64,000 nt of DNA from Rhina ancylostomus (lineage: Eukaryota): the NCBI GenBank assembly GCA_030265395.1, contig JARFYF010000104.1, forward strand, positions 69,451,121 to 69,515,120, written 5' to 3'. Shown here piece by piece: positions 1 to 64,000 of the stretch. Below the pieces are notes generated by a model. It ran no database searches. It was not told where the DNA came from and was given only the letters and a program-made list of their open reading frames with translations. Numbering within the stretch: the first letter of the stretch is position 1; the number at the start of each line of letters is the position of its first letter. A program made the position numbers and the translations under genes.

Positions 1-316
1 AGAAGATACAGGAGCCTGAGGGCACATACCACCAGGCTCAAGGACAGCTTCTATCCCACGGTGATAAGACTATTGAAAGGTTCCCTTATATAATGAGATG
101 GACTCTTGACCTCACAATTTACCTTGTTTGACCTTGCACCCTATTGTCTACCTGCAATGCACTTCCCTATAGCTGTTACACTTTGCTCTGTATTCTGTTA
201 TTGTTTTCACCCTGTACTACCTCAATGCACTCTATACTACCTCAATGTACTGTGTAATGAATTGATCTGTTTGAACGGTACGCAAGACAAGTTTTTCACC
301 GTACCAATACCAATAC
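1..316 (+). mobile_element. 3' end of a Rex1/Babar-like LINE
   Basis: Frame 1 reads RRYRSLRAHTTRLKDSFYPTVIRLL, a typical Rex1-clade ORF C-terminus, followed by a 3' UTR and a short (ACCAAT)n tail. An antisense sister copy is at about 44655-44956. Confidence 0.85.
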
Positions 317-1339
317 TAAATACATCTACATAGGTTACAATTACCAGAACAACATGAAATTCCATACTTTCCAGGAGCTGTAGTCTGTTCATACAGTTTA
401 CAGTAAAAACTTGGCCTGATCACATTATGAGCAACTTAATGTTTGTGATGTTCTTTTAAAAGAAGTGGTAGGACAGTATCTTTAGAATGTCTGTATGTTG
501 TACAACGAACCATGGCGTAATATCTGCATTCTAAATATTAAAGGTTCTGAATATTAAAGGTTCTGAGTGATAAGTAATTGTTATCAGTAGCAACAATACT
601 TTGAAGATATTGGCAGTGGATCTATCTCAGAATTCCCAATAATGTGGTTACTAAGGTACAAGAATGAGAAAGAATCTCCATGATGAGTTTCCACAAATGT
701 AACAGATGCACCTTGTCAATGCAGGTTATCCCCTGCTGAATGTATTTTTCTTTTCTGATTGTTTACTGTCCATACAAGAAAAAGATTTGCTGGATATGCT
801 AATATGAAAACCACTTCCCTTTAAAAAGGCTGGTTTCATACGCAAGTTCTTGTAAAAGCTCCACACTTGGATTGTGTGAACAAACTTGTTTTTATTCACC
901 AATTATTGCCTGTCCCTTTTAAACACAAGGAAATTGCTTTAATTGTGAAATAACTATCTTCTCTGGGCTTGTTGATTTATTAAAAGTTTCACTTTTGCAT
1001 AGCTATCTTGAGAAAGCTTCTAGAAAAGTTATAAATGCGTATTAAACAAAAGATCTCTGTGCTACTAATATTATACTAAAAATCAGCATTTTACTGCTAG
1101 CATTGTGCACTCCCTCTTCCTGTAAGGACACAGCCACCCATATAGATCTAGCAAGCTAAGAACAGTTAGATCAGTGATGTGTGGAATATCAATTCAAATT
1201 GCACAAAAACTGAGAATTTAATTTTTAAAAATTAGTGGTTTTCAGCAAACATGGCCACAAAACTGTTGGACTATTATAAAAACAAAGCTGGTGCTTAAAG
1301 GAGGAGACCTGCTATTTTTGCCTGGTCCTGTATCTTATT

Positions 1340-1610
1340 TTTAGATTGTCCATCTGGATCAAGGATAACCTGCTTCCATGCCAATTTAGTGGATTCTGAG
1401 ATGTCTAATGAAGCCAAAGTGAGAACTATAGACTCTTTCACAGGTGGGGCCAGAGCTGCCAGATCTGCCAGATAGAGTGGGCACCCGGGTACTTGTTGAG
1501 GTAGTGTGCCCTTTCTGCTCTTATTATTCTCATCCAACCATTGCAAGTACTTCTTGGCAGAGAAGCCAAGAGTCTCTTCACAGCTACCAATTGTAGTGGA
1601 CCTCAAGACT
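1340..1610 (-). mobile_element. Degenerate RTE-like LINE 3' end
   Basis: Shares the terminal segment ctggatcaaggat.acctgcttcca with the copies at about 2585 and 14677. Confidence 0.6.
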
Positions 1611-2584
1611 ACCCATANNNNNNNNNNGCTATGAATGCATTGTAGCTCCTCTAGGCTTGGAATTGACAGTTTGTAGGGGTTTAAGGAGCATCTTTAAATT
1701 TAGGCTGGTTCTTTTGAACATTAATGGGCATACTTTAGCAGCTTTTAAATATAACTTGTATTTCATTAAGAAACTTTTATATCAATATAGATATGAACAC
1801 TGGGATATTCATAGGTATTGGCTCAATGCTTATTATTTCATTATTAAATCCATTTCAATTATGTTAATCAAACTGCACCATTACCAATTTTAAATACAAA
1901 CAAACATTTTATAAGAGTTTTGTTTAAAAAAGTTGTATCAACTTTTTTATATTAACTTTGCTGGTTCATGAACGATTTTACATTTGATAATAAGAAGCTG
2001 AGTTGAATGAAAACTTTGACAAAACCTTCTCAAAATTAGCATAAATTTGGTTGCAATTTCCATCTGGATTGCTAATTGATGGTGATAAATCCCAATAATA
2101 AACTAATCTGATTTGTCAACTATTAGTATGCTACCAGCCTAAAATCAAGTCGACTCCTCTGACATGCTACAAGGGTTCATATATGATAAAAAAAACATGA
2201 TGCATAAATGTAGCATCAATCAGCAGGAGAGATTTGTTCAGACTGTCTGCAACATGGCTTTTGTTGATCTCATTCCCTGCTTCAGTTTATATCTTTCATT
2301 CCTTTAGCAAATTATGTCAGTTCCCACGTCCTTATAGTTAGAAAGGATAAATATCAACAATTTTCTGTTTTTAAAAGGAGTGATTTATAAACAGTTCAGA
2401 AGAAAGAGAGCAAATTGCATGAGGGACAGAATGTGTCATGCTGCCAAAGCTAATCTATTGAGAGCCCTTGTATATATTGATGCAAATTGCTGTACAGCAG
2501 ATTTCCCCCATCACCCATCGTGCACTATTAATAGACATGAATGTGTAGACTGATGTTTAAATCCTTCTTCTTATGCAATTCCTT

Positions 2585-2925
2585 GGAATCAAGGATGATT
2601 TGCTTATACTTTGATTCTGTGGGTTCGAAGGTTAATGTGGGATCCACAGGTCCTCCAGAGATGGAGCAGGAAGTGACAGATGGGGAGAAAGGTCATTTGG
2701 TTTGTCAGGTGATATGCTCCTTCCACTTTACACTGTTCTTCTGTGTGCTCCCTACACACGGACTCAAGGTCCTCTTCTAATCTAAATGATCCTTCTCCTC
2801 TTTGACTAGTGTTGTCGCAGGGATCCCCAGGAGTAACGGGGGATGTTGCATTTTTTAAATGGCTTTGAGAACATCCATGAATCTTTTCCTCCATCTACCT
2901 TGCAGTGTCTTTCCATTTATAACCT
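2585..2925 (-). mobile_element. Degenerate RTE-like LINE 3' end
   Basis: Minus strand gives frameshifted TSCSISG/TCGSHINLRTHR, resembling the Cys/His C-terminal motif of RTE-clade ORFs. Confidence 0.65.
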
Positions 2926-3169
2926 GTCTGGTCTCAATAGTAAAAAAAAATCTGACATGCCCAAGCTACGTTGACCACTTATTATCGATACTACCATTCA
3001 GGCATGTCTAGCTAATCAAGTTGTCCATCATGTATTAAATATATTATTTTATTAAATAAATGAAATGATAAAAATAATACAAAATGCTCTACATTTAATT
3101 AGATACATTTTCTATTGATTTTATATTAGTTAACCATTCAATTACCTTTGAATATAGTTGCCTTAAACG

Positions 3170-3510
3170 TTGAATAAAGGAGCAGGAGTAGACCATTTGG
3201 CCCTTTGAGCCTGCTTCACCCTTCAGTATAATCATGGCTCATCCTCTGTCATAATACCGTACTCCTGCTCTCGCCCCTTACCCTCTGATGCTTTGTATCT
3301 GGAAATCTATCTGCCTCCTTCTGAAATACAGTTCAGTGCCTTCTGTGGTAGAGAAAACCATGTTTATCATCTTCCGAGTGGAAATGTTTCTCCTCATCTC
3401 ATTCCTAAATGTTCTGCCCCATATCCCGAGATTATGATCTGTTGCTCTAGACAGCCTAACCAGAGGAGATATCCTCCCTGCAATCAGTCTGTTTAGCCTG
3501 TCAGATAGTT
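3170..3510 (-). mobile_element. CR1-like LINE 3' fragment
   Basis: Antisense tail ggagcaggagtagaccatttggccctttgagcctgct, similar to 21290 and the reverse of 50600-50645. Confidence 0.7.
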
Positions 3511-4739
3511 AAATATCAACAGTTTCAACAGAACATTCAAATTTCAACTTTTTTACTTTAGGTTTGTACATTTTTAATGTTTGTTACTTGTTCATCTGAA
3601 TTGACACTATTGTCAACATACTTCAAAAAGACTGACGCTTTCAGTCTGAAAAGAAAAAAAAGATGTTTCTGAGATAATGGAATACCTAAAGTCTGAATCA
3701 GTTTTAGATTCTGCTTTTTTTTGAAGAAAATCAAAATACAGATTTTATACCACGTTAGTTTGGATTGATCAGATANNNNNNNNNNNNNNNNNNNNNNNNN
3801 NNNNNNNNNNNNNNNNNNNNNNNNNNNNNNNNNNNNNNNNNNNNNNNNNNNNNNNNNNNNNNNNNNNNNNNNNNNAGATACAGTATAAAATGTCATGTCC
3901 TCATTCAATATCTTCATCCACTAATTGTTCTGCAAGGATTTGACAAGGGATCAAAATCTTTTGTCACATATTTTGCTTATTCAGCTTTTTAAAAAATCTC
4001 TCAATGGGAATAAACAAAAAAATTGAAAAGATCTCATTTACCTTCAGGAGATAGATCTATGTAATTGTACAAGGTTCCACAGCTTGACCACAGGATCACA
4101 GTATGAGGATGACATGTATCCAGATTGCTCCTAGAATGATGTGTATATTTGTTAAGTGTGGACTTCAGTTAGCACTATGACGTATATTGCTTCTGGAACA
4201 CCATTAAATATTGTCAAGAAACTCTGCACCCTCACTTTGCCCAAAGCATGGGTCATGATTTGATCTTCAGGTTATATGGAATCACTTGATTTCAACCAAG
4301 GCTACTCTTAACCATTGAATTTGTTGTCATGTGTAACCACTAAAAGCAGTTTTAAGCTAGAATTGTGAACACAGAAGACTAACTATGCAAGGGATGACAC
4401 CCAGCTTAGTTATAATACTTTCTTGGTTGAATAGCTTGGGACATTATCAGCCCAGTTTCACATTCAAAGAATGATAAACTGAAGGACTGCCAATATTGTA
4501 GAATTGTATATTGTTGCTTTGTGAAAAAAATTAAAACCTGCACATAAAATGATTTTGGCAGTGTTAATTTATAATAGTCACGAATTCACAGCACAAAATT
4601 GTTCATAAATTAACTTTTTGAAGTAATATGTTGCCTGACTGAGAAAGTAGAAAAATTGGTTTACTAAAGTTGATGCTCAGATGCTGTGGTATATTAGAGG
4701 GAGCTTTATTCTGCATCTACCATGTGGATTATTTGTCTA

Positions 4740-5435
4740 GAGGAACAAAGAGAGTGAGTATCTGCAGATCATTAAAGGTATCAGGATAGGTCAATAATAT
4801 GATTAGAAAGACATTCAGGATGCTTTCCGTTATGTAGCCAAGGCAGAGAATTAAAGAGAATAAAGATCATGCTAGAACTGTATGCAACACTTGCTAGGGC
4901 ACAGTTTGGGTACTAATGTACAGTTCTGTCTACAGAAATGAGATGATTGCACTGGAAAAAGTGCGGAGGAGATTCATGAAGATGTTGTCAGTGTTAGAAA
5001 ATGGTAATTATGAGGAACGAAAGACTGGATAAGTTGTAATTGTTTTTCTTGGAACCAAGGAATCTTAGGGGAGACAACTGATGTGTATAAAATTATGAAG
5101 GGCTTGGAAAAAGTAAATAGAAAGGACCTACTTCCCCTCAGCAGAGGAGCCAAAAACCAGCAGTAGTAAATCTAAACTAATTTATGGTATTAGAGATCCA
5201 ATGCAGAGAGTGGGGTGGGATGGGTCAGGAATTCACTGCTTGAAAGGGTAGTAGCGTGTACAAATTCTCAGTGCATTTAAAAAATTGTTGGATGTGTACT
5301 TGAAAAGCTGTGATATGCAGAGCCACAAACCTAATGTCTGAAGGTGGCATTAGGCTGGGTCACTTTTTTTGAACTGGGCAGACACAATGGCCTAAATGGC
5401 CTCCAGTGCCATTAGGTTTCTGTGATCTCTATGTT
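4740..5435 (+). mobile_element. CR1-like LINE 3' fragment (decayed ORF2 C-terminus and tail)
   Basis: Decayed MLELYATLARAQFGY...ALEKVRERFMKML motif, collinear with 16440-17270 and 49480-50650. Confidence 0.8.
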
Positions 5436-7189
5436 TCACTAGTTGCAAAGCAGGAATTGCTCTGATACATATATATACTTTAGTTGCAGAGAATCTTACT
5501 CAAAGCAATAAAGTTGATAGTGTTGTTGCATATTTTAGCAATATTTTTTCATACCATTAATTGTATTAGTGTTTTCATTAACTTTTTAAAAACAGTTCTA
5601 ACAAGCTTAAAGCAGAATCCTGTGCAGAACTGAGATTAAATACTAGTCTTTGTGAAATACTAAGAAATACTATGAAACTCTAACATAACTCAAAAGGATA
5701 TATAATAAAAAAAATCTTTTTGCTCAACAAAAGCAAAGTTTCAGCTTGCTTTAAATTATGTTCAAACCAAGAGGAGAAACTCAGCCAAAAAACAAGCATT
5801 TCATGCTACCTTTGATTTGAATCATTGCAGCTGCCACAAAAGCATGGTCTTGCCCAACTACCATTCCAGGGCTACATTTTACTGTGACAACAACATCAAA
5901 CTTCTATGGTGACTGAAATGTTTCAGTGCAGCCATTTAATAAGACTGAAATGTATACATTATAAGAAAGCGGCTTTGTGAGTGACCTATGGCTGCATTTA
6001 TGAATGTGAACAGACTAAAGAGAATAAAGACCTCCAGACTGTTGTACCATCTCTCCAAAGCTTCATACTTGAGCTTATTTCAAAGGAGTATATCAAGGAC
6101 TGTGTTTTGCAAAGACTTCAGTAGGTAAGGTATTAATTTGACAAGCATGACAAATAAAGAAATGAATTACAAAAGAGCTTCCAACAAGAGCAGAAGGTCA
6201 TGTAGGTTCATTATTGAAACTTAAACCACTTATTTACCTTTATATGGTTCTTGAAAGCAGTTTAGAGGATTTACTTTAAAAGTAGGAATAATATGTTTGA
6301 AACAGTTGTCCACAACAGTAAGTAAATGTAAATCCAAACTATCACAGTGCAGATACATCTGGATTTTAAGAAATATCAAGTGGAATGGTGCATCAAAGAC
6401 AGGTGGGTTAAAATGTTTAAACCACAATCTGGTCGTAATCCACTTCTGAATTGCCCAGTAAAATGAAGTAAATGCATTTAAAACACTGCTTTGGGTTTCA
6501 GATTAGCAGGAATGTTTCCTCCAGACCTAATAGTCTAACTGCCAATATGGACCCTGTGATTGGCACTTACCACTCTTGTCACTTACCTGGCGTTGGTTCC
6601 CTGGTTCTTTGATTGTCTGACAGGCAGCCAGCCCATCAATCAGACTGACCGTTGGTTGGGAAATCTGCTGAAAAAAAGTTTTAATGATGTCCTGCAAACA
6701 ATTTCCATAATAGATCCTGGAGGATAAGACTTCTAGATTCTCTGCCCAGGAATGCTACCTTCCCTCTCCACCATTCCTTCCCAGCTCCTTTCATGGACAG
6801 AATCAAATACTGGGGCCATATTGTCTGGCACTCTGGACTTTCAGCATTTGAACTTTGTCTCATGCCCAAGCCTTTGTCCAAAAACCTGTCACATATTCAT
6901 TGTAAGTACTTGGCCAATTTTCTTTTAAAATTTATTTTGGAATCAACTTGTGTCACCTTTTCTGGTAAAAGTTACCAGATCCATTGGCAACCCTCTGAGT
7001 GAAAATACTCTCTGTAACATACCTCTGTGAGGTAAATGATTATAGAAATGTGCCCAAATAATTCTTTTGCATCCTCCTACTTCCCTGAACTTTCACATTC
7101 TTTGCGGCTGCTTCCTCAATCAAGTTATATGATTGAATTATTGGAAAATCTAAATCACCATTGCCAGCAAAACAACATATGGTTGAAAT

Positions 7190-7560
7190 GAGACAGATTT
7201 TACAATTCTCACCCTTGTTTTTACATCCTTCCATGGTCTCATCCTTCCATGAAGCTGTGATCTTCTCCAGCTCCATGGACCTCTAAGCAATTTGCGGTCC
7301 TCCAAATCTTACCTCATAAGTATTGTCAGTTACAGTCATTTCATCAGTGACAACTGTTCCTTCAGCTGCCAAGGCCCCAAATTCTAGAACTACCCCTCTT
7401 GCACCTCTTGAAACCTCCCCATCTCTCTTTCTTTCTTTGAGACACTCCTCAATCCTACATCATCAGCCTTAACATCTCTCTTTGTGGCTCAGCATCAAAT
7501 TTTGCTTGATTAAGACTCTTACTGCAGGGCATTTCACTATGTTACAAGCAATATATAATT
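7190..7560 (+). mobile_element. L2-like LINE 3' fragment
   Basis: Reads FTILTLFLHPSMVS-like in one frame and VFTSFHGL in another, resembling the L2 'FKILILVFKSLHGLAP' region, followed by a pyrimidine-rich 3' part. Confidence 0.6.
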
Positions 7561-8944
7561 ATTGAAACTTTGATTCATAAACCATAACAGTAGATATCAG
7601 AATGGCTAGTAGAAGCAACAGACATATTATGGACCTTAACCAATCAGCCAACCCTTTATGACAAGTGTGACATCTATATCTCAAAATGGTGCCATTTTTC
7701 AGTCTACTTGTAAAAATTGTGCTGCAGAATGAATGTCTCATTTGATGATGCTTCTCAAGAATCAAAATACTTCATAAGATTAGTAATAGAAACATTATTT
7801 TGTCAAAGTACTCGGAATCAATTTAACCACTTCCCCACCTTGGTTCGTTATCAAATTACTGGCTGAGTGTATTCCTAGATGTCAAGTGAAGTCCCAGCCT
7901 AATTTTCTGCCCTTTTATCATAGGTGGTATAATGGAGTGTGCCAGAGGTCCATGGACATCAGGCTCTACAATTTTAAAGACAAACTTACATTCCACCAAA
8001 GATCTGTTTTCACCAGTAGAAAAGAATTCACCCATGAGTTATTGGATAGAAGGACCCAAACTAATTCATCTCTTGCCAAATACCTCATCTAAAAGTTGAC
8101 AACATTTTGCATGGTTTGTAAAGCTGAAAAATATACCAAGCCTTTTCGCTTCAATTATAGCCAGCATTACTTTCTCTGCATAAATACAGATTGTTGATGT
8201 GTAAAAAAAAGGTCACATCACATAGAAATTTAAGTCAAGTTTCCCCATACAAGTTATATATTGTTTGTATAAAATGGCCTTTGGAAGTTTAGTTTTTAAA
8301 CATCCTTTCAATTTTGTTTAAAATTTTGGCAATTATTCTATGAAAATTAGGGAAAGATAAAAGGGCAAAGAAAATGAAAAATTGGCAGATGAAAGTACAC
8401 CAATGATTCCTTCTAAAGCGAGCAATCTGTAAAGGAGACCACAAAAGAACAATTGATGGACATTAATTTCATTAATTTCTTATTCATTCAGTTTCCAGTA
8501 GAATTATACATGTGTTTTCAGGTGTATCTTTAATGACATGCAGAATTAGCATGAGGACATTATTGTCAGATATGGAGCTACCCCAGCTCCTGTTCTGGAA
8601 TAATACATGTTATCCTTATTATTATTTTTAGTCAGATGGTAGGTTATCCAGTTTGGAAAGCAGAAATATAGTGCATTAAAACAATGACATTTCTGTCCTG
8701 TATAAACTAAGAAATGCAAAAGTTTGGGTATTAGAGCATCACCACAGGAGGGAGTGCACAATTGCAACAATAAAAATTTACCTTAAAAGAGTTTCCTTTG
8801 CAAACACAGCAATAGTGATGTATAATGGAAAAGCAACAAAGGGGTCACAAAATTAAAATAAAGCTATGAAGGCAGTAAGAACAAATCACAGAGTGATGAA
8901 CTTCCTGAATAGAGTTTCAGAAAGACATAGCAAATACAATCTAC

Positions 8945-9720
8945 TAAAGGACTACTCTCTTCATGAATCCCTGGTCTGTTTATCCCTTCCTACCAAGCCC
9001 TCCCCATCCCCTGGCACTATCCCCTGCAAACAAAGGAAGTGTAGAACCTGTCCCTTCACCTTTTTCTCACCACCATCCAGGGATCTAAACAGCCCTTTCA
9101 AATGAGACAGACGTTCACCTGCACCTCTTCCAATCTGGTCTCCTGCATTTGGTACTCATGATGTGGCCTCCTCTGCATTGGAGAAACCAAACATAGACTA
9201 GGCAAAAATTTTGCAGAGTGCCTGCACTCAAGTTTCTGCTTGCATGTCATTTTAACTTTCCTTCTCGTTCCCACACTGACATGGCTGTCCTCAGCCTTCT
9301 CTAAATGCAAATTGGAAGAACGACATCTGATATTTTGCTTGGGTAGCTTACAACCCAATGGTATGAACAATGAATATTCTATTTTCAGGTAATCCACACC
9401 CCTGGTGTTGTTCTCCCACATACACTCACTTGTCCAACTAGATTTCTTCTCCCTTTGTTCACCTTTCTCCATTCTCTTCCCATCTCCCCCTTCTCCATCT
9501 TGTTCCATCTTCCCATCATTCCCTCCACCACATCTGGTTCCACTTATCACCTACCAAGCTCTGTCCCACCCCTCCCTCTTACTGCTGTATGATGGCAATC
9601 TTTCCTCTTCCCTCTCAGTCCTAAAGCAGAGTCTCGACCTGAAACCTTTTGCCTCCACTTCTTCTAGTGTTCTGATTTTTGTTCCAGATTCCAGCTTCTG
9701 CAGTTTCTTTTGTCTTGAAG
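8945..9720 (+). mobile_element. Penelope-like element remnant with decayed GIY-YIG endonuclease and terminal repeat
   Basis: GTIPCKQRKCRTCPF followed by QTFTCTSSNLVSCIWYS*CGLLCIGETKHRLGKNFAECL (about 9108-9225), matching the Cys-rich GIY-YIG region of Penelope-like elements; contains an in-frame stop. Confidence 0.85.
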
Positions 9721-9829
9721 AATAAGTAACTAATTGGTTTCACAAAATTAATCACTGATGCCAGTTAGAAAGATGGGATGAGAATCATTATTATCAGCTT
9801 GAGGATTTCATATCTTTTCCTTTGCCCAT

Positions 9830-10370
9830 TTTTTTGGGTGTGGGTATTACTGGCAAGATCATCATATAGTGCCATCATTGCCCTTGAGAAGGTAGGAGAG
9901 AGCCACTTTCTTGATTGTTGCAGTCCTTCTGGTGAAGGTACTCGCAGAATGATATTGGCTAGGTAGTTTCTGAATTTAGACCCAACAATGAAGTAGGAAC
10001 AGGGATATGTTTCCAAGTCAGGATGACAGTGTGACTTGAAGAATGATCCACATGTCCATGTAGTTCCCATGCACTCTAACTACCCTCTGGAAATAGCAGT
10101 CACAGGTATGTGAAGTGAGTAACTTCATTGCACTTTGTAAATGGTATTGCAGCCACTGGTGTTAGTAGTGGATGGAATGAGCGTTTACAATGCTGGATCA
10201 TGTGGGCTGCTTTGTCCTGGAGGGAGGTGAGATTCTTGAGTGTTATTAGCAAGTGGAATATATGCCTTGTAGATGCTGGAAAAGCTTTGCAGCATACCCA
10301 TTTTCTGATATGCTCTTATAGAACTGGTATTTATATGACTGCTCCAGATGAATTTCTAGCCAATGCTGAC
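9830..10370 (-). mobile_element. CR1-like LINE (second family) 3' fragment
   Basis: Antisense to the tail at 58020-58170 (caagggcaattagggatg...). Confidence 0.7.
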
Positions 10371-10709
10371 AATTTTCAATAGTTTTTTGCCATTGGATCT
10401 ATGCGTTCAAATAAATTAAAATTAGAATTGTATTACACCATTTAGATATCACACAATATTCTGTTTAAATTAGGACAAGACTTTGTCATCTAATTACTCA
10501 CACAAAGTAAGTTCCCAGGACTACTATGAAGTGCTGTTTATTGAAACGGATCGTAAAGCCTGCAATGGATTTCTGTTTTAAGCCATTTCTAATGGTTTTT
10601 TTTGCTTTCGTCAGTAGTTTCTTTCCTGAACTTCATTTCCTTTTTTTATTCCTATGATGTTGATTCAATGAGCTTCGGTGTCAAATTCCAGAGCATTCGA
10701 CACAATTCA

Positions 10710-10793
10710 GCTCTGAAATAAAAGCAGAAAATGTGTGAAAAACCTAGCAGACCGGGCAGCATCGAGAGAGAGGGAGAGAGAGAGGGAGAGGGG

Positions 10794-10826
<33 letters not shown>

Positions 10827-11030
10827 TGTTTCAGGTCAGTGAATCTTCATTGGAACTGTTCTCAAGAACCTCATATGTGTCTCTTAAATCTTTTCCAGGA
10901 CAAAATGATGATGGCCATTGACCTGAAGCATTGACTCCATTTCTCTCCCATGGATGTTGCCTAACCTACTAAATGTTTACAACATTTTCTCTTTTGTGTC
11001 AGACTTACATCATCTACATTCTTTTGTTTC
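10710..11030. repeat. Fold-back Penelope-terminus-like repeat containing a (GA)n microsatellite
   Basis: Imperfect inverted arms (aaaagcagaaaatg...agcag versus ctactaaatgtttacaacattttctctttt); (GA)n at about 10765-10820. Confidence 0.65.
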
Positions 11031-14000
11031 AATTATTCAGCTGTGCCTGGGATACAGAGTAGAATTGTGAGTATTTGCATCCATGCCATGTGACAGGAAG
11101 GTCTCCAGGCCTCAGTCTTAGGGAACTGTTTGGAAAGAATGATGGAGGGTAGCTTCAAATACCCCTATGGCTCTATTTCAATTATCAGGTCTACTCTCCC
11201 ACTTACCAGTGGGATCCAGGACTCAGTACAAATGATGGCAAGTGGGAGCATCCATAATCTTTGTAATGTCCTGATGATGACTTGTATCAAGATCACAGCT
11301 GCTTAATACCACCTCCTCATGGAGAACCAGGTCATACATGCACCTGCAATTCTGCTCCAATATGCTGTGAAGTTCTTTTTGGGACACGCAAAGTGGTATC
11401 AAGAATCTCAGGGTACTATAACTCAGTGAAACATCATTTTGTGATATGAGGCTTAGCATTGAAAGATATGTTTGTGCTTTGAAAAATCTTTGCAAAATAT
11501 CCATGTGAAGTATATTTTGAGGACAGTTCATGGCAGGAGATGCAAAGACTACATTTCATTACCTCCCAAAATGTGATACAAGCAGGACAGATATTTGGAG
11601 AAGCTTGGACCAGGAAGATATCTGAAGTAGTCTGGGTGCTGTCAGTCCTATAAAAATGTTATATCTTCCCAGTGGCCCAGAAAACAACACCAAAGCACCA
11701 AAGAGTGTAACTACTGTCTAAGGTTTTTGGAGGCCCAATGGTAAACCTGCTTTAATTCGCTGTAAAGAGACATCAATGGGTATATATTACTAGGATATGT
11801 GATACATGATTAATAAATGATCGATGAAAGGAACGTATGAGATTATTTATTTGTACTATGGTACGAGCTATTGGATATGCTTTATATTATAATCAACATT
11901 ATTTATGAACTATAATTAAACACTGTTAAATAATTGAGGTGATAATTATATGCTTCTGAAGAACTTCCCTTCATTTCTCACTCTGGACATGAAATTGCAT
12001 ATTGACTATTTTCACTGGTGTATGTGACCATGAATAAATTAACCAAGCAAACTTAAAGCCATGAATTAACAAAAAAATTTATATAGAAATATACTTCAAT
12101 CCTTGAAATGTATTGGGCATGCTGTTAAAGTAACTCTAGGTTTAGACCAGTGTTATTTTCATTGCACGTGGTATATAACTAGTGAATTTTATCACAGCAA
12201 TTCAGAATTATGTAAAATCATAAACAGAGAGCTTTTTTTCTTATTTTTTGGAACAGATCACTGAGCCAGACATAAGTCTTGGATCTGACTGGAATTCTAC
12301 CCTCCAAGTTTAAGGGAATACTATAATTGAACCAGTGGTCATTGGTCTGATACTTCATGTGACATTGAAGCAAGACTAATAGACCTATATAATTTGCTGC
12401 TCTTTGTTTGAATATGGAAACTGCACCCCAACCATTTGTTCTGTTCTATCCTGGAATGGATTCTAAATTGCACATGCGAAATTCTTTGGTCATTCAAAAG
12501 GAAAGAGATGGTTTTCAATACATTCCTCACGTGGACAAGGATGTCCCACTGAATGCGTGGTTTATTTCATATATGAACTACAAAATTATATTACTACTTT
12601 TTAATTCTTGCATTTTAGATGCTCTCTATTTCTCCCAGGTCTCCCACTTATACACACTTCTGATGAAGGTTGTCAAACATCTCTATTTATATAACTGTTA
12701 TTTCCTCAGGCCTTGCCACTATTTTAGCTGGTATGTAGCTGACCATTCCTAGTTGAAGGGCATATGCTTTATGTCAAATGGTTAAGGCCTTTTACACCCG
12801 ACAATTCCTGGTTTCCTGGTGATTTTTCAGACTACCTATTCTAGGTGATTTGTCTCATGTACCCTCCAGTAAAGAAAATATATTGTTTGCAAAATATGTA
12901 TCTAGTTTGTTTACACTAATTAACTAATACTATATCACTACCTAAGAGCTGTTTGCTGGTTTGTGTTTTATCTGTGCCACATTAGTCACCCTTTGATGTC
13001 ACCTTTATAATAAAATTAAGTGGCTCATTTCCACAGCTTTTTGCTAGCAGAAAGCTGAACATTCAGTGGGCCTAAAATAAGACTGGTGGTTTGAGTGGAA
13101 TTCTGTGGTTACAGATGCAAACCTATCTCAAATTCCATTCTACCTACTTCCAGAAGAGGAATAGAGACCCTTCCCCATTATCAAGATTTAGGCCAATTGT
13201 CAAGAGCAAAAGTAATTTCAGCAAGAAGTAGTTATGTAAAGACTTCCCAATATGATACTAGAATAATGACTGAGGTGTAGATCAGTGTTGTGCAATTCAT
13301 GTATACATGTGTCAGAAAGTATCAGCAACAGCTCTGGAGAAGTTTATGGTTTCTGACAATTTTGAATGATTGCCAAACCTGACTAGTGTGGTGCAGTCAG
13401 GCGGTTGGGAAAATTAAGGCAGTGACTCAGGACACAAATGGGACAGAAGCCAATGGTCAATGGTGAAATGAGAAGGATGCTCAGGAAGATGCCAGCATCA
13501 ATTAAGTTCATTTTGTCTTTATTGGTTAACAAAGATCATCATACAAAAACATCCTGTACAAACATTTTTGTTCACATTCTAATTGACAATAACTAATTTT
13601 CAATTGGAAAGTTTTAAGGCAAACTAGCAGCCTGGGATTGTTGTGTAATTTTTGTTATTAAGAAGTAATACTATTTGCATAATATTAACTAGTAATTTTG
13701 TCTGCACTTGCCTTCATTTGGATGTACACAAATTATTTCATAATTAATACCTTGATTGATTATTGTTAACATCTGATTTTATAAACTAAGAATCTAAAAA
13801 CTAAGATAATTATAACATGTAATGCTAAAATATATTTTACCTTTAATATGGTTTGGTGAACCTTGAGTTACTGTAGCTTTCTGAACAGAATTAAATTCAG
13901 TATGCATTAATGATTGGGACATGTTAGTAAGTTGATAATTTGACCTATTGTAGAACACCTCCATACAGTGCCAAACCTGCCTAACTCCTTTGCACTCAAT

Positions 14001-14674
14001 GTATAAGAGTGGTGTTTTAGGGAAAAAAGCATTATATTTTATTATCTATGACCAGGAATGTATTGATGTTAAAAATGTAAATTCTTGCCTGCTATGCAAA
14101 AACCACATACACAAAATTTTCTTCAAAATTATATACTTAATTTTGCAAAAAGGATAATTGTTTGAAACAACAAATAAATTAAATTATGTTTATGAAAAAG
14201 AAAAGATCATCCATCAAGTTTAAAAATGGATAACATACATCACATTAAACAACTAATTTATCTGAAGGACCCACTTCTCATGGAGATAAATGTTTAAGGA
14301 AAGACCGTTGACAAAAAATGATTTTATTCATTGAAGTGGGATGTTGTGCTGAGCTGACCTGAATTAGGATGCTTCCTTTTGTACTGCAGTGGGATGGAAA
14401 CATTGAAAACATATTTACACATGAACTGTGGCTCATTATATACTCTCTCTGTACAGAGATCTTTTGTTTAGTTGCTAAGACAAAATAAGCATGTCAACCA
14501 GAATCTATAACAATGCTTTTCATCTCTTTTTAGTGAAGGTTTGATGAGCATCTCTTGGCTGCATTTGAACTAGCTGGTGTGACAAGTGGGAATGTTATGT
14601 GGAATTTTGTTTTTCTGAAACTCAAGACTGAGGCATTAGAGTGGATGTTTCTTATTGTTCTTCTCAGGCTGTGC

Positions 14675-14855
14675 CTCTGGATCAAGGATGACCTGCTTCC
14701 ACTCCAGTTCTGGGGAGTGGGAAGATGCCTGCGTGTGAATTCTTTTCTCATGGGCTGAGCATTGCACAGCAGCTATCATATGAACCTGACAGGGTGAGAC
14801 CTTGGCCAAATGGCAAGGAGGCCTGAGATGATTGTAGACCAGTGGCTGCTGCAGA
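14675..14855 (-). mobile_element. Short retroposon sharing the RTE-like 3' tail
   Basis: Same tctggatcaaggatgacctgcttccactcc terminus as the RTE-like fragments, but a different body. Confidence 0.5.
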
Positions 14856-15379
14856 TGAAGCACAAACACACACAAACAAACACATATGATCTTGACCACA
14901 CCCTTTTCCCCTGCCCCTCCCCACACTGATCCCTATCCTGTCCCCCTACATCTGTCCTCCCTCCTTTAANNNNNNNNNNNNNNNNNNNNNNNNNNNNNNN
15001 NNNNNNNNNNNNNNNNNNNNNNNNNNNNNNNNNNNNNNNNNNNNNNNNNNNNNNNNNNNNNNNNNNNNNNNNNNNNNNNNNNNNNNNNNNNNNNNNNNNN
15101 NNNNNNNNNNNNNNNNNNNNNNNNNNNNNNNNNNNNNNNNNNNNNNNNNNNNNNNNNNNNNNNNNNNNNNNNNNNNNNNNNNNNNNNNNNNNNNNNNNNN
15201 NNNNNNNNNNNNNNNNNNCCCCCCCCACCCCCCGACTCTCTAGTTGCTGGCCACTTGCTCACTCTCAAAGGGAGGCCACTGCTCGTGTCTCTATGGTAAT
15301 CCACCATCTCCTATCTGAAGACTGGCCTTCGGCTCTAAAAATCCATGAAAATATGTTACCAAGAATATCAAAAGGAAAA

Positions 15380-15780
15380 GGAGACTTGTATTTATATATT
15401 ATATTTACATTTATGTATTACATTACACTACAACAAATTAAGTTCTTTGAAATGTAGTTGTAATGTCCTGTTGTAATGCATATGTAAAGGAAGTACCCAC
15501 AAATAGAAGTGAAATACCTCCCAGATAGTCTTCATAAGCCATGTAGGGTGAGGGTTATAAATTGGCAGGTGCTCTTCCCTTAAAAAAAAGGTGCCTTAGT
15601 ATTTTTTTAAGTACACTTCAGAGGACAGATGAAACCCTTCCTTAAAGCTCTAACTGAAAGACAACACTCCCGACAGTACAGCACTCCCTTAGTACTGCAC
15701 TGGAGTCTCAGCCTCAATTTATTTCTGCTGAAGTCTCCAGAGTGGGGCTTGAACCCTCAAGATTGAGCACTGACCGAAAA
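15380..15780 (-). mobile_element. tRNA-derived Deu-type SINE, degenerate
   Basis: ctgaaagacaacactcccgacagtacagcactcccttagtactgcactggag...gtggggcttgaaccc is the antisense of a B-box head plus Deu-like core. Confidence 0.6.
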
Positions 15781-16439
15781 TCCTCAATGAATCCTTGCTT
15801 TCTCTTTGCTAGTAATTAATCTTTTAAGAGTATCTGTTAACCTTCACAGTGATAAAGGCTAGTAATTAATAATTTACAATGCATGATGGAACTAGAACAA
15901 GTTAATAACATTGTGAGAAGCAGAAAATACACACTGCTGCATTCTGCAATGAAACTGGCTCTGTGCTAATCTGCTTTCCCCTTTTAAAGCAACGAGAACT
16001 AATTGTCATAAGGATTCAGATCCTGAGATTAATCACAGTTTAATTGCTATCTGGCAGGGGAAGCTTCTGGATTGCCAAATGTTTACAAATTTACTGTTGG
16101 AAAAAAGTCAAAAAATTGAGAAAAATGTATTTCTCTATTTTTGTATTGTTTATTGTTGTGAAGGTTAATGGATACTCTTAAAATATAAATATAATGCTAA
16201 TTACTTTGTCCAAAATCCTTCCTGTCAGCTAAGCCTACTTGTCTAATACAATAAAATAAGAGTAAAACAACACTACCAGGGGCTTTCATATTTTGCTCAA
16301 TCAATTGGGACAATGACTTCAATGGAAATAAAAATCAGGAAAGATCTAAAAAGGCTGCCAACTTGAAATCACCCAATTTATAAAGTCTGCAAAAAGTTTT
16401 TGAGTGTGACGAAGGTAGTGTTTCGCCTCAGAATGGCAT

Positions 16440-17270
16440 TGAGTTGGTAAAATGCTTAGAGGGGAAGATGGAACTTAAGCCTGAAAAATGTGACGTGCTA
16501 CATTTTGGGAGGACTTACAAGGCTAGGATATACACAATGAATGGTAGGGCCCTAGGAAATATTGNNNNNNNNNNGAGGAACAGAGGAACCTTTGTGAACA
16601 TGTTCAAGGGTCCCTGAAAACAGCAGCCTAAATAGATAAAGTGGTTAAGAAGGCATATGGGTTACTTGCCATCATTAACCTTGACATAGAATAAAAGAGC
16701 AAATTATGGTACAACTACATAAAACATTTGTCAGTTAACAGTTGGAAAACTGTGTGCAGTTCTGGGCATCACATTGTCAGAAGGATGTGGCTGAACTGGA
16801 GAGGGTGCAAAGGAGTTTCACCAGTATGTTGCCTGTGATGCAGCCTTTCAGCTTTGAGGAAAGTCTAGATAGTCTGGGTTTGTTTTTTTTGGAGCAGGGA
16901 AGGCTGAACAGGGGAAATTATGAGGGTCATAGTTGGAGATAGATAGTGAGAAGCTTATACCCTTAGTAGATGTGTACATAACCCGAGGGCATAGGTTTAA
17001 GATAAGGGGTAGGAGCTTTAGACGAGACTTGAAAAGACTTTTATTCAGCTAAAAGGTGGTTGAAATTTGTAACATGCTGCCAGAGGAGGATGGAGTTATG
17101 TACTCTCACAACATTTAAAATATATTTGGATGAGCACTGGAAATGTCATAGCATAGAATGCTATGAGTGGAGTCCTGGTCAATGGGATTGGTGTAGATAG
17201 ATCTTTGATGGTCAGCACAGAGATAGTGGGCCCAAGGGTATGTTTCTCTGCTGTATGACTCCATGACTTT
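16440..17270 (+). mobile_element. CR1-like LINE 3' fragment
   Basis: ORF 16742-16942 (ENCVQFWASHCQKDVAELERVQRSFTSMLP...LDSLGLFFLEQGRL) is a CR1 ORF2 C-terminal motif; tail tctctgctgtatgactccatgact. Confidence 0.9.
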
Positions 17271-17759
17271 AACATGGTTCATGGTCCTCAGCCCAGTCAG
17301 ATCTACAGTCTGAAGCCAGGCACTGGGCAGGACCTAGACCCCAGTGTCAGGTCAGCCACATGGCCCCATGCCTGTCATCAGGTGGGCCCTATGGACCCAA
17401 ACAGACAGCAGGGGAAGTCCATCTTACATTAGGTGTCCCCCTAGTCAATAATGACTTCCCTTGATGACATTATAAGTCATTGAGAACTATCAAGGTATTG
17501 GGGCCAGAGATTCTCTGGGATTGTTAGCAAGCCTGTGGCTAGGGCAATTGCATGGCAGGTCACCAGGGAGGACAGAGGCAGAGGCACAACGACTGTGGGA
17601 GCTACAATGGACCCATCCTGTATACTGCACTTTGTGCACCACAGCTGTATGTCAGTGTCAGAACAATTCATATAAACAGGGACCACAGATCCCAGTATTG
17701 ATTCTTTGCACACATGATATTATTAATTCTTCTGATGTCTATTTTTAAGCAAAACCATA

Positions 17760-18120
17760 CTTCCTTCTATACCATTACCACTTCATTAGTAATCCCACTG
17801 CGAATGTTAATCTTTGTGACGTCTGCTACATGGCACTTTGTCACATATTTTTTGAAACTCTAAATCCACCACATTCTCTTTGTCTATACACTCAGTCATT
17901 TCCACAAACATTTTGATTAAATTAGTCAAGCATGACTTAGTCTTTACAATTTTGTGTTGACTTTCCCTGATTAGCCCATACTTTTCTAAGTGAGCACTAA
18001 TATTATATTCTCTAGGAGTTTTCCTCTTACTTACGTAGGCTAGATGGTCTTTAATTACCTGACTAATTCCTTTCTCTCTTGTGAACACACAATGCAATCC
18101 TTTGGCACAGTTTACTGTAT
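17760..18120 (-). mobile_element. CR1-like LINE reverse transcriptase fragment
   Basis: HLEKYGLIRESQHKIVKTKSCLTNLIKMFVEMTECIDKENVVDLEFQKICDKVP matches the RT 'SQHGF..KSCLTNL..FF...D....VD...DFQKAFDKVP' pattern. Confidence 0.9.
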
Positions 18121-19689
18121 TGAGCTTAATGACTTATGAACTTTCACTTCCATTAACCTTTTAATACCATTTCCTTTCTAATATTTATTATCAAATATTA
18201 TTTATGTTGATTGCTCCTTCACCTGTACTTATGATATTCCTGTAGACCTTTGCTATCTTCCATCTGTTTTAAATCATCGGTAATGTTTTTTGACAGTTGA
18301 AAATGTGAAATATTTTTACTTCAACATTCTGTGACAACAACAGAAAGAAAACATATAAAACCATCTTGACATTTTTTGATAATCTAGTTGTGGATAAGAA
18401 GCATTCAGTAGTTACATGCATGGCAACTGAAGAGCTAGAGTCTGTGATGGATACTTTAGATGTGACCCTAGTTGTGTGAAATGGGGGACTGAAACAGTAC
18501 CAGAAATTAAAACAAAAATATGTGTTTGTGCAGTAATTTCATCATTATATTTTAGATGCTAATTTATTTCTAATTTCTGTCATTCCAACAACATAGCATT
18601 TTTCAATCATTGGCATTCATTATTACTGCACAAAACATCCACCTATGACTCAATTGAATGAAAATGAATCAATTTCTTACTATCTAAACTCTCAGTTAAC
18701 TCCTGTCACATCATTTAAACTGGTGCAATGATTCCTAATAAGTAGTTGAATAAAGATATTTCATTTTGTTTCATACGCATCCTCAATTCATAAACAGAAT
18801 GAAGTCTTTAATTCCTGGAGGATAAAAGCTTATCGGAATGTTCAATTACAACTACTGCCGCATAGATGATTTGAAAACATAATGAGATTTGTACTACAAA
18901 GTCGACTTTTAAAAACTGTTTTTCAAAAGAATCTGATTAGTAAAGAAAGAAACAATGTTGTGAACTCGTGCATGCTTTTTTACCGCAACTTTGTGCGTCA
19001 TACCACATCAGTTGCAGAATGCTATGGTTCACTGCATGAGGCTCACTGGCACCGCAGGCAACAATCTAATCTAAAGTTGCATAATAGTCTTCACAAGCAT
19101 TGAACTTGTTCTCCTTGTATTTAACCAATGCAAAAACTTCTAAATCCTTTGAACTATCTGTTCTAAAGATTTATTTTGTATGTAATAAATATTTATCAGA
19201 TACGGGGTGGATGTAGCAGTTAAAACTAAAACTTGTCTATCCTAATAGAAACTCACTGACTGTCAATTTAATTCCAGAGCTGAATCCGATTTTAAAAATG
19301 CTCCTGTTATAAACAGATGGGCTCCTCATGAATAAATTGAAAAAAAGAGTCCAATTATGTCAGTTAGATCCTAACACCACTTCAACTGGGTGGTCCATAA
19401 GTTCAGCCCAACAAATGAGTATAACTTAAAGGCATTGGCTTAACAGATTGAGTGATGTGACTGGAAGCTGCATTAAAAGGACACTTTTTTTTGCAGGCAT
19501 TTGGGTCATTAGAATCCAACAACTGTTTCAGTAGAAGAAACACCAAAAACACGGCGTGACCACAGTCAAACGGCTGAGTAGAAGGCAGGACTTCCAGCTA
19601 CACTAAGAATATTCACTCACTTATGTGGGTAAAAGCCAACAGTTTTGAGCAGAGTTGCTGACTTTTAGGTAGAAAGTTAGTACGATGGT

Positions 19690-20105
19690 CTTGGCTTGGT
19701 GGTTGCACCCTTGCATACAAAATCATTGACTCAAGCCCATTCCAGTACTTGTATATATTAATTTAGTTGACATTCCAGCATGCTTCTGCTATTGAGTGCT
19801 TCTCCTATTACGAGTACCATCTTTTGAAAGAGGTGCTAAACTAGGGTTATATCTGCCCTCTCAGTTGGTGTAACTTTAAAAGGAGGGTGGGCATTTCTCT
19901 GGAATCTTGACCAATTATCATTCCTCAACTAAATATCTCTAAAACAATTATCATAATACTGTTTATGAGATATTGCACAAATTTGCTGCTGTGCTTCCCT
20001 AATTTATAAAGTAATCACACTTGAAATGTAAATCATCAGCTGCATAAAACCTTGTAACATGCTTAAAGTCATGGAAAGAACAATATAAATGCAAGATCCT
20101 CCTTT
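19690..20105 (+). mobile_element. Deu-domain SINE, degenerate, near full length
   Basis: tRNA-like head, core taaactagggttatatctgccctctcagttgg...ttcctcaact, and tail ending atataaatgcaag. Confidence 0.7.
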
Positions 20106-21284
20106 CTCAATCTCCAGTCTTCTCTGACTTCTTCCCTTTATTGCCTCTTCAGGTCCACTCTCTCCTTATCTTGGCCTACACATCAGACGTATAGGAATAA
20201 AATAATAGAAACAGTTATTTTCCTGTTCTTTAAAGATGAGCACATTTATGATTTCAAGAGGAAATAATTAAGACTGGTTCTTTTGCACTTTGATCACAGA
20301 TTTTTACAGCCTTGTGCCATGTTTATGCTTCATGGTAAATAATGCAAAAACAAGGCAAAGTATTAATCTAGTTTAAATCACCCATCAAAACATTATATGG
20401 GAAGCTATCTGTCTGGACAGATGTCAGATTTCCTCTGTTGGTGACTGATGGTGTTTGGATAGAATAAACGAACCCATAACTCATGGGAGGCATTTTTACC
20501 TCTAGTTAATTAGCTGAATGTGCTTGGCTAAATGAAGGTTAACTGAAATAACCTGGCTCATAGCACATATGTAATCATAAAAATAAATATAATAAGTTTG
20601 CATAAGCAAATAATTCTCACACACTGCAGGTTATCAGTTGAAATAACAAATTAATCATTACAAATTACTATTATTGATATTAGCAAAATTAGTATGTTTA
20701 AATAAAATTCGCATACCCCCTGTTTTAATAAAAAAAACAAATCATTTATTGTGAATGTGTCAATGCAGTTGCTAAACCACAACTACTGGGGATCAAACCA
20801 ATGATAAAAATTTCTTCATTAATATCTGGATTCTTAGGTTTATGTTTCATACAAATTGGACAGTCACGAGTTCATATTCAACTCTGTAAATTACAAATAT
20901 TACAGTCTTATGTTGAGCACTTGTGAGAAATACCTCCCATAATGTTCAAATAAAGCAACAGCATTTATTTTCTTCATTAGATGGTGCTTAAATGTTGGCA
21001 GAATGCTACTTGTTTTAGATTGTTCTTTCTTTCTGTTGTGTTTCATCTTTCCAAGCAATTTTATTCACAGTTACGTAACTGTGTTGAGCGATGGCTAGCA
21101 GCATTTCACTGAACACCTGGCCTCAGAATTCCTGTTACAATCCATTGTCAACTCCCTTGATATGTTAGTCATCTGTGTTCAGGGACTGCAATAACTTCCT
21201 GCTATTGGTTGGTTTAAGTAATTTCCTTCTAAACCTAGAAGATTAGGTACTTTAGTTGAGGTAGATCATCTGTTTTTTTAATAT

Positions 21285-22430
21285 AAGAAGCAGGAGGAGT
21301 TGGCCAGTTGTCCTCTGGAATCTGCTCCACCATTCAATAAGATCATGCCTCATCCAATCATTGTCCCAACACCAATTTCCCACTCTCTTCCTTTATCTCC
21401 TGACTCCCTGGTGGTTGAAATATCTGTCAATTACTACCTTAAATGTATTCAAAAACTCCTTCTCCACTATTCTTTGCCATTGAAAATTCCACAGTCACAA
21501 ATCCCCACAAGAAGAAATTCCTCCTTATCTCCATTTTAAAGGAGCAACCTTTATTCTGAAATTTGCACTCCAGTTCTGGATACCTCCATTGGGGAAACAT
21601 CTCAGTGTCCACCATGTCAATCCCCCACAGAATATTATGTTTCAATAAGACTACCTCTCAATCTTCTAAACTCCAGGTTCAACCTTCCTTCATACGTTGA
21701 CCCCTTCATCCTTGGAATCAATTAGTGAACCTTCTCTGTAATGCCTAAAAAGCAATCTAAATATCATTCTTTAAATAAGGTGATTAAAACTATACTTCGT
21801 AGTCTAGGTCTCAGTACAAAGATGTCCAAATCCCTTTTTACTGTAAGATTTGAACTACAAGGGAATCTAGGGGTATGGGATGAAAGTGGAACATTGGTGT
21901 TGAAGCCAAGACTGGACCAACCATGATCTTGTTGAATGGCAGAGCAAGCTCAGCCGGGCTGCTCTTACTTCTGTTTCTAATGTTCTTGGTAATCTCACTA
22001 AATTGAAATAATAATCTGCTTTTTCATTTTTCCTTCCAAAGTGGATAACCTCATATTTTCCTACATTATACTTCATCTGCCAACACATGTAACCTATCTT
22101 TATCCCTTTTCAGGCTCTTTGTATCCACCTCACAACTTGCTAATCCATCTACCTTTGTATCATCAGCAAATTTCACACTATACTACTTAATTTTGACCAA
22201 TCCACAAATTGCCCATCTACTCTGATTCTCTGCTGTCTATTAGTTAAGCAGTCCCCAATTCATACTAATAAATTGTTCCCAACTCCATTGATGTCATCTT
22301 GTGTAGTAACCTTTTCTGTGGCACCTTATTGGATGCTATCTGGAAATTCAAACATATTAATATATACTGGCTGCCCTTTATTTACTCTGTTTGAGCATAC
22401 TCAATGAAATCTAGCAAATTTGTTAAAAAT
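21285..22430 (-). mobile_element. Composite CR1-like LINE fragments (3' end and RT region) with a short opposite-strand tail at about 21870-21985
   Basis: WQMKYNVGKYEVIHFGRKNEKADYYFN (ORF 21867-22088) and FKMEIRRNFF (ORF 21439-21645) are CR1 ORF2 motifs. Confidence 0.85.
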
Positions 22431-22619
22431 TATTTAGCTTCTAACTAATTAACTATTTACCTGCTTTCCAAGTTCCTGAAGAAGGGTATATAAACTGGCT
22501 CACTTAAAGGAGTTATTCTCCATGTAAGCCTCGAACCTGCAAACAAAATGTGATGTTAGTTCTGAGATTATAGCTTGCTGATTAGAGTTCATAGCTAATT
22601 TATAAGATTCAATATCTCT

Positions 22620-22950
22620 CATTTTTAGTTGTTTGCAAGAAATGCATGCAGCCTAGGAACAAATTATGCGAACAGAAGATTTGCCTGCCTACTACTTATC
22701 AGGTAACAAAATATAAACACTTCTCTTGCTTGAAAGGTTATCAAGTTTGATGCCACACGTCAACCTTTGCCCTCACTTTGAAGACCGTTCTTCTGTATTG
22801 TCCTGTTGAGGTCATCAAGCAACTTCTGATGAACTTCGAAGGTGAAGACTCCCTTGGTACGAAAGTGCAGTATCAACCTAGCATATACACACTATTCTGG
22901 TGTGGGACTGAGCCCATGCTTCTGATGCAGAGGTGAAACTGCTGCATGGC
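22620..22950 (-). mobile_element. Deu-domain SINE, degenerate
   Basis: Antisense head gtgtgggactgagcccatgcttctgatgcagaggtg and core actcccttggtacgaaagtgcagtatcaacctag. Confidence 0.5.
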
Positions 22951-23599
22951 TGATACCACAAGATAACCAAGGAGTCAATGTTTCCATTGGACTGGTGGTT
23001 ATGGGAACAAGGTCTTCCAGATCTGGGATTGGGGAGTCAGTGGGAGGTGGGGTGATTTACTCTTCCAAGCATGACCCCCTACAAACAGGCTGCAATTGTA
23101 CCAACTGGCTTTGTACGAGATGGGCTGGAGCTCTACTACCCACAATTTTCCATATACAGCTCCTTAGAAATAATGGAGAATGCATAAGTGCTAAGAGTGT
23201 TAACATTGCAGAGAAATTTGCAGCACTTCCTCCATAGTCCTATCAAAATTACACAGTAGCCTGAGGGAAAGGCTATAGGTTATTAGGTTCTAAATGTTAT
23301 TGGAATCCATGCAGCCCTATTCTAACTGAAATTGTAGAAATTATTGATTCCACAATATCAGGCCTCTACAGAAATTGGTTGGATCATTCAGTCCCCATTG
23401 ATCATGCATTTTGGAAAGTCACCGGCCTTCATTATTGCAGAAGTCTCCAACCTCCTCAGCCACTCCTGAGTTATCTGGCCACACTTTTTAATGACATTTA
23501 CAAAGTATCACAATTAATAGAAAGTAAATACAATTTCTCCATAATTTTATGCACATTGTCTGCCATTCAGCCACAATATTTTGAAATTAATCCTTCAAT

Positions 23600-23953
23600 C
23601 ATCATCGCTGACAACCAGTCCATCAATACCACAGCCCTCATTAAGAAAGCCCAGAAACGCCTCTTCTTCCTGCGGAGATTGTGGAAAGTGAACTCCCCTC
23701 CATCCATCACGAAAACATTTTATAGAGGAACCATTGAGAGTAGCCTGACACATTGCATTACCATCTGGTATGGGAGCTGTTCAGCCACTGGACGGAAGTC
23801 CCTGCAGAGAATAGTGAGAGCAGCAGAGAAGATTATAGGTGTTTCTCTACCCTCCATTGCGGACATATATATGGATCGATGTGTCAGAAAGGCCACAAAC
23901 ATAATGTCTGACCCTTCTCACCCCTCCCACCACCTTTTTGCACTCTTGCCATC
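23600..23953 (+). mobile_element. Rex1/Babar-like LINE ORF fragment (post-RT region), 5'-truncated, running into a gap
   Basis: Open frame NTTALIKKAQKRLFFLRRLWK...FYRGTIESSLTHCITIWYGSCSATGRKSLQRIVRAAEKIIGVSLPSI...DPSHPSHHLFALLP. Confidence 0.93.
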
Positions 23954-24214
23954 NNNNNNNNNNNNNNNNNNNNNNNNNNNNNNNNNNNNNNNNNNNNNNN
24001 NNNNNNNNNNNNNNNNNNNNNNNNNNNNNNNNNNNNNNNNNNNNNNNNNNNNNTTGTACATATCTTACAAAGAGATCTAGTTATCACTCAAATCTTAGAT
24101 AACCATACAATAAAATATAGAAAAAGCAAATTCCAACGATCTCTTAGTTAATAAAGAGAATATAAAAGAAAGGAAAAAGGTTTATTATAGTGATATACTG
24201 TCAATATGAACTCT

Positions 24215-24345
24215 TCCCTTTGAGTCCCGATGCAAAGTTTCGACCCGAAAGGTCGTCATAAACCGTTTGTATCCGCAGATGTGGCTTGGACTGTTGAGTT
24301 TTCCAGCGTTTTAATTTCCTTCCAAGCATCTGAAATCTCTTTAAT
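24215..24345 (+). repeat. Penelope-terminus-like repeat with a degenerate hammerhead motif
   Basis: gagtc-ccgatgca-aagtttcgaccc-gaaa-ggtc followed by gcagatgtggcttggactgttgagttttccagc. Confidence 0.6.
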
Positions 24346-24399
24346 CTTCATGAGATTTGAAAGTCTTCTTGTTACACTGAGCGTCTTGAATGTTATTCC

Positions 24400-26210
24400 T
24401 CCCCCCCCCCCCCGTACCAGATTTCCTGAACATCTTTGGAATTGGGAATAGAATTGCTGTGTAATGGTCTGCAGTATTTCCGCAGACGTGCGGTCCTTTT
24501 GCAGGTGCTTGAGTTGGTAACGGTCCTCCAGTGTCCGAATTTAATGACGACGGTGGCGGTTTAAGAAATGGTCTGTCAGCAGTGCAGCGTGCATTGTAAC
24601 CTGTAACATTCCACTATTTCTTGGACTTCCGAGCTGCCCAAGCTGTTGCATATCCAGTTATACAAAGCACGTGGCTGCAGCATTGAATTCAGGGCAAGGT
24701 GACCTAATCCCTCCACCAACTTCTGCATTTATTTCCTTAACACTTCCGTGGACGTTCACAGTTTCAGTCGCTCATCTGGTATCGGCCGCAGAACTATGGT
24801 GTGTAAAGGCAGCGGGCAATATACCATGAATACCGCGCCTTTGTTGCTGATATTTGGTATGTACTGAGGAACTTTATTTTCTGAATGGGTGTGTTCAGTA
24901 TTTGCAATATCACTGTGCCAGTGAACGTGAGGAGTTTAAAACCTCCATCGGGTCTATTGTAGTTCAGTCGAAACAGGCAAAACCACGTTGGGTAAGGAAT
25001 TCTTTCTAAAACTTTAAAGATGCAACTTGATAATTTCTGCTGAATTATGTGGTAACTTTTTAAGGCTGTCTGCAGCTGTAACCAGATGAGGAGGGAGGGA
25101 TAATGGTAAATTGGCACCAAGTGTCGGTACAAGTGACAATAATAAACCGACACCAAGTACGTCCGGGGTGTGGCGGCGATGTGCTGGGCCACGCAAGATT
25201 TCAGCGGAGTTACTCAATGCAACATTTTGAAAGATGTTCACTGCATTAGTAAGCAGTCTGCCCATATCCTGTCATATGTACTTGTACATATTTCAGTACA
25301 AGTTTGTGTTCGTCGCGCTTGCGGTTAAATAGTTTTGTTTTACTTCAGTGACTTTTCAAAATAGAAGGCACTCTCTGAAGGCCCGAGGTCACTTCTGCTT
25401 CGTTGTTGCGAAGTTGTCACAAATATTGAGGAAGTTCGGTTAACGTTTTCAATTCATCAGCTGCGTTTTATGGGCGATATTGCAGCAAGGTTCAAACTCC
25501 AAATGTAGAGCTGTCTCAACAAGGAATGGAGAGGGGGGGAAAGTGTATTTTTCACAGTCAGTGTATACTTTACACACACTGGTACTTGTTGACTTCTCTG
25601 GGAGCTTTATTATTGTTGTCCGAGTTCCCCTTTCTTTGAAGTCAGGCTTTTCTCGGTTAAAACCTCGGACGTCAGTTGTGTTATCCTGTTGTTGTCAGAA
25701 GCAAGCAGTTTCCATTGTAAAATCCTTTCCTTTTCTCTGAACGCTTTGCCATTTTGCACAATTCGCGTTCAGCTTTTGCCTGATGGTCATACTCGTGAGC
25801 TCCCCCGCATAAAACCTGTATGAATACACGCTCCCGTGGCAATCTGCAGGCAGGTTTGAGAGCTGAGAATTCATTTTTAAGTCACTTCCTCAATTTGTTT
25901 GCCGGAGACTAGAGGACGTCACTATGACACACATCGGCGCAGTGGGCGGAGACCGGTGTTGTTGAGAAACGCGGTGCAGCAGCTGCCAGTTGTGCAGAAC
26001 GAGCTGCTGTCAAATTCAAAGGTGTCGCAGTTGACATTCTCAGTGTTGAATGCCCCTGTCATTTCCCAAACAGAGCGCTAACACTGGACATCCAGTTGTA
26101 TATCCTAGCTGAGAAGTAAGTGCGTTCCCGTAAATTACACAGTAACTCGCCCTTCTTCCATGGGAATAACACACAATGGACCTTGTGCGCATGAGCACAC
26201 AATGGACTTT
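24400..26210. promoter_or_regulatory. CpG-enriched promoter-like region
   Basis: CpG is visibly more frequent than in the CpG-depleted flanks. ETS-like CACTTCCT 25883-25890, CRE-like GACGTCA 25915-25921, GC box GGGCGG 25944-25949, NRF1-like TGCGCATGAGCA 26186-26197. Confidence 0.6.
25955..26115 (+). other. Candidate non-coding first exon
   Basis: Lies just downstream of the GC box and ends at a consensus donor GAA|GTAAGT (GT at 26116-26117). No recognisable coding frame; the start position is a guess. Confidence 0.4.
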
Positions 26211-26217
26211 GGACCTG

Positions 26218-26346
26218 TGTTACGTACCAGCAACAACAGAAACACACCGAGTCACGTACAAGTGACTATTTTATTAATAACTACTTGCAATGATAAGAAA
26301 AGTAAAAATGTTTGACATCAAACATAATCCCCAGAACTAATCTCAA

Positions 26347-26417
<71 letters not shown>

Positions 26418-26545
26418 CAAATTCCCAAACTCCAACTCTAGGAATAGTTCTCAAAGTTCAGATCAACAAGTCAAAAGGTGAGACGTGAGCAAAGGCTACT
26501 GAAAAACCACCGTTGACTGAAGAGAAAATGTAGAGAGAACCGTCC
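26218..26545 (-). mobile_element. Truncated solo LTR, family A, containing (TG)n
   Basis: Begins TGTTACGtaccagcaacaacagaaacacaccgag, nearly identical to the start at 30299; (TG)n at about 26350-26416. Confidence 0.75.
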
Positions 26546-26802
26546 ATCCCTCCCTCCAACACCAAAAGATGCTAGGCGTACAAAAATGCACCAGCACTTT
26601 ATGTGTCCAATGGTTCATTTTGAGCTGTTTTTATTCGAGTCTCTTTTTAATCTGGTTCCGATGTCGTTAATGTCTTTCTGCCTTTGTGTCCCCATTGTCT
26701 TAAATGTGACCAGCACCTTCATCTGTGGAGCACGGTATTTCGCTCCCATGCATGCTGAAAGTGTATATGCAAGTGACAATAAATTGATTCTGATTCTGAT
26801 TC
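26545..26802 (+). mobile_element. LINE 3' UTR with (TGATTC)n tail
   Basis: Ends gtgacaataaattgattctgattctgattc, a typical LINE microsatellite tail. Confidence 0.6.
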
Positions 26803-27094
26803 AATTTAGATAAGGCATCATGCATCAGTAGTATTAGTAAATAAGTGATCTTGGTTGAAACTAACTTTCATAACTGAATTAATTGCTTCTGAAATAAGAG
26901 CCAAATTACGTTGGCTGTGACTGGCAGATGCAAGGGGATGGGCTGAGTGAGAGGCCCAGTGTTATTGTCACTCCACGGTGTCACTTCCTTCTCTGAGGGC
27001 TCCACTGGCACAGCCTGAACTTGCTGGAATTCTTTGGATTATGCTGGGGAATCCACTCCTACGATCCTGGCATTGGATATGAGTGAGGATTCCT

Positions 27095-27222
27095 GACTTG
27101 GAGCAACAAACAATCTGCTGGAGGAAGTCAGCAGTCGAGCAGCATCTGTGGGAGGAAAGGAATTATCGATGTTTCGAGTTGAAACCCTACATCAGGACTG
27201 AGAGTGGAAAGAAAAGATAGCG
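27095..27222 (-). repeat. Penelope-terminus-like repeat with a hammerhead-like motif
   Basis: Near-identical to 53503-53632. Minus strand reads cagtc-CTGATG-t-A-gggtttcaactc-GAAAC-ATC. Confidence 0.75.
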
Positions 27223-29514
27223 NNNNNNNNNNNNNNNNNNNNNNNNNNNNNNNNNNNNNNNNNNNNNNNNNNNNNNNNNNNNNNNNNNNNNNNNNNNNNN
27301 NNNNNNNNNNNNNNNNNNNNNNNNNNNNNNNNNNNNNNNNNNNNNNNNNNNNNNNNNNNNNNNNNNNNNNNNNNNNNNNNNNNNNNNNNNNNNNNNNNNN
27401 NNNNNNNNNNNNNNNNNNNNNNNNNNNNNNNNNNNNNNNNNNNNNNNNNNNNNNNNNNNNNNNNNNNNNNNNNNNNNNNNNNNNNNNNNNNNNNNNNNNN
27501 NNNNNNNNNNNNNNNNNNNNNNNNNNCATCTAAGAACTTACAAAGTCACACAGACCTTGAGAAGCAGTGAGGCTCTCTCAGTGACCCCAGGCCTAGTCAC
27601 TTTTGAGGGCTGTTCTCTTGGCTAGTTATCTCTGGGTTCAGACAGGCCAGGATGATTGGACTCTTGAATCAGGACAAAGTACAGTAATACAAGTGTGGGG
27701 AGAATACTGAGAGCAAACCCAAACAACAGGCCAAATCAAATTTGATTCAGCCAAAGTTTCCCTATTGACTTAAAAAGTCAGTTCTGCCTTCAGGAATATT
27801 GAGCATTATTTGCATTATGCAAAAAAAGCAGGGACATATTAACTTAATTGTGAATATTTGTTCCATACAGAGCTCAAGACATCACTGAATCATGTTTATT
27901 TCTATCCTAGTGTAATATTTCTTTTCAATAACAACACATTGATTTCCCCATGAGTCTTTTGCTATTTTGTTCCAGCTCAAAATAGCATAAATGCAATCAT
28001 TTAACAGTCTAAGTAAAAAGGTTTTCAGTTGCATTTCTTTTATGTATTTTTAGTCATTTCATTTCATTTCTACAAAATCCATATGTTCAATCCCAGGAGG
28101 TAGCCAACAATCCATGTTTAAATAGTAATTTTACTTGTTAGTTGCTCCCACCAGGTGATGTCATTTTGATGAAAAATAAGAATGAATGAAATATGAAGCT
28201 CNNNNNNNNNNNNNNNNNNNNNNNNNNNNNNNNNNNNNNNNNNNNNNNNNNNNNNNNNNNNNNNNNNNNNNNNNNNNNNNNNNNNNNNNNNNNNNNNNNN
28301 NCTTTCCTAAAGGAGGAGAATAGCCCTTAACCACTTACCAGATAGTCACTAACCAGTTAGTTTCTTCCCCAAATTCCCAACACTCTGAAGCTGCTGCACT
28401 ACAGTACATTTCCGTTTCATGCTTCCTGTTGAGTGAGGACAGCCAGTACCTTTATTAATTATAATATGAAACTAGTTTCTTTTGCATTTCACAGAATGAA
28501 TTGGCATAGTGCAGTATAGTGCAGTATGGTTTCAGCTTCATAAAGAACACCTTCCAAGTTTGCATACATAACTTATGGTGTGTATTTAAGTCTCTATCCC
28601 TGCTGCAGTTCCATTGGGCAATGTAAAAATAAAACAGGTGCTTTCATATTTAATTAGATCAGTGTCATTCGCAGACCTGGAATCCATGTGAAAATTCATC
28701 AATCAACAATGGAATTGATGTGGTAATTACTGAATGGAACTAAGATGTCATTCCTTTATGGGAAAGAACCAATGATTTGTGACTTGGATCTGAATGAAGA
28801 TTTCCCATGTTCAGATCAAATGGGGTACAAAAGGGTCAAAAGAAGAGCAGAATTCTAAAGCTCATTCTTGTTGTACAGATATAGAATCACATATAAGCAT
28901 ACTGTCTTCATTGTAAGATTTCAGCTGTTCCTGATAAAACAGCTGCAACTCTAGCACTAGTCTGGAGAATACAAAATAAAATGGCAAAAGAGAAAGGCAG
29001 CTGAGTTATTGAGAAATGTGAAAGAAATGATATAGTTGCTGAAGTAAACAAGAAGCTGTAATTAAGTCAGGACATCAAAGACAATCTGGCCAGTAGAAGT
29101 GATGAAACACAGAAAAGGGAATTGAATAAAGAGGTTATGCCTTATAACAATGAAATAAACCATATAATGACTTTTCAAACATTAAAATTAAACTAAATAA
29201 AATAATTATAGGGGAGACATTGCCATTCCTTTCCATGAGTTACCAGGGTTATACATGATAGTCAATAGATTAGGTACATGATCCTAATCATGACTACTGC
29301 CACAATACCATTGCCTGAACTAGAAATTGTGTTAATGGAGAACAGCAGGTACAAATGGAATAGCTGATCTGGGACATCTATTTGTCTCTCAAAGATACTG
29401 GAGGATAGCTAATCAGTTAAACTAATCAAATGCTTCATTAAATAAAAGAACTTGCAGAAATGGGAAGTGCATTTCTTTTACTGTGTAATGCATATAACAG
29501 ATCATAGCTCTATA

Positions 29515-29810
29515 GAGCCGGGCTTGAACCTGACCTTGGGTGCTGTCTATATCAACTTTGCACCTTCTCCAACGAGTGCTCCAATTTCCTTCAACATGCC
29601 AGAGACATCCGTTTGGTATCAGTAGGTTAATTGTCTGGTGTATATTGCCCTTAGTGTCGTTAGGTGGCAGGAGAATTCAGTGGCAGTGGTGGTTGGGATT
29701 GATGGGGATGTGGGAAGGAAAATGGGATTAGTGTAGATGGGGGTTTAATGTTCAGCATAGGCAAGGTGGGCCGAGCAGCCTGTTTTTGTGCTATATGACT
29801 CCATGACCAT
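29515..29810 (+). mobile_element. Degenerate V-domain SINE with CR1-like tail
   Basis: gtgctccaatttccttcaacatgccagagacat...gtaggttaattg core and tail gtgctatatgactccatgac. Confidence 0.65.
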
Positions 29811-30298
29811 ATTCATGGAGAACAAATGGTTATTTGGTACAATTCATAAAAGGATACACACCCAATATTAAATAATCCATATATGTTACATTCCCTCAAT
29901 AATGAATTCATCAAAAAGAAAGATGAAATCAAAATAACTGTTCAGACTCTGTGTACTTTACTTTGGCACAAAATGATCCAGATACATAGGTCCATAGATA
30001 CACTTTCTATGTGTGTTCGTCCAATCTGTGATATCTCCTTTACTGTAACTTCCTAGTGTCCAGGGCCAAACATATCTCCTATCGTATATGTTGTTATCAC
30101 TGCTTGCCACATCTGGTGTCAAGCTGATGTGGTCTGCATCCTCACTGTGCCTCCAACTCCTAACAGAAGCAGGTCTTCAGCATATCTGTTGTAATAATAT
30201 ATTGCCCTTCAATTTCATCTGCGGAACTGCACTACTTCCATGCATGGGTATGGCTATGATGAATTCCGTCTCATTTTCATGTACATTCTTTTTCTTTC

Positions 30299-30689
30299 TG
30301 TTATGTACCAGCAACAACAGAAACACACCGAGACATGTATAAGTGTTAAAAACTACTTTATTAATAACTACTNNNNNNNNNNNNNNNNNNNNNNNNNNNN
30401 NNNNNNNNNNNNNNNNNNNNNNNNNNNNNNNNNNNNNNNNNNNNNNNNNNNNNNNNNNNNNNNNNNNNNNNNGTTTCTCATCCATCGACAGAGAAAACAA
30501 GCAGGCTGGTGTCTCTCTCTCTCTCTCATTCTTCTGTCTCTCTCTCCTCTCTCTCCTTAGGACTGACTCCGACTGGTTGTTTCAACAATAACGGCATGAC
30601 GTTCTTTATCTTCTGTTGACGTAAGCACGCCACCCACACACACACACTATCTTAAAGGAACCTCACTAATTGTAATCTAGTCCGTAACA
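30299..30689 (-). mobile_element. Solo LTR, family A (Gypsy-like), spanning a gap
   Basis: Termini TGTTATG...CGTAACA, 4-bp TSD tttc at 30295-30298 and 30690-30693, and antisense AATAAA near the left end. Confidence 0.85.
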
Positions 30690-33234
30690 TTTCATCACCT
30701 TCAGAAAGCATCTTGCAGCTTACTTTAGTGGAGTGCTATTGTATATTGGCAGTAGATGATCCATTTATTTCAACTGTATAGCCTGGAAATTGATAGCTTC
30801 CATCAGGAGGATATTACACATTGCTCCCCAATTCAAATTGAAATGTCACCATTACCCTTGCACCAATGTCATGGAATAGACACATCTACTGGGTATTCCT
30901 TCCGCTGTTCTTTTCTCATTTGGTACCTATCTCAATCCCTGCATGTCTCACCTCATTTGCAATGTCTGTGGAAATTATTTTTCCAGTCTACATGGCGTAT
31001 GCTTTTTTCTCAACTGCCCTTGCTTCCATTCTGGAATTAGTTCAACTTTGTGTAACAGCCAATCCCTCAGCCTGGATTCCTCACTTCCACAAATAATCCA
31101 ATCTCTGATAAGCAACTCATTCAAATCTGCAATTATCTGCTAATGGTTTTAGCCCCATTTTTAAAATTCCAAGGGATTGTCCCTGTTCCTGGTTGTGAAA
31201 AAATGGGAACAGTCAACTGCTTTACTTCTAGGGAGATTGCAGTGTGGCCATATTGCATGCAATGCAGGTTGTATGGTGTCATTTCAGGGTTTTACGGTAT
31301 GGTACAATTGTTTGCCCTTGTGAGCAATAGGATTCCAAGCCATCTTTAATTTCATTTGCTTGGGTTTATTTTGCATAGTCTTTAGACAGATTACATGTCC
31401 AGAAATCTAATAGCTTGGGTGCTTAATTATTTCATGGTGCTGTATCTCACTTGAATCATGGAGCTCTCTGGCTCTAGGTGCACATTCACATGTTATCTTA
31501 ATTTTCAATCATGGGCTCTAACTTTCATAGTTTTTTTTAGCAACGAGCTCTTGTGAAAAACATATATCATTATCTCTCTCTAAGCTAGTGGAGGATAGTC
31601 AGTAAAAAATTGCCTTTTAAAAAAATTTGTAGCAAGTGTCAGTGAATTTTATGCCTATTCCCAGACAAACAACATATTCAATACTAACCATGTATATTAT
31701 AGAGAACAGATTATCACAGGATACAAATCTTAGAGGGGTACATACACTCCCAATATTTCATAAGCCACATGTGTTACATTGTGGTGCAATGTTCATTATG
31801 ATAATTACACCTGGCAAAAATGAAATGTTCATTAGTATTCTACTTCTCTAATATTAAATTCAATTACTCAATTTTGTAAAACTACTATATTCTAAAGTTA
31901 TCTGACACTGTTTAATTAATTCCTAAACTCTTAAGCAGAGAATGCACCCTGCTCTTGTAAGTTTGTGTGTGTGTGTGTGTGTGTGTACGCATAATAAATA
32001 AATACTCAATGTAAGACAGCAAATGGCCAGCAGCACAACTAGTAACTATTTAGTGCAAATGCAAGGAAATGTAGAAGAGGAAAAAATGTTTATCTTACCA
32101 TTACCACAATAAATAAATTTCCAACTACAGACACAGTTACATTGGAATGATGCTTTTGTGAAATGAGAACATCTGGTAGCAGTTACCACTACATCTGCCT
32201 TTTTTGTTGGTGCTGAAATTAATGAGAGAACTATTCAGAGATGTCTAAATGATCAAAAAATACTGGAAAATTTTTAGCTTTAATGATAAATGTGTAATTT
32301 TATACATTGCAAACTTTACACCCTTTCCCATTATTCACTCCTACTCAAACAAGATCTTGATGTAAAATATATGGCGTATATAATATCAGTTGGTACCGCT
32401 TTAACAATTGAATTGTGTGTCCAATTATTCTGTGTTGTTTCAACATCATTTAATGTGGAACTTGCTCAAGAGGCAGTCTGCTTCTGTGATGAAAGCTACA
32501 GGAGGAATGTTGTGCTTCACTGTGAGCTTGTCTTTTATTTAATGAAGTACATCGTTGATTTATTAATTATTTTCCAGTATCTTTGACAGATACTAAGACT
32601 AATTTCCTATTAGTATCAATGCATTTCATGTTATGATCTGGTTAGATATGTTCATTCTTTATTCTTCAGATTGACGTGTTTCTTTATGCAAGTACATACT
32701 TCTCCATGTGACAATATAAGGCATTTTAACACACAAGTTCACAAAGGCTGTTTTTTAGATGAACCCATAGCAAGTTAAAAAGAATATGACTTTATTTCAA
32801 AACTGCAATTAATAATATGTTAATTTTGAGGAAAATAGTTAAAACCAGTCAGAATTTGCTCTGCTTAAGCTCTAATTAATTCTTTAGATCCTACAGTATC
32901 TTAACCAGTGATTCTTAAAGAGGTTGCTAAAGGCAATGGATGATACTGGCTTTTAAAAAATGACCAAAATGGTTGGCAGTGATACTCCTGCTTCACGTTC
33001 ACACTGCAACTTTCTGCCAGCCCATAACTGTACCCTGCCTATTTAGATTCACCCCAGCTTTGTTCATGGGCTTCCTTGGTGACTAAGTTAATCAAATTTC
33101 AAAATCTCAATGACCAATGTCAGGGCATCCTATTNNNNNNNNNNNNNNNNNNNNNNNNNNNNNNNNNNNNNNNNNNNNNNNNNNNNNNNNNNNNNNNNNN
33201 NNNNNNNNNNNNNNNNNNNNNNNNNNNNNNNNNN

Positions 33235-33386
33235 AACTAGTGCTAGAGAAACCCAGGTACTTATGCTAGGCCCCTAATGGGGCTCAGGTGTGTGTCATTA
33301 TGCAAACAGCCAAGCACGGAATCAATGTGCTGTACAACAAGGCATCAAAGGAGCCAAATTGAGGGCTAGTACTCAGAACCATGACA
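33235..33386 (-). mobile_element. Partial solo LTR, family B
   Basis: Reverse complement of 46866-47011; ends ...agaaccaTGACA and is cut by a gap. Confidence 0.85.
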
Positions 33387-35129
33387 TATGCAGATTCAAT
33401 GTGCAGATCTTTTTGTGCCTATTGTCCACTGTATCAATTTCCATTCAACAGCAACAAGGATGTATCTCTCTGATGGAGAAAACAATCACAACCTACAAAC
33501 AATGTTAGTGTTTAGAAATATTGCACGTTTTGTTGTGGAATAAAGAACTCTATGCTAATTAAAGTAGAAATCAAAGGCCATCTGCTTTCTTCTAAACTGC
33601 ATATTATTGTTAACCATGGTCAGTAATGATTGTCATTTCCGTACTAAAAGTTTTATGAGAAATCCACAGAATTTACAAAAACTTAGCCCAAGAAAAGCAA
33701 AATACCAGTAAATGTCATCTTGCAAGGATATGGAACTAATGCAGGCAAATGGGATTAGTGCATGTGGTCAAAAAAGGTTGACATGGACATGGGCTGAATG
33801 GCCCATTTCTGTACTATGACCTTATGACTCTAAGCATGTATTCTGAAAAATTAATAAGTAAATACTTTGAAAGTTTGTCATGAATGTTGTTGAATCTATT
33901 CATTTTTAATATATTTCAATGTGTTTTCAATGTATTGATATGAATTGCACTAGCTCAGAGTGATTTATATTTTGGAAAATGACATTTTATGTGATGGATC
34001 AAAAAACATAAATTTCTATCCATGAGTAGCATTTTATCAAATCTCTGTTTTCACAAAGCATTAGCAAGTTATGTGGAGAGGCTGAAGTTAGCACTTGAGT
34101 TTCCTGTGTACAGTCCTGTTGACAATTCTGTTTCCTTTGGAGAATGTCCAGGTCCTGTTACAATTAAGTTGCTATAACATTATAGCAAAGTCCAATGCCA
34201 TTAATGTGCATAGTTTGATCATATAGATCGCATCAGTGTAAAAAAGTAGTATGATTTGGCAAAAAATTAAGCAAAATCTGATATTGTCCAAATAGAAATC
34301 TTGCACAATTAACTCTTAATAATTCTTCTCTTCTGACCTATGTACTTAAACACTGGGAATTTCCCACTTGGCTACTGTAACCTTGGCAGTAGATTNNNNN
34401 NNNNNNNNNNNNNNNNNNNNNNNNNNNNNNNCTGTGGAAACTCCCAGGAAAAAGTTCTAGTTGAAAGTAAGAGAATATTTTAGGGCCAGGTGATGATTCT
34501 GCATGTGGTCAAGTTGCAAATCTGCCTCCTGTCCAAAAAATCAAACAATGAGTACAGAACATCTTTCTAGTCAGGTCAACTAGAAGATCAAGGGACCCTG
34601 TGGAGTAAAGACAGAAGTGTCAAGAACTCCTTGGGGCCAGAGGAACATTTTTATCTATCTTCATTATTAGGTTCTGATTACCATTATAGCATTAACCTCA
34701 CCCGCATCTCCTGCCTCAAACGGATCACTATGTAAGTGGCAACAAGTGGGACTGTTCCAATATGTGTATCCCCACCACTTTCAGTCTTTACACCCTTTTT
34801 CTGTCAGATGAAGGAGCCAATATCTGTCCATGGTTTTCTAAATTTAGCTTATGTTTTAGGATGATGGATAAATTCCATCTTCTGCTCCTTCTCTTAGTAT
34901 GAAGGTTTAATGTTTAAATAAAACAGTTTTTAAATCCCATATTACATGACTAACTACAATTGAATAAAGTGCTAAATGCGTTAAAGTTGGCAACTTAAGA
35001 ATGTACCTGTATTAAAGTTCACAGAGCTGCTTCTCAGTGTTTAATATTGGAGATATCAACTAAACATTCTCCATTCATTGTCATTCCTGGAATAATCACT
35101 AGGAATCTAATGTTGAAAACACTAAGGAA

Positions 35130-36520
35130 TTTCTGTTTGGACATTAGCTGGAGCTTTGGGTTCATTTCTGGGTACCATACTATAGGAAGGATGTCAAAGA
35201 CTTAGAGATGAACTGGAATGGTACCACATATGAAATACCAATATAGTGTTGAGAGTGGAGGAGTTGTAAGTGTTCTCCTTGTAATCTAGAAGATTAAGGG
35301 GAAATTTAATGGAGATGTTCAAAATTGGGAGACAAGTTGATAGATGGAGAATTTTTTTCCAGTGACAGAGAGTTGGCAAACAGAGAACATATATTTAAGC
35401 CAAAGAACCAAAGGCAGCAAGGGGAAACAATTTTTACAAATTGCATTGTTATAACCTGGAATGCACTCCCTGAAGGGATAATAGAAGCAGATTCAGTTGT
35501 AAATTGTAAAAAGGAATTGGATAAATGCATGAGGATAACATTTTACCTGTGGTAAAATGTGGACAGAGAACCATGGAATAGGACTACTTCAGTATCTCTT
35601 TCAAAGAGTCAGCAAAGCAGCATTGGCAAAATGACTTCTTTCTGTGCCCTACCTTGAGCTAGGGAAGTTGTTAAAATCTATCATGAGACACAAAATGAAT
35701 GAGAGAATGGACAAATACGAAGTAAATGCAGACAGTCAACATAAGCTTATGAAGGTTTTGCCATAGCACACAGCTCACTAATCTAGTTTAACTTTTAGAA
35801 GTCACTAGCATTTGGACAGAAGAATGTCAAGAAATCTATCCATATAGACCCATATAAGGTACTTGATGAGAATCTGAAGAAGAAATTATTGTTGAACAAT
35901 GGAAATGCATGGAATAGGGGTGACCTTGTGACAAAGACTGATGATTGAATGAGTGTGTATGGGTCAAGAGATATCTTCTGACTAGTGGGATTATAAATCT
36001 GAGCTTTCAGATGACATTTTAAGAAAGTACAGTAAATTGTATGTTCATTTGTGCAAGGTTATAAGGAACTTTCAACAAACCTAGGAGAAAGGTTTCATGT
36101 GGAGAGGTCATCAAGACTAGATCCATAAACAGAAAATATACTCTGCATTTTCAGATATTAGCAGCTGTGAAGGAGCAAAGTGATATAGATCTGGATTCAG
36201 AGATCACCTTAAATTCCTGCACAGGTAGGAAAAATAAACAACACTGAATGGAAGGCTAAACTTTATTTTGGGAGTGTTAGAATTGAAAAATAAAGAAGTG
36301 ATGTCCATTTGTATTTTATTGAATTTGGAATGTTAATTGTTGAACTAATTGAGATAGTAAAGTTGAGAGACATTTGGTCAGATTGGTAAAGAGAGCATGT
36401 TCACTCCACTTGGGAATCTAATCTTAAATTAGAGGTGGAGCAGTCAGGATGAATTCCCTGAACAACTTTTCACACATATGCTAATGGACATTGAGATGCT
36501 TTTTATCCTAATTGGTGTTT
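35130..36520 (+). mobile_element. Two degenerate CR1-like LINE fragments
   Basis: CIVITWNALPEGIIEADSVVNCKKELDKCM (ORF 35325-35555), plus decayed RT-like sequence from about 35700. Confidence 0.75.
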
Positions 36521-37780
36521 CCAAGAATTAGACTATTTAAAACCGGTTGTTTGGTATGCATTATTGTGTCTCTGACTTTGCCTTTCTCACAATAAAAGAA
36601 AGAAAACATTCTAGTTATTATAGCCCCAACTCTAGTTCACTGCAGCTTGTGCAGAGGGTCAGCAGCAGGAACATATTCACTCTGGAGTGTAGGGAGAAGA
36701 TAGGGCTTCAGGGTGAATCCTAATTTCAACTGGATTTCTTGTACTCATCAGGCACAAGACATTGATCATATCAATCTGGGGTCCACTTGAGCTCTAACTC
36801 TCAAGCAGAAACACCAAGAGGCCGAATTTCCTTGCATTTCTGTTACTTTAAGCTCATTTTCAAAATTCACCGTCTCAACATTTAACCCCCTGTGACATTC
36901 TGTCCCAGAAACCAATTCTTCAACATCTATGAACTGAATTTGTGGATCTGAAAATATCCTCTGTTGCTGTGGAAGTGAACATGCAGCCATTGAACAGAGG
37001 AAATCTCAAAATAAATACTAGAACAACTTCTTCAGAGATAGATGATGACACAATAAATTATCATGGTACAGCATAGACTCAATTCAAGCATTCAAAACTA
37101 AATGGAGAGCTATATCACTTAAGGGAATAGAGAATATGCACCTGCTATCAAGATTAAAATAATCTGATTGAGTTCTTGTCAACAACATTAATGAGAAGTA
37201 TTTCTAGCATTTTCAGTTTTATTCCAGATTTCTAGCCTTTGCAGTATTTTGAATTTGCAAATTAGAAACTGCATAGTTTAAGTGTTCTCATCTTGTATTT
37301 TTATTTTAATTGGAATCTTTGATGGTAATATTATTCATTGGGAATAGTCTGATTTTAGTTTTTGTTGCCTCCCTTTGGCAAAAATATGTTGATTTGGGAG
37401 AAATGAGATTAACATCATTTGCATCAACCTTAACCAGGCTGAAGAGCAGAGATAAAATACATTTACAGAATATCCCACACCTGTAGTACATGTTATTTCA
37501 CTTTTATTCTGAATCTCATCACAATAGCCTTCCTTTCACATTACAGTATGGAGTATTTATCTACTGCTGCTCCACAAGGAGATAAGATCCTCCACAACAG
37601 CCGTGGCATTACTATAGTAACACAAAGCACCACCGATCCTTCCTTCCACCCGTGGTGGTCTTAATGTCAATGATCAGATGAACCATCTTCACCAGTGGTA
37701 GAACCATCACAAAGCAAAAAGCCTGGCATTACCACACAGAGCCATAGAATAAGAGATACAGTATATAGTTTGCATGAGGA

Positions 37781-37902
37781 TGTCACAATGTTGAGCAAAC
37801 TCAGAGAATCCAAATGCAGCATACTGATACAAGACTGGAATCAGGATACTTCCTCAGGACAAACACAGGCAGCAACTGGAAGGAATCTTGCCTCAGAGAT
37901 CA
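37781..37902 (-). mobile_element. Partial solo LTR, family B
   Basis: Starts TGTCAcaatgttgagcaa, the reverse complement of about 47170-47306; cut by a gap. Confidence 0.85.
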
Positions 37903-39934
37903 NNNNNNNNNNNNNNNNNNNNNNNNNNNNNNNNNNNNNNNNNNNNNNNNNNNNNNNNNNNNNNNNNNNNNNNNNNNNNNNNNNNNNNNNNNNNNNNNNN
38001 NNACCTACAGAATGCCCATCTCCCTCTATTTTCCTCTCATTCATGTGCTAATCCAAGCCCCTCTTAAAAGCCCCCAATTTTTATAGAAGGATATGGAAGG
38101 TCAACAAATATTAACCCTGTTTCTCTCTCCGCAGAAGCTGCCTGACTTCCTGGCTGCTTCCAACATTTTGTGTCTTTATTTCAGTTTTCCAGCATCTGCT
38201 GTTTTTTGCTTTAAAATAATTCCTGACAAGAGCGTAATGTCAACTCCGCAATGCTGGGACAAAGAGAATCAATACTCACTTTGCAGGCAGCAAATTTGAA
38301 AATCACTCTCCAACTTCTCTCTCTTGCTGGTGCAGTTGCAAAATAGTATTTAATTGCAACATGTAAACTCATCAATGCAAAAAAAGGACAAGAATAGGCA
38401 GCAGTGAGGTTCAATCCCAAAGGTGACTAGTGAAGCTAGCTGTGGGTGGTTTTACCGTAACACAGTTTTTGTGTGTTTTTATTATGTGAGAAGGATACAC
38501 ATCCACTTGAGATAAACAATTGCAAATTCTGCTGGGGTTCAAAAGGAAGCCAGATTTAGCCAAAGGGCAATTTGCTGTGAGGTCCTATGATGACGTTATT
38601 GTACATTAAAAATTAGAAAGGAGATGTTATCCGCAAACTATCTTTTAAAAAATAACAGTAAATCTAAAGTTATTGCAACTAAAATTTGGAAATGTATAAA
38701 AGAATTGACAACAGACTTTAAGGTATTCATTGCAAAGAATTGTCATGCATTTCAACTACAGTAACAAAATCCATTTTTAACTGAACGAAGTTAACATTGT
38801 TCTTAGGAAAATTGGGAAGAGAACTTTATAACTTGGTATTTATAAATAACAATGACCTTTTACCATGTTTAAAGAAGAAATAAAGTACGGAGTCCATTAA
38901 AGTTTGACCTACTGATATCCTACGACCTATGGTAGATAAACAAATTGAACACCACACCATTTATCTGCAGTTCAAAGCAAGTGGAAGTTAATTAGATAAT
39001 TCATGAATGACAAATTCACAACTGAGCAGGGGCCAACGTAAAGAGGGTTGGTCTTTCCACTTTTGCTGGTCATACTACTTAAATTAATAACAATGAACAG
39101 AAAAGTGAATGAAAATGGTCCACAATTTGATTAGCCCAAGAACATTAGAAGAAATTGGCCCAATGAAGGCATTTTCGTCATACTGACAGAAATATGCATT
39201 TTGTTTAATTGTCACAGATGAGTTGTAACTCTAGGACAAGAAATGTCTGGCAATGTAGTATAGGCTAATAACTCATTTAAGTGGTCTTGATGACATCTTA
39301 AACAANNNNNNNNNNNNNNNNNCTGTTTAAGAATGTTAAGAGAATATTGAATATAAATGATTGCCTCAAACCACTGGAAAGTTTTTGTAATTTATTATAA
39401 TCCAAATAATATATAGATTGCTTGCAGAGTGAAATATATAAGAATTGATTAGAACTTGGGCCACAGATCATTCTGGCAGTGGATTCTGGGAAATGGAACA
39501 TGCAGCAAATTCTCATGGTAACAGAAGCAAAGTTATTTGAATTACCTTTAATTTCAATGACGTGTCCAATCATTTGGGCAATGCAATATACAGCAGGCTA
39601 CCTGAGAGCTACTTAAAAGAGAAATACACCTCTTAATATCCACACAGTTGTTCACTTTATTTTGAAGCCTGTCAGATCCAGATCTGGTCCCAGATATTTG
39701 CATACCTTTCCCGATCTTTTATTGTTCAAGGCAAGAAGGAGAAGTAGATCCCAAAGCCCACTGGAGTGTATCAAGGGTTATAATCCAGTTAGCCCGGACA
39801 GAGGTGACACATAGGATCAGTCGTGTTGTATCAACCCCAGAAACTAGGGATGAATCTAGGAAAAGGCTCATTTATTTCAAAAGGACAGCAAAGGACACAG
39901 CTTTTCATGTCTCAGCTCTCTCAATAATATATAG

Positions 39935-40345
39935 TATGGTGATGGTGCAGCATTTAAATAATTGAACTTGTAATCCAGAGACCTAAATCTAGAGACCCCA
40001 CAAAGTGAATTCAAATCCTGCCATGACACCTGTGGAACTTAAATGAGTTTAAAATCAGCTAATAATCTGCAATTTGAAAGAAAACTAGTCACTATAGTGA
40101 TGACCATAAAACTACCAGATTGTTGCAATAGCCCATCTGATTCACTAATGCCCCATTGGGGAAGGAAGGCCCCCACTAATTCACTAATGCCCCTGGTCTG
40201 GCTTATATGTGCCTGGCTCACCAGTGTTGTTGCCTGTTGAATTGGCACAGTAAGCCACTTGGTGCAATGACAATTAGGGGAAGGAATAAATTCTGGCCTT
40301 GGTAGCAATGCCCAGATCCTGAGTTATGAATACGTTTACAAAAAA
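39935..40345 (+). mobile_element. tRNA-derived SINE with CR1-like tail
   Basis: B-box-like gaattcaaatcc, core ttcactaatgcccc (internally duplicated), and tail caattaggggaaggaataaattctggccttggtagcaatgccc shared with the second CR1 family. Sister copy at 51800-52080. Confidence 0.75.
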
Positions 40346-41269
40346 TTGACAATTTCAATTCACCTCTCCGCTACCACTTTCCATAATCCTGTCACCTCCC
40401 ATCACATACCATAGTAATTGCATCCTTATTTCTCAATCCAAATGGACATGCTATTGCTTCTGCTTGCATCACCCCATGCTCGGACATCATTCTTTTCACC
40501 TATCCTAATACCTGCACAATCAGCAAGAACTGGCATTCCTTCACCACATCCCTCACACTTGGATGGATTTACATTCTGATTCCATTCAACCTCTTCACTG
40601 GGCCTTTTCATCTCTTCTTATCTTTTTAACAGACACTGATATTATCTCCAACATTAGGCAGCATGTAACATCAAGCAAAGTGGAAAGCCAAACTGGGAAG
40701 TACTGGACGTAACTGCCCTCACTTCAATAGAGCAGAAAGCTCTGGTCATTATGGTCATTAGTGGCCCAAGAGAAACCATAAACATCAGGGAAGTCAAGGT
40801 GTGCAGGTGGAGGAGGTCAATATACTGAGGATTCCTTACAGGCACGAGCAAAGATTTTGACATTACACTTAGGTTAGAGTGTGTGCTGGAAATATTCGTG
40901 TGTGGTAGTATAACCAGCAAAACAAGCTGGATGATGTAACACAACATCTGGCAGGCATTGGTTGATCAGGACTGCAGTGTATCCTCTGAGTCAAACATCT
41001 TACAACCATTTATGTTGGTGTGTGAAAGGATGGAGCTGAGTCACATTGCAGGCACACCAATCAAGTAAGTGCTCTCAGTTAGAGGATTTCAAACTTTGTG
41101 TGTGAACATGTAGCTGTACCCCTCTAGGTGACCACTCCTTCGCACTCATGACTTCAGGCTTCTATATCATGCTGGGACATAGAGTGAGCTGCTTGCTACA
41201 AAATTCTCAGAGGCTGTACTATTCTTGTAATCAGTCTTGAAGCAGTTAGTCTTGTTCAGTAGTTTGATT

Positions 41270-41470
41270 CCTAGTATACTTGGGGGACTTAATAATAGTT
41301 GCATTGTTAATGATCACGGAAAGGAGGTTGGGTTTTCTTTTGTGTGAGAACATTGTTACCTGGTACATGTAGCATGAATGTTGCCTGTCTGTTGGCACAC
41401 TCTGCCTGGATCTTATCCAGATCCTGCTGCAGGATGGCATTGGATTACTTCGTTATAGAAGGAGCTCTGA
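41270..41470 (-). mobile_element. CR1-like RT fragment
   Basis: Minus strand reads LQQDLDKIQAE..., the CR1 'LQ.DLD.I..W...WQ..F' motif. Confidence 0.65.
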
Positions 41471-41812
41471 ATGAATGTGAACAGACAAATAACTCTGCCA
41501 TGAAAGGCCTTCACACCTTGATATATGCCATTACGGTCTGTGAATTGGCACAAGGGGGCACTAATAACATGCAAGTTGGTGCCAAGATGGTCCAGCAGTC
41601 AACCTTGAAATTCCAAAGAGGCATACTGCACCTTAAAATAATGGGCAGGTTCATTTTATTTATACAGCCAAAAGTTCAGTCACTATTAGACCCGCTGTTC
41701 GACGGCAATCCTTTAAGCTTTTTGTTTTACACGGGTGCTCATTCTGGCAAAGATTTATTTCTCCCAGAACTCGTTGATGGAGGTTTTAACTAAAAGGTGT
41801 GATAGGAAAATA

Positions 41813-41915
41813 GCTTATGAGCAGAGCGTAACTGGAAAACAAATTGCATTGGGGCTAGATCATCCATGAACTTGTGAGTTATGCATTTTGGTGTCATTCA
41901 CTTGTTTATTTTTCA
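41813..41915 (+). repeat. 103-bp direct repeat, copy 1
   Basis: Matches 45522-45624 at 99 of 103 positions by eye. Confidence 0.95.
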
Positions 41916-42499
41916 GTACACCCACCTCTCGCAAGTAATTTATTCTCAATTTAATGTGAGTCTGTGACTGTGTGACAAATGCTTTGTGTATTGCTACCAC
42001 AGATTCAGGTTGATATAGTGTGCTTATATTGTATGGAACTGAAGGCCAGATGAAGTTCAGTTGTGAAGAATGATCAACTGGGATAAATCGTTAGAATTTA
42101 ACACTGGAAAGAAAACCAAACAAAAGTATTTATGATAGCTATAGAGACACAAAATTCAATAGCCCCTCAAAACGGGTAAGTGGCTTGGAACTCACAATTA
42201 GCCCACTTCTAAATGACATCTCACAAGTGGTTGAATTGGTGAATACATCTTCAGCCTTAGACACTTCACTCACCTACTGACAGCCTCAATCAGGACACAT
42301 GCCTAACATTTATCTGCTCTACCAGACCTCATGTGCCTCACACTGATACAAACCTTGCTCCCCCACCTCACAGCTTATATGCACTCTCAGCTATTCAGGC
42401 TTGATAGCCATTTCATCCTGAACAGATTGTATGTTACTATTGGCACTCTTCCCTCTCTACAAGAGTGACGAACAACTCGACAGGAAAGTATTTGAAAAA

Positions 42500-42665
42500 A
42501 AAACTGCAGCTGCTAGAAATCTAAAATAAAAACAGAAAATACTGGAAATACTCAGCAGGTCAGGCCGCACCTATGGGAAGAGAAAGAGAGTTAACAGGTC
42601 AGATGTCTTCCCACAAATGTGGACGAAACCTGCTGAGTATTTCCAGCTTTTCCTGTTTTTATTCA
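42500..42665. repeat. Fold-back Penelope-terminus-like repeat
   Basis: Arms aataaaaacagaaaatactggaaatactcagcaggt and acctgctgagtatttccagcttttcctgtttttatt. Confidence 0.8.
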
Positions 42666-42914
42666 AGGCTGAGAGGAATGCATTCAAGCCTGAATATCCT
42701 ACTCCCCAGGGAGAAGACACTGCCGGTCATTATTGAGAAGGCTAATGTTGTGAGCATGGAAGACAGTGAAGCTGAAACTATTGAAGGTAAATCTATTTTT
42801 TTTCTCTTCTCTGTCTTGTATAATTGATGAAAAATTCATATATAATTTACATTCTGTGTGTTGTCTGTACCTACATGCCTGTAATGCTGCTGCAAGCAAG
42901 TTTTTCAAGCAAGT

Positions 42915-43205
42915 CCACAGTAGTGTAGTGGGTAGCGGAACACTTTACAGCACCAATGACCCAGGTACAATTCCTGCCGCTGTCTGTAAGGAGTTTGTAC
43001 GTTCTCCCTGTGTCTGCGTGGGTTTCCTCCGGGTGCTCCGGTTTCCTCCCACATTCCAAAGACGTACGGGTTAGGAAGTTGTGGGCGTGCTATGTTGGTG
43101 TCAGAAGTGTGGCGACACTTGCGGGCTGCCCCCAGAACACTCTACACGAAAAATATGTATTTCACTGTGTGTTTCAATGTACATGTGACTAATAAACATA
43201 TCTTA
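42915..43205 (+). mobile_element. tRNA-derived V-domain SINE, full length
   Basis: A-box tagtgtagtggg, B-box ggtacaattcc, and V core ggagtttgtacgttctccctgtgtctgcgtgggtttcctccgggtgctccggtttcctcccacattccaaagac. Collinear with 52085-52395. Confidence 0.92.
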
Positions 43206-44204
43206 AAGGTTTAAAGGGATATAGGATTATCTTAAATATGCATCTCTTGGTCGGCATGGATGAGTTGGACTGAAGGCCCTGTTTCCATGACTCTGTTGAC
43301 TGTCAATGATTTATAAGCACAGGCATCCACGCATGTCAGAACACCAACACATTCCACCATTTAGAAACTATTCCACCCTTTCAATTTTTGTACCAATGTG
43401 GAAGAGATTGTATAATCGCTTCATGAACAATGAAGTGGTTACTGATGCAGGGAGCTCGAACCCTCACCTGCACATTCACGCCGAATCCCACACACTCTGC
43501 AACAGAGTTTGCTTTGCATTGGTGAAAGTGCATGGGGCCTTTGCCTGACAAATTCACACCCCGAGTTCAAATCGGAGCTGTGCTATTAGTTCCAATCAAA
43601 ACACAGTCAACCCCGCCCACCCCCAGCCCAGAGATGCATACAATTCATTGCAATATCCAGCACAGTGCACCAGACAACAACCCCATGCAGATTCTTCATG
43701 CATGGAAGGTGTCCTTAAAGCAATGCAAGGAATATGTCGCCAAACAAGGCTGGCTTTCTATGTCTATTATATGCTTGCAAATCTCATCAAGCCTTTGAAG
43801 CAGTTAATTCATTAAGACCTGAAGCGTGTACAACAGGCAATTTTTTTTTCTACTTTTGTTTCCCAAGGGGTTGGTACTGCTGTTGTGTTTTGTTGTCAGC
43901 CCCGCAGAGCGGAGGCTTATTTACAGAAGGCGAACCCCGCAATGCATCCTACGGATCAGATACCACAGAGAGTCCTGCTTCAGGAACACACACACACACA
44001 CACATTGCACGTCGCAGGCATACCAGCCTGCTGTAAGGTGATCGGCAGCTGTGGCAGGCTCCCACCACAATCCGGCCTGGATCGGAGCGGAATGGATTCA
44101 CAGGCTTCTTGCACAGAGCAAGGGAAATATATTTACATACATAAGCAGCCACATACGCTGGGGGGAAATGTGCAGATGTAGCTACAAAGACACCCACTGG
44201 GACT

Positions 44205-44207
<3 letters not shown>

Positions 44208-44249
<42 letters not shown>

Positions 44250-44250
44250 A
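44208..44250. repeat. (CA)n microsatellite
   Basis: Seen directly; a shorter (CA)n is at 43986-44004. Confidence 0.95.
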
Positions 44251-44379
44251 TGCAACTATACTCACAGACAAGCATATGCTAAGAGAGACAGGCAAACAAA
44301 AGCACAGGCTGAATTTCCAATGCAGTGCAGTCAGAGAACTTCACTGTCCACAGTGCCAGCTTTCAGATGAGATAATAAA

Positions 44380-44510
44380 CCAAGGCCTGATGAAGGGTCT
44401 CTGCCCGAAATGTCGACTGTTGATTTCCCTCCATAGGTGCCGCCTGACCCACTGTGTTGCTCCAGAACTTTGTGTCCGTTGCTCCAGACTGCGGAACCTC
44501 TTGTGCCCTC
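44380..44510 (+). ncRNA. Minimal type I hammerhead-ribozyme-like motif in a Penelope-type terminal repeat
   Basis: CTGATGA (44387-44393), a-GGG-tctctg-CCC, GAAA (44407-44410), t-GTC, gactg. Helix I is imperfect in this copy. Confidence 0.6.
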
Positions 44511-44654
44511 TCTTCTGCCGTTTTCAGTGGATGTGGGAGGTCTCACAGGGAGTTCTGATGAAGGGTTCTGGACATTCCCAACAAAAAAAATTGCCTGAGT
44601 TGTACACGCTTCACCTGTAACATAACCTCTGTTTTTCCCTCTCCACTTATACTG

Positions 44655-44956
44655 AATTGGTAAACTTTTTTTATTGTCACATGTACAGAGGTACAGTGAA
44701 AAACTTGTCCACACTGAACATTTCATTACAACAGTGCATTGAGGTAGTACAAGGGAAAAATAATAACAGAATGCAGAATAAAGTGTTACAGCTGCAGAGA
44801 GAGTGCAGTGCAGGCAGACAATAAGGTGCAAGGTCATAATGAGGTAGATTGTGAGCTCAATCTTATTGTACTACAGGACCATTCAATAGTTTTATAACAG
44901 TGGGATAGAAGCTGTCCTTGAGCCTGGTGGTACGTGCTTTCAGGCTTTTGTATCTT
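44655..44956 (-). mobile_element. Rex1/Babar-like LINE 3' end
   Basis: Reverse complement of the element at 1-316. Confidence 0.88.
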
Positions 44957-45521
44957 NNNNNNNNNNNNNNNNNNNNNNNNNNNNNNNNNNNNNNNNNNNN
45001 NNNNNNNNNNNNNNNNNNNNNNNNNNNNNNNNNNNNNNNNNNNNNNNNNNNNNNNNAAGCAAGTTTTTCATTATATCCTGTACCTCACTGTACTTGCGCA
45101 CATGACAATAAACTGGATTTGATGATCTTCAGCCCGAATCATCCTCTTTCCATTTCACTTCCCAATCAACCCACAACCCTTTCTGATTTAAAAGCTGCAG
45201 ATGAAGAAAGCAGCACCTCTTACTCCCCCACCTTCATCTGAATCAGACTCTTACCCACATGCCTTTCTCGGTAGCCATGTCCAAAAACAGAACACAGCTA
45301 GTCAGTGCGTGCACAGAAAGAAGATGGTGATGAACCCAATTTTACACTCCCAACCAACAGTTCGTATATAGAAATTGTGAGAAATTGGGATTTGGTGCGG
45401 CATCTGCATGAGAGGAGACACTAGGCATGGGTAGAAAAAATAGGGTTCTACAGCTAAGGTCTTGGCAAGTTCAGGGCAAGTACCAACTCATGGGAGAGCG
45501 AGGTCCCGCATGAGTTCTGCT

Positions 45522-45624
45522 GCTTATGAGCAGAGCGTACCTGGAAAACAAATTGCATTGGGGCTAGATCATCCATGAACTTGTGAGTTATGCATTTTGG
45601 TGTCATTACATTGTTTATTTTTCA
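45522..45624 (+). repeat. 103-bp direct repeat, copy 2
   Basis: Matches 41813-41915. Confidence 0.95.
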
Positions 45625-46865
45625 ATCCAGCCACTTTAAGGACTTTGGCGCAGGCTATGGAAGTAGGCTGATAATCAGTAAACTGCAGATGCTGGAAGTT
45701 TGAAAGAGAAACAGAAAATGCTAAAAACACTCAGCATGTCAGGCAGCATCTGCTAAAGGAGAAACAGTTAACAGTCCACAGACTGCCACAGCTATCTCAA
45801 CTACACTTCTTCCCCTCCTGGCTCCTGTAAGGATTCCATTGATGAATAAGGCTGTTGGCTTTGTACCATGAAATTTCTGGTGCATTGGGAAGCCTACTAG
45901 TACTAATATGTTCAATGTCAAGGAGCTTGGAGTCTGCCACCATGTTAAGAACCTTTCCAGGCCCTTTTCTGTCCAGAGTGGAAGTTGAGTCCTTCTCTGC
46001 TTGCATGGTTCAATATCTAGATCCAGCATCCAATGACTGATTTAATGGCTTCCGAAGCTGCTGAATTCTGACTAGAGAGAATGAAATCTGATCAGGTCTC
46101 TTTGACTGGTCATCATTGATGACTGCCCACAGAATACACGGGACGGGAAAGTGCAAGATATTAGAGCTATCTTCAGCTGCGGCCTGGAAAGAGCCAGATG
46201 CCTAAAGTTTTATTGCCACAGTCAGCTTGGCACCCACCAGTGATGCAGTTCTTGCTCTGACCTCAAGTGCAGCAGGTGGCAGATTTCATTGAGTGTTTCC
46301 TTATGGAAGCAAACATCTCACACAGTAAGAATTGTTCTGTGATGAACCTTGGTAGAAATGGGCCTCCCTGAGAACCCTTCCTCCTCTCCTTCTCACCCTT
46401 CTTCTTTCAGCTTCTGTACTGCACACCCACTAATTATTCTCTCAGTTATTCTGTATTGCAAGAGGAAGGCCCACTTATCTGGGAGTAACTGGCTTGTGCA
46501 GATGCTTTGGAATCAGGATGTTGGACATCAGGGTGCCCAACCATCTGCTGTAGGCTTTAGCAACTTTAAAGAGCTCTATAAAGCACCAGAAATTTGTACA
46601 ATTTAGTTACAATGAGAATAAGTCAACCAGTAACTAACAGCTGATGATACCTTTAATAAAGGATGGTGGGGGTCCTCTCTGCTGTGAGCACAAGCTCAGC
46701 CAGGTTAAGAACAGGTGTCAGCTGGAGGACTAAGCCTCAAAATGGCAAGTTAGCTTTTCTGTTTGATGCCATGATCCTTCTGCTCTACATATATCTGGGG
46801 AACTTTCATCCTCCAACACCTTCACCAATGTGATAATACCACCAATGCACATACATAGCACATAC

Positions 46866-47306
46866 TGTCATGGTTCTGAGTACTAGCCCTTGATTTGGCT
46901 CCTTAGATGCCTTGTTGTACAGCACATGGATTCAATGCTGGACTGATTGTATAATGACACACACCTGAGCCCCATCAGGGGCCTAGCATAAGTACCTGGG
47001 TTTCTCTAGCANNNNNNNNNNNNNNNNNNNNNNNNNNNNNNNNNNNNNNNNNNNNNNNNNNNNNNNNNNNNNNNNNNNNNNNNNNNNNNNNNNNNNNNNN
47101 NNNNNNNNNNNGTCCTGTGTTCTCTATTCCTGTTTGAAGATTCAGTTTGTGTTGGGATTCCTACTCGGACCTCTGAGGCAAGAGTCCTTCCAGTTGCTGT
47201 CAGTGTTTGGTCTTGAGGAAGTATCCTGACTCCAGGACTCCAGTCCTGTACCAGTGTGCTGCATTTGGGTTCTCTGTGAGCTTGCTCTTTGCTCAACATT
47301 GTGACA
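46866..47306 (+). mobile_element. Solo LTR, family B, spanning a gap
   Basis: Termini TGTCA...TGACA with a 5-bp TSD catac at 46861-46865 and 47307-47311; three partial sister copies in the window. Confidence 0.88.
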
Positions 47307-48204
47307 CATACATCATTTTGGATTACCAATAGAACACTTCATACTCAAAACAAGTGCTACCATCGCCCATTTCTGAATATCTAATAGGGATCTGTCTCAG
47401 AAATTATTCAACAAATATCTAGCATGAAATCTCAACCTACTTGGTAAAGTCAGTGGATTTCCTTCCTGAAAGAACTTTATTGTATCAGTGAATTTTACTG
47501 ATGTTAGCCCTTTTAAAACATCTCCAAATTATTTTTAATTATTTGCACCTAAATTATACAGCTACCTTGGTGATGTTTGAAGTCATGTCAGCAAGTTCAG
47601 ATCCTGAATTGTTAGTTCAGTGATTTAATTCTTATGCTGCCATAGTCCTTGTCAGCAAAAGGCAACTTAAATGAAATGCCATGACAATCTTTCTTTTGAA
47701 AATGTATTTTTAATATGAATCAGATATTTGAAATTTACACACATTCTCAAATATGCTTCTTGAAAGAAAAAATATAGCAATGAAGTAGTCTATAGAATGG
47801 TTTTGGGACAACATGCCATCTTCATTTTTTTCATATTTCATTATGTCATAGAAGGAGCTACTCAGCCTGTGAGGTCTATACTGGCAACCCCATTTTTCCA
47901 TAACTTTATTCTCTCTCACGTGTCTATTAACTCTCTCCTGATTCTCCTACCATCTATCTACAGTAGGGGAAATTAACAATAGCTCCATAATCTACCAACC
48001 AGCAGAAATTCAGGACATGCAAACTGCACTCAGTCAGCACTGGAGGTTAAGATCAAACTGAGATCACTGGAGCTGTGAGGCAGCAACACCACCATCTGTA
48101 CCACTCTGCTGCTGACTCAACAATATTGCCTTGTCCACATACCAACTCATTGGTTCAGTATCAATGCAAACTGATTAGGTCATGAGAAAATGAAATAATT
48201 TTTA

Positions 48205-48447
48205 AAAAATTTTATTTACAGCGTGGTAACAGGCCCTTCGGCCCAACGAGTCCGCACCACCCATTTTAAACCCCAAATTGACCTACCCATATGTCTTTAG
48301 AATGTGGGGGAAAACTAGAGCACCCGGAGGAAACCCACACAGACACGGGAGAATGTACAAGCTCCTTACAGACAGCAACAGGAATTGAACCCCGATCGCT
48401 GGCGTTGTAATAGCGTTGCGTTAACCGCTACGCTACCGTGCCGCCCT
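48205..48447 (-). mobile_element. V-domain SINE, young copy with a different tail
   Basis: Antisense head gggcggcacggtagcgtagcggttaacgcaacgc with CpGs retained, B-box ggttcaattcc and V core. Confidence 0.9.
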
Positions 48448-49479
48448 AAAATACTACATTTCCAACATTTAATAATTATATTAGTAATTCTGATATTCTG
48501 AAAATATTACTGAAGGTTTAGCTGTTCATAGACTAGAGTCAACATATATCTTAAGCAAGTGTTCTTCTCATTAAAATACTATGAAGGAACGCATAATTAG
48601 GCACTGCTTTTCATGCTGACCCAAATAGGTTTGCAGCCAATGATGTTTGTTTTTGAAGCGCAGTCATTATTATGTACCAGGAAGTAATCCTGTTTTCTTA
48701 ATCAGTATTAAACAGTGAATGAGTTCTCCATGACAGAGGGACAGAGTATCTGGCAAAACTTTAGGTTTGAAGAGCTAATATAGACATATTAAAGAGAGAT
48801 TACTGAGAGAAAGACATATTACTGAGAGAAAGAATTGTGGTTTAAACCACATGGCCAGGAAAGGGGAAGAATCATTCCCTTCACTGAATTTGTATTGCTC
48901 AATGGAATTCAGCAAAATGTGACTGAGGTTTTAAATCCTCTAAAGATTATAATCAGCTGGTGGAGGTCCAGCCACTGTGACAAATGAGGAGAACATCAGC
49001 AAAACCAGGAAGGAAGTCCTTCATCCTTCACAGTTTTGCAATGGTATCCAGCATTTTTCCATGTCAGTTTTAATGAAATAACGTTGGTAGCATTTTCATC
49101 TCAGAAGTTGCAGTTTTAAAGCAAACACCTAATTAGCTCTTGAAAATACTTCAGCCTCATTTGCATAATCCTGAAGGTTTGTCATTAGCACACCTTTGAC
49201 GTATCAAGAGAACTTTTATTATGATCCTTCTATACAGAAATATTGGCACATTAAAAAGCTTCCAACAATAGTTGCAAGCATATTGTCAAAATTGTATATT
49301 GTTCAGCAAGGTGATCTCTCTAATTCCAATACTTCTCGAATACTTTACTAATTGCAATACAAAGGGATGCATCATAAAATGGACTCCTGACATTGAGTCA
49401 AAAGTGGAAACCCTTAATCTTACATAGTAAAGGCATTCTTCAGCAACCACCCAAAATGTGAATGAAAACAATGATGCCT

Positions 49480-50650
49480 CTGTGAAGTTAGGAAGACAAA
49501 TGGTATCTTGGCCTTCATTGCAAGGGGTTTTGAGTACAGGAGCTAAGATGCCTTGTTACAATTATGTAGGGCCTTGGTGAGACCACACTTGGAATATTGG
49601 GTGCAATTTTGGTCTGACCACCTAAGAAAAGATATATTTGTCATAAAGTGAATGCAACAAAGGTTCACGAGGTTAATTTGTGGGATGGCAGAATTGTTAT
49701 ATGAGGAATGTAAACTAGATCTGTATTCTCTGTTGTATAGAAAAATGAGAGGAGATATCCAGAAGTTATACAGCACAGAAACAGACCCCTTGGCCTGACT
49801 CATCCATGCCAACCGAGCTGCCTTCTTGAGCTATTTGGGATATTTGCCTGCATTTGGCTCATATAGCTCTAAACCCTTCCAATCCGTGAGCCTGTCCAAA
49901 TGTCTTTTAAGTGTTGTAATTATACCCATCTCTACCACTTCCTCTGGCAGCTTATTCCATATACCCACCACTACCGTATGAAAAACTTGAATCTCAGGAC
50001 CCCTTTAAATCTTTCCCTTCTTGCTTTAAACCTATGACCTCTAGTTTTAGTCTCTGCTATCCTGGGAAAAAGACTGTGTCAATTCATCTAATCTCCTCAT
50101 GATCCTACATGATGTTAATCACCCCTCGGCCTCCTTCACTCCAGGGGAAACAGTCCCTGCCTACCAGTCTTTTCTCATAACTCAAGCTCTCCAGTCCCAG
50201 CAACGCCCTTGTGGATCTTTACTGCACCCTCTCTCGTTTAATCACATCCTTCTTACAGAATGGTGACCAGAGCTGCACACAATATTCCCAGTGTGGTCTC
50301 ACCAACATCCATTGAAAATTCTGACGAGGTTCTGAGTGCTTAAACCTAGTGGGATATTTCCCCTGGCTGGAAGGGTCTCAAGTCGGTGGTCACACTCTCA
50401 CAATTAGGGCTCAGATATTTAGGATTGAGATAAGAAATTTCTTTGTTCAGAGAATGAGGAACATGTACAATTCTCTGTGACAGAGGACAGTGGAGACCAA
50501 GTCATTGATTATCTTTGAGAGGGAGATAAATACAATCCTAGACACAAAAGGCATCAAAGATATTGAGGAGAGAGCAGAAATATGATATTGAAATGGTGGA
50601 GCAAGCTCCAAAGGCCAAATGACCTATTTGTGCTCCTATTTTTCTACATT
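49480..50650 (+). mobile_element. CR1-like LINE 3' fragment interrupted by a nested antisense CR1-like insertion
   Basis: Host reads LQLCRALVRPHLEYWVQFWS, breaks at about 49761 and resumes at 50307. Confidence 0.85.
49762..50306 (-). mobile_element. Nested CR1-like LINE 3' fragment
   Basis: Antisense from [15 protein letters not shown] to the tail; flanked by atcca at 49757-49761 and 50307-50311 (possible TSD). Confidence 0.85.
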
Positions 50651-51799
50651 TCAATGCTATTAGCTTGGGTTTGAGATGGAGCGTCACACATGAACTTATG
50701 GAATGACAGAAGTGGCCTGAGAGATGACAAGGCCCACTCCTGTTCAACTAGTATAAGAGTTAGGGAGTCATAAAATCTGGTTCTGGATTACATTTAGCCT
50801 CTGTTCATATTGCACAGCATGGCCATGTTGTCTGCACTGCAGAAACTGAGCCCCAGTTTGATATAATTTAGGAAAGAGGAACAAAAACAGAGGGAAAAGA
50901 ATTTTTAAATGTTTGAACATGACAAGAAATTATTGCATTGATTTAAAAGAAATAACATTTTTAATTGCCACATTTAAAGACCAGTATTACAGGAGATACA
51001 TGTAGCAGACTTATGTATCATAGTTCAGGGGGAAAATGAGTTTAATGCTTTGGATTAACAACGATTGCAATGCACAGTATAATGCCAATATAAAAGATTA
51101 TATATATGTAGGTCACAAAAATGTACAATAATTTAATGTCTATCCACTTAAAATTGCACTAGTCATATTAAAAATGCTAACTTACTTCCAGGAATTGCTA
51201 CGTAACTTTTGAATTTCACAGTAGAATTTAAAAGCTTAAAATGAATTAACATGAATCGTCTAAGCCAGTACTAACCATACTGGGTGACATTCCCTCCCTT
51301 CCACACAGGCAGATGCTGTTAAGATTAGACCAGATTACTGGAGAGCATGAATAACAGGTAGGATGAATGGGTATATTTGAAGTTCTCAGTTCCATTATAC
51401 CCAGCTTTAAAGATGGTATCTGGCTCTTTTCTCTATAGCCTTTGCTGAATTGAGGGCTCAATAAATCAGATTGAATGCTGTTACGTTCCTGTTAGATGTT
51501 TGCTGATTATATTTTTCTCTGATGCCTGCTATCTCATCTTGATTCTGCAGTATGGAGGCTGTGATTACATGCTTGTTCTCTGTTGGAGATGAGTCCTATG
51601 TTCATTGCATACTTGCTGTAAAGCCAGAATGTGGAATAGATTTCCGCTGCTACTGATGTTCTTTCACTTCTGTGAGACAGTGCCACGACATAATAGAAAG
51701 CAGACAGTAAATAGCAGGAGATGGTGGAAACACTCAGTAAGTCAGGCAGAGAGAACAGATAAATGTTTTAGATGTGCAGCTGTGCAATTGTGCAGATGC

Positions 51800-52080
51800 T
51801 GGCTGTGTAGTGGTTAAATTACTGGACAAGCAGTCAAGGTTCTGAGTTCTCCAGAAATGTGTATTCTTAATTCCACCACAGTAAATGGGGAATTAAAATA
51901 CAAGCAAATAAATAAATCAGGATTGCTTTTAAAAATAGCTGGTCTCAGTAAAGATAACAATAAACTATCAGATTGTCCTAACAAGACACATAAAAAATTC
52001 ACTGATGTTCCTCTGAGAAAGGAATCTACAGTCGTTATCCTGTCTGGGCAAACTGTGACTCCAAACATGCCATACCTGGG
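51800..52080 (+). mobile_element. tRNA-derived SINE, degenerate
   Basis: Collinear with 39935-40345. Confidence 0.6.
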
Positions 52081-52084
52081 TAAT

Positions 52085-52395
52085 GGGCAGGCACGGTAGT
52101 GTAGCGGTTAGCGTAACACTACTACAATGCCAGCGACCTGGGTTCAATTCCGGCTGCTGTCTGTAAGGAGTTTGTACATTCTCCCCGTGACTGCATGGGT
52201 TTCCTCCGGGTGCTCTGGTTTCCTCTCACATTCCAAAGACATATGGATTAGGAAGTTGTGGGCATGCTATGTTGGTGCCGGAAGCATGGCGACACTTGTG
52301 GGCTACCCCCAGAACATTCTATGCAAAGATGCATTTCACCATGTGTTTCGATGCACATGTGACTAATAAAGATATCTTGTCTTATCTTATCTTAT
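52085..52395 (+). mobile_element. tRNA-derived V-domain SINE, full length
   Basis: Head ggcacggtagtgtagcggttagc, B-box ggttcaattcc, V core and (TCTTA)n tail. Confidence 0.92.
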
Positions 52396-53502
52396 GTACA
52401 GGTTCCATTTTTACAGGCATCCACAAGTCAATTTTGTCCATAAGTCAGAAAATAGACAAAAATCACTCCATATGGTAACAATATCTCAGTATTATTGTAA
52501 TAAATGGCATCTGAAGCACTTAAGACTCCTAAGAAAGAACAATGACTAAAAGTGCAGAGAGAGGGGAAACTAGTTCTGCTGTTCACAGAGTTGAACGTAT
52601 GTACGTATGCCGGACTTATGAATTTAATAATATTATGGGAGCTTGTTCATATTTAGGGTGTCTATAAGTCAAGTGTTCATAACCCAGGGACAGCCTACGT
52701 TGTGTTTCATAAAAAAGTAAAAAGTTTTAGGTGGCATATGTGAAAAGAGAAACAAGAGTTAAAATTTCGGGTCAAAGAGCTTTCATTTGAAAAGTCTGTG
52801 ACCTAGAATGTTTACACTGTTTCTCTTTCCCATTCAGTGTTTCCAGCATTTTCTGTTTTTGTTTCAGATTTCCAGCACTATTTTCAATCATTATTGTGTT
52901 TGATTCTTAACCGTCTCCTCAGTTCATGAAGAGGCAAAAAGTGCAGGCCTTGCCAGAGATGTCCTTATCCAATGAATAAATAAACTAAATAGAAGTGGCA
53001 CTTATTTCAGATGAACAGCATTTTAAAGCAATATGAACACAGAGGGTAAGGAAAAAATTAAAAGCACACAACCACAGAATGACCCGGAAAGTAATTAGGA
53101 GAACAGGGCATAGCTAAATGTTAGTAGGAAGCAAAATTAGCGAAGTTGACGATGTACAAGATACAGAGAGGGAGAGTTTAAATGTTGCACATTTGTGTAA
53201 AATGATTATGTAGCAGTGTGAAATGTATGCCAATCTCCCTTCTCCAGAAGATTATGAAATGGAACAGTCTCCATCAATGTTTTACCCTCATGATGGAGGT
53301 GAACTCCGAGAGAGGATAAAGAGAACCTCAAAAATTCCAGCAGGGAAGTTAGCATCATAGGAGCAGGAGTTAGCAGTGCTGGCTAACATTACTGATACCT
53401 GCGATGACACGTTTGAATTACCCCATACGGTGAAAGTTCAGGGCAGCTGTCATCTTTTCAGCAATTAGTAGTGCTGGAGGTTGAGAATGAACTGTGTTAT
53501 GG

Positions 53503-53632
53503 AGACACAAGAAAGTATAGGTGCTGGAATCTGGAGCAACAAACAATCTGCTGGAGGAACCCAGTGAGTCGAGCAGCATCTGTGGGGGGAAAAGGAACTG
53601 TTGACGTTTCAGGTTAAAACCCTGCATCAGTG
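53503..53632 (-). repeat. Penelope-terminus-like repeat with a hammerhead-like motif
   Basis: Minus strand reads CTGATG-c-A-gggttttaacct-GAAAC-GTC-aacag. Confidence 0.75.
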
Positions 53633-53936
53633 TCCTCTTGCAATTCTATTGTGATTTTCCACAATGAAAAATCGTGTCATCTGTGCATTCCTCAAAAAAC
53701 ACAAGTTGAAATAAAATTTGTGTTTCTTTACATACTTTTCTTCATAAAAATTCCGTGGGAGCGAATTTTATTCCATTAACTCAAATCTTTGGGTAGTGAT
53801 TTGTGAGTTCTTTAAGGGCGAAGTTCTGTTAGCTGAATGGCTGTGACATGGGGGTCACCGGCACAGGAGATCATTTTGTAGATCAGTCTCATTCTTTGAA
53901 CAACAAAATGGAAGAGTTATTCATAACAGCCTGAAT

Positions 53937-54031
53937 TGTGTGTGTGTGTGTGTGCGTGCGTGCGTGAGTGTGTGCGTGCGTGCGTGCGTGAGTGTGTGTG
54001 TGCGTGCGTGCGTGCGTGTGTGTGTGTGTGT
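53937..54031. repeat. (TG)n/(TGCG)n compound microsatellite
   Basis: Seen directly. Confidence 0.95.
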
Positions 54032-56719
54032 GGTGGGGGGGGTGGCAGTGGGTGGCAATGTAAAAACGATTAGAAAAGAAAAAGATATTCTATTTTATAT
54101 TTTGCCCAACATGCAAAGAGCGAAATAATATCAGGAGGTGACCATCTTGTGTTTCTAAACCAAGATAGAATTAATGTCATAAGCTAACAAAGAGTAGAGA
54201 TGCTGACAAAAGGAAATGTCAAACAGATAGTGAATTGAAAAAAATAACTGCAGTTTCCTTATAAAATTCCAGACACATGTTATTTTGTTATCAGTACAAA
54301 TGTGGGTCTGCCAGCTTTCTTCATCATTTAGAGATACCTATCAGCTAAGATTTAAAGTTTTTGATAATTTTTGTAAACGTTATTAGTTTATCTAGCTGAG
54401 TTGTCTAACACAAGATAATGATCCTGACAACCTATAATTAAGAGCAGGCTGATACAGACAGTAGGATGTGTGTGGCAGAGAATGCTACAGCAAATGGAAT
54501 GATTTAAACATTAGAGTTAACAAGACTGTAAATGACTCCTGTTTGCCTTATGCTTTTTTTGTCACATACAATTGATCTGTCTGATTTAAAGACATGCATT
54601 ATTATTTACTGGTGGTGTGATATCAGTTTGCATGCTTTCAAAATAGGTGCTGAAAATGCAAATGAAAAGCAGCCTGTATGTGTATATGTGTGTGGTCTGC
54701 CTCCAGCGGAATGGAGTGCCACACACATAGCCAGAAAAACTACTTATTCTATGAAATTAGTGTTCATTCTTTACTTGATGTAAAGTTACACCTGTAAATC
54801 AGCTGTGGTCCCATCTAGTTATCCACACATGACCCAAAAGAACTCAGGGTGCAGATTAATGAAAAATCTGTGTGTCATCTGGACACAGAGAATCTGATTT
54901 TTCTGCTAATGTTTACAGTGTTCAAAATAGTGAAGGTTTAAACATCAGATTGCAAAATCTTTAATTCTAACGCTTTGCATAGATTCAACTACTTTAGATG
55001 ATTACATTAGTGTTTTACTGCAACAGACATTTTGTAGAAAGGCTCAATTTTCATTCTATTTGGGGAAAGTTTAAAGATACAAGTCCAGAACTTCTTTGGA
55101 AAGATCCACACATTTTCCACAGATCATTGTGGATTAAATAGAGGAACACAAGTCGGTTGTAGGGCATGGTCATGGTCATGAGTTGGGGAGAACTCAGATG
55201 AGGGAAGTGTGGAAAGGAGGAGCAGAAGAGACAGGACAATAGATGAGGAAAATCAGGACCTAGGGAGTCAGGTAGAGACATCAATATGAGAGAAGAGTGC
55301 ACAATTGACATGCTTGGGCATGTGGATTGAAGGGAGTCAAGCTCACACAAGTGATTGCAACCAATTAGAAGTTTGGGGGTGGATGTTGGTGCATAGGCAA
55401 AGCTGTCACAAAAGATAAGTTTCTAATTGAGAGGACAAACCTTACCAGGTTTCCTGGTATGTTCTCTACACCCTTGGATTTTTTCACATAGCTGCGTATT
55501 ACACTATATAACTTCTATATCAAAATGACTGACAGAATTTAAGATAAACTCTGTCATTTTTGTTACATTATTGTCCAAAGCATTTGATCACAGCTGTCTA
55601 ATGATAGCTTTATTTGTATCTATTATATGTCATGTTATTTCTTCCATTACTTTTTGTTTTAACCATCCATTATATTTTACGGCAACCTTATCATTATACA
55701 GTTCATAGAGTTCAGAGGGTGAATCAGCACGGAAACAGGCCCTTTGGCTCAACTGGTCCACGCTGACAAACATGCCCTATCCAAGCCAGGCGAGGATCAC
55801 AGAAACAGTTGTGATGGGAGAGGGAGCAGACGCCAGAAGAGCAGCCACCAGCCGGCCTCATTGACTCAGTGAGTGAGCAAGTGAGTCTGCTCAGTTCTCC
55901 CAGCTCTGCTCGGCTCAACCCAGCCCCTGGTTGTTGAAGCTTGGATGGTGGGGGAGGAAGAGGAGGGAGACAGGAATGCCCCATTCCGACTTCGCAAAAG
56001 GTTGTGGCAGTCCTGCAGCAGCCAGCAAGTCCACCCACATCCACCCCGCCGGTCTCTCAAACACTCATTTGTATGTTCAAGGTGTCCATAACCCAGGGAG
56101 AACCTAAAAAGAGTTAAACCATGAATATAATTGACTGTTTGTTAAACAGTCTTAAGGGGGTGGTGCTCATTCTTCACAGGGGAACATTCTTCTGGCTTAG
56201 TTAAACAGCCATTTTCATTGAAGCAAAATAGCAACCATGAGCAACTTGGGAGTATTCTTCCTTGTAATCCTTGTTGTTTAATATGTCTTTCCCTGCTCTT
56301 CAGAAATGAAGCAGGCAAGAATATTTCCCCTTTTTGCCATTTTCTGTATTAAATTAAATTCCATCTGCCACTTATCCACCCAATCATCTTCCTATGTCCT
56401 CTTGGAATCTGTCACTTTTCTTCTCACCACAAGTTTTATGTTACCTGCTAATTTTGAAACTGTGCCCTGTTCACATCGACTTATGTCATTAATATATCAC
56501 TGGTAAGTATATGACTGCATGTCCTCAAGTCTTGGAGAACACCACTGTCCACCTCTCTTCTGTTCATAAAGTAACCATTTATCATGATTCTCTGTTTTCT
56601 GCCACAAGGCCAATTTTTTTCCCCAAGTTGTTACTTACAAATCTATGTTGATTTCCGTTAATTAATTAACTCACCACATCTGTGTCCTAGTTGTTTCAGT
56701 ACAATTGCAACAGTGATAT

Positions 56720-58170
56720 CTGTTAAGAAATGACACTCAACAATAACCTCTGCTCACTGGTACTCAGCTTGGCTTCTGCCAGGACCACTCATTTTCACAA
56801 TGCATGGACGAAAAGGTTGAACTCCAAAGAAGAGGTAAAAATAACTACCCTTGACATTGAAGGTGGGATTTCACCAATTGCAGTGTCAAGGAGTCCTGGA
56901 TAAAAGTGAAATCAATGAGAGTCAAGAGCAAGCTGTCTCTCGCTGGAGTCATACCTTGCACAAAGGAAGATGGCTATGTCATTGACTCTCTCCGTCAAGG
57001 ATGTGGGGATTGTTAACAAAGCTAGCATTAAATGCTCATCCTTAATTGCCCTTAAAAGGCTACGGTAAGTGCCCATTTAAACTGCTGCAATACTTGTGAC
57101 AGGGTTCTCCCAAGATTTTGTGTGGTAGTGTTCCAGAATTTTGAACTGGCAACAATGAAGAGAAAACAATATGCCTCCTAGTTAGGATGATGTGCAACTT
57201 GGAGAATGCTCTTGACATTCAAGAACATTTTTGAGTTCCCTACACCGACAGACCAACATCAACATTGACCATGGACTTAACTCGACCAGTCACATGAATT
57301 CCACGCTGGCCAGCAGCTGGGTGACCTACACTCAGTGAGTCTTCTCCTGCTTCCTCAAAGTTGTCCCTCCATCAACAAGACAAGTCAGGAATAGTTTGGA
57401 ATACTCTCCACTCCTGCAGAGTTCTTGAACAATCCTTGTCAAAGAACCTGCTGGATTGGTATCCCAACCACCACCTTGAACTTTCACTGCCTTCACCATC
57501 AATGCATCATGGCAGTAGTGTTTATTATAGAACATAGAACGGTACAGCACAAGAATAGGCCCTTCAGCCCACAATGTTGGGCTCATCTAATTAAACTAAT
57601 GACACCAAATTAAACTAATCCCTTTGTCTACAAGATATATTGCAGTAGCTCACTAAGGCATTCTTAACAGCACCTCCACAACACAAGACCTCCACCACCT
57701 GGAAGGACAAGGACAAGGATAGTAGAAACTTGCAAACACCAGCACATAGAAGTTCATCTCCAAGTCACACATCACCTCAACTAGCAGGCATATTTGCCAG
57801 TCCTTAACTGTTGCCAGTTAAAAGGCCTGGAACCCAACAGGTACATTAGACAGATACTTTAGGGACACTTAAGGGACTCTTAGATAGTCACATGAATGAT
57901 AGAGAAATGGACGGCTATGGGGGAGGGAATGGTTAGGTAGATCTTGGAGCAAGATGAAATGTTGGCATAACATTGTGGGCTGAAGGGCCTGTACTGTGCT
58001 GTAATGTTCTATGTTCGACCACACAGAATTCTGGGAACACTCTGTCACAAGTATTGCAGCAGTTTAAAAGGGTACTAACAACAGTCTTTCAAGGGCAATT
58101 AGGGATGAATATTTAATGCTAGTTTTGCTAACAATCCCCACATCCCTCAAGTGAACAAAAACAAAGATTC
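56720..58170 (+). mobile_element. Fragmented CR1-like LINE (second family), RT to 3' tail, with nested short insertions
   Basis: QLGFCQDH...WTKRLNSKEEVKITTLDIEGGI...LESYLAQRKMA RT motifs. Interrupted by an antisense tail (about 57000-57210) and short CR1 tails (about 57527-57630 and 57850-58017). Confidence 0.8.
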
Positions 58171-59971
58171 TAAATTCAACTAATTTGCTATAGATTAAAA
58201 GTACTTTACGGAAATACGTCAGTGTGCAATAGGTGTAGTGCACTATCAGGCTCTCAGCATTCTATATGTAGTACATGAAAGCAGGAATTGTGAATTATAT
58301 TATGCTTGGGTCAGGATTATATATTAAAGTGTTCTTCAAAGATGTGAAATTCTACATAACAGGATGTGATTTGAAGCAATGGAATTCTATGCTTGGGTCA
58401 GATATTCAGTTAACTATTTTGTAAATTGCTGTGATGTAAGTTGCCTTCATTCTGGGATTTGGATTTTATCTATTTTGGTGAGCAAGAGCCTTGCACCTGA
58501 CATTCCCCAGTCAGACTTACATACAAAATCAGATCTGTGGAAACAGTTCATTAGGAGTTTAAAGTTAAATCTATAGTGAGCACATTTGTTTCTTACATTT
58601 CCATCTTTTATTGCTCTAGCTGTGTTTAAGAAGGAAAGGTAAGCAGCCCATTTCTAGACCATACCTTTACTGCTCTTGGCAGGTGACCAAGTGGCATTCA
58701 ATCAAAAACATCTATTTTATGGCAATTCACTAAAATATTAATGCAATTTTGTACTGAATGGTTATTTTTGGACTTCCTCTAGTACCAGTTAATGTTGGGA
58801 GTACACAGCAGGCAGTTGGCAGTTGGAAAAAAAGTAGTTGGTAATTTGGACCTGTATGAAAACTGATGGAAATCAATAACTGTTCTTTTTTACCATCCAG
58901 ATGCTGATAGATCTATTTTCTGCTTATTGTGTCCAACTTTCTTAAATATTTTCAGTATCTTTTTTTTTCTCTTTACATTATTATACTAATTGACTTCTTT
59001 ACAACAGAACTTAACAAATATTGGGCTAGAAGTGTGATTGAAGGATACAAGGGTAGTTGTAGATAATAATCACAAAATTGGCTTGGGTTCTTTTTTTATC
59101 CTGTTCTATGAGTGCTTATGTTCTCAGATTTTGACAACAAATTTGTCTGGGGAGTCTTGGCAGGATCCATGCCAGATTCCAGAAGGATCAGGGGCATGAT
59201 GATAACTTGATAGTGAGAGAAACTTGCGGCCACTACATCAAGTAGATAGCAGCAGATGTCTTATCCAACAGCCTGAGCCTCTTGCTATACTACTGTCCAG
59301 GACTGCTAAGGAAACACAGTCCTTGACAGAAAATCTTGTTATGTGGATGATGCCTCTGTAAGCTGCCCCTCTGCGCTGTTTGCCTCTCTCCTGATCCCCT
59401 TTGCAGCTAGTGTCTGAGAGTAGTAGGCTGGTCATGTTAGGCCCTCGTCTGAGATCCAATCTAATGCAACATATGCAGCAACAAAGCAAATAGACAAAGT
59501 ATCATGCATAACCCATGAAGAATGGGAAGTAACCTGTCATCATAAGAAATGAGAACAAACCCCTTCCCACTAAGAAAGTAGCGCTGAGTACTTGGTATTT
59601 ATCACCACATTTCCCTGAAACCAAATCACTTCCCTCCCCACTGCACCCCCTAGCTTTAATTACCACTCTTTTCACTTTCCCTCACAACTGAGTTTCAGAA
59701 ATCCGTGGATCTGATGTTCAATTGAAAAGTTTGTTGAAAATTTGCTCTAACTGAGCAATTAAAATAAGGTAAAAAAAACCAGAAAATACTGGAAATATTC
59801 AGCATATCAGGTCAAATCTGTGGAAAGAGAAAATAATGACAATGAGTAATTGTCAACCTCTTCTACCCAGGGGGCTTTTCCCCAGCAACTTAATTCACTC
59901 GGGTGAATGCAGAACTTGACTGCAAATTCGCTGTTGTGTCGTGCTGGAATGGTGTTTTTTCCCTCTGCCAA

Positions 59972-60117
59972 GTAAAAGGCACTTGGACAGGTACATGGAT
60001 TGGAAAGGTTTGGAGGGATATGGACCAAACACGGGCAAATGGGACTCACTCAGACGGGCACCGTGGTCGGCAGGGACTGGTTGGGCCAAACGGCCTGCTT
60101 CCGTGCTGTAGAACTCT
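59972..60117 (+). mobile_element. CR1-like LINE 3' tail, CpG-retaining copy
   Basis: aggcacttggacaggtacatggat...gggccaaacggcctgcttccgtgctgtagaactct. Confidence 0.85.
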
Positions 60118-60598
60118 GGCCCTGCCGATACCATCAGCCGGGAACAGTCGGGGGCAAGAGGTAGAAGGTTAATCCCCAAACCCCCGCCCACAGCCCGCTG
60201 AGCCCCACTCCCCCGTCAGTGGAAGTGGTTCCTGCAGTGAAGTCCGTAAGTGGAATCACTGGGTCACCCAAGGACTTCGAGCCGGGGCCAGGGCAACAAG
60301 AGCAAGCAGAACGTGGTGTGATTTGACAGGGACGTTTCAAGCTGTCAGAAGGCACAATTGATACCAGACCCCAATAACCCCAGTCAGGAGGAACTTTCCC
60401 TTGGGAGAGTACGACGTTCCCGCGGGGAGTGGTGGAGAGGGGATAGGTTTCAGGATAGGTGGGTGATGGAGGGGGGACGGGGGGGAGGGGGGGGTGTTGA
60501 GGAGCAGCACCATCGGGCGAGCTCCTGCAGACACCATGCCCGGGTTCTGGGGGCGACACAGGGTCCCTCTGCCCCCGGACCCTCGCACTCTCTGGTAC

Positions 60599-60718
60599 CT
60601 GGCAGAACTCCTTCATCTTCTCCAGCACTGCAGCCACCTCTGGCATCACATTCTTGCCATCCACTTGGATCGGAACATCAGGGCTGTTCCTCAGAGCGAC
60701 GTGAAGCACGGCCCGGTT
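60599..60718 (-). CDS. GPI: Single internal exon of glucose-6-phosphate isomerase or a GPI-like copy (equivalent to vertebrate exon 4)
   Basis: Encodes [40 protein letters not shown], containing the PGI '[10 protein letters not shown]' signature. It is 120 bp, phase 0/0, with a polypyrimidine-AG acceptor (60720-60719) and a CAG|GTAC donor (GT at 60598-60597). Confidence 0.93.
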
Positions 60719-60764
60719 CTGGGGAGGGAGCAGTGGAAGACACGATACACCAGAGGGGGCAAGC

Positions 60765-60940
60765 ATGAACGTGGAACACTACAGCACAGGCCCTTCGGCC
60801 CACAATGTTGTGCCGACATTTTATCTGCTCCAAGATCTATCTAACCCTTCCCTCCCACATCGTCCTCCATTTCTCTATCATTCATGTGTCTAAGAGTCTC
60901 TTAAATGTCCCTAATGTATCTGCCCCCACAACCTCTGCCG
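60765..60940 (-). mobile_element. CR1-like LINE 3' tail
   Basis: acagcacaggcccttcggcccacaatgttgtgccgacatt...; reverse complement of the tail at about 57850-58017. Confidence 0.85.
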
Positions 60941-61040
60941 NNNNNNNNNNNNNNNNNNNNNNNNNNNNNNNNNNNNNNNNNNNNNNNNNNNNNNNNNNNN
61001 NNNNNNNNNNNNNNNNNNNNNNNNNNNNNNNNNNNNNNNN

Positions 61041-61105
61041 CTGAGGAAGTATCCTGACTCCAGTCTTGTATCGGTGTGCCACATTTGGGTTCTCTGTGAG
61101 TTTGC
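61041..61105 (+). mobile_element. Partial solo LTR, family B (3' end)
   Basis: Matches 47214-47306 and ends TGACA; starts at a gap. Confidence 0.85.
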
Positions 61106-61810
61106 TCTGGATCAACACTGTGACACATGGGCCAAAGGGCCTGTACTGTACTGTTATATCCCTATGTTCTATTTAAGCAGAAGGGTATTTAAGGCATGAT
61201 TTTGTAGCCTTTCCAAATTTAACTCTTTAAGCTGATATCATGACTCCATCCCTACCAAGGACAATACTTTCCTGAGATTTGGTGTCCAAAAGTGAATAAA
61301 GTACATTAATTCATGTCTATGCAGGAGTCTCTATAAATAATTACCTCACTGGGTTTCATTCCAATGACCTTTTAGATTAACTTGTATCTGTACCTTAGCT
61401 TTTAGAGATGTCTTTACATTGATACCCAAATCCCTCTGGTTACCCCACGGGTCTTAGACTTTCACCTTTAAGAAAATATCCTGATATGCTTTTCACCGCT
61501 CACAGTAACCAGAGTCAGTATGACTGCCAATTCTGTTACTATCGATCCTATCAATACCATATGCTCAAAAAGTTTATTTCATAACTTAAGCTGCGTAAAA
61601 TAATTCAACTTTCTATTTTTGTCCCTTCTGCTGTTTGATACTTATTTTAATTGTGTCACAGCAAGTTTATTAGTTCCAATTAATTAATATAATGATGAAG
61701 GATTGCTTAAATTGTTGATTTAGATTTTTGACTATATGTAACTGAACTATCATTAATCAATTTTGCATGACTTTAAGGCATGAACACTGAGAGATTCCTG
61801 TTAAACTTAC

Positions 61811-61909
61811 CTGCAGGAGCCAGAAGGAAATGATTTGTTTACATCAGGGACTTAGATGCAATGACCGTAAAACGGTGTTTAACTCCTGTTATGATGCCAG
61901 CTAAATTAT
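61811..61909 (-). other. Candidate non-coding exon
   Basis: Acceptor tttgatttttcAG and donor CAG|GTAAGT, 99 bp apart; stop codons in all three frames. Confidence 0.3.
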
Positions 61910-62814
61910 CTGAAAAATCAAAGATATTTTAATAACAACACATTATCAACTAATTTTTAATGACAGCAGGAACACATCAGAGGTTCAACAGTTGAGTATA
62001 GGAATGCAGATTCGAGTTCCTTCCAATTCCACTGAATTTCCGCTCTCCATTGGATTGCTGCACATAGATGCCAAGCAAAGCACAGGTGCTCCCTACTGGG
62101 AGAAGGAAAATTGTGGAGCAATTAATTTCCAGCTGCTTATTTGCATTGGCCTGGAATTTGCTGTAAGAATAACGATGAGGATACCATCGATGTTATTGAG
62201 TAAATCGGTCAGCGACTTCTGACAGCCATGTACGCACAGAAAAGTGCTGAAGTCCAGATGTTGCTATCTATTTTAGCTTGCTCACCAACAAGTTTTTCTG
62301 CCCTGGAACCTATATCAGGGTAGAATCAGCACTAAAATACATGAAAGGCATGAAATTATGTACTAAATGTGCCAGGGAAGGAAGGCTAGTGCTTGCCCAT
62401 TTAAGTGCAAGTGAATCGATGCAAATTGTCCAGGAGAAATCCGATGTCATTTCCTTTTCCAGAGAATAATAAATGACTAATTTGCTTAATGCCTCCATGT
62501 ATAGCAGGAATTAGGGTGTATGGCACTGTGTCAACATATTGCTTCATTTCCACTAGAAGTGAAAAAGTGGTCCTGCCATCCTGCCATCCTCCAGAAATAA
62601 TAATCAAAAATTAGCTGGGCACCAAGAAAGATGCAGTTAGATGAAGTACACAAAAATGCTAATTTTTTTTCCAACATAATTTTTCCATTTATATCATCAG
62701 TACACCATGTTTCTGCAAAGTCTACTGCATAAGTAAGGTCCATGTTAGAGAATGGGGTGTGCAACATGCTTTACAATTGTGGGCAATGCAAGTTTGGGTA
62801 ACAACATTTCTTTA

Positions 62815-63125
62815 CCAGAGAAACAAAGGACTGCAGATGCCGGAATCTAGATGAAAAACACTATGAAGCTGGAGGAACTCAGCAGGCCCGGCCGCACCCT
62901 GGCGTAAAGCAGGCGGGCNNNNNNNNNNNNNNNNNNNNNNNNNNNNNNNNNNNNNNNNNNNNNNNNNNNNNNNNNNNNNNNNNNNNNNNNNNNNNNNNNN
63001 NNNNNNNNNNNNNNNNNNGGCGGACAACATTGGGAGGACCTGACCCGAAAGGCTGACTGCCTTCTTTTCGCCATGGATGCTGCCTGGCCTGCTGAGTTCC
63101 TCCAGCTTCATAGTGCTTTTCTTCT
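62815..63125. repeat. Fold-back Penelope-terminus-like repeat spanning a gap
   Basis: Perfect 30-bp inverted arms at 62859-62888 and 63086-63115. Confidence 0.85.
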
Positions 63126-63689
63126 TCAATATTTCTTTATCAATGCCAACATTTAAGTGGATTTTTCAGCTCTCCTTCACTGCTGTTGCTTTTGTGTTGC
63201 AACCTCTCAGGTTAGAAGGAAAACAATTTGCTGCATGTCAATGCATGCTGCTTCATTTAAAATATTGAGAAGCATTACCTCTCATTGACAAATTGCATGC
63301 AGTGACTATACTCTTGATTCTTGTGTGGTCTATTCAAATTTCAAGATTATTGATTACATTCCACAGGCTTTATAGTGATTTTGAATTGTGAGGAATTTAC
63401 ACCAGTCCAAAAGATTATATGTATCAGGCCGTCAATGTAGATCTAAACTATTATAAGAGATCTTGGCCAAGACATTAAGTTGGAAGTACTGATTTAACCC
63501 TTCTCTTTTCCTACAGGTACCCTAGTGCTGATTGTGAGCACTGAACTCTGATAATTTTTTTCTCTCTTAATTGGCTTTTGTATTTTTTATTTCAATGTAC
63601 ATTGTTTTCCTCCCACTTCTTGTTCAGCAAGTTTTGGGTTAATCTGTGTTACCTCAGGATTTAATGCCATAACCTAAACTGGCTTGCAT

Positions 63690-63990
63690 TTGAGGGAGCT
63701 GTACCTTGGTCATTAAACTAATGACTCATGCTCAGTTACACAGCAATCGTCTCACTGAACCGGGGAGTTCTTCCAATGCCATTTGCTCCTCATCCGGTAT
63801 GACCAAAATAAAATAATTAACCATTTGTCTCCATGGTGATTTATGAGTGCTCCCGGCAAAGAATGGCTGGTACGTTTTGCTAAGCAGCAGACGTCACGGC
63901 ACTTCAAATGGTAATTAATGGTGTGAGGTGTTATGATGTGATGACACATTACACAAGTGGAAGAATTATTATACATGACCACCCACACCA
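63690..63990. promoter_or_regulatory. Candidate developmental enhancer
   Basis: Non-repetitive; TGACTCA 63722-63728, PBX-HOX-type TGATTTATGA 63837-63846, GACGTCA 63890-63896, TAATTAAT 63912-63919. Confidence 0.35.
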
Positions 63991-64000
63991 AGCAACAAAA

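What the first reader, a model, noticed from the sequence alone, without database searches (positions are those of the whole stretch)
59900..60940. Isolated intact GPI exon in a GC-rich block embedded in AT-rich DNA
Seen: one 120-bp in-frame GPI exon with both splice sites and flanking intron-like sequence, inside about 1 kb of GC- and CpG-rich DNA with CR1 tails at both ends. It is contiguous with AT-rich DNA on the left and ends at a gap on the right. By eye I could not find the next exon (..GKTITDVINIGIGGSDL-like) in the 60 kb downstream or the previous exon in the 3 kb upstream. From my recollection of human GPI, RSNT after ALRN is replaced by SPDV. Retained intron flanks argue against a processed pseudogene. 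Inference: a DNA-level or transduced fragment from a GC-rich GPI locus, a diverged paralogue with very long introns or exons hidden in gaps, or a mis-assembly.
Basis: partly seen in the sequence, partly recalled or inferred. Interest (0 to 1): 0.7.

Follow-up and report, generated by a model that had tools for sequence, protein, structure and literature searches.

The report
Misplaced GPI exon, assembly error
This lone exon is the piece missing from the ray's ordinary sugar-metabolism gene GPI, most of which lies on another scaffold next to a gap, so it was most likely stitched into the wrong place by the genome assembler through a repeat and is not a new biological feature.

Summary
The exon is real: 120 bp (60718-60599, minus), AG/GT, phase 0-0, Pfam PGI. 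It is the only copy in the assembly. GPI exons 5-18 (13 of 14 seen) lie collinear on scaffold C17, directly behind a 6,890-N gap where this exon belongs; exon 3 is likewise stranded on scaffold C67; exons 1, 2, 13 were not found. SPDV also stands in sawfish GPI, so it marks no paralogue. The block's composition matches the C17 introns, not its surroundings. The switch lies inside a very high-copy LINE tail starting at 59974; the C17 gap edge ends in the matching LINE body, about 55 bp short of that tail. Contig depth in the best run is single-copy level, 4.7 against 5.9 (weak). Verdict: repeat-mediated mis-join, about 0.93. No long reads were available, so a true copy is not fully excluded. 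An earlier scan note (e1-9902338) saw a similar stranded exon in this genome and leaned the other way; unchecked.

The parts
60599..60718 (-). GPI exon 4 (number inferred by counting back from an 18-exon gene), 40 codons, phase 0-0; equals residues 96-135 of sawfish GPI
   Evidence: 36 of 40 identical to P0003, 34 of 40 to P0004
60119..60598 (-). 5' part of GPI intron 4, unique, GC-rich
   Evidence: single match in the assembly; run X1 contig 60131-60616 links it to 18 bp of the exon
60719..60769 (-). 3' end of GPI intron 3 with pyrimidine tract and AG acceptor
   Evidence: sequence
59974..60118 (+). LINE (CR1-type, name recalled) 3' tail; likely site of the mis-join between a native C104 copy and the intron-4 copy of GPI
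   Evidence: summed contig depth above 100,000; contigs of three other organisms enter it from the flank and end at 60000-60004; collinear with the LINE body at the C17 gap edge
60770..60940 (-). second LINE tail of another subtype, in intron 3, cut by the gap
60941..61040 (.). 100-N gap of unknown true size
61041..61175 (+). far side of the gap: end of an about 390-bp TG..CA-bounded repeat, then a short LINE tail on +; does not continue the repeat at the block's right end
58536..59973 (.). native AT-rich C104 flank
   Evidence: contigs X1 58536-59737, X2 58500-59422 and 59429-60000

Best explanation
The block is exon 4 with parts of introns 3 and 4 of the animal's GPI gene, and it was likely joined to the wrong scaffold by the assembler, which likely crossed from a native LINE tail on C104 into a similar tail in GPI intron 4. 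Shown: single copy; rest of the gene on C17 behind a gap at this exon's slot; exon 3 stranded on C67; compatible splice phases; switch inside a very high-copy repeat. Inferred: the cross-over step itself, and that the block fills part of the 6,890-N gap on C17. In the animal the exon would be spliced normally between exons 3 and 5 of the glycolytic enzyme.
For: Peptide and 646-bp core each match once in G000. 13 of the 14 exons 5-18 are collinear on C17:2360047-2377330 (-), 86-100% identical to sawfish GPI; exon 5 lies 440 bp from a 6,890-N gap. Exon 3 (23 of 23 identical) sits alone in a GC-rich 2.1-kb contig on C67 between a 100-N and a 6-N gap; exons 1, 2, 13 not found. Exon 3 donor, exon 4 and exon 5 acceptor are all phase 0. 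Core GC 60.8% is reached by 7 of 182 windows of the C17 GPI region and 0 of 1463 on C104. The C17 gap edge ends in a LINE body on the same strand relative to the gene as the tail at 59974; in 14 of 21 collinear pairs of intact local copies the two parts are 43-55 bp apart. Only 7 of 192 contig ends surveyed look like that edge, and 8 of the 14 ends inside this LINE break at that short core. Three other organisms have the flank running into the LINE start, so the LINE is an old native insertion. X1 depth 4.7 on the core, 5.86 on the flank, 5.87 weighted mean on 7 C17 GPI contigs.
Against: No read or contig was seen that joins the block to C17, and none that shows the native C104 sequence past 60004; all runs are contigs that break in the repeat. 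Depth is low, the tool warns that it is no copy number, read length is unknown, and X1 may be the assembly's own data. The exon differs from sawfish more than six other exons do (4 of 40 against 6 of 231, Fisher p 0.044), though two rays differ there by 8 of 40, the most of the seven exons compared. The 7-of-192 match of repeat halves is only moderate support. The gene-order check was partial: the DUF4745 hit 130 kb 5' of GPI on C17 is on the opposite strand.
Confidence: 0.93

Rival explanations
1. A real, recent DNA-level copy of the exon-4 segment was pasted into C104 by recombination or template switching between LINE tails; the two near-identical copies were collapsed by the assembler, leaving the gap on C17.
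For: The block is gap-free with the flank; collapse of a young duplicate would also give one assembled copy and a gap at home; a junction inside a repeat is also what ectopic recombination leaves.
Against: X1 depth on the core is 0.8 of the C17 GPI mean, not 1.5 or 2 (Poisson p for 2x 3e-9 to 9e-4 for assumed read lengths 100-250; for 1.5x 1e-4 to 0.03). Exon 3 is displaced independently and three more exons are missing, so the locus is simply badly assembled; about half of the C17 GPI region is N.
Confidence: 0.05
2. LINE-mediated 3' transduction: read-through from the antisense LINE in intron 4 carried the unspliced antisense exon to C104.
For: Order on + (5'-truncated LINE tail, then GPI DNA in antisense with both splice sites kept) is the shape such an event gives (sequence).
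Against: The LINE start at 59974 is shared by three other organisms, two of which differ by 7-10 substitutions in 110-220 bp beside it, so it is old, yet no second, diverged exon-4 copy exists. The visible right end is an antisense tail, with no poly(A) or sense tail. LINEs with SINE-shared tails, CR1 among them, are presumed to need their own 3' end for priming (PMC3747384, passages).
Confidence: 0.015
3. Exon of a diverged GPI paralogue with very long introns on C104.
For: C104 has gaps that could hide exons.
Against: Whole-genome searches find every GPI exon once and no other on C104; the exon fills exactly the stretch that C17 lacks; SPDV is in sawfish GPI; only teleosts have two GPI genes in PMC4684624 (passages and part 1 of the synteny section).
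Confidence: 0.005

Closest known systems
Glucose-6-phosphate isomerase of rays (Pristis pectinata P0003, Hemitrygon akajei P0004; Pfam PF00342)
   Same: 36 of 40 and 34 of 40 identical residues, SPDV shared with Pristis, exon borders fit the neighbouring exons found on C17 and C67.
   Different: In this assembly the exon stands on another scaffold than the rest of the gene.
'Fragmented', 'missing exon' and 'translocation' classes of false gene loss in short-read vertebrate assemblies (Kim et al. 2022, PMC9516821; passages seen)
   Same: GC-rich, repeat-rich gene with exons missing or split over scaffolds; 26-60% of genes had some such error in the older assemblies that paper examined.
   Different: Here the join is inside a gap-free contig, through a LINE tail; no long-read reference of this species was on hand to prove it as that paper did.
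L1 3' transduction (recalled; relaxed versus stringent priming from PMC3747384, passages)
   Same: LINE tail followed by unspliced genic DNA.
   Different: No donor copy beside the new copy, no poly(A), no doubled depth, non-L1 element.

Membership tests
Exon of the orthologous vertebrate GPI gene | Matches PF00342 above cut-off and is closest to elasmobranch GPI | tested here: met
   48 bits against 22; best named hits sawfish 90%, stingray 85%
Exon of the orthologous vertebrate GPI gene | Fills a stretch that the main locus lacks, with compatible splice phases | tested here: met
   C17 starts at residue 136 behind a gap, exon 3 ends at residue 95, all phase 0
Exon of the orthologous vertebrate GPI gene | Physically collinear with exons 3 and 5 | tested here: inconclusive
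   Not so in the assembly (three scaffolds); no contig bridges the repeats either way
Exon of the orthologous vertebrate GPI gene | Spliced to exons 3 and 5 in RNA | not testable with these tools
   needs RNA reads of this species
Repeat-mediated mis-join (assembly artefact) | Switch point inside a high-copy repeat | tested here: met
   depth above 100,000 at 59976-60057; flank contigs of X2-X4 end at 60000-60004; core contig of X1 starts at 60131
Repeat-mediated mis-join (assembly artefact) | Single copy, with a gap at the home locus | tested here: met
   contig depth at single-copy level, weak
Repeat-mediated mis-join (assembly artefact) | No long reads span the junction | not testable with these tools
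   all listed runs are kept as contigs
GPI paralogue | A second set of GPI exons in the genome | tested here: not met
LINE 3' transduction or segmental copy | Donor copy and new copy both present | tested here: not met
   one copy in the assembly; depth not doubled; a collapsed young copy is only weakly excluded
LINE 3' transduction or segmental copy | Target-site duplication and 3' tail at the far end | not testable with these tools
   far end lies in the gap 60941-61040
Processed pseudogene | Introns removed, neighbouring exons joined | tested here: not met
   intron flanks and both splice sites kept

The most novel reading that the evidence does not exclude
Probability: 0.05. Interest if true: 0.45.

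Novelty: not a real feature. Interest (0 to 1): 0.06.

Why it matters
As biology it does not matter: GPI here looks like an ordinary single gene. Practically it is a warning for this assembly: GC-rich, LINE-dense genes are broken and their exons can be fused, without a gap, to unrelated scaffolds, so other 'isolated exon' or 'gene loss' calls in this genome need a whole-genome exon search first. If the rare reading held, it would show LINE-tail recombination moving exons in a cartilaginous fish.

Tried and rejected
None of the four runs laid shows cover over 60632-60713, and X2 has almost none on the core although it covers several C17 introns; holes are also common on C17 and a filter drops records, so this was not used either way. 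Search for exons 1-2 with sawfish residues 1-72 gave one weak hit with a stop (E 0.73), rejected. PDCD2_C search for gene order hit an unplaced contig and C63, not C17: uninformative. Pfam scan of 122 of 216 long frames of the window found no host gene (PGI, one LINE-end hit to ALKBH8_N over its cut-off, three weak hits below cut-off); 132 of 140 long frames around C17 GPI named no neighbour. The idea that the short tail at 61126-61175 is the native end of the LINE that starts at 59974 was tested and left open: it resembles the other tail subtype. CpG counts in the two tails (6 and 5, against 0-2 in four other C104 copies; 0-8 on C17) point the same way but n is too small. In the depth mean one 68-bp contig in a tandem repeat (depth 7.94) was dropped. 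Two look-ups of earlier notes found nothing. Three literature searches listed no paper on this locus; no supplements were read.

Full report
Observation. The minus strand at 60718-60599 holds a 120-bp open exon between a pyrimidine-rich AG acceptor and a GT donor, phase 0 at both ends. It matches Pfam PGI at 48 bits, cut-off 22, and residues 95-134 of solved mammalian GPI structures, which carry RSNT where this exon has SPDV. The core 60125-60764 is 60.8% GC; none of 1463 overlapping windows in the surrounding 94 kb reaches that. The block is gap-free with the AT-rich DNA on its left and ends at a 100-N gap. Two ray GPI proteins find no other exon in the window or the next 30 kb.

Whose exon. 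The best named relatives are sawfish GPI (36 of 40) and stingray GPI (34 of 40), so the genome is likely a ray's. Sawfish GPI has the same SPDV and the stingray RPDI: the change is a ray feature of the orthologue. The exon differs from sawfish somewhat more than six other exons (4 of 40 against 6 of 231, p 0.044), but the two rays differ from each other most in this exon (8 of 40).

The rest of the gene. The window is C104:69451121-69515120 of a 2.2-Gb assembly in 65,984 pieces. The exon's peptide and its 646-bp core each match once. GPI residues 136-555 lie collinear on C17:2360047-2377330 (-) in 13 of 14 expected exons; counting back from 18 exons (PMC4684624, passages) makes the window exon number 4. 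Exon 5 lies 440 bp from a 6,890-N gap, and about half of the region is N. Exon 3, identical to sawfish over 23 residues, sits alone in a GC-rich 2.1-kb contig on a third scaffold, C67, between a 100-N gap and a 6-N gap inside a repeat. Exons 1, 2 and 13 were not found. Splice phases of exon 3, exon 4 and exon 5 fit. No exon was found twice, so there is one gene in three places. The block's composition is that of the C17 introns (7 of 182 windows as GC-rich; Markov log-odds 75 for C17 over C104). A DUF4745 hit (KIAA0355 by recall; the 5' neighbour of GPI in PMC4684624 Table 1) lies 130 kb 5' of GPI on C17, on the opposite strand: partial support that C17 is the home locus.

Where the switch is. 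At 59974 a LINE-type tail begins (CR1 by recall); summed contig depth there exceeds 100,000. Contigs of three other organisms run from the AT-rich flank into it and stop at 60000-60004, so the flank-to-LINE border is real and old; X1's contig on the GC core starts at 60131; nothing bridges the repeat. The C17 contig that carries exon 5 ends, towards the gap, in a LINE body of the same family and the same orientation relative to the gene; in 14 of 21 collinear pairs from intact local copies, body and tail are 43-55 bp apart. Seven of 192 contig ends surveyed look like that edge, and 8 of the 14 ends that fall inside this LINE break at that short core. The simplest reading is one intron-4 LINE split in two, the tail half having been reached by the assembler from a native C104 copy. 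On the right, the block ends in a second tail on the minus strand, while the far side of the gap starts in an unrelated repeat, so the two sides do not fit.

Copy number. Run X1, which has no differences from the window over 1,202 and 486 bp and may be the assembly's own data, gives depth 4.7 on the core, 5.86 on the flank and 4.6-8.0 (weighted 5.87) on seven C17 GPI contigs. A collapsed duplicate would give about 11.7; Poisson p is 3e-9 to 9e-4 for assumed read lengths. The tool warns that contig depth is no copy number, so this is supporting, not decisive.

Mechanism and rivals. Best: repeat-mediated mis-join, 0.93; shown are the single copy, the slot and gap on C17, the second stranded exon and the repeat at the switch; inferred is the cross-over. 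A young real copy collapsed with its donor remains at about 0.05. Transduction (0.015) is disfavoured by the age of the LINE start, the missing second copy and the presumed need of such LINEs for their own 3' end (PMC3747384, passages). A paralogue (0.005) is excluded by the exon census; only teleosts have two GPI genes in PMC4684624.

Comparison and novelty. It works like, and is, an exon of ordinary vertebrate GPI. Its isolation fits the fragmented, missing-exon and translocation errors described for GC- and repeat-rich genes in short-read assemblies (PMC9516821, passages). A bamboo-shark record P0005 begins with this same exon on a 2,335-bp contig, so the exon is orphaned in another shark assembly too. 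Not novel; interest 0.06.

Noticed in passing
G000:C67:1681293-1683409: GPI exon 3 stranded in a GC-rich contig on a third scaffold, bounded by a 100-N gap and a 6-N gap inside a SINE-like repeat.
   Followed up: yes
window 24200-26300: CpG-rich stretch at moderate GC (contig CpG observed/expected 0.65 against 0.0-0.3 elsewhere); looks like a promoter island; no Pfam hit in the frames scanned.
   Followed up: partly
window 23265-23953: 229-codon open frame with an ALKBH8_N hit; by recall the end of a LINE ORF2, cut by a gap.
   Followed up: no
window 46866-47306, 33235-33386, 37781-37901, 61041-61125 and 78644-79035 of the extension: An about 390-bp repeat bounded by TGTCA..TGACA, solo-LTR-like, usually broken by an assembly gap.
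   Followed up: partly
window 59835-59973: Unique stretch next to the junction that is covered by contigs of three other organisms while most of the flank is not covered in two of them; possibly a conserved non-coding element.
   Followed up: no
P0005 and P0006: A bamboo-shark record is this exon alone plus read-through on a 2.3-kb contig; a basking-shark GPI model jumps from this exon to exon 13. GPI seems hard to assemble in other cartilaginous fishes too.
   Followed up: no
G000:C17:2507307-2507630: DUF4745 hit 130 kb 5' of GPI but on the opposite strand; a local inversion or a scaffolding error.
   Followed up: no
G000:C17:2314589-2315441: Strong CpG island (73% GC, CpG ratio 0.92) 45 kb 3' of GPI; gene not identified.
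   Followed up: partly
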